32,000 bases of DNA from Candidatus Saccharimonadota bacterium (GCA_025349965.1 CP075337.1:240001-272000); one strand, 5' to 3'; counted from the first letter of the stretch, positions 1-32,000 are shown. Translations and numbers: made by a program. Notes: generated by a model not told the origin, from the sequence alone.

Positions 1-70
1 ATACAACAAGGGCAACTCCAAAGATGCTTGCCCATTTAATAAACTCGAGAAGATCAACACCGGGAATCAT
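1..70 (-). CDS. 5' end of an unidentified gene running off the left edge (hydrophobic N-terminus)
   Basis: Minus-strand ATG at 70..68 opens a frame to the window edge (MIPGVDLLEFIKWASIFGVALVV). TACAAT lies at 84..79, 8 nt upstream. Only 23 codons are visible and it is absent from the ORF track. Confidence 0.3.
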   Translation of the reverse strand, partial: MIPGVDLLEFIKWASIFGVALVV

Positions 71-205
71 ATTTACTTATTGTACTACGAAAAACTGCTG
101 ACGTGTAAGATATTTGGTTATTTCAGCTTTTCTTCAGAATCTTTGCCTATACTAAAGGTACAATATCAAATTTCCGTAAGGGTATCCAACGTAAGGAGGA
201 GAGAC

Positions 206-943
206 ATGGGAGATAAGATTAACGTAACGCTGCAGACACGTGAGCTGCAAGGCAAAAAAGTAGCACGGCTTCGCAAGGAAGGAATCGTTCCGGGGGTTGT
301 GTATGGACATGGCTTTGAGCCAATTCTTGTACAGTCGGACTATAATCCACTTGATAAGGTGGTGCGTGAGGCAGGCAAGCATAGTCCGGTTTATGCGGAC
401 ATTGATGGCAAGAAACGACTGACACTTATTAAAGATATTGATCGTGACCCTGTAAAGATGCGTATCCGCCATGTTGCATTCCATGCCGTGAAGGCGAATG
501 AGGTGGTGCATGCCGAAGTGCCAATCCGTTTGGTTGGCGAAGGTGAAAGCGAGGCCGAGAAAGCTGGGCTTATTGTACTTCAGGCAATTGAGTCAATTGA
601 AATTAAGGCGAAGCCGGCAGATCTTCCGGAGGCGCTTGAGATTTCTATCGAGGGCTTGCAGACGACAGAGGATAAGATACTACTGAGTGATATTACCCTA
701 CCTAAGGGCGTGGAGTATGCGGATATAGAGCAAGACCTCGAGCTTGTGGTAGCGAATGTATATGAACCAGCGGCGCTTGAAGCTGCGAATGAAGCAGCCG
801 CTGGTGAAGCTGAAGACGATCCAAGCACCGTTGAAGCAGAACATGGCAGCGACACGCCACAGGATACGCAGGCTGAAGAGTCTCGCCCGGGCGGAAAGCT
901 GCAGGATGAGCCGAAGCAATCGAACGTAGATGCCAATAAGTAG
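206..943 (+). CDS. rplY: 50S ribosomal protein L25 (long Ctc form) with an acidic low-complexity C-terminal tail
   Basis: ATG at 206 follows SD AAGGAGGA (193-200). The N-terminus LQTRELQGKKVARLRKEGIVPGVVYGHG is typical of L25/Ctc. The track ORF start at 80 is an upstream in-frame extension without an SD. Confidence 0.9.
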   Translation: MGDKINVTLQTRELQGKKVARLRKEGIVPGVVYGHGFEPILVQSDYNPLDKVVREAGKHSPVYADIDGKKRLTLIKDIDRDPVKMRIRHVAFHAVKANEVVHAEVPIRLVGEGESEAEKAGLIVLQAIESIEIKAKPADLPEALEISIEGLQTTEDKILLSDITLPKGVEYADIEQDLELVVANVYEPAALEAANEAAAGEAEDDPSTVEAEHGSDTPQDTQAEESRPGGKLQDEPKQSNVDANK

Positions 944-954
944 TAGCGAGTAAT

Positions 955-990
955 AAAAAATAGCCCCCGTGCGTGAGGGGCTATTTTTTA
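955..990. terminator. bidirectional rho-independent terminator shared by rplY (+) and the ABC exporter (-)
   Basis: 8-bp stem ATAGCCCC (960-967) / GGGGCTAT (977-984) with a 9-nt loop. It is flanked by an A-tract (955-960) and a T-tract (984-989). Confidence 0.8.
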
Positions 991-2760
991 TTCTTCTATG
1001 AAGCCGCCAGATTGATGCGACCAGAGCTTTGTGTATATACCCGATTTGTTTTTGAGTAGCTCGGAGTGTGAGCCATCTTCGATAATCTTTCCATTGTCCA
1101 TCACGACAATGCGGTCAAGCTTTGCGATAGTTGAAAGGCGGTGGGCGATAACGATACTGGTGCGGCCTTTCATCAGTTCATCAAGTGCTTTCTGGATAAG
1201 GATTTCCGACTCGCTATCAAGCGCGGACGTTGCTTCGTCGAGGATGAGAATTGGCGCATTCTTGAGAATGGCACGTGCAATAGCGATACGTTGGCGTTGT
1301 CCGCCAGAAAGCTTAACGCCGCGTTCGCCAACGATTGTATCGAGTCCTTCCGGAAGTTTTTCGATGAACTCAAGTGCGTGCGCCTTTTTAGCTGCGGCGA
1401 TAATTTCTTCATTGGTAGCTCCGATTTTTCCATAGCCAATATTTTCACGTAGTGAGCGATGGAAAAGTAATGGCTCCTGTGGAACATAGGCGATTTCATG
1501 ACGCAGGCTTTCCTGAGTTACCTTATGAATGTCCTGAGCATCGATAGAGATAGCGCCAGCGGATGTGTCATCAAACCGAAGCAGGAGCCGAGTGAGGGTT
1601 GTTTTACCGGCGCCAGATTTTCCTACAAGTCCTACCTTTTGCCCTCCGCTAATTGTGAGGTCAAGGCTGTCAAGCGCAGCTGCTTCGGTGTCTGGATAGT
1701 GGTATGTCATGTCATTGAAGGCAATCGTGCCACTCGAAACGGTTAATTTCTTTGCTTTTGGTGCGTCTTTGATTGTAGGGGTTTGCGTGAGGATTTCTGT
1801 CATTGGAGCTGCTTGGAGGAAGTATTTATCGTAGCCGTTGAGCATTTCGCCAAGGCTGAAAAGTTGTGATGCGACACGCTGAAGGTATGCTACCGTAAAG
1901 ACCGCAATTCCGACATCAACGCGCTTTTCAGATAAAAGCCACGCAAGGACGGCAATTGCTATGATCTGTGTAAGGACCGAAAGGAAGAGGCGTGCAGAGC
2001 CTTCAATTGACATCCACCTGAAGTCTTTATGGTAGATCTTTTTATATTTCGCACCTAATTTTGAAACAGTTGCTTCTTCGTGTTTTTCTTGGGCGAATGT
2101 TTTTACAGCCTGATTGTTGGTAATGATATCAGCAACTGAACCATTAAGTGTCGCTACCATTTCTTTGCGAGCATGACGAAGTGGCGCGCGTAATTTTAGG
2201 GAGATCTTAATCTGTATTGCCAGTAGAATCAGAAGACCGAGAATAATAAACCCAAGAATAGGCGCGTGGAGAAAGATAATCCCGATACCTATGCCAAACG
2301 ACAAGATAAAGCGCAGTGTTTGGATAATAATAAGATCCTGTAGGCCGACGTGCGTGTTAATGAAGTCAATGAATTTTCCGGTCAGGCCACCGATTTTCTG
2401 GTTAGCGAAGAAGTCGCTATCTTTTTGTAGGAGCGTGTGAAGTGTTGTATTGCGCAGTGATTGCGCAACGTTTGATTCGTGATGAATGAGTGCCTGGAAG
2501 CCAAGCATGTTAAAGCCAACGCCGATAACACCGGCGCCTGCTGAAAGCCAGAGAAGGTGAGAGATATTAGTATAGGTACCTTCTGCGAGTTGGCCGATAG
2601 TTACCGAGAGTAAATAGGGGAGAAAAGTATCAAGAAAAAGTGCTGCAAGCGGTATGGCAAGTAAGCTTGTAAAGAAGCTCGGTTTATATTTTTTAATTTC
2701 ATTCCAGTAGAGTCGAAGCGTTTGTCTGTTTGTTTTTGGCGATGGTTTTTGAGTGGCCAT
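988..2760 (-). CDS. ABC transporter, fused permease/ATP-binding protein (type I exporter, MsbA/MdlB-like)
   Basis: 590 aa with an N-terminal six-helix-type hydrophobic half. Walker A GKSGAGKTT, signature LSGGQRQR and Walker B ILILDEATS are present. SD GAGGAG lies upstream of the ATG at 2760. Confidence 0.9.
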   Translation of the reverse strand: MATQKPSPKTNRQTLRLYWNEIKKYKPSFFTSLLAIPLAALFLDTFLPYLLSVTIGQLAEGTYTNISHLLWLSAGAGVIGVGFNMLGFQALIHHESNVAQSLRNTTLHTLLQKDSDFFANQKIGGLTGKFIDFINTHVGLQDLIIIQTLRFILSFGIGIGIIFLHAPILGFIILGLLILLAIQIKISLKLRAPLRHARKEMVATLNGSVADIITNNQAVKTFAQEKHEEATVSKLGAKYKKIYHKDFRWMSIEGSARLFLSVLTQIIAIAVLAWLLSEKRVDVGIAVFTVAYLQRVASQLFSLGEMLNGYDKYFLQAAPMTEILTQTPTIKDAPKAKKLTVSSGTIAFNDMTYHYPDTEAAALDSLDLTISGGQKVGLVGKSGAGKTTLTRLLLRFDDTSAGAISIDAQDIHKVTQESLRHEIAYVPQEPLLFHRSLRENIGYGKIGATNEEIIAAAKKAHALEFIEKLPEGLDTIVGERGVKLSGGQRQRIAIARAILKNAPILILDEATSALDSESEILIQKALDELMKGRTSIVIAHRLSTIAKLDRIVVMDNGKIIEDGSHSELLKNKSGIYTKLWSHQSGGFIEE

Positions 2761-2948
2761 AAAGAATATCTCCTCGTGTAAGTGTTTTGATAGTTTTCGG
2801 TTTCAGTGGTTCGCTTTTGAGCGTCAATGGACACTTGCAAAAGGTTGAACATAAATAGACCAGCATCAACGGGATTTCCGTCTGCATGTAGTACCCCTTA
2901 GTATACCGAAACAATAGGGGTGAGTAAATAGCTTTTTCCTCAAAAATA

Positions 2949-2957
2949 TGCTACAAT
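2949..2957 (+). promoter_or_regulatory. extended -10 element (TGcTACAAT) 7 nt upstream of the trhO ATG; leaderless geometry
   Basis: TG at 2949-2950 and TACAAT at 2952-2957. The gap 2958-2964 has no SD, and the ATG is at 2965. Confidence 0.55.
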
Positions 2958-2964
2958 AAGTGTC

Positions 2965-3876
2965 ATGCAAAAAATCCTTCTTTATTACAAATTCACGCCA
3001 CTTTCTGATCCGGAGGCGGTCAAGCTGTGGCAGAAATCTCTTTGTGATAGTCTTAATCTCAAAGGTCGTATTCTTGTGAGTAAGCACGGGCTCAACGGAA
3101 CTGTCGGCGGTGAAGTCGATGATCTAAAGGCGTATGTCAAAGCTACGAAACAGCTCCCTGGTTTCAAGGATATCGTGTTTAAGTGGAGTGATGGCTCTCG
3201 AGATGATTTCCCGCGTATGAGCGTAAAGCATCGTCGCGAACTTGTTGGCTTCCAGAATAGCGAAGATGAATTTGACGTTAATATGGACGGCGTCATTGGC
3301 GGTGGTACACATCTTAAGCCTAAGCAGGTGAATGAGCTGGTTGAAAAGTATGGCGATGACGTCGTGTTCTTTGATGGACGTAATGCGCACGAGGCGAAGA
3401 TTGGCAAGTTCAAGAATGCGGTTGTGCCAAATACTAATACTTCACGAGATTTCATTGCTGAGCTTGAAAGTGATAAGTATGATGACATCAAGGATAAGAA
3501 GGTAGTGACCTACTGTACTGGTGGTATTCGCTGTGAAGTTATTTCAGCCATGATGAAGAAGCGTGGCTTCAAGGACGTCTATCAAATTGATGGTGGTATT
3601 GTGAAATATGGTGAAGCCTACGGCGACGACGGACTCTGGGAAGGGCACCTCCGTGTCTTTGATGACCGTATGACGGTGACTTTTAGTGATGATGCGAAGA
3701 CGATTGGTGAGTGTACGCATTGTAGCGGCAAGACAAGTAACTTCGAGAACTGTGCCCACACTGAATGTAATGACTTGGTGCTTATTTGCGAGAACTGCAA
3801 AGAGAACCCTGATCTTCTCTTCCATACAGCAATATGTAAAGAGAAGCACGAAGCAAAGCGCGCAGTTGCTGCATAA
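2965..3876 (+). CDS. trhO: rhodanese-domain UPF0176/YceA-family protein (tRNA uridine(34) hydroxylase TrhO)
   Basis: N-terminus [23 protein letters not shown]...[16 protein letters not shown]. Rhodanese active-site loop YCTGGIRCE and a C-terminal Cys-rich tail (CTHCSGK...CENC) are present. Confidence 0.85.
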
Positions 3877-3945
3877 AATTTAGTCCACTATTAATATTCC
3901 GTAGGGCGGAGTATACTAGAGCCACAACATAACTAAGGAGTGTGT

Positions 3946-4500
3946 ATGGCAAAAAAAGATGATAGTTCACTAGCGAAACAGCTACTCGGGCTTGCAATTG
4001 CACAAGGTGTGCTTGCAGTATTATTTGGCGTGGTTGCCCTGTTCCTACCAGGTCTCACCGTAGCGCTTTTATTGCTCTTTTTTGGTATTTTTGTGTTGGT
4101 ATGGGGTATTGTTGGCCTCATTATCAGCCTGTCACGTATTAGTTCGTATAAATTTTGGTGGCTCGAGTTAATCTTTAGCCTCCTTGCAATTGGCCTTGCC
4201 GTGTATGTACTACGCAACCCAGTTGATACTGCGGCTTTCTTCGTCGTAGTTATCGGCTTGACGTTCTTGGTTCGCGGGGTTATTGACCTACTTCAAGGTC
4301 TCTTTGATGGCGAAGCGGATGGAAATGACCGTGCGTTCCATGTTATTGTCGGTGTACTTGGTGTGGTTGCGGGTATTATTGCCCTTCTTCACCCTGTCAG
4401 CGCGGGTGTTGCGGTTGTGTGGGTCGTTGGACTCTACGCAATCCTTTACGGATCACTCATGATTGCGTTTGCCTTCAAGGCGCAAGAATCACTTAAATAA
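3946..4500 (+). CDS. HdeD/DUF308-like integral membrane protein
   Basis: About 184 aa made of repeated hydrophobic helices with small loops, an HdeD-like pattern. SD AAGGAG (3935-3940) sits 5 nt before the ATG at 3946, which I prefer over the track's GTG at 3940. TATACT lies at 3912-3917. Confidence 0.7.
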   Translation: MAKKDDSSLAKQLLGLAIAQGVLAVLFGVVALFLPGLTVALLLLFFGIFVLVWGIVGLIISLSRISSYKFWWLELIFSLLAIGLAVYVLRNPVDTAAFFVVVIGLTFLVRGVIDLLQGLFDGEADGNDRAFHVIVGVLGVVAGIIALLHPVSAGVAVVWVVGLYAILYGSLMIAFAFKAQESLK

Positions 4501-4516
4501 GTATTTTTGGTAAAAC

Positions 4517-4550
4517 AAAAATCCGCTAGTCGTAGGAGCTAGCGGATTTT
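4517..4550. terminator. bidirectional rho-independent terminator between convergent genes
   Basis: Stem ATCCGCTAG (4521-4529) / CTAGCGGAT (4539-4547) with a 9-nt loop, an A-run before it and a T-run after it. Confidence 0.8.
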
Positions 4551-4555
4551 ATTTG

Positions 4556-4768
4556 TTAGAAGGCTTGGCAGATAATCCAGATGGTTATTGCCACGGCGAT
4601 ACAGAAGAGGCCAAGACCAACCGGTGAACCCCAGCTGAACCAGCTTCCCCAGGCGCGCCAATGCTTGAGCGGCTCTGAGTTCCAGTTGTAGTCAGCTGTG
4701 TCGCGGATAACCTTATCGACGACTGCTTTCCTGTATTGTTCTTTTTCTTCTGGTGTCATTTTTGACAT
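4556..4768 (-). CDS. small (70 aa) C-terminally anchored membrane protein, unknown function
   Basis: SD AGGAGA lies 6 nt upstream of the ATG at 4768. The N-terminus is charged, followed by a Trp-rich segment (HWRAWGSWFSWGS) and one C-terminal TM helix. It ends at the bidirectional terminator. Confidence 0.55.
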   Translation of the reverse strand: MSKMTPEEKEQYRKAVVDKVIRDTADYNWNSEPLKHWRAWGSWFSWGSPVGLGLFCIAVAITIWIICQAF

Positions 4769-4909
4769 AACAGATCTCCTAATGAGTAAATATACCCCCT
4801 AGAGATAAAATAGTAGTGCCGATGGCAAGGTGTTCCCGGGGAAGGACTTGCTGTTGATTCGGTCTTATGTACTACGGATAGTATAGCACTATTATATAAT
4901 GATATATAG

Positions 4910-6475
4910 ATGAACACAGAACTGCAGGAGAAATTGAAGACGTTACCACGCTCACCGGGGGTTTATTTTCATAAATCAAAATCGGGTGAGATTATTTACG
5001 TCGGCAAGGCTGCGGTTTTGAAGAATCGCGTGAGGCAGTATTTCCAGAGCAAAAAAGATATGGATGTGAAAACTCGTGCATTAGTGGATGAAATTCACGA
5101 TACCGACTGGGTTGAGGTAGAGAGTGAGTTAGATGCTCTTTTTCTAGAGTCCGAGATGGTAAAGCGGTACATGCCACGCTATAACATTCTCCTCCGCGAT
5201 GATAAATCTCAAACGTTTGTTCGTATTGACATGAAGAGTGAATGGCCAACAGTCTCATTTACGCGCAATCCGCTTGATGACGGAGCGGACTATTTCGGAC
5301 CTTACTATAATGGCTTTGCGGTAAAAAAAGCACTTCGTTATTTAAGAAAGATTTTTCCGTATTATACGAAACCGCCCAAGGAAGGAGTACGCCCGGATCT
5401 TGATGCGCATATTGGGCTTAGTCCGCGCCCGGGTATTGAATCGACTGAGTACAAAGCTGATCTTCGCCAACTCATGCTGTATATAAAGGGTGGGCGCAAG
5501 AAGATTATCCAGGAAATCGAGAAGAAGATGAAACAGGCTGCGAAAGATCAAAATTTTGAGATGGCTGTACTGTATCGCAATCAGCTGCGTGATATGCAGG
5601 CGCTTCAGCAGAAAATAATGTTTGGCGATAAAGAATTCATGGATATCAGCAAAGACAAGGCGCTCGTAGACCTGCGTGATTTATTGGGATTGGCGAAAGC
5701 GCCAGCTCGCATAGAAGGCTATGACATTAGTCATATGAGTGGCAAGAATGTCGTGGCGAGTATGGTGGTGTTTACGAACGGTGCAAGTGATCGTGCCGAG
5801 TATCGTAAGTTTAAAGTAAGCGAACGAAATGATGACTATGCGAATATATATGAAGTAATCCACCGTCGTTTTAGTGAAAAGAATATTAAAAGCTGGGGTA
5901 TGCCAGATCTTCTATTGATTGACGGCGGGAAGGGGCAGTTGGAGTCGGCTATTGTTGCGCTTGCGGAACGCAAGGTGAAAGTGCCAGTAGTCAGTGTCGC
6001 CAAGCGAGATGAAGCCTTGATTATTCATGAGTCTGATTCTCACGTGGGGATTTGGATGCTGCGACAATATTTACGCGATAAAAAAGTTGATGCTGGGGTC
6101 GCGGTTATAAAATCAGGTGCGTTTTACGAAGTGAACCTCCATGCTGGACAGCACAATGCATCTGGGCACTCGAAGAATCTTCGCGGTATTACAGCTGCGC
6201 CCGCACGATATGTTCATGTGACGAAGCTGATTCAGCGTGTGCGCGATGAGTCGCATCGTTTTGCAGTGAGTTATCATACGGTACTGAAGCGTACGGGCCA
6301 AATAAAGAGTCAACTGGAGGACGTAACAGGGATTGGTCCTGCTACACGACGCAAGCTTATTAAGACGTTTGGTAGTATGCGGGGTATTGAGCAGTCGAGC
6401 GAGGCCGAAATTGCGAAAAGTATCGGATCTGCAAAGGCGAAATTGGTGTGGCAATATTTTAAACAGCAAGGATAA
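4910..6475 (+). CDS. uvrC: excinuclease ABC subunit C
   Basis: GIY-YIG N-terminus (PGVYFHKSKSGEIIYVGKA...RYMPRYN). A UVR-type helix (FEMAVLYRNQLRDMQAL), an RNase-H-like endonuclease core and a C-terminal HhH (DVTGIGPATRRKLIKTFGS) follow. At 521 aa it is shorter than the roughly 600 aa typical length. Confidence 0.9.
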   Translation: MNTELQEKLKTLPRSPGVYFHKSKSGEIIYVGKAAVLKNRVRQYFQSKKDMDVKTRALVDEIHDTDWVEVESELDALFLESEMVKRYMPRYNILLRDDKSQTFVRIDMKSEWPTVSFTRNPLDDGADYFGPYYNGFAVKKALRYLRKIFPYYTKPPKEGVRPDLDAHIGLSPRPGIESTEYKADLRQLMLYIKGGRKKIIQEIEKKMKQAAKDQNFEMAVLYRNQLRDMQALQQKIMFGDKEFMDISKDKALVDLRDLLGLAKAPARIEGYDISHMSGKNVVASMVVFTNGASDRAEYRKFKVSERNDDYANIYEVIHRRFSEKNIKSWGMPDLLLIDGGKGQLESAIVALAERKVKVPVVSVAKRDEALIIHESDSHVGIWMLRQYLRDKKVDAGVAVIKSGAFYEVNLHAGQHNASGHSKNLRGITAAPARYVHVTKLIQRVRDESHRFAVSYHTVLKRTGQIKSQLEDVTGIGPATRRKLIKTFGSMRGIEQSSEAEIAKSIGSAKAKLVWQYFKQQG

Positions 6476-6479
6476 GCAG

Positions 6480-6485
6480 TATACT
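6480..6485 (+). promoter_or_regulatory. -10 element (TATACT) 7 nt upstream of the pilin-like gene ATG; leaderless geometry
   Basis: TATACT at 6480-6485. The 7-nt gap has no SD and the ATG is at 6493. The element lies just after the uvrC stop (6473-6475). Confidence 0.45.
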
Positions 6486-6492
6486 GATATAT

Positions 6493-7191
6493 ATGGATAG
6501 CCTGTCGCTTATTGGTGGAAATGAAGGCCGAAAAGGATTTACGATTGTTGAACTGACAATCGTTATTGCTGTCATAGGTATTCTAGTGGCGGTTGGGATT
6601 ATTGGATATGGTCCATGGCAGAAGAGCGTTCGCACAAATCAAGTGAAGAGTGATTTAAAGTCTGCCGCTGCCGCGATGGAAGACGCGCGTAACTTTTCTA
6701 ATGAGTATCCGGCGTCGGTGGGGGATGTTTTCTCTTCAGGCGGCGATGTGCAGCTGACGGGTGGAAGGATGTCTTCAGATACATTTTGTATAACGGGAAA
6801 GAGCGTCAAAGATTCTTCCATTGTGTTCAAGGTTGGCGCAAAAAGCACGGACCCGGCTGCGGGCGAGTGCGTTCAGATGGTAATGAGTTGTGCTGATTCG
6901 ATTTTTTATCAACCTTTTATGAGGGGCTTATATGTAAAATTTGATTGCGCAACGCCGACCGCCTCGGAGTACAAGCTATACTACCGTGATAATAGAGGTT
7001 CGGGTTGGGTTGAAGTAGGGCTGGCTTCTCCCGATGCAAGTGGCTGGTATTTTTTCGATGAAAACTCTCCTCTGACGCTATCCTATATGGATGACCAGAG
7101 TGGCGCACATGGTGGTGCGGTCAAGTTTACTGCAGTTGGTTCTGATGGGTCTGCTGAAGATGTTATAAACTATGGGGCGATACAGGAGTAG
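6493..7191 (+). CDS. type IV pilin-like protein (prepilin N-terminal cleavage/methylation domain) with an extra C-terminal domain
   Basis: Leader MDSLSLIGGNEGRKG followed by FTIVELTIVIAVIGILVAVGIIGY. This gives the G/F cleavage site, Glu at +5 and the hydrophobic alpha-1 helix. About 100 additional C-terminal residues and 4 Cys follow. Confidence 0.8.
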   Translation: MDSLSLIGGNEGRKGFTIVELTIVIAVIGILVAVGIIGYGPWQKSVRTNQVKSDLKSAAAAMEDARNFSNEYPASVGDVFSSGGDVQLTGGRMSSDTFCITGKSVKDSSIVFKVGAKSTDPAAGECVQMVMSCADSIFYQPFMRGLYVKFDCATPTASEYKLYYRDNRGSGWVEVGLASPDASGWYFFDENSPLTLSYMDDQSGAHGGAVKFTAVGSDGSAEDVINYGAIQE

Positions 7192-7196
7192 TGGCT

Positions 7197-8399
7197 ATGA
7201 GTAGGACTCTTGAGTCGGTTTCTCGCCTTCGGTCGCGTATGGGAGGTGGCATCGTTGTACTTACTGCGTTCGATCTCGTCCAGCAGTCGCGTGACGGCGC
7301 GGGCCCCTTTTTACAGGAAGCGAACTTCTATTGGGTGACTGGTATTGATGAGCCGGGCTGGAAGTGTATCATTACGGGAGATTTCTTCTATCTCGTTAGT
7401 CCGGAAAAAGATGCGGTTCATCAGGTATTTGAGGGTGGAATGGATACTGAAGAGGCCCTCCGCACTAGTGGAGCTGACCGAGTGCTTTCCGCTGAAGAGG
7501 GTGATGCTTTATTGAAAAAACTTTCTCTGCAGCATGATGCGGTGTTTACTCTAGGCGAAGATCCACATGCTGAGCACTATAACTTTACGCTTAACCCTGC
7601 CCCTCGTCTCTTGCATGAGAAACTAAGAGGTATATTTACACGTGTTGAGGATTGTCGTTTAGTCTTATCGAAGCTACGAGCTATTAAGACCAATGAAGAA
7701 ATTGGACTTATTCGCAAAGCTATTGCCTACACGCAGAGTGCATTCTTGAGTGTACGTTCTGGCATGGCGAATGGTACCTTTTCTTATGAGTATGAAATAG
7801 AGGCGCAGTTTATCTATGAGATGCGCCGTCAAGGGGTGAATGGTCATGCATACGAGCCGATTGTAGCAGGTGCCACTAACGCGTTGACACTTCACTACTC
7901 GCAGAATAGTCAGCCGTTACCTAAAGATGGGCTCGTGCTTATGGATGTAGGGGCTCGTGTCGGTGGGTATGCCGCCGATATTACACGGACATACCCTATT
8001 GGTAAACCATCAGAACGTGAGCGGGCGGTGCATGCTGCGGTTGAAGAGGCTCATTATAGAATTATCGCTCTCATTAAGCCGGGTGTTTCGTTGCGGGAGT
8101 ATCAAGATATGAGCGATGATATTATGAAGGATGCGCTGCAGGGGCTGGGATTGTTGGAGGATCGATCGGATACTGAAACGTATCGAAAATATTTCCCGCA
8201 TGCGATAAGCCACGGGCTCGGTATTGATGTTCACGAGTCTCTTGCTGGGTATGAGTCATTTCGGCCAGGGATGGTGCTGACAGTGGAGCCTGGTATCTAT
8301 ATTCCAGACGAGGGCATCGGAGTTCGCATAGAAGACGATATTCTTGTTACTACTGAAGGTAACGAGAATTTAAGCCGTAATCTTCCAGCCGCCCTTTAG
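7197..8399 (+). CDS. Xaa-Pro aminopeptidase/dipeptidase, peptidase family M24B
   Basis: Metal-ligand motifs DVGARVGGYAADITRT, HGLGIDVHE and VEPGIY...GVRIEDD. AGGAG (7184-7188) sits 8 nt before the ATG at 7197. The GTG at 7191 overlapping the upstream stop is the alternative start. Confidence 0.85.
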   Translation: MSRTLESVSRLRSRMGGGIVVLTAFDLVQQSRDGAGPFLQEANFYWVTGIDEPGWKCIITGDFFYLVSPEKDAVHQVFEGGMDTEEALRTSGADRVLSAEEGDALLKKLSLQHDAVFTLGEDPHAEHYNFTLNPAPRLLHEKLRGIFTRVEDCRLVLSKLRAIKTNEEIGLIRKAIAYTQSAFLSVRSGMANGTFSYEYEIEAQFIYEMRRQGVNGHAYEPIVAGATNALTLHYSQNSQPLPKDGLVLMDVGARVGGYAADITRTYPIGKPSERERAVHAAVEEAHYRIIALIKPGVSLREYQDMSDDIMKDALQGLGLLEDRSDTETYRKYFPHAISHGLGIDVHESLAGYESFRPGMVLTVEPGIYIPDEGIGVRIEDDILVTTEGNENLSRNLPAAL

Positions 8400-8416
8400 G
8401 GGTCAAGACTGTACGA

Positions 8417-8444
8417 TACATAGTGTAGCGTGGTACACTATGTA
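8417..8444. repeat. perfect 11-bp inverted repeat (TACATAGTGTA-6 nt-TACACTATGTA) overlapping a TGgTACACT -10-like element
   Basis: Arms at 8417-8427 and 8434-8444 with spacer GCGTGG. The right arm contains TGG TACACT (8431-8439), 10 nt before the ATG at 8450. Confidence 0.6.
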
Positions 8445-8449
8445 CTAGT

Positions 8450-8848
8450 ATGAGGCAGCAATTTTTAACTTTTCTTGTTCGGTGGGCCCTTAATAGCCTA
8501 GGACTTTGGGTAGCCGTACGACTACTTGGCACGGGGCATCATAACGTTGATGTAACGGCTGGGTTTTGGGGGTTTCTTTTTGCAGGACTTATCTTTTCTT
8601 TGGTGAATAGTCTACTGAAGCCACTTTTGGTAATTGTATCGCTACCGGCTATACTTTTGACGCTTGGCCTTTTTACTGTTGTTGTAAACGGTATACTTGT
8701 ATATATATCACTTGCACTTGCTCCTGGCCTTTCTATGACATTTGGCAACTCAATTATTACAGGAATTATCCTGAGTTTGGTAAACTATATAGTAGGTGCA
8801 GCTGTTGAAGTTCGGACAGAGAATATGAGGAGAAACTATGTCGATTAA
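8450..8848 (+). CDS. phage-holin-family-4-like (YvlD/DUF360-type) small membrane protein
   Basis: 132 aa with 4 predicted TM helices. The pattern WALNSLGLWVAVRLL...FLFAGLIFSLVNSLLKPLLVIVSLPAILLTLGLFTVVVNG is typical of this chromosomal family. Confidence 0.7.
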   Translation: MRQQFLTFLVRWALNSLGLWVAVRLLGTGHHNVDVTAGFWGFLFAGLIFSLVNSLLKPLLVIVSLPAILLTLGLFTVVVNGILVYISLALAPGLSMTFGNSIITGIILSLVNYIVGAAVEVRTENMRRNYVD

Positions 8849-9065
8849 TGAGATTCTACAAATTGTAATGATTGGTTCAGCGGTTTTGCTGGTTATAGCT
8901 ATTATTTTGCAACAGCGTGGTGCAACGCTTGGCGCTGGGTTTGGTAGCTCTGGTGAGCTTTACACAACTCGTCGAGGTGTTGATAAGAACCTTTTTGAAG
9001 CAACGATTGTGCTTGCGGTTATTTTCGTAGTATCAATCTTGGCTGGTCTACTCATTCCTGCCTAG
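8838..9065 (+). CDS. secG: preprotein translocase subunit SecG
   Basis: 75 aa with two TM helices separated by a Gly-rich loop (ILQQRGATLGAGFGSSGELYTTRRG). It overlaps the upstream gene by 11 nt. Confidence 0.8.
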   Translation: MSINEILQIVMIGSAVLLVIAIILQQRGATLGAGFGSSGELYTTRRGVDKNLFEATIVLAVIFVVSILAGLLIPA

Positions 9066-9075
9066 GAAGGGGAGC

Positions 9076-10884
9076 GTGGTGGACAAAGACGATCCAGTAA
9101 AAGATTCCAAACGATGGCGAAGGCTCTCGAAGATGAGCTTTAGTTCTAAAGATCTTTCAAAACGCATGAAGCGAGTTGAAGGTGTTACTGTTCGCCATGC
9201 TCGTCGCTTTGTGTTGAAGCGATGGAGTAGTTTTCGTGACGCTCGGCGACACGTTGCCGTCTGGGTGCTACTTGTTGGGTTGCTTGTCGCAGCTGCGGGT
9301 GTACAGTTTTGGTGGTATCAAAAAAGTTATACTGCCGATGCATATACGACAGATGGCACATATGCCGAAGCGCTTCTTGGTCCGGTTGAAACACTCAACC
9401 CGATATTCGCGCAGTCAAATGCGGAAGAGGCTGCAAGCAAACTCCTCTTTTCAAGGCTTTTTACGTACGATGCTACTGGTAAGGTTGGCTTTGATTTAGC
9501 AAATAGCATGAAGATTAGTGACGATGGGACTGAATATACAATTGGTATTCGGCCTGATGTTCAGTGGAGTGATGGGGTCTACGTGCGAGCCCGTGATGTT
9601 GTATATACGGTAAACCTTATCAAAAACCCCGTAACGCGCTCTACACTTTCTGGGTGGGATGGGGTAATGGTTTCGGCGGTTGATGATGCTACGGTGAAAT
9701 TTAAGCTACCAGCTCCATATGCAGCTTTTCCGCACGCCATTCAGTCACTTCCTGTCTTGCCGGAACATTTGTTGCGTGATGTTGAGCCGAGTCGCATGCG
9801 TGAAAACTCGTTTAGTATGCGACCCGTAGGGAGTGGTCCATTTACACTACGTCTTCTTCAGACAATTGACAGCACGGCTGGCCGAAAGGTTGTTCATCTT
9901 GCCCGTAGTCAGAACTTCCATGGCGGCACTCCTCGCCTTAGTAGGGTGCAGCTCCATGTCTATAAAGATACAGAGGCGATTCGCCATGCATTGGCGACTT
10001 CGGAGGTTAATGCTGCGAATGATCTTTCAATCATCGGCGCAAGGGAGGCCGCGGGTAAGCGGTATAGTCTCAGCACTGTACCGGTGAAGGGTGGAGTGTA
10101 CGCTTTGTTCAATACTACTGCAAGCACTCTTAGAGACGCGAAGGTTCGTCAGGCGCTTCAGATTGGGACTGACACTGATGCAGTGCGCAACTCTATTGCA
10201 GAAGGTATTCCATCACTCCATCTCCCGTTTGTGAATGGGCAGGTTGGCGGAAGTATGCCAAAGGCACCGACATACAGCAAAAGTGATGCGGAAAAGATTC
10301 TCGACGATGCTGGATGGAAACTTGATGGCTCTGTACGCAAAAAAGATGGAGTTGCTCTTGAGCTCTCTGTTGTAACCATGAAGAATGCCGACTACGAGCG
10401 AGCACTAAAGACGCTATCTGAGCAGTGGCAGGGTCTTGGTATATCAGTGAAAACTGAAGTTGTTGACCCGACTGATGTTACACAGAATGTTACGCAAAAT
10501 ATCCTACAACCTCGACGCTACGATGTTCTTATCTATCAGCTCTCTATCGGTGGAGACCCGGATGTGTATGCGTACTGGCATAGCTCGGGTGCGGATGATG
10601 GGTATAATTTCTCCAATTACAGCAATCCTGTCAGTGATGATGCACTTGTGAGCGCGCGTACGAGCACAAACCCGGCACTTCGGGCTGCGAAGTATGCTAC
10701 GTTTGCGAAAGAATGGATGAAAGACGTGCCGGCAATCGGTTTGTATCAGGCAACTGTGCAATATGTACATTCGCACCATGTACATGTTGACGCCTCTTCT
10801 ATGGTTCTTAATATTCCAACGGATAGGTATAACTCAGTCCGCTATTGGTATGTTGGCGAACGGCAAGTATTTACGACACCATAA
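9076..10884 (+). CDS. ABC transporter substrate-binding protein, family 5 (peptide/nickel, OppA/DppA-like), N-terminally membrane-anchored
   Basis: A basic N-terminal region of about 60 aa and one TM helix (VAVWVLLVGLLVAAAGVQFWWY) precede a family-5 SBP body (LLFSRLFTYD...GKVGFDLA...WSDG, PVGSGPF). The start is uncertain: GTG 9076, GTG 9079 or ATG 9133. Confidence 0.8.
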   Translation: MVDKDDPVKDSKRWRRLSKMSFSSKDLSKRMKRVEGVTVRHARRFVLKRWSSFRDARRHVAVWVLLVGLLVAAAGVQFWWYQKSYTADAYTTDGTYAEALLGPVETLNPIFAQSNAEEAASKLLFSRLFTYDATGKVGFDLANSMKISDDGTEYTIGIRPDVQWSDGVYVRARDVVYTVNLIKNPVTRSTLSGWDGVMVSAVDDATVKFKLPAPYAAFPHAIQSLPVLPEHLLRDVEPSRMRENSFSMRPVGSGPFTLRLLQTIDSTAGRKVVHLARSQNFHGGTPRLSRVQLHVYKDTEAIRHALATSEVNAANDLSIIGAREAAGKRYSLSTVPVKGGVYALFNTTASTLRDAKVRQALQIGTDTDAVRNSIAEGIPSLHLPFVNGQVGGSMPKAPTYSKSDAEKILDDAGWKLDGSVRKKDGVALELSVVTMKNADYERALKTLSEQWQGLGISVKTEVVDPTDVTQNVTQNILQPRRYDVLIYQLSIGGDPDVYAYWHSSGADDGYNFSNYSNPVSDDALVSARTSTNPALRAAKYATFAKEWMKDVPAIGLYQATVQYVHSHHVHVDASSMVLNIPTDRYNSVRYWYVGERQVFTTP

Positions 10885-10927
10885 GGTGTCGTTTTCTTTG
10901 TTTGGGAGTGGTGGCAATCGATAATAA

Positions 10928-10952
10928 AAAACTTCCCAAAAAAGGAAGTTTT
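10928..10952. terminator. bidirectional hairpin terminator between the SBP gene (+) and tRNA-Val (-)
   Basis: Stem AAAACTTCC (10928-10936) / GGAAGTTTT (10944-10952) with loop CAAAAAA. The A and T runs form part of the stem. Confidence 0.7.
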
Positions 10953-10964
10953 ATCATTTCTATA

Positions 10965-11041
10965 TGGTGGGCGCTGAGGGGCTCGAACCCCCGACCCCCT
11001 CGGTGTAAACGAGGTGCTCTAGCCAACTGAGCTAAGCGCCC
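10965..11041 (-). tRNA. tRNA-Val (anticodon UAC), CCA encoded
   Basis: The reverse complement folds as a cloverleaf: acceptor GGGCGCT/AGCGCCC, D-arm GCTC-AGTTGGCTA-GAGC, anticodon arm CCTCG-TTTACAC-CGAGG, T-loop TTCGAGC, 3' ACCA. Confidence 0.95.
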
Positions 11042-11110
11042 GGGTCTGTAGTAGTTACTACAGTACATAACTATACACTACGAGAGGTGTCATTGCAAGG
11101 GCTTAGTTCA

Positions 11111-11139
11111 TTGCCTTTTTATGTAAATTATGGTATAAT
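11111..11139 (+). promoter_or_regulatory. sigma-70-type promoter (TTGCCT-17 nt-TATAAT with TGg extension) for ORF 11177
   Basis: -35 TTGCCT at 11111-11116, a 17-nt spacer, and TGG TATAAT at 11131-11139. Confidence 0.6.
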
Positions 11140-11176
11140 AAAATAGTACCTTGATGATCGAGTGATTGGATATGCA

Positions 11177-11497
11177 ATGGACGTTGAAGGTGGTACCGCG
11201 TATGAGGCGGGAGACCTGACTTCCGACCACGGTGTGGAAATATTCCGCGCCTGGAAGAAGTCGCTTCCGGGCTACGACTGGACGAGGGCTGTAGTCGACA
11301 GGTATGACGGCTTGACGCTGTTTACCGACGATGAGTTTTCCGCTAGTCTTCACTTCGTGAATGCACTGTGTGGATACGGAGGATCTGGTCCGCATGCAAC
11401 TGCCGAGATCTTGCATGAAGCTGGCTTTGGCGAGCTGGGTGAATTGCTCGGGACGGTAAGTAGCGGCGCAAACACGAAACTCAGTTTCACGAAGTAG
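11177..11497 (+). CDS. hypothetical small protein (106 aa) with CGYGGSGPHATAEIL motif; higher GC than its surroundings
   Basis: Open frame with its own promoter and a strong terminator. Hand-counted GC is 90/154 (58%) from 11177. No family recognised. The start is ATG 11177 or GTG 11162. Confidence 0.55.
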   Translation: MDVEGGTAYEAGDLTSDHGVEIFRAWKKSLPGYDWTRAVVDRYDGLTLFTDDEFSASLHFVNALCGYGGSGPHATAEILHEAGFGELGELLGTVSSGANTKLSFTK

Positions 11498-11511
11498 CCT
11501 TCATCAAGGGT

Positions 11512-11550
11512 GGCCCGGTGATATAGTTCACCGGGCCCTCTTTCTTTTCT
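11512..11550 (+). terminator. rho-independent terminator of ORF 11177
   Basis: 10-bp GC-rich stem GGCCCGGTGA (11512-11521) / TCACCGGGCC (11528-11537) with a 6-nt loop. A T-rich tail TCTTTCTTTTCT follows. Confidence 0.8.
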
Positions 11551-11560
11551 ACGCAAATGA

Positions 11561-11569
11561 TGTTACAAT
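11561..11569 (+). promoter_or_regulatory. extended -10 (TGtTACAAT) upstream of tRNA-Leu(GAG)
   Basis: TG at 11561-11562 and TACAAT at 11564-11569. The tRNA 5' end is at 11597. Confidence 0.5.
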
Positions 11570-11596
11570 TAACAAGTTCTACCGAACACTTAGCAT

Positions 11597-11684
11597 GCGG
11601 CGGTGGCGGAATTGGTAGACGCGCTAGCTTGAGGGGCTAGTGAGCATTGCGCTCGTGGAGGTTCAAGTCCTCTTCGCCGCACCA
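11597..11684 (+). tRNA. tRNA-Leu (anticodon GAG), long variable arm, CCA encoded
   Basis: Acceptor GCGGCGG/TCGCCGC, anticodon arm CTAGC-TTGAGGG-GCTAG, a long variable arm, T-arm GGAGG-TTCAAGT-CCTCT, 3' ACCA. Confidence 0.95.
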
Positions 11685-11748
11685 GTAGAGAGTATAAAGA
11701 TTCCAGAATTTGGGATCTTTTTTATTGAAAGTGATAAAGCACCTAGAT

Positions 11749-11770
11749 GCTCACGCTTGTGAGCTTTTTC
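11749..11770 (+). terminator. hairpin terminator downstream of tRNA-Leu(GAG)
   Basis: Perfect stem GCTCAC (11749-11754) / GTGAGC (11759-11764) with loop GCTT, followed by TTTTTC. Confidence 0.65.
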
Positions 11771-11868
11771 GAGACGTCGTATACTGACGGTAGTCGCCAT
11801 TCGGACTAAGAGTGGACTCTGGGCTTTGGAGGGGCGACGTCGGCGCGATAGTGAAAGTGAGGATGACT

Positions 11869-12099
11869 ATGGGATGTCATGATCGAGAAAGTAATTACAA
11901 CGCTTTGAAGTATCACGAAGAGAAGGGGTGTTGGCTGGCGGGCTGGTCGCCCGGTATTCGGTCAATCGAGGCGCTGGATCGTGACCGGGTTATCGAGAAG
12001 ATTGGCTCTGGTTGGCCAGGCGCTTCAATCGATGACTGGGATATCGTCCAACTGGACTCCGGCTCTTGGAAGGCTACCTATAAAGTACGCGTGCCTTGA
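11869..12099 (+). CDS. hypothetical small protein (76 aa), Trp/Gly-rich, no recognised family
   Basis: GAGGA (11859-11863) sits 5 nt before the ATG at 11869. The track's GTG 11812 start lacks an SD. Hand-counted GC is 123/229 (54%). TATACT lies at 11780-11785 upstream. Confidence 0.45.
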   Translation: MGCHDRESNYNALKYHEEKGCWLAGWSPGIRSIEALDRDRVIEKIGSGWPGASIDDWDIVQLDSGSWKATYKVRVP

Positions 12100-12187
12100 C
12101 TCAACCTGCATTTGCGAGCGGATGATGTTCTTTGGTGAACTCTCCGCTCGTAGATGCGGGTTATTTTTTTGATTAAAACCGAATTTA

Positions 12188-12196
12188 TGCTATAAT
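12188..12196 (+). promoter_or_regulatory. extended -10 (TGcTATAAT) for typA
   Basis: TG at 12188-12189 and TATAAT at 12191-12196. A roughly 40-nt leader carries SD GGGAGGG (12227-12233) before the ATG at 12243. Confidence 0.55.
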
Positions 12197-12242
12197 TAAG
12201 GTAAGTAACTTATCTACGTAGCCCAAGGGAGGGCTTATTTTC

Positions 12243-14063
12243 ATGAAAGACCCAAAATTTATTCGAAATATTGCCATCATTGCGCACGTTGACCATGGTA
12301 AGACAACACTTGTTGATGGCCTCCTCAAGCAGAGTAATACATTCCGCGAAAACCAGGCTGAAATGGACCAATCGCTTATCATGGACAGTGGTGATCAAGA
12401 GCACGAGCGCGGGATTACCATCACGGCAAAGCAGACCTCTGTCTATCACGGTGATTACAAGATTAATATTATTGACACCCCGGGGCACGCCGACTTCTCT
12501 GGTGAGGTTGAGCGCACGCTCAACATGGCTGACGGTGTTATTTTGGTTGTTGACTCTCAAGAGGGTCCAATGCCACAAACAAAGTTCGTTCTTTCAAAGG
12601 CACTTGAGCTTGGCTTAAAGCCGGTTGTGATGATTAACAAGATTGATAAGCCATCTCGCCGCATCTCAGAAGTAGAAGATGAAGTTTCTGAACTTTTCTT
12701 GGAGCTTGCGATTGACGACAGTCAGCTTCACTACCCGATTTATTACGCAATTGGTCGTGACGGTAAGGCGTGGAGTAGCCTTCCTGATAACCCATCTGAG
12801 CATGCAGACCTTGAGCCAATTTTTGATGCCATTATTAACGACATTCCGGCGCCAACAGTTGAGCTTGAAAAGCCATTCCAGATGCTTGTGACATCTCTTT
12901 ATCATGATTCTTTCCTTGGTAAGTATGCAATCGGACGTATTAACCGAGGCTCTCTTAAGCAAGGTCAGCAAATCGCGCTCATGAAGCGTGGTGGCGCTGT
13001 TGTAAGCGCTAAGGTTGATAAGCTTTTCGGATATCGCGGGCTTAATCGCGAAGAAATTAGCGAAGCCGGGGCGGGTGACATTGTTGCTGTGACTGGTATT
13101 GCAGATGCGCACATTGGTGAAACGCTTGCTGATAAAGAGCAGCCTGAAGCGCTCCCTGTGATTGATATTGAAGCACCGACAATTAGCATGTACCTCGGCC
13201 CAAATACGAGTCCACTCAAGGGTAAGGAAGCGAAGTACAACACAAGCCGCCAAATTGGTGACCGTCTTAAGCAAGAACTTGAGACGAATGTCTCACTTCG
13301 CGTTGCTGAAGAGGGGATTGGATTTGTCGTTTCTGGTCGTGGCGAACTTCACCTCTCCGTACTTATTGAGACACTCCGTCGCGAAGACTTTGAATTTGAA
13401 GTTGGGCGGCCACAGGTGGTGACAATTGAAGAAGACGGCGTTACCAAAGAGCCAATTGAAGAGCTTCTTATTGAAGTATCTGCAGAATTCCTCGGTGCAG
13501 TAAGCCAAGAGCTTGGTGCGCGTCGCGCAACCACCGTGAAGCAGGAACAGACAAGTAGTGGCACGACTCGCGTGACGTATCTTATTCCAACTCGCGCGAT
13601 GATTGGTCTTCGCAATCTTCTCCTTACCGCAACCAAGGGAACGGTGATTATGAATAGCCTTCCTCACGGCTATCAACCACTCGGTCCAAAGCTTCAGCAA
13701 CTTCGCAACGGTGCACTTGTTGCGCACGAAGCAGGCGTCACAACTGCCTACGCGCTTGATACGGCAGCTGCACGCGGCGAGCTTTTCGTTGGTCCAGGCG
13801 TAACGGTATATCAGGGTATGATTGTTGGTCTCTATAACCGTGCCGGTGATCTTGACATTAACGTCTGTAAGGCGAAGCAACTTACAAATATGCGTAGCTC
13901 TTCAAGTGATGGTGCTATTCAGCTTACTCCTTATACCGACTTGAGCCTTGAGCAGTCAATTGACTTCATTGAAGATGACGAGCTGCTTGAAGTAACGCCG
14001 CAGAATCTTCGTCTTCGCAAGCGCTATCTTGATCCAAACCAGCGCAAGCGCGCAAACAAGTAG
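12243..14063 (+). CDS. typA: translational GTPase TypA/BipA
   Basis: [19 protein letters not shown] (G1), DTPGHADF (G3) and NKIDK (G4). The 606-aa length and the C-terminal [22 protein letters not shown] are typical of BipA. Confidence 0.95.
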
Positions 14064-14106
14064 CCTTCTTGTTTAGTGGGTGCGCCAGCTCTATACTAGA
14101 AAGAGT

Positions 14107-15687
14107 ATGGCGCGAAAAATAAACACCGACCCCATTAAGACCGCCCTTGTTAAAACTGCCGGCTTGCTATTAAAGTCTGATAAAGACGTTGACGAGAAGC
14201 TTGGTGAGTTGCTTCTTGATGTGCAGCGAATGAACTTGTATGGCGACGGAAAGACGTTTGTTGATTTAGTGCCAGCTCGTCGCCTTAAGACGATTAAAGA
14301 GGAATATGCACTCGTAAAGCAAGACCCGCACTTTGATTTGCGTGAGTTTGTGGCGCGTCATTTCTATGATGCGACAGAGGGTATATATCCGCATCAAGAT
14401 AGTGCTCGCCCAAGTGACACTCCGCTTGAACATATCGAAGGTCTCTGGAAGATTCTAGAGAGGCGTAATCGAGTGACGCGTGGCTCGTTGCTTGCATTGC
14501 CGTATACATATGTTGTACCTGGTGGTCGGTTTAATGAGCAGTTTTACTGGGATACCTATTTCATTATGCTAGGACTCGCCTCGTCTGGTAAGTGGAAGCG
14601 TATAGAGGGGATGATGAAAAATTATACCCATGAGATCCGGAAATATGGGTATATACCCACGGCAAATCGAACCTATCTTTTGAGCCGCTCTCAGCCGCCC
14701 TTCTTTTCGCATATGGTGACGTTGCTTGCTTCGCACAGGCGAAAGGGTACAGTACTCCGTGAATATCTGCCGTATCTTTTGGCTGAACATCGATTTTGGA
14801 TGCGTGGACGGTCAAAGCTTGCTGCTACAGAGCATAATGCATTTCGCCGCGTGGTGAGCATGGTGGATGGAGCGCTCATGAATAGGTATTATGATAACAA
14901 GGCTACGCCTCGGCCAGAATCTTTGCGGGAAGATATGGAGACCGCTGAAAAATCGGGGCGAGCGGATCCTGATCGGCTTTATCTTCATCTTAGGGCGGGT
15001 GCTGAATCAGGTTGGGACTTTAGTTCGCGGTGGTTTTTAGATCCATATGATATTCACACGATTCACACGGCAGATATTATTCCAGCTGATTTGAATAGTC
15101 TGCTGTATCATCTTGAAATGACTATTGCTGATGCGTACCGTGCATCACTGAATTTGGTAAAGGCTCGGCAATTTAAGAAAAAAGCAAAGCAGCGGGCAGT
15201 GGCGATTGATACGTATCTCTGGGATGAAGATACGGGATTTTATAGAGATTACAATTTTCACCACCAGTCATCTATGCCGGTGCTTAGCTTGGCTGGAGTA
15301 TTTCCCCTCTATGTAGGCATTGCAACACAGGCGCAGGCAGATAGGGTGGCACGAGTTTTGGAGCGAGATTTTTTACGCCCCGGTGGTTTAGTGGCGACAC
15401 TTATTGAAAACGGACAACAGTGGGATGCGCCCAACGGCTGGGCGCCACTTCACTGGATTGTCATTCAGGGTTTGAGAAGATACGGACACACTGAACTGGC
15501 GGATACGATTACCGAGCGTTGGCTTACTCTGAACGAAAAGGTGTATGCGGAGAGTGGAAAATTTATTGAGAAATATGACGTTGGGAGCGAAGATGGCTTG
15601 GGTGCTGGTGGCGAATATACGCTCCAGGATGGGTTTGGCTGGACGAACGGGGTGTACGAAGCCCTTAAGCGAGATTTGCGTATTTAA
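14107..15687 (+). CDS. alpha,alpha-trehalase, glycoside hydrolase family 37, no signal peptide (cytoplasmic type)
   Basis: Both GH37 signature motifs are present: PGGRFNEQFYWDTYF and QWDAPNGWAPL. The ATG at 14107 follows TATACT (14092-14097). The track's GTG at 14080 is a possible alternative start. Confidence 0.9.
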   Translation: MARKINTDPIKTALVKTAGLLLKSDKDVDEKLGELLLDVQRMNLYGDGKTFVDLVPARRLKTIKEEYALVKQDPHFDLREFVARHFYDATEGIYPHQDSARPSDTPLEHIEGLWKILERRNRVTRGSLLALPYTYVVPGGRFNEQFYWDTYFIMLGLASSGKWKRIEGMMKNYTHEIRKYGYIPTANRTYLLSRSQPPFFSHMVTLLASHRRKGTVLREYLPYLLAEHRFWMRGRSKLAATEHNAFRRVVSMVDGALMNRYYDNKATPRPESLREDMETAEKSGRADPDRLYLHLRAGAESGWDFSSRWFLDPYDIHTIHTADIIPADLNSLLYHLEMTIADAYRASLNLVKARQFKKKAKQRAVAIDTYLWDEDTGFYRDYNFHHQSSMPVLSLAGVFPLYVGIATQAQADRVARVLERDFLRPGGLVATLIENGQQWDAPNGWAPLHWIVIQGLRRYGHTELADTITERWLTLNEKVYAESGKFIEKYDVGSEDGLGAGGEYTLQDGFGWTNGVYEALKRDLRI

Positions 15688-16868
15688 AAAATCTTCTCGT
15701 CTTTTAGCTCTTCTGGAAGAAACCCTTTTTGGTGCTTAAAGTCCGCTTCCCATTTATAATCTTTGGCGTAGCCCAGATCTTTCATGAGTTTTGTTGGTGC
15801 ATTGCGTAGGTGAAGCGGTACGGGCGCGTCTGGGTATTGTTTTGCAAGCTGCTGCGCTTTATGCATAGCGCTGGTTGTGTGGCGAGATTTTTCTGATTTT
15901 GCTAATGCGGTTGCCACGTGAAAAAGAATATAACTTGATTCGGGCATGCCAATCCGTTCTACTGCTTGGAATGCATTGAGTGCTAGGCCAAGAGCGCCGT
16001 TGCCTGCAAGGCCAATATCCTCGGAAGCAAAAATAAGCATACGGCGGGCGATAAATTTCGGATCTTCGCCAGCGTCAATCATGCGGGCAAGGTAGTAGAG
16101 CGTTGCATCAACATTGCTTCCGCGCATACTTTTAATAAATGCAGAAATAACGTTATAGTGCATTTCACCTTTTTTGTCGTAGCCAGGTACGCGTTTTTGA
16201 GCCGCGGTTTTAACGGTTTCAATAGTAACTTTTTTACTAAGATTAAGCGCTAACTCTAAATTACCAAGTGCGACGCGTGCATCTCCGCCGGAAAGCTCCG
16301 CTATATAATCAAGTGCGTCGTCTGAAACGCGTTTGGTTGCTTTTTCTGCAGTCACAGCACGGTGAAGGATAGTTAGCATGTCTTTCTTGGCGAGCGGCTC
16401 AAGTACGAGAACGCGACTGCGACTCAGGAGCGGGGTGATAACTTCAAAGCTCGGGTTTTCGGTCGTGGCGCCAATAAGAGTAATAAGCCCAGACTCTACA
16501 TGGGGCAAGAAGGCATCTTGTTGCGCTTTATTGAAGCGGTGAATCTCATCAACAAAAAGGAGCGTACGAAGCTGAAGATTCCAGTTCTGCTTGGCGTGCT
16601 CGATGACTTTCTCAACATCTTTTTTGCCACTTGTGACCGCAGAGAGCTCGATAAACTCTGCCTCGACTTCTTTGGCAATTACCCGTGCGAGCGTGGTTTT
16701 ACCGCTACCAGGAGGTCCCCATAGAATGAGACTGACGGGCTCTCGTGTCGTAACGATTCGTTGAAGAATTTCATTCTTGCCCAATAGATGAGATTGTCCA
16801 ATGACTTCTTCGAGCGTCTGTGGGCGCATGCGTTCAGCAAGAGGGATGCGCGCGGTGTTACTTTCCAC
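15684..16868 (-). CDS. rarA: replication-associated recombination protein A (AAA+ ATPase RarA/MgsA)
   Basis: N-terminus [22 protein letters not shown], Walker [10 protein letters not shown] and Walker [12 protein letters not shown]. The C-terminal MgsA-type helical domain is present. GTG start at 16868. Confidence 0.9.
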
Positions 16869-17175
16869 GCCTAGCCTTGTCTTTACTGAGTACCCATTGA
16901 ACGGAAGGGCTTACGTCTTTGTCTGTTCGGTGGATGCACCCCATCCAGCAGCAAGGCCTTCTTGTCCCCTCGGAGAGTTCTTCCTCGGCGCGTTTGATGC
17001 GTCGCGTGCGTGTTTCGTTGAGTTTTGCATTTTCAACCCAGCAAATCCATTCATTGCGAGCAAGCGGTGTGATATCATTCCATGTTGCGAGCACTGCCTT
17101 ATTTCTAAGGAGTACTACTTCAAGGTCTTTAGGGAGCTTGTCATGGATAGTGCCTACTGGAGGTGCCTGTTTCAT
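16858..17175 (-). CDS. YdeI/OmpD-associated (OmdA-domain) family protein
   Basis: 105 aa with WNDITPLARNEWICWVENAKLNETRTRRIKRAEEELSEG and a C-terminal RRPCCWMGCIHR, typical of this family. Its 3' end overlaps the rarA start by 11 nt. Confidence 0.7.
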   Translation of the reverse strand: MKQAPPVGTIHDKLPKDLEVVLLRNKAVLATWNDITPLARNEWICWVENAKLNETRTRRIKRAEEELSEGTRRPCCWMGCIHRTDKDVSPSVQWVLSKDKARRGK

Positions 17176-17209
17176 ATATCTATTTTACTACAAATAGGAT
17201 TTACGGGTC

Positions 17210-17218
17210 TGGTATACT
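17210..17218 (+). promoter_or_regulatory. extended -10 (TGgTATACT) for the SPFH gene
   Basis: TGG TATACT at 17210-17218, SD GGGGAG at 17235-17240, ATG at 17246. Confidence 0.55.
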
Positions 17219-17245
17219 AAAGGTAGTAACTAATGGGGAGAGAAT

Positions 17246-18004
17246 ATGATGTTTTTGTGGGTTATCGCTGTCATCGTCGCCATCTTTATTTTGAGTGGTT
17301 TGAAGGTTATTAATCAGTATCAGCGCGGGGTTGTGTTGACATTGGGTAAATTTACGGGTGTACGTCAGCCGGGACTACGAGTTGTCGTTCCGATTTTTCA
17401 GCAGATTATTCGTGTTGATGTTCGTTCGACGCCTATCGACGTACCAAAGCAGGAAGTAATTACAAAAGATAACGTAACAGCTGGCGTTGATGCCGTTGTT
17501 TATTTCCGTGTTCTTGACGCACCAAAGGCCGTACTTGAAACGACCAACTACGTATATGCAACAAGTCAGTTTGCACAAGCGGCGCTTCGTGACATTACGG
17601 GTAATTTTGAGCTCGATGAGCTTCTTTCAAAACGTGAAGAGATTAGCGAAAAGATTAAAGAGATTGTTGATACTCAAACTTCACAGTGGGGAATTGATGT
17701 CGAGAATGTAAAGATTCAGAATATTGAGCTCCCCGCAGACATGAAGCGTGCTATGGCGAAGCAGGCAGAAGCAGAGCGTGAACGTCGAAGTAATATTATT
17801 AATGCCGAAGGTGAGCGTGCCGCCGCTGAGACACTTGCAGAGGCTGCGCGTATTATTTCATCCACTCCTGGAGCACTAAACCTGCGTACACTTAACACAA
17901 TCGAGCGTATTAGTACCGAGCCGAGTCAGAAGACGACTATGCTGTTTCCAATTGAATTGATTGATGCAGTCCGCAACATCGGTCAAGGTCTTAATAAGAA
18001 GTAG
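17246..18004 (+). CDS. SPFH/band-7 (stomatin/prohibitin-like) membrane protein
   Basis: An N-terminal TM helix precedes an SPFH core (INQYQRGVVLTLGKF...PGLRVVVPIFQQIIRVDVR) and a coiled-coil AEAERERR region. Confidence 0.9.
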   Translation: MMFLWVIAVIVAIFILSGLKVINQYQRGVVLTLGKFTGVRQPGLRVVVPIFQQIIRVDVRSTPIDVPKQEVITKDNVTAGVDAVVYFRVLDAPKAVLETTNYVYATSQFAQAALRDITGNFELDELLSKREEISEKIKEIVDTQTSQWGIDVENVKIQNIELPADMKRAMAKQAEAERERRSNIINAEGERAAAETLAEAARIISSTPGALNLRTLNTIERISTEPSQKTTMLFPIELIDAVRNIGQGLNKK

Positions 18005-18016
18005 TCAACTTGCCAT

Positions 18017-18051
18017 CTGGAACAGGGGTTGAAAAACTACCCCAGTTCCAG
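18017..18051 (+). terminator. long hairpin after the SPFH gene (no T-tract), directly followed by TACAAT for tRNA-Phe
   Basis: CTGGAACAGGGG (18017-18028) pairs with CCCCAGTTCCAG (18040-18051): 12 bp with one A-A mismatch and an 11-nt loop. TACAAT lies at 18052-18057. Confidence 0.45.
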
Positions 18052-18094
18052 TACAATGAGCAAGTGCTAGCTCAGTCTGGCATGTGTAAAGCGT

Positions 18095-18170
18095 GGCTCT
18101 TTAGCTCAGTTGGTAGAGCAGAGGCCTGAAGAGCCTTGTGTCCCCAGTTCGAGTCTGGGAGGAGCCACCA
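18095..18170 (+). tRNA. tRNA-Phe (anticodon GAA), CCA encoded
   Basis: Acceptor GGCTCTT/AGGAGCC, D-arm GCTC-AGTTGGTA-GAGC, anticodon arm GAGGC-CTGAAGA-GCCTT, T-arm CCCAG-TTCGAGT-CTGGG. Confidence 0.95.
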
Positions 18171-18275
18171 AATACACGCAAGAAGTAAATATATTTTTGT
18201 CAGGTTTTGTGCCTGACTTTTTTGATGAGTGATTACCGTAAGCGCATTATTTCATGGTATGATAGAGCTATATTT

Positions 18276-19580
18276 ATGCGCATATCACTACGACGAAGAA
18301 TCCACAGTCTTTTACTTGTCTTGGCGGCAGGGGTGCTTGTTTTTGCGAATACATCCACTGCGCAAGCGTTGGATACCCAGTTTCATAGCTCTAACGATAT
18401 TCTTTTTTACGGTGAAGAGGGAGGGCTATGCGGGGATAGTAGTGGTACCAGTGGTGGAAGCGCTCCAACTTCGCTAAGAGGCGACTCTGTCCCGGAGAAA
18501 ATTTGGAACTATCTTATTGATAGAGGAATGACCCCGATTGCAGCAGCAGGGATAATGGGAAATATGGAGGCAGAGTCTGCGTTCAATCCATGGGTTACTA
18601 ATGGTATCGGCGCATTTGGACTTGTGCAATGGCTTGGTGGTCGCGCCAATGGAGTAAAAGCAAAGCTGTCAGAGGCTGGAATCACCCCTGCGGATTATAA
18701 CGATGCCAATATAGACAAAGGAATTATGGTGGAACTCGAGTATCTATGGAGCGAAGGTCCACCCAATATTCCCCTCCCGTTTAGTGATATTGCCGCTCAA
18801 TTGAATCGCGAAAAGGAGGTCGGTGGAGACACGTCAATAGATGGTAGCCAGTGGGATTCTTATAAGGCCAATGAGGGCAACGGAAGCGTACTTTATTTTC
18901 ATGCGGCAATAGAACGCTCGAGTAATGAGGGTATTGAAACTCGTATCCAAAGCGGCAAGACTTTTATGGAACAGTTTGGTGGGGCTGGCGGGTCTGGTTC
19001 TGGTGGTGACTGCGGAAGTATCGGCGAGGGTGGTATGACAATCGAGCAGGCGGAAGCTCTTATGAAATGGTGGGTTGCGAATCGGGATGTTACTGTTACA
19101 AAGGCAGACTACTGCAACGGTATCGACAAATATCAGTGCTTCTCATTTTCAAGTTTTGTTCATCACTATATTCTTGGCGCGCAGTGTGTTAACGGTGGTG
19201 CTTATGGCGCGGATGTCATTGCAACCGGATTAATATCTCAGGGATGGAAGAAGGTTACGGAAGATACAATCCAGCCATTTACGGTGACACAGCATCCAAA
19301 CGAGGGTGACGGAGGTGGCAACCCGCATACGTTTGTTGTTCTTGGGATTCAGGGCGGGAAGATAATTGTGGGCGAGAATGACGGCGGCAACTATAATGAT
19401 AACTTTACTAATACGCCAGGGTTTGGCCCTAACGCGAAGGTGTACACGGTTGATAGTATCGCCCATTACAGGGAGATTACAGGCCCCTATGTAGGTGATG
19501 TATTTGCTGCGCCGCCAGATCCAGCGGCAGCTACACAAGCTATGACTAAATTTATGCAAGAAAAAGGCATAGGAGGGTAA
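18276..19580 (+). CDS. secreted two-domain peptidoglycan hydrolase: phage-tail-lysozyme-like N-domain plus CHAP/NlpC-P60-like C-domain
   Basis: Sec signal peptide MRISLRRRIHSLLLVLAAGVLVFANTSTAQA. Motif IAAAGIMGNMEAESAFNP...GAFGLVQWLGGR, a Gly/Ser linker GGAGGSGSGGDCGS, then Cys (YQCFSF), His (NPHTFVVLG) and VGENDGG in CHAP order. I prefer the ATG at 18276 over the track start at 18207. Confidence 0.7.
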   Translation: MRISLRRRIHSLLLVLAAGVLVFANTSTAQALDTQFHSSNDILFYGEEGGLCGDSSGTSGGSAPTSLRGDSVPEKIWNYLIDRGMTPIAAAGIMGNMEAESAFNPWVTNGIGAFGLVQWLGGRANGVKAKLSEAGITPADYNDANIDKGIMVELEYLWSEGPPNIPLPFSDIAAQLNREKEVGGDTSIDGSQWDSYKANEGNGSVLYFHAAIERSSNEGIETRIQSGKTFMEQFGGAGGSGSGGDCGSIGEGGMTIEQAEALMKWWVANRDVTVTKADYCNGIDKYQCFSFSSFVHHYILGAQCVNGGAYGADVIATGLISQGWKKVTEDTIQPFTVTQHPNEGDGGGNPHTFVVLGIQGGKIIVGENDGGNYNDNFTNTPGFGPNAKVYTVDSIAHYREITGPYVGDVFAAPPDPAAATQAMTKFMQEKGIGG

Positions 19581-19581
19581 A

Positions 19582-20346
19582 GTGCAGATTGAAAAAAAAC
19601 GACTAAGAATTCTTATTAGTATTGTAGTAGGTGTAGTTGTATTGATTGTCGCCTCGGTTGCTTACTATGCGTACAATAAAGAAAAAAATCTAGAGTCTGA
19701 ACGAGGTAAGTCGATAAGCCTTTACTATAATATGCTTACGATTGAGAACATCAAGGATTTTCCTTTCAAGGGTGTTGAGGATGATCTAGCCGAAGGTGTA
19801 TTCGGCGTTACGATTGCAAAACATGGGTACGATAAGGACAGTAGGTATACTGGTACAATACGGGACGGTTCTTATTCATCCGACATCAAGTCAAAGTATA
19901 CACAGAAAGAGTTTATTTTCGATGCGCCTTCTGAGAAGAAATCTTGGAAAATTATCGTTTCAATGGTTAATGACAGAATCGGAACGAATGGCGTACTCGC
20001 GCAATGTCTTCCCAGCGAAGAGCTAAAGTACGGCCCATTTGAATGCAAGGCCGCTCGATTTGATGAAGTTGATAGTAGTACCGTCAGTGCGGATCCGCTT
20101 ATTAGTAAACTTCCGCACAAGGCTCCTTACTATACGATTTCCGGTGTTGCAGAGTCAAAGACTGAGACTGGGCTTGCGATTAGAATTATGCTTAATGCAA
20201 ATAGCGACAGTACGAAAAAATTCTTCCTAGGCTATCAAGAGGATGCTCTTTCATGGATACGAGAACAGGGTGTAGACCCCGCTAATTATAAAATTGTTTG
20301 GCGTAATCTCGCCGGAAACGAAGTTCCATACCCAATTACTCAGTAG
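19582..20346 (+). CDS. N-terminally membrane-anchored protein of unknown function, translationally coupled to the hydrolase gene
   Basis: The GTG at 19582 lies 1 nt after the upstream stop, with AGGAGGG at 19571-19577. One TM helix (LRILISIVVGVVVLIVASVAYYAY) precedes a soluble domain of about 220 aa. No motif recognised. Confidence 0.6.
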   Translation: MQIEKKRLRILISIVVGVVVLIVASVAYYAYNKEKNLESERGKSISLYYNMLTIENIKDFPFKGVEDDLAEGVFGVTIAKHGYDKDSRYTGTIRDGSYSSDIKSKYTQKEFIFDAPSEKKSWKIIVSMVNDRIGTNGVLAQCLPSEELKYGPFECKAARFDEVDSSTVSADPLISKLPHKAPYYTISGVAESKTETGLAIRIMLNANSDSTKKFFLGYQEDALSWIREQGVDPANYKIVWRNLAGNEVPYPITQ

Positions 20347-20392
20347 AGAGTCTTGAATAATTATAAACAATTCGCTATAATTTACAGGGTAC

Positions 20393-20468
20393 GCGGGTTT
20401 AGCTCAGTTGTTAGAGCGCTTCCTTGCCATGGAAGAGGCCAGGAGTTAGAGTCTCCTAACCCGCACCA
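20393..20468 (+). tRNA. tRNA-Gly (anticodon GCC), CCA encoded, non-canonical D-loop and T-loop
   Basis: All four stems are perfect: GCGGGTT/AACCCGC, GCTC/GAGC, CTTCC/GGAAG, AGGAG/CTCCT. The anticodon loop is TTGCCAT. The D-loop is AGTTGTTA and the T-loop TTAGAGT, not the usual AGTTGGTA and TTCGART. Confidence 0.9.
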
Positions 20469-20481
20469 AAAATGAATTTTG

Positions 20482-20508
20482 AGACGCTCCGGCGTCTTTT
20501 TTATTTTC
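20482..20508 (+). terminator. rho-independent terminator after tRNA-Gly
   Basis: Stem AGACGC (20482-20487) / GCGTCT (20492-20497) with loop TCCG, followed by TTTTTTATTTT. Confidence 0.8.
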
Positions 20509-20629
20509 CGACTGCAGGTGGTCTATGTTCCAAATGATACACCGACTTTTACCAAACGGGCCGTTCTGGGGTAGAAAGCTTGTGGAGTAGGACGCTTTGG
20601 TTTGATGGAATAAAAAGACTGGTAGTTAG

Positions 20630-21832
20630 CTAGTTGTCTGTTTCGCTCGCATCAGCAGGCTCGACGTTTGGCATCTTTTTAACCAATGCTTCTCGTAGCT
20701 GCGCAGCAAAGTTGAGTTGTGCGATACCTATTCCTTCGTCAAGCTCTTGCTTTGCATCCGCAAAGGTTTCTGTGTAGGCATCAGTGGTTTTTTCGGGCAT
20801 GGTATGAACTGCACCGGGGACGTTATAGATACTACACTGCATATTATTTTCATAAGCATAGCCGCAAATTTTGTATGAAGAAAGCTCGTTGTTTACCATA
20901 TAGTCATAGCCTGGCTCCTCGGTGCCTACGTACAAAATAGTAGGAAGCGGTTTTTTTCCTTTATACTTTTCGGCTATCTCTTTTAGGTTAGACTGAATAT
21001 CCGCGTCTGCAACTGCAAGTGTTTGGTCAACAAGTAGCCAGGTACCCGGTAGTTTTGGCTGCTGGATGTGCCCTGCTGCCTGCAGGGCTGTTTTGCCAAA
21101 ATCTGCAATACGGGTGGTGAAGGGCCCTTCGTCGAAGCGGTCACGCATAAAATAAATTTCACCTATAAGCCGCACAAGGGTAGAATATTTTGCCCCTGGA
21201 ATTGATGAAAGTGTATAAGCGAATTCAACTTCTTTTTGGCGTAGGGGACGCAAGCCATCAATGCCATCAGGGGTTGAGATGGGCGTGAGGCTTCGGATTG
21301 TAATGTCTGGATTATCTGCAATTTCTGTTGCGGTTTCTGTCGATATTGCCCCTCCCGCACTATATCCAACGAAATCGAGCGTCGTTATGTCACGCTCCTC
21401 TGCGAGCGAGATGATCTTTTCCGCGAGTTTTTTAGGGTTTAGTGGTGCGTTTCCATAACTCACCGACCACGACTCGCCATCGAGATTTTGCTTTATGCCG
21501 GGGCCGAATACTTTTGCGATAGGATCGGCGTCGTAGGTTCCAAACCCATTAAAGAAGACGACAGCACTCGAATCATTATTTGAGTCGAGAGGTTTATCAT
21601 AAACCGAGACACTTGCTTCCGCGGAAGCTTGTCGCTCCATGTTTATATTAACATCAAGAGCGTAGGAGCCTAGGGCGGTTGTTGTGGCGAGGAGGAGCGC
21701 TTCTGCGCCCAAGATGCGCCGTCTGCGACGTCGAATCTTTTTATCTGCATAGACTAACGCCTCAGCTTGTGGAATTATTTCATCGCTGGGGGCTGTTTGT
21801 GTTTCTAGTGGGGCTCCGGACTCAAAAGGCAT
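20630..21832 (-). CDS. membrane-anchored/exported alpha/beta-fold hydrolase (GxSxG lipase/esterase type)
   Basis: An Arg-run and TM segment (KKIRRRRRRILGAEALLLATTTALGSYAL) come first. The nucleophile elbow is FVGYSAGG, with candidate Asp (PGYDYMV) and His (GAVHTMP). No closer family recognised. Confidence 0.65.
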   Translation of the reverse strand: MPFESGAPLETQTAPSDEIIPQAEALVYADKKIRRRRRRILGAEALLLATTTALGSYALDVNINMERQASAEASVSVYDKPLDSNNDSSAVVFFNGFGTYDADPIAKVFGPGIKQNLDGESWSVSYGNAPLNPKKLAEKIISLAEERDITTLDFVGYSAGGAISTETATEIADNPDITIRSLTPISTPDGIDGLRPLRQKEVEFAYTLSSIPGAKYSTLVRLIGEIYFMRDRFDEGPFTTRIADFGKTALQAAGHIQQPKLPGTWLLVDQTLAVADADIQSNLKEIAEKYKGKKPLPTILYVGTEEPGYDYMVNNELSSYKICGYAYENNMQCSIYNVPGAVHTMPEKTTDAYTETFADAKQELDEGIGIAQLNFAAQLREALVKKMPNVEPADASETDN

Positions 21833-21881
21833 GCGTTACCCACTAGTATACTCTCTTTGTGTAAAAAGGCGAGGCTACTTG

Positions 21882-23072
21882 TTATTGCCGGTAGGCGCTA
21901 AATGTAATGCGCGTCGTTGTCTCCGATCCATTTCTGAGATATGTAACTGTTGCGCTATCGCCGGGCTTATAGAGACCGATTACGCTTGACAGGCTTCCTT
22001 GTTGGCCGATGATTGCGTCGTCAATTTTTGTAATGATGTCGCCCGACTTTAACCCGGCTGTATCAGCTGGCCCACCCGCGGCAACGGGATTACTCCCTCT
22101 GCTGCCATAGACATATGCACCACGAGTAGTAGGAAGGCTATATTCTCGTGCAATTTCTGGTGTGATGCTGAGATAGTTGACACCTATATAGGCACGGCTG
22201 ACGGTTCCGTTCGTAAGTACACCCTGAAGAATCCCTCTAGTGGCGTTTACTGGAATTGCAAAGCCAATCCCGTTGGCATCAGCTGCTACTGCTGTGTTGA
22301 TGCCGATTACTTGTCCAGAAAGATTGACAAGTGGTCCGCCTGAATTTCCTGGATTGATTGATGCGTCTGTCTGGATAAGGTCGGTGAGTGACTCTGCCTG
22401 GCCATTGCTTCCGCTTGCTGTAACAGGGCGTCCGGTTCCTGAAATAATGCCACTAGTGACGGTATTACTGTATTGACCGAGGGCGTTTCCGATTGCTACA
22501 ACCTGTTGGCCGATGCGCAGTGTTGCGCTGTTGCCAATCTCTGCTGGTGTGAACGTGTCATCCGACTGTATTTTTAGAAAGGCTACATCATTAAGGGGGT
22601 CACTTCCGACTACTTTAACTGAAGTATAGGTAGTGCCCTTGTGGTCAACAATAGATACAGTATTGGAATTTTCGATGACGTGGTTATTTGTCATGATGTA
22701 TCCGTCTTTGCTTACAATAATACCCGTGCCCGCACCCTCGCCTGACGTAGTTCCATAGAATGAGCGTGTCTGGGTCTTGGTTACGATAGATACCACGCTC
22801 GGGCTTACTTTCTCTGCTACATTTGCAATAGAATTTTCGGTGTCGGTGCTGCTTGCGTTGCCGTCATGCGTTGGTAAGTTGAGTGATGAACTACCAATAG
22901 GCGAGCCTGTGAGATGCTTGACAATAACGGCCGCCGAGGCGATAAGCCCAATGGCAACGAGCGCTCCAGCGATGATGAGCGTACTGATAACAAGCGGACT
23001 TTTGGGCGTTTTTATCTTTGTTTCCTGAATCACTTCTGGTGTGATTATTTCGTCTTTTTTCTCTTCGGACAT
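21882..23072 (-). CDS. htrA: HtrA/DegP-family serine protease with C-terminal PDZ domain, N-terminally anchored
   Basis: Catalytic motifs TNNHV (His) and GNSGGPLVN (Ser), with a PDZ-like C-terminus (GLKSGDIITKIDD). The ATG at 23072 follows GGAGAG. The track start at 23084 is a TTG inside the SD. Confidence 0.9.
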   Translation of the reverse strand: MSEEKKDEIITPEVIQETKIKTPKSPLVISTLIIAGALVAIGLIASAAVIVKHLTGSPIGSSSLNLPTHDGNASSTDTENSIANVAEKVSPSVVSIVTKTQTRSFYGTTSGEGAGTGIIVSKDGYIMTNNHVIENSNTVSIVDHKGTTYTSVKVVGSDPLNDVAFLKIQSDDTFTPAEIGNSATLRIGQQVVAIGNALGQYSNTVTSGIISGTGRPVTASGSNGQAESLTDLIQTDASINPGNSGGPLVNLSGQVIGINTAVAADANGIGFAIPVNATRGILQGVLTNGTVSRAYIGVNYLSITPEIAREYSLPTTRGAYVYGSRGSNPVAAGGPADTAGLKSGDIITKIDDAIIGQQGSLSSVIGLYKPGDSATVTYLRNGSETTTRITFSAYRQ

Positions 23073-23177
23073 TGGTCTCTCCAATCAGTAATAAAGGTTA
23101 TGTAAACGTAATTCAAGACTCATTAAACAGCATCTTTTTTAAAAAAAGCTGAGAATTCTATGTAATGCGGAGGCTAA

Positions 23178-24017
23178 TTATTGATTGTAGCGAGTGTGTG
23201 ATGAGTTGTTCGCCGATGAACCGCTATCGATAAGTGATACAAGGCCAACATTCCACGTAATTGCAGTAATAACACCAACAACAATATAGATAGAAAGCAT
23301 ACCGTTTGGAAGGTCGTGCCTATTTATCTTGCGGAGTTCTGGATTTTTACTGCTTGCGATACCCCGGAGGATGAGGGAAATGAGGAATGAAGCACTTGAG
23401 AGGATTGAGAGTGCTGCAACGATCCTAAAGTAGAGTGGGTCGAAGTTTTCAACAACATGGAGCACCCACGGCGTAAGCGCGAGAAGCGTTACGACAACAA
23501 AGCCTACCGAAGTATTCACGGCAATATGCGCAGTACGCTGCGGAAGGCGCAGGCGAAGAAGCGCAGCAACGATGTAAGCACCGCCAATGGCGAGGAAGTA
23601 AAGTCCTACCCAGCGCCAGGCAGTACTTGCTGAAATAATCTCCCATGCACCGAGAGTAGAGGTGACGAGGTTGGCAAAGAGTGCTGCGAAGATAGTGGTT
23701 GAGATAACTGCTTTACCGAGTTGGTTTTTAGTGTCCGCCCACAGAATCGCAAGAAGAAGGAGGCTGTGTGAAAAGAGAATAAAGATGGTTAGGAGTGTTT
23801 TTCCAATAACGGCATTAAACTCTCCAACAAGTAGTGCAATCACGGAGGTGAGTGCTGCAAGTCCGAGGCCTACAATGAGCGTATAGAGGAATGCTACCTT
23901 TAGTTTGCCGAGTCGAGACTCAGTCTCGACGGGATGCTTGTGGAGGGATCGCTGCCCCTTCGGTGTTTCGGGTGCTGTTTTGATTTCTGAGTCTGAATTC
24001 TTCCGAGTGTCTTCCAT
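23178..24017 (-). CDS. polytopic integral membrane protein, unknown function
   Basis: About 279 aa from the ATG at 24017, with AAGGA 7 nt upstream. A charged N-terminus is followed by roughly 7-8 hydrophobic helices. No motif recognised. Confidence 0.6.
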   Translation of the reverse strand: MEDTRKNSDSEIKTAPETPKGQRSLHKHPVETESRLGKLKVAFLYTLIVGLGLAALTSVIALLVGEFNAVIGKTLLTIFILFSHSLLLLAILWADTKNQLGKAVISTTIFAALFANLVTSTLGAWEIISASTAWRWVGLYFLAIGGAYIVAALLRLRLPQRTAHIAVNTSVGFVVVTLLALTPWVLHVVENFDPLYFRIVAALSILSSASFLISLILRGIASSKNPELRKINRHDLPNGMLSIYIVVGVITAITWNVGLVSLIDSGSSANNSSHTRYNQ

Positions 24018-24075
24018 GAGTAATTCCTTATGCTTACCTATTACTATTAATTGTAGCACGAGCAGTGGGTGAGTC

Positions 24076-24084
24076 TGATATACT
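24076..24084 (+). promoter_or_regulatory. extended -10 (TGaTATACT) for the tRNA-Cys/tRNA-Leu/CDS transcript
   Basis: TG at 24076-24077 and TATACT at 24079-24084, 11 nt before the tRNA-Cys 5' end. Confidence 0.5.
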
Positions 24085-24095
24085 GAATAGCGGAT

Positions 24096-24169
24096 GGCGC
24101 GTTGGCGGAGCGGTTACGCAGAGGTCTGCAAAACCTTGAAGACGGGTTCGACTCCCGTACGTGCCTCCA
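24096..24169 (+). tRNA. tRNA-Cys (anticodon GCA), CCA encoded
   Basis: Acceptor GGCGCGT/ACGTGCC with discriminator U, anticodon arm GAGGT-CTGCAAA-ACCTT, T-arm ACGGG-TTCGACT-CCCGT. Confidence 0.95.
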
Positions 24170-24172
24170 TAT

Positions 24173-24260
24173 GCGCGGGTGGTGGAATTGGTAGACACGA
24201 GAGACTTAAAATCTCTTGGCCGAATAGGCCGTGCGGGTTCAAGTCCCGCTCTGCGCACCA
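24173..24260 (+). tRNA. tRNA-Leu (anticodon UAA), long variable arm, CCA encoded
   Basis: It starts 3 nt after tRNA-Cys. Acceptor GCGCGGG/TCTGCGC, anticodon arm AGAGA-CTTAAAA-TCTCT, T-arm GCGGG-TTCAAGT-CCCGC. Confidence 0.95.
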
Positions 24261-24286
24261 GGAATTATTTTCGGAGGAGAAGTGAC

Positions 24287-24682
24287 ATGGAACAGCAGTC
24301 CCCGGTGCAACAACCTAACGTGACTCGTAAAAAACGCCTTACGAAACAACAGGCAGTCACTCTCATTATCTGCGGTGTTGTAGTCGCAATTATCGGTGTG
24401 TTTGTAGCGATTGGGCGCATGCAGGATTCAGCACTTCTCAAGAGTGGGCAGTCTGCAACAGGTACTCCTACGGGAAGCTACTTACAGGTCCGCGAGGGTG
24501 GACGCCGCTCAAAACAGACCGGATACAAGGCGCAATATGAATTTCAAGTAAATGGGCGCGCGTACTTTGTTCATGGTGAAAAGCGCTTCGAATCAAGCGA
24601 AGAGGCTGCGCAGCAAAGAACCGTAACGGTCAAATATCAGGCCAACGATCCTACAAAGGCTATCGTAGAGTCTGGAGAGTAG
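24287..24682 (+). CDS. membrane-anchored small protein, DUF3592-like architecture
   Basis: SD GGAGGAG (24274-24280) precedes the ATG at 24287. One TM helix (VTLIICGVVVAIIGVFVAIG) precedes a beta-rich domain of about 85 aa. The track ORF start at 24161 lies inside the tRNA genes and is rejected. Confidence 0.6.
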   Translation: MEQQSPVQQPNVTRKKRLTKQQAVTLIICGVVVAIIGVFVAIGRMQDSALLKSGQSATGTPTGSYLQVREGGRRSKQTGYKAQYEFQVNGRAYFVHGEKRFESSEEAAQQRTVTVKYQANDPTKAIVESGE

Positions 24683-24695
24683 TGTAGTGGAATAG

Positions 24696-24736
24696 TTCAC
24701 CCAAATACATTACGTAGGTGGGTGAATTTTATTTTC
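24696..24736 (+). terminator. rho-independent terminator
   Basis: Stem TTCACCCA (24696-24703) / TGGGTGAA (24719-24726), followed by TTTTATTTTC. Confidence 0.7.
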
Positions 24737-24741
24737 AGAAA

Positions 24742-24750
24742 TGGTACAAT
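24742..24750 (+). promoter_or_regulatory. extended -10 (TGgTACAAT) for lemA
   Basis: TGG TACAAT at 24742-24750, SD AAGGGAG at 24764-24770, ATG at 24779. Confidence 0.55.
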
Positions 24751-24778
24751 AAGGACATTAAATAAGGGAGTTAAATAG

Positions 24779-25342
24779 ATGATTGCAGTTTGGATTATTA
24801 TTGCCGTTGTTGTGGTGCTAGCTATTTTTGTTTGGGCAACATACAACAGTCTCGTGACATTGCGTGTACGAGTTGATGAGGCTTGGAGTGACATTAATGT
24901 ACAGCTCAAGCGTCGTCTTGACCTCATTCCAAATCTTGTGGAGACGGTAAAGGGCTATGCTGCCCATGAGTCGGGCGTGTTTAAGGAAGTGACTGAAGCG
25001 CGTGCTCGTGTGATGGATGCAAATGGAGTCAAAGAAACCGCCGCAGCTGAAAACCAGTTTGAGGGTGCACTTAAGAGCCTCTTCGCTGTTGCTGAAAGCT
25101 ACCCAGATCTAAAAGCGAACCAGAACTTTGCCGATCTTCAGCGCGAACTTGTCGATACTGAAGATAAGATTCAGGCTTCACGCCGTTTCTATAATTCTGG
25201 CGTAAGCGGGCTTAATACAAAGATTCAGACATTCCCAGCAAATGTTGTTGCGGCAATGTTTAACTTTAAGAATCGTGATTTCTTTGATGTTGACGAGTCT
25301 GAGCGTGAGGCTGCGAATAAGCCAACTGAGGTAAAGTTCTAG
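24779..25342 (+). CDS. lemA: LemA family protein
   Basis: An N-terminal TM helix precedes YNSLVTLRVRVDEAWSDINVQLKRRLDLIPNLVETVKGYAAHE...RRFYN, which is diagnostic of LemA. Confidence 0.9.
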   Translation: MIAVWIIIAVVVVLAIFVWATYNSLVTLRVRVDEAWSDINVQLKRRLDLIPNLVETVKGYAAHESGVFKEVTEARARVMDANGVKETAAAENQFEGALKSLFAVAESYPDLKANQNFADLQRELVDTEDKIQASRRFYNSGVSGLNTKIQTFPANVVAAMFNFKNRDFFDVDESEREAANKPTEVKF

Positions 25343-25349
25343 TACTTAT

Positions 25350-26211
25350 ATGTACGGAGCAATTGCAAAAAATAAACGAAATACGGTCATCATTATGGCC
25401 GTATTCGTTGGTATTATTACGGCTATTGGCTGGACAATCAGCTATTTTTACGGTGAAACCTCTATAACGTGGTGGGTACTTGCGGGTGCACTTCTCTATG
25501 CGTTAATCCAGTATTTTGCAGCTGGTAAGCTTGCGGTTGCGATGACTGGAGCAAAAGAGATTGAGAAGCGAGATAACCCGCGCCTCTATAGAACGGTCGA
25601 AAATCTCTCCATCACACTTGGTATGCCGATGCCGAAGGTGTACATCATTAACGACGCTGCGCCAAATGCATTTGCAACCGGCCGCAACCCGCAACATGCA
25701 ATCGTTGCAGCTACGACAGGACTGCTTGATAGTATGGACGATCGCGAACTCAACGCAGTGATGGCCCATGAAATGGGGCATGTTCAAAACTATGATATTC
25801 GCGTCAGTATGATCGCGTTTGGTCTTGTAAGCGCGATCGGTCTTCTTTCGGATATCGTCCTCCGAATGCTTTTCTTTGGTGGTGATCGTCGCGAAAATGG
25901 CGTGCACCCATTTGTGTATATTATCGGTATCATCATTCTTATTCTTGCGCCAATCGTAGCAGCTATCGTTCAGATGGCGGTGAGTAGGCAGCGTGAATAT
26001 CTCGCTGATGCAACGGGTGCTATGACAATCCGTGACTCCGAGGGAATGGCACGGGCGCTTGAGAAGCTTCAGCAGTATGGCCGCCCAATGCAGAAGCAGA
26101 GTTCTGCGACGGCGCAGCTCTTCATTAGTAATCCACTGAAATCTAATTTTATTGGAAAGCTTTTTAGCTCGCACCCTCCACTCGAAGACCGTATTAATAG
26201 GTTGCGCAACA

Positions 26212-26228
<17 letters not shown>
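25350..26228 (+). CDS. htpX: M48-family zinc metalloprotease HtpX
   Basis: HEMGH zinc motif with a downstream EYLAD (Glu ligand region). It has 4 TM segments and the C-terminus LFSSHPPLEDRINRL. Confidence 0.9.
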
Positions 26229-29281
<3,053 letters not shown>

Positions 29282-29282
29282 A

Positions 29283-29313
29283 AGAAAACACCCTCGCACG
29301 GAGAGTGTTTTCT
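29283..29313 (+). terminator. rho-independent terminator after ligA
   Basis: AGAAAACACCCTC (29283-29295) pairs with GAGAGTGTTTTCT (29301-29313), giving about 12 bp with one mismatch. Confidence 0.7.
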
Positions 29314-29324
29314 TAGCTGTTGCG

Positions 29325-29352
29325 CGCCCACCCGGGGCGGCTTTTTGCTTTT
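29325..29352 (+). terminator. second (tandem) GC hairpin with T-tract
   Basis: CGCCC (29325-29329) / GGGCG (29335-29339), followed by CTTTTTGCTTTT. Confidence 0.45.
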
Positions 29353-29618
29353 CAGTGTTTGTTTTACCAGCGCTTGGGCTGCCCCAATGCGCATCAGCAT
29401 AACCTTAGTATGTCACGATTTTTAAGAAACCACAAGCGGTATATTATTCACCTCTGGTATTTTATGGAGAAATATGGTTAGATAAAGATGTTCAGAAGCA
29501 CAGCAAAGTAGCAACTTGTGCGTATCTTCGCCTTAGCGGGCAAATCGGTACTCCAGTTACTCATATATGCCAGCCGGTCGATCTGACGTAAATAAGTAAC
29601 AGAGTAAAGAGTACTAAA

Positions 29619-29963
29619 ATGGCACAAAATCTATTTATTGGTAACCTTGCATACGCAACCAACGACGACAGCCTCAAGGCGCACTTCGCTACTATTGGTG
29701 AAGTTTCAAGCGCACGTGTTGTAACTGACCGCGAAACCGGTCGTTCACGTGGCTTTGGTTTCGTTGAATTTGCAGACGAAGCAAACAACCAAAAAGCAAT
29801 TGATGAGCTTGACGGTAAGGCACTTGACGGCCGCGATATCAAGGTTATCCTTGCGCAACCAAAAGAAGCACGCCCACGTCGCGAATTTAACCGCGACAAC
29901 AACGGCGGAAACCGCTCAAACGGTGGTGACAACGGCGACGCATTCCGCGTACGCAGCTGGTAA
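29619..29963 (+). CDS. RRM-type (RNP-1/RNP-2) RNA-binding protein with Arg/Gly/Asn-rich tail
   Basis: RNP-2 LFIGNL and RNP-1 RGFGFVEF are present. The 114-aa protein ends in the tail RREFNRDNNGGNRSNGGDNG. Confidence 0.9.
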   Translation: MAQNLFIGNLAYATNDDSLKAHFATIGEVSSARVVTDRETGRSRGFGFVEFADEANNQKAIDELDGKALDGRDIKVILAQPKEARPRREFNRDNNGGNRSNGGDNGDAFRVRSW

Positions 29964-29980
29964 TTAATTACCACGAAAAG

Positions 29981-30007
29981 ATAGCCTCTTTCTAGGGGCT
30001 ATTTTTT
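29981..30007 (+). terminator. rho-independent terminator after the RRM gene
   Basis: Stem ATAGCCTC (29981-29988) / GGGGCTAT (29995-30002), including one G-U pair, followed by a T-run to 30007. Confidence 0.8.
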
Positions 30008-30008
30008 A

Positions 30009-30017
30009 TGTCATAAT
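30009..30017 (+). promoter_or_regulatory. extended -10 (TGtCATAAT) 7 nt upstream of the murF-like ATG; leaderless geometry
   Basis: TG at 30009-30010 and CATAAT at 30012-30017. The 7-nt gap has no SD and the ATG is at 30025. Confidence 0.55.
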
Positions 30018-30024
30018 AGTACTA

Positions 30025-31323
30025 ATGTTTAAAAAATTCATCCAATCTAAACTTGAGAAATCTGTTAAAAAGTATTTTATTAAGCACCCTGAAGTAAGGC
30101 TTGTTGTCGTTGCGGGGAGTGTTGGTAAAACGAGCACCAAGATGGCTATTGGGACGGTGCTGAGTCAAGCGCTTCGTGTTCGATTGCACGAGGGTAACCA
30201 CAACTCCGAGCTAAGCGCGCCACTTGCGATACTGGGTATCGAGTACCCGGAAAATATTCGTAGTCTTGGGCAGTGGCGTCTTGTCTTCAAGGCGATTAAG
30301 CAACGCATAAAGCAGCCCGCCGATGTTGATGTGATTATTCAGGAGCTTGGGACGGATGCACCGGGCCAGATTCCGCACTTTGGGACCTATCTCAGTCCAG
30401 ATATTGCTGTCATTACTTCAGTTGCACCCGAGCATATGGAGTTCTTTAAGACCATTGAGGCTGTCGCTGCCGAGGAGCTGACCGCTGCTAACTTCAGTAA
30501 ATCCGTGTTGATAAATAGAGACGATGTAGCTGGAATGTTTGCTAATAATATTACAAATCCAAACCTCAATACATACGGCACAACAGATATGGCCGAGTAT
30601 CGTTTTGAGGCGGATGAATATATGCAGATAGAGGGGACTCCGGGGGCATTTATTGCACCCGAGTGGACGTCGGGTCTTGCAGCAACATTGCACGTACTAG
30701 GGGAGCACAGTACGCGTGCTGCAGTGGCGGCCGGTGCGGTGGGCGTAAAGTTTGGACTCACACCAGAGGCGATAGCGACCGGCCTTGCTATGATTCGCCC
30801 TGTATCTGGGCGCATGAATCCGCTTCGGGGTGTTCAGGATACGCTTATTATTGACGACTCGTATAATTCAAGTCCGTTGGCGGCTGCGTCAGCGCTACGC
30901 ACTTTGTACCAACTGAACGTTCCGCAGAAGATAGCCATTCTTGGGAGTATGAATGAACTTGGTAATATCTCTCCTGCGGCTCATGCGGAGGTTGGAAAGT
31001 TATGTGATCCAACGCAACTTTCGCATCTTATTACAGTTGGCGAAGATGCTGCCAAGTACCTTGCGCCTGCAGCGAAGACCGCTGGTTGCCAGGTAGTGAG
31101 TGTGCGCAATGCAATTGAGGCGGGTGCATATGCAAATCAGCTCCTTGAGCCGGGTGCTGCACTGCTCTTTAAGGGGTCGCAGGGTGGTATCTTTCTTGAA
31201 GAGGCTGTAAAGATCGTCCTTCTTTCTACGTCTGATGAAGAAAAGCTTGTTCGTCAGAGCCCCGACTGGTTGAAGAAAAAACAAGACCTTTTTGAAGGCC
31301 AGACGTTTAGCCCAATGGCATAA
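30025..31323 (+). CDS. murF: Mur ligase family protein, most likely UDP-MurNAc-tripeptide--D-alanyl-D-alanine ligase
   Basis: P-loop VVAGSVGKTSTK, a central Mur-ligase domain (ELGTDAPGQI) and a C-terminal domain (DDSYNSSPLAA, GSMNELG). The assignment among Mur paralogs is by motif resemblance only. Confidence 0.7.
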   Translation: MFKKFIQSKLEKSVKKYFIKHPEVRLVVVAGSVGKTSTKMAIGTVLSQALRVRLHEGNHNSELSAPLAILGIEYPENIRSLGQWRLVFKAIKQRIKQPADVDVIIQELGTDAPGQIPHFGTYLSPDIAVITSVAPEHMEFFKTIEAVAAEELTAANFSKSVLINRDDVAGMFANNITNPNLNTYGTTDMAEYRFEADEYMQIEGTPGAFIAPEWTSGLAATLHVLGEHSTRAAVAAGAVGVKFGLTPEAIATGLAMIRPVSGRMNPLRGVQDTLIIDDSYNSSPLAAASALRTLYQLNVPQKIAILGSMNELGNISPAAHAEVGKLCDPTQLSHLITVGEDAAKYLAPAAKTAGCQVVSVRNAIEAGAYANQLLEPGAALLFKGSQGGIFLEEAVKIVLLSTSDEEKLVRQSPDWLKKKQDLFEGQTFSPMA

Positions 31324-31336
31324 ACCACCTCTTATG

Positions 31337-31345
31337 TGATACAAT
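31337..31345 (+). promoter_or_regulatory. extended -10 (TGaTACAAT) 10 nt upstream of the leuS ATG
   Basis: TG at 31337-31338 and TACAAT at 31340-31345. There is no SD before the ATG at 31356. Confidence 0.5.
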
Positions 31346-31355
31346 TATCTCTGTT

Positions 31356-32000
31356 ATGAGGCGATACAATCCATCTGAAATTGAACCCAAATGGCAGCAG
31401 ATTTGGGAAGAGCAAAAAGTCAACGAAGTTGCTGTTGATAAAGATAAGATAAAAACCTATGCAGCGGGCATGTTCCCGTATCCGAGCGGTGCAGGTATGC
31501 ACGCTGGGCATGCGTTTGGGTATACTATTGTGGATGTTATCGCTCGCTTCTATCGCCAGCACGGGCATAATGTCCTTAACCCTATGGGGTGGGATACCTT
31601 TGGGCTTCCGGCTGAAAACTACGCCATTAAAACCGGGACCTCGCCGCAGGTTGCAACCGCTACGAACATCGCCAATTTCAAAAAGCAATTTAAGCGCATG
31701 GGGATGTCTATTGATTGGTCTCGCGAGATTAACACGAGCGACCCTGAATACTATCGTTGGACACAGTGGATTTTTACAAAGCTTTTTGAACGTGGACTTG
31801 CCTATCAAAAAGAAAGCTTGCAGTGGTGGTGCCCGGTAGACAAGACGGTGCTTGCGAATGAACAAGTAGAGGCAGGGCACTGTTGGCGCTGTGGTACTTT
31901 GGTTGAAAAGAAGGCAATGAAACAATGGTTCTTCAAGATCACGGAATATGCTGATTCGCTTCTTGAGGAAATTCCCTCACTTGATTGGCCGCAAAAAATT
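31356..32000 (+). CDS. leuS: leucyl-tRNA synthetase, N-terminal 215 codons (3' truncated by window end)
   Basis: My own translation is MRRYNPSEIEPKWQQIWEEQKV...GMFPYPSGAGMHAGHAFGYTIVDVIARFYRQHGHNVLNPMGWDTFGLPAENYAIKTG, a HIGH-region class I synthetase. The frame is open to 32000. It is absent from the ORF track because no stop is reached. Confidence 0.95.
   Translation, partial: MRRYNPSEIEPKWQQIWEEQKVNEVAVDKDKIKTYAAGMFPYPSGAGMHAGHAFGYTIVDVIARFYRQHGHNVLNPMGWDTFGLPAENYAIKTGTSPQVATATNIANFKKQFKRMGMSIDWSREINTSDPEYYRWTQWIFTKLFERGLAYQKESLQWWCPVDKTVLANEQVEAGHCWRCGTLVEKKAMKQWFFKITEYADSLLEEIPSLDWPQKI

Follow-up and report, generated by a model that had tools for sequence, protein, structure and literature searches.

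A peptidoglycan hydrolase and a coupled membrane-anchored protein of Saccharibacteria, a candidate type IV secretion unit set apart from its operon

Introduction

In the pCF10 operon of Enterococcus, prgL presumably follows prgK directly. PrgK carries a gp13-like muramidase domain and then a CHAP domain, and it binds 1:1 to PrgL, a bitopic N-in/C-out protein that is thought to localise it (PMC11323569). Kindred systems combine TraG with TraM and TraH (pIP501) and OrfA with OrfG (ICESt3), and contacts between OrfA and OrfG and between TraG and TraM have also been reported. CwlT (ICEBs1) and TcpG (pCW3), bifunctional VirB1-like hydrolases from conjugation systems of monoderms, are exported proteins, encoded in type IV secretion system (T4SS) clusters, that join a glycosidase to an NlpC/P60 or CHAP domain; their glycosidase domains belong to families other than that of the enzyme described here, and we know of no equivalent conserved partner described directly downstream of them. 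Another two-domain wall degrader, phi29 gp13 (3csr/3csq, PF18013), is homologous to the N-terminal domain of our enzyme, with the catalytic Glu aligned, but it couples its lysozyme to an M23-type peptidase and sits at the virion tail tip, whereas our enzyme has a CHAP domain and is a Sec-exported cellular protein. A functional analogy is offered by Brucella, a diderm, in which the T4SS-linked peptidoglycan hydrolase SagA is reported to have a dedicated protein regulator, PhiA (PMC8334348); the sequences are unrelated and PhiA is not membrane-anchored in the manner of the partner protein described below, to which no similarity was found.

The T4SS of Saccharibacteria is the first one reported to be essential for the growth of its owner (PMC10633639, PMC12857230). 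In Southlakia epibionticum ML1 it has been counted as genes 0006-0019, with 0005 left uncharacterised (PMC10633639), and in a recent survey the link between VirB1-like hydrolases and VirB4 was only loose except in Paceibacteria, while Saccharimonadia yielded no equivalent of VirB8 (PMC12102498).

Here we describe a gene pair in a stretch of 32,000 nucleotides of Candidatus Saccharimonadota DNA, from Ca. Saccharibacteria TM7i (the window; all positions are counted from its first letter). Like PrgK and PrgL, the pair places a gp13-like muramidase plus CHAP hydrolase beside a bitopic protein (the partner); for a hydrolase followed by a bitopic protein that it contacts, PrgK-PrgL is a precedent. 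There are differences: PrgK and TraG carry an N-terminal membrane anchor of their own, which the window enzyme, with its cleavable signal peptide, lacks; PrgK has an extra LytM domain; and PrgL is NTF2-like (VirB8-like), whereas the partner shows no detectable sequence similarity and no significant fold similarity to PrgL.

A predicted exported hydrolase with lysozyme-like and CHAP domains

The hydrolase gene and its parts are as follows.

18255..18263, + strand: possible extended -10 element (TGgTATGAT), read by eye, 12 nt upstream of the ATG
18276..19580, + strand: hydrolase gene KI440_01365, 434 aa, predicted VirB1-like T4SS-type bifunctional peptidoglycan hydrolase
18276..18368, + strand: Sec signal peptide, residues 1-31, with predicted cleavage between AQA and LD, read from the sequence and with equivalents in homologues
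18381..18410, + strand: mature N-terminal motif FHSSNDILFY, family pattern about [FY]xxxN[DGN][IV]x[FY][FY][DN]P..C
18471..18980, + strand: lysozyme-like domain (Phage_lysozyme2 / phi29 gp13 type), residues about 66-235
18981..19028, + strand: Gly/Ser-rich interdomain linker, residues 236-251, pLDDT <50
19029..19577, + strand: divergent CHAP (papain-fold) domain, residues 252-434
19137-19139, 19326-19328 and 19374-19376, + strand: putative catalytic codons of the CHAP domain, Cys288, His351 and Glu367

The open reading frame on the + strand starts with MRISLRRRIHSLLLVLAAGVLVFANTSTAQA followed by LD, a signal peptide of typical n-h-c pattern ending in AQA, as the first-pass annotation of this DNA had read it; apart from this cleavable peptide the sequence contains no membrane anchor of its own. 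A longer frame starting at TTG-18207 was rejected and ATG 18276 preferred, because homologues begin at the ATG-equivalent position. The extended -10 candidate was absent from the output of a two-hexamer promoter scan; an mRNA started from it would possibly be near-leaderless, with no Shine-Dalgarno sequence before 18276. The hydrolase and partner genes are real: identical proteins are recorded in TM7i as KI440_01365 and KI440_01370, another, independent assembly contains the same two proteins unchanged, and homologues of each are numerous. The FHSSNDILFY-type motif occurs in almost all Saccharibacteria orthologues, regardless of the domains that come after it, and is predicted to be disordered in isolation (pLDDT 25-33).

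The N-terminal domain (IAAAGIMGNMEAES...GAFGLVQWLGGR) matched Pfam PF18013, Phage_lysozyme2, over residues 74-146 with an E value of 2.8e-16 and 60.4 bits, above the curated gathering score of 28.2 bits, and PHROG tail, tape-measure and endolysin families matched the same region. The gp13 structure 3csr matched at E 7e-4 and aligned Glu100 (codon 18573-18575), invariant in alignments of 7, 8 and 11 sequences, with the Glu of gp13 'MQSES', which we take to be the catalytic residue of gp13. The model of this domain has a pLDDT of 80-92, and Foldseek matched it to MltE, Slt and MltF at probabilities of 0.5-0.66. The domain first recognised as phage-tail-lysozyme-like is thus assigned to the phi29 gp13 type, and the catalytic Glu expected of such a domain is present as the predicted Glu100.

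Beyond the Gly/Ser linker, also noted at first reading and extending over residues about 236-251, Cys288 (YQCFSF) and His351 (NPHTFVVLG) are invariant in the 8- and 11-sequence alignments. Glu367 lies within 'GENDGG' and aligns, in the family profile, with the Glu of PcsB 'VSE'; among relatives this third polar residue is E, H or Q. In the model, helix 291-299 comes after Cys288 and strands 352-359 and 362-367 lie in the region of His351, a spacing like that of CHAP domains, with Cys before a helix, His at a strand and the third polar residue ~16-17 residues further on. Searched against Pfam, the window C-terminal domain gave no match to CHAP PF05257, its sole match being Amidase_5 (E 0.033), which we take to be of the same clan as CHAP (Peptidase_CA). 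PF05257 was matched by six of the nine aligned family members (best E 4.8e-8), the window domain matches the family HMM at E 7e-54, and the family profile matches the CHAP domain of PcsB (9r6w, 4cgk) at E 5.8e-4, aligning GHTG..GE. The best Foldseek match was the CHAP lysin Ly7917 (probability 0.98-0.99, E 0.017, moderate model), and the phi812 hub CHAP was also retrieved (probability 0.75); these CHAP matches reached E values of only 0.017-0.05 and TM scores of 0.37-0.42, on a model with a pLDDT of only 45-80. Transitive homology through the relatives and PcsB, together with this moderate model, supports a papain-fold CHAP domain, in line with the CHAP/NlpC-P60 order of Cys, His and ENDGG pointed out previously and, PF18013 included, with the proposal that a single exported polypeptide bears a pair of lytic domains.

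A tightly coupled gene for a bitopic membrane protein

The partner gene begins within reach of a Shine-Dalgarno sequence embedded in the hydrolase gene.

19571..19577, + strand: Shine-Dalgarno sequence AGGAGGG for the partner, within the last hydrolase codons
19582..20346, + strand: partner gene KI440_01370, 254 aa, predicted bitopic membrane protein (N-in/C-out) from a family without annotation
19609..19674, + strand: partner transmembrane anchor, residues about 10-31, with KKRLR just before it; helix 3-41 in the model
19735..20004, + strand: partner domain D1, residues about 52-141; a strand, a helix and five antiparallel strands in the model
20005-20007 and 20044-20046, + strand: partner Cys142 and Cys155, just after D1, invariant
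20074..20313, + strand: partner C-terminal beta-beta-alpha-beta module, residues about 165-244

The hydrolase stop codon TAA occupies 19578-19580 and the GTG start of the partner lies at 19582, exactly where the start and the AGGAGGG had been placed in the original reading. Across orthologous loci the gap between the two genes ranges from -25 to +25 nt, and in all Saccharibacteria loci a tightly spaced gene 3' of the hydrolase encodes an N-anchored protein, so both the partner gene and its tight coupling are conserved beside such hydrolases. The partner has one N-terminal hydrophobic helix, as expected of the single-anchor protein of 254 aa first described, and its low GC content was also confirmed (55/159 in the first 159 nt; 0.413 for the whole gene, against 0.468 ± 0.022 on average for the genes of the window). 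Its AF2 model has a pLDDT of 88.7, and Cys142 and Cys155 likely form a disulfide. No other part is shared as widely among the downstream genes as the C-terminal module, which recurs in the divergent proteins of loci L002 and L004/L010 and weakly resembles T2SS pilotins (5zdh, profile E 0.02; Foldseek probability 0.8 for 6i2v and 0.4 for 4ftf).

The partner is not an orphan, as 155 cluster representatives were retrieved at E<=1e-3. It has no family in Pfam, NCBIfam, PHROG or PADLOC, a Pfam/NCBIfam search of 79 family members gave no match, and a Foldseek comparison of its model with the PDB gave none with E<=1e-3 (the 50 matches listed all had E>=0.1), which agrees with its having been called the undescribed part of the pair. 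Its bitopic N-in/C-out topology and the position of its gene directly 3' of the hydrolase fit a VirB8-like scaffold. Membership of the VirB8/PrgL/TcpC family found no support at the sequence level, with no Pfam/NCBIfam match and, for the partner profile against PDB sequences, no VirB8-like match at E<=10. An NTF2-like VirB8 fold was not supported either: among the Foldseek matches listed there was no VirB8-family structure, and the only NTF2-like entries were de novo designs (E 0.7-1.1, TM about 0.3).

The pair closes type IV secretion operons in other Saccharibacteria

We found that the same hydrolase-partner pair closes a type IV secretion operon in about 20 other Saccharibacteria loci, in the order PrgI-like, TraC-like, VirB4, large M23 protein, hydrolase and partner, adjoining recF-dnaN-dnaA. 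For the count we used those genome loci of Saccharibacteria that were anchored on the hydrolase and extended about 8 kb or more upstream, 20 in all; a full VirB4 was present in 16 of them, mostly with PrgI-like and TraC-like genes, was cut by the contig end in two (L013, L030) and was missing in the other two (L021, L039). T4SS-linked pairs were additionally found at L001, L002, L004 and L050. When the search was started from partner-family proteins, a PF18013 hydrolase lay directly upstream in every contig with enough context, and the pair again abutted recF-dnaN-dnaA. The nearest homologues of both proteins belong to T4SS operons, which, with their VirB4 and PrgI-like genes, are MPF_FATA-like, as for the PrgK class. 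The 32-kb window itself contained no VirB4, PrgI-like or TraC-like match, and the pair is there unlinked from T4SS genes.

In S. epibionticum the order is VirB4 (0008), an M23-like protein (0007), a PF18013 plus 'Cysteine proteinases' protein (0006) and an exported protein of 211 aa (0005), and all four genes are Tn-seq-essential, like the rest of the T4SS locus (PMC10633639). By gene order, SEML1_0006 and SEML1_0005, from the same phylum and likewise next to recF/dnaA, are the counterparts of the window pair. SEML1_0006 is larger than the window hydrolase (643 vs 434 aa) and has an extra glucosaminidase domain, and SEML1_0005 has been described as a PEGA/Ig-like domain plus a small alpha/beta domain (PMC10633639). 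The presumed equivalence of the partner and SEML1_0005 is based on position, length and the C-terminal module shared by the look-alike locus L004/L010; by analogy with that locus, SEML1_0005 would have no more in common with the partner than the anchor and this module, and would lack D1.

Judged from its sequence, the hydrolase has the trait of the VirB1-like class of monoderm systems, a glycosidase and a Cys-peptidase domain in one exported protein, and because the orthologous pair ends T4SS operons and the Southlakia counterparts are essential, we place it with PrgK, TraG and CwlT as a predicted VirB1-like hydrolase of a T4SS. The first-pass annotation had missed this T4SS context, which places the enzyme in a known class, but its view that the protein is not a housekeeping autolysin is plausible, since the orthologues lie in a T4SS operon essential for the epibiotic growth of Southlakia.

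D1 varies together with the CHAP subtype

Downstream of window-type CHAP hydrolases, D1 was present in 14 out of 14 cases, and it was absent after 19 of the 20 other hydrolases (table 14/0/1/19; Fisher p 1e-8, with the kinship of the loci ignored). In one D1 case, the upstream CHAP protein has no lysozyme domain. D1 therefore tracks the CHAP subtype, which argues for a direct CHAP-partner relationship, in which the partner would act either as a tether, like PrgL for PrgK, or as an inhibitor. The first-pass annotation had offered immunity, inhibition or targeting as its role, and the co-variation fits a tether and an inhibitor alike. Identity was 83-94% for VirB4, 28-53% for the hydrolase and 18-31% for the partner, so that the extracytoplasmic parts change fastest, a pattern expected for co-evolving surface proteins. 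At L039 and L045, tandem D1-bearing paralogues surround the hydrolases, some of them consisting of the anchor and D1 only.

Proposed role and alternative explanations

With moderate confidence, we propose that the Saccharibacteria T4SS has in this pair its peptidoglycan-hydrolase unit, relocated in TM7i, and that the partner binds the enzyme and tethers or restrains it. Established in this proposal are the identities of the domains, the coupling that recurs across loci, the setting of the orthologues in T4SS operons and the co-variation of D1 with CHAP. The enzyme would be exported by Sec and then released from its signal peptide, and its gp13-type muramidase-like domain (Glu100) and CHAP cysteine peptidase/amidase domain (Cys288/His351/Glu367) would open peptidoglycan locally, which would let the T4SS apparatus cross; the wall attacked is probably that of the epibiont itself and possibly also that of its Actinobacterial host. 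Devoid of an anchor, the enzyme would be produced together with the membrane-anchored partner, whose ectodomain is predicted to face the wall. The partner would bind the enzyme, with D1 touching the CHAP domain, and through this proposed binding would keep the diffusible lysin in check and tied to the cell surface. The relocated TM7i copy may still serve the T4SS.

Alternatively, as the first-pass annotation chiefly suggested, the hydrolase could be an offensive lysin against the wall of a host or competitor, with the anchored partner blocking its CHAP (or lysozyme) site near the producer's own wall, a possibility that we regard as real though somewhat unlikely. The strict adjacency and coupling of the genes and the very fast evolution of both would suit a toxin and its immunity protein, D1 follows the CHAP subtype as cognate immunity domains follow toxin domains, and the D1-paralogue arrays of L039 and L045 look like immunity-gene arrays. 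The order of secondary-structure elements in modelled D1 is that of the cystatin-like/NTF2-like fold class (a comparison of topology only), and cystatins inhibit papain-fold enzymes; however, no cystatin structure occurs among the partner Foldseek matches listed, and comparison of the partner with Pfam, NCBIfam, PADLOC, PHROGs, PDB and BFVD gave no similarity to an immunity or inhibitor family already described. Brucella provides a precedent, the T4SS-linked muramidase SagA with its dedicated inhibitor PhiA (PMC8334348), whereas in the analogue studied most closely the bitopic protein encoded downstream attaches to the hydrolase and leaves its activity unaltered (PMC11323569). Moreover, the usual site of the hydrolase is a secretion-machine operon and not an effector locus, and with its Sec signal peptide the enzyme is no obvious candidate for T4SS delivery into a target.

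Two further explanations dispense with binding between the proteins. We consider it decidedly unlikely that the partner works independently, as a T4SS component of structural or wall-spanning kind or as a surface adhesin, and lies next to the hydrolase only through a shared operon and assembly step. Its gene occupies what is presumably the position of VirB8-like scaffold genes in pCF10, VirB8-like proteins reach into the wall, and the C-terminal module is weakly like secretion-system pilotins; but the pair stays unbroken where VirB4 is elsewhere (window, L021, L039), D1 also follows a CHAP protein other than a lysozyme-type hydrolase, and the partner's 18-31% identity is far under that of core T4SS parts. 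Saccharimonadia have no confidently assigned VirB8 equivalent (PMC12102498), yet for S. epibionticum there is already SEML1_0012, a candidate that is NTF2-like (PMC10633639). We hold it to be very improbable that the relocated TM7i pair is an ordinary autolysin of growth or cell separation beside an unrelated membrane protein, with no link to secretion or a host. The 32-kb window does lack T4SS genes, the neighbours of the pair in it are housekeeping genes (SPFH, HtrA, MgsA, BipA), and outside its T4SS locus S. epibionticum encodes another PF18013 protein, SEML1_0667, which is non-essential (PMC10633639). However, this non-T4SS paralogue has no partner gene downstream, the next gene being rsmA (PMC10633639), whereas in the window pair the coupling, the full-length architecture and the catalytic residues are all kept, and its closest homologues lie in T4SS operons.

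Regarded as a T4SS hydrolase unit, the pair is a concrete, testable candidate for that part of the Saccharibacteria T4SS which breaches walls and sets host specificity. The VirB4 operon of Saccharimonadia regularly ends with a PF18013-type hydrolase and an anchored protein coupled to it, the middle domain of the anchored protein follows the peptidase subtype of the hydrolase, and the ATPase evolves several-fold more slowly than these two proteins. A protein family of at least 155 clusters that had no annotation thereby gains a context. Since the enzyme class was already known, the advance is incremental and not a new principle. A bolder version, unlikely in our judgement and offered as a conjecture, would make the partner family a new membrane-tethered regulator whose D1, a helix lying on a curved sheet as in the cystatin-like/NTF2-like fold class, specifically caps one CHAP subtype and keeps the lysin inactive at the epibiont surface until host contact; hydrolase, partner and M23 protein would then form a fast-evolving, host-wall-specific T4SS 'drill', which in TM7i would be uncoupled from the operon and may act independently on the wall of its Leucobacter host.

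The tRNA genes on either side of the pair

The flanking elements are as follows.

18095..18170, + strand: tRNA-Phe (GAA), found by ARAGORN and by Rfam RF00005 (65.9 bits); left border of the hotspot
18199..18217, + strand: terminator-like hairpin and T-run after tRNA-Phe, 7-bp stem with 4 GC pairs; consensus scan only
20353..20381, + strand: promoter-like TTGAAT-17-TATAAT before tRNA-Gly, 10/12 matches; consensus scan only
20393..20468, + strand: tRNA-Gly (GCC), found by tRNA search; right border of the hotspot
20481..20498, + strand: terminator-like hairpin and T-run after tRNA-Gly; consensus scan

The pair does lie between tRNA-Phe and tRNA-Gly with a terminator-like hairpin past the latter, in line with the original statement, and the hairpin at 20481-20498 would also halt read-through from the hydrolase-partner pair. 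Its description as a tRNA-bracketed module was not borne out: although the SPFH-tRNA-Phe...tRNA-Gly synteny is conserved in relatives, the Phe-Gly spacer varies from 49 nt to 6.5 kb in close relatives and holds unrelated cargo. The bracket is incidental, a variable inter-tRNA hotspot and no functional part of the pair. The hairpin at 18199-18217 would separate tRNA-Phe from the enzyme gene, and the tRNAs seem to be separate transcription units because this hairpin follows tRNA-Phe and the promoter-like site precedes tRNA-Gly. Both of these elements, the hairpin at 18199-18217 and the promoter-like site at 20353-20381, are additions to the first-pass annotation.

Genomic setting of the pair

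The features that the first-pass annotation had described around the pair were all present and accurately described; the terminator-like hairpin and the promoter-like site listed here are additions.

18095-18170: tRNA-Phe, left flank of the pair
3' of tRNA-Phe: terminator-like hairpin
18276-19580, + strand: enzyme ORF, 434 aa, N-terminus MRISLRRRIHSLLLVLAAGVLVFANTSTAQA followed by LD
Enzyme residues 236-251, + strand: Gly/Ser-rich linker, after the lysozyme domain and ahead of the C-terminal region
19571-19577, + strand: AGGAGGG, within the enzyme's last codons
19580 and 19582, + strand: end of the enzyme stop codon TAA and GTG start of the partner
19582-20346, + strand: partner ORF, 254 aa, single N-terminal hydrophobic helix
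5' of tRNA-Gly: promoter-like site
20393-20468: tRNA-Gly, right flank of the pair
3' of tRNA-Gly: hairpin and T-run

Inspection of the sequence 5' of the enzyme ATG revealed no Shine-Dalgarno, and TGgTATGAT (18255-18263), 12 nt upstream of this ATG, is a possible candidate for an extended -10 element. No RNA elements other than the two tRNAs were found in the region. Both proteins were identical to KI440_01365 (enzyme) and KI440_01370 (partner) of TM7i, a Candidatus Saccharibacteria bacterium kept in culture as an epibiont of Leucobacter (PMC9894109), and an independent 408-kb MAG contig carried the same SPFH-enzyme-partner arrangement. The remaining window genes were housekeeping ones (BipA, trehalase, MgsA, SPFH, HtrA, LemA, M48 peptidase, LigA, Mur ligase, UvrC and an ABC transporter). 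The GC content of the enzyme (0.483) was typical for window genes; that of the partner was 55/159 in its first 159 nt and 0.413 over the whole gene, about 2.5 SD under the window gene mean and not unique in the window. A foreign origin based on composition was rejected, the low partner GC being weak evidence that fits fast evolution equally well.

When metagenomes were scanned with the upstream SPFH gene as anchor, the close relatives retrieved kept the order trehalase, MgsA, SPFH, tRNA-Phe and, further on, tRNA-Gly. The Phe-Gly spacer, 2.2 kb in TM7i, measured 49 nt (loci L058 and L070), 282 nt, 540 nt, 921 nt, about 1.1-1.2 kb (L055 and L060) or 6.5 kb (L057) in these relatives. Its cargo was unrelated from one relative to the next (L055-L071, counterparts of window 17246-20468), L055 carrying a prepilin with a carbohydrate-binding domain (CBM_4_9) and L057 a MoxR-DUF58-VWA (Bat-like) cluster, and the enzyme, the partner and T4SS genes were present in 0 of the 80 SPFH-anchored loci. 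The variable spacer and unrelated cargo indicate that the bracket is a variable inter-tRNA hotspot and not a functional feature, so that the tRNA bracketing by which the first-pass annotation had defined the module is incidental. The pair has moved into this hotspot, by translocation or duplication, in the TM7i lineage. Insertion by a mobile element was rejected, since no att-like direct repeats were found around the pair and no integrase in the window; the sole flanking repeat was the generic tRNA D-arm.

Domain composition of the enzyme

The lysozyme-like nature proposed for the N-terminal domain was borne out: Pfam PF18013 (Phage_lysozyme2) matched residues 74-146 far over threshold (E 2.8e-16), and the phi29 gp13 lysozyme domain (3csr) aligned with an E of 7e-4, pairing Glu100, invariant in every enzyme alignment, with the Glu of the gp13 MQSES motif. 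The domain was modelled with a pLDDT of 80-92, and Foldseek returned lytic transglycosylases at low significance. The C-terminal region, previously read as having its motifs in CHAP/NlpC-P60 order, contains YQC(288)FSF, NPH(351)TFVVLG and GE(367)NDGG. Pfam CHAP gave no direct match to it, and the assignment stood by way of its family: a profile built from the nine closest C-domains matched the PcsB CHAP domain (E 5.8e-4, with the GHTG...GE segment aligned), PF05257 was matched by six of the nine (best 4.8e-8), and Cys288 and His351 were invariant in the enzyme alignments. In the model, built from an 8-sequence alignment and of moderate confidence in the C-domain, a helix follows Cys288 and a strand begins at His351, and the best Foldseek matches of this domain were CHAP domains (Ly7917, prob 0.98-0.99; phi812 hub), with an E of just ~0.02. 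From sequence and model together, we conclude that the enzyme combines a gp13-type lysozyme-like domain with a divergent CHAP domain, and is predicted to be Sec-exported and to lack an anchor of its own.

Two further segments were observed. A motif after the signal peptide (window 18381-18410, residues 36-45), approximately [FY]xxxN[DGN][IV]x[FY][FY][DN]P and then Cys, was kept in nearly all Saccharibacteria T4SS-type hydrolases (loci L001-L054, 390-1045 aa) regardless of their later domains; since it is predicted to be disordered in isolation, it may be a docking peptide. The C-terminal tail FA(A/Y)PP...(helix)...KGIGG (window 19476-19577, residues ~401-434; helix predicted at 416-430) was common to L001 and L053, with a shorter form in other type-A CHAP hydrolases.

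T4SS loci in related genomes

The four closest enzyme homologues lay in loci with genes for VirB4 (P-loop_TraG/DUF87), a TraC-like protein (PF26593) and PrgI (PF12666), and in each locus an unannotated gene coding for 211-255 aa came after the homologue. Because the partner family was too divergent for back-translated patterns, 185,579 species genomes were scanned with the enzyme as anchor, which yielded 41 loci. Custom HMMs revealed that one gene order recurs in Saccharibacteria, namely PrgI-like, TraC-like, VirB4, the gene of a large protein (800-1040 aa, M23 or VanY), 0-2 small genes, hydrolase and partner. Among the loci with enough upstream sequence, a full VirB4 was found in 16, a VirB4 cut by the contig end in two, and none in two (L021 and L039). 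In a search begun independently from partner-family proteins, a PF18013 hydrolase was directly upstream on every contig with context, and the pair adjoined recF-dnaN-dnaA. The first-pass annotation had suggested checking whether the two genes co-occur across genomes, and the coupled downstream gene was indeed kept beside such hydrolases: every Saccharibacteria locus had a tightly spaced downstream gene encoding an N-anchored product of 148-525 aa, even where the HMM fails.

The gene arrangement of these orthologous loci matched that of the T4SS locus of Southlakia epibionticum ML1, in which SEML1_0008 is VirB4, SEML1_0007 is M23/M15-like, SEML1_0006 comprises 'Phage tail lysozyme', glucosaminidase and 'Cysteine proteinases', and SEML1_0005 is a 211-aa 'exported protein of unknown function' (PMC10633639). 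All four genes are Tn-seq-essential, and the Southlakia T4SS is described as essential for epibiotic growth (PMC10633639). The equivalence of the partner and SEML1_0005 is one of gene order, length and the L004/L010 look-alike, not of SEML1_0005 sequence. The monoderm MPF_FATA conjugation machinery is a relative of the Patescibacteria T4SS (PMC12102498), and the enzyme belongs to an already known class, the VirB1-like T4SS hydrolases. VirB4 identity was 86-95 % across the best 120 matches, none of them assignable to TM7i; neither TM7i nor KI440 is named in the supplements of the T4SS survey (PMC12102498), and the paper on TM7i contains no discussion of a T4SS.

One VirB4 (P0234), 89 % identical to Saccharibacteria VirB4, was labelled 'Streptomyces caniscabiei' at NCBI and lay on a 957,675-bp contig, which has the look of a Saccharibacteria genome that was co-assembled with a Streptomyces isolate or mis-assigned to one, and thus possibly of an unnoticed epibiont.

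The partner family and its association with the CHAP domain

A word-indexed search with the partner retrieved the partner alone; an exhaustive HMMER search (E<=1e-3) yielded 155 cluster representatives, nearly all of 230-260 aa. Cys142 and Cys155 were invariant. No family member had a meaningful Pfam match. The AF2 model of the partner was confident (pLDDT 88.7) and comprises an anchor helix and two further parts:

Residues ~52-141: D1, a strand, a helix and five antiparallel strands
Residues ~165-244: C-terminal module, beta-beta-alpha-beta

The model had no significant structural match in PDB or BFVD. The C-terminal module weakly matched T2SS pilotins, by structure and by profile (E 0.02), and D1 weakly matched de novo NTF2-like designs. 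Membership of the VirB8-like proteins was rejected, with neither a sequence match nor a significant fold match and no VirB8-family structure among the 50 matches listed for the model, as was a phage or defence origin, with no match in PHROG, PADLOC or BFVD. Full-length homologues were encoded at L001, L007-L009, L011, L021, L038, L039, L045, L049-L054 and elsewhere, and more distant downstream proteins (L002; the 211-aa protein of L004/L010) had nothing beyond anchor and C-terminal module in common with the partner. The partner is a member of a sizeable, unannotated and fast-evolving family, with a predicted fold that is confident yet unmatched.

Identities were compared within the same operons (L001, L002 and L008-L011).

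Pairwise identity of operon components
VirB4: 83-94 %
TraC-like: 56-76 %
PrgI-like: 44-66 %
Hydrolase: 28-53 %
Large M23 protein: 23-47 %
Partner: 18-31 %

The fast-evolving components were the wall-facing ones. Saccharibacteria VirB4 was unusually conserved across lineages (83-95 %), against 18-53 % for the hydrolase, M23 protein and partner of the same operons.

The presence of D1 downstream followed the CHAP subtype of the window enzyme. Where this CHAP was present, D1 was found in 14 cases and absent in 0; where it was absent, D1 was found in one (L045) and absent in 19 (Fisher p 1e-8, shared ancestry ignored). The association spans 434-aa enzymes with two domains, the lysozyme-GDSL-M23-CHAP protein of L021 (1008 aa) and, in L039, a 1000-aa protein that has the CHAP and is devoid of a lysozyme domain, and in L021 and L039 the pair was present with no VirB4 within 10 kb. 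Since D1 tracks this CHAP across differing architectures, the tightest functional link is that of partner D1 to CHAP, and the domain-level link of the partner to one CHAP subtype is clear.

Partner paralogues occurred in arrays at two loci. L039 (8505-17973, Candidatus Nanosyncoccus alces) had four around a 1045-aa lysozyme+CHAP protein and the 1000-aa CHAP protein, two of them consisting of anchor and D1 only, and L045 (3392-4868) had two in tandem. These arrangements resemble immunity-gene arrays.

Proposed role of the partner

The closest characterised system to the window enzyme is PrgK of pCF10, where prgL is the gene directly downstream of prgK. VirB1-like/VirB8-like protein contacts have been reported for ICESt3 and pIP501. 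The 'SLT' domain of PrgK is really a muramidase, with gp13 as its sole PDB structural homologue, and is followed by CHAP; PrgK binds the bitopic PrgL 1:1, and PrgL leaves PrgK activity unchanged and is proposed to localise PrgK to the channel (PMC11323569). By analogy with this system, and from the D1-CHAP co-variation, we consider it somewhat more probable than the contrary that the partner would bind the anchorless hydrolase by a D1-CHAP contact, keep it tethered at the epibiont surface and probably also restrain it there.

The main rival reading, a true inhibitor or immunity logic for the partner, appears unlikely, if still worth weighing. The D1-paralogue arrays of L039 and L045 speak for it, as do the cystatin-like topology class into which the modelled D1 would fall and the Brucella SagA-PhiA precedent, whereas the PrgL precedent and the lack of any similarity of the partner to known inhibitors argue against it. 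An independent structural role of the partner is less likely and seems improbable to us, and the enzyme being a plain autolysin is more improbable again.

Other genes in the window

Convergent to the pair and adjoining HtrA, 20630-21832 (- strand) encodes a 400-aa protein whose N-terminus bears a hydrophobic segment. It had no Pfam or PADLOC match, and its GYSAGG motif could, from its sequence, be an alpha/beta-hydrolase nucleophile elbow. At 6493-7191 (+ strand), a 232-aa protein carries a prepilin-type N-terminal methylation motif (PF07963), which marks the gene as type IV pilin-like; PMC9894109 highlights type IV pili as the feature of TM7i. Between MgsA and SPFH, two putative ORFs overlap on opposite strands (16801-17220, + strand, 139 aa; 16858-17175, - strand, 105 aa).
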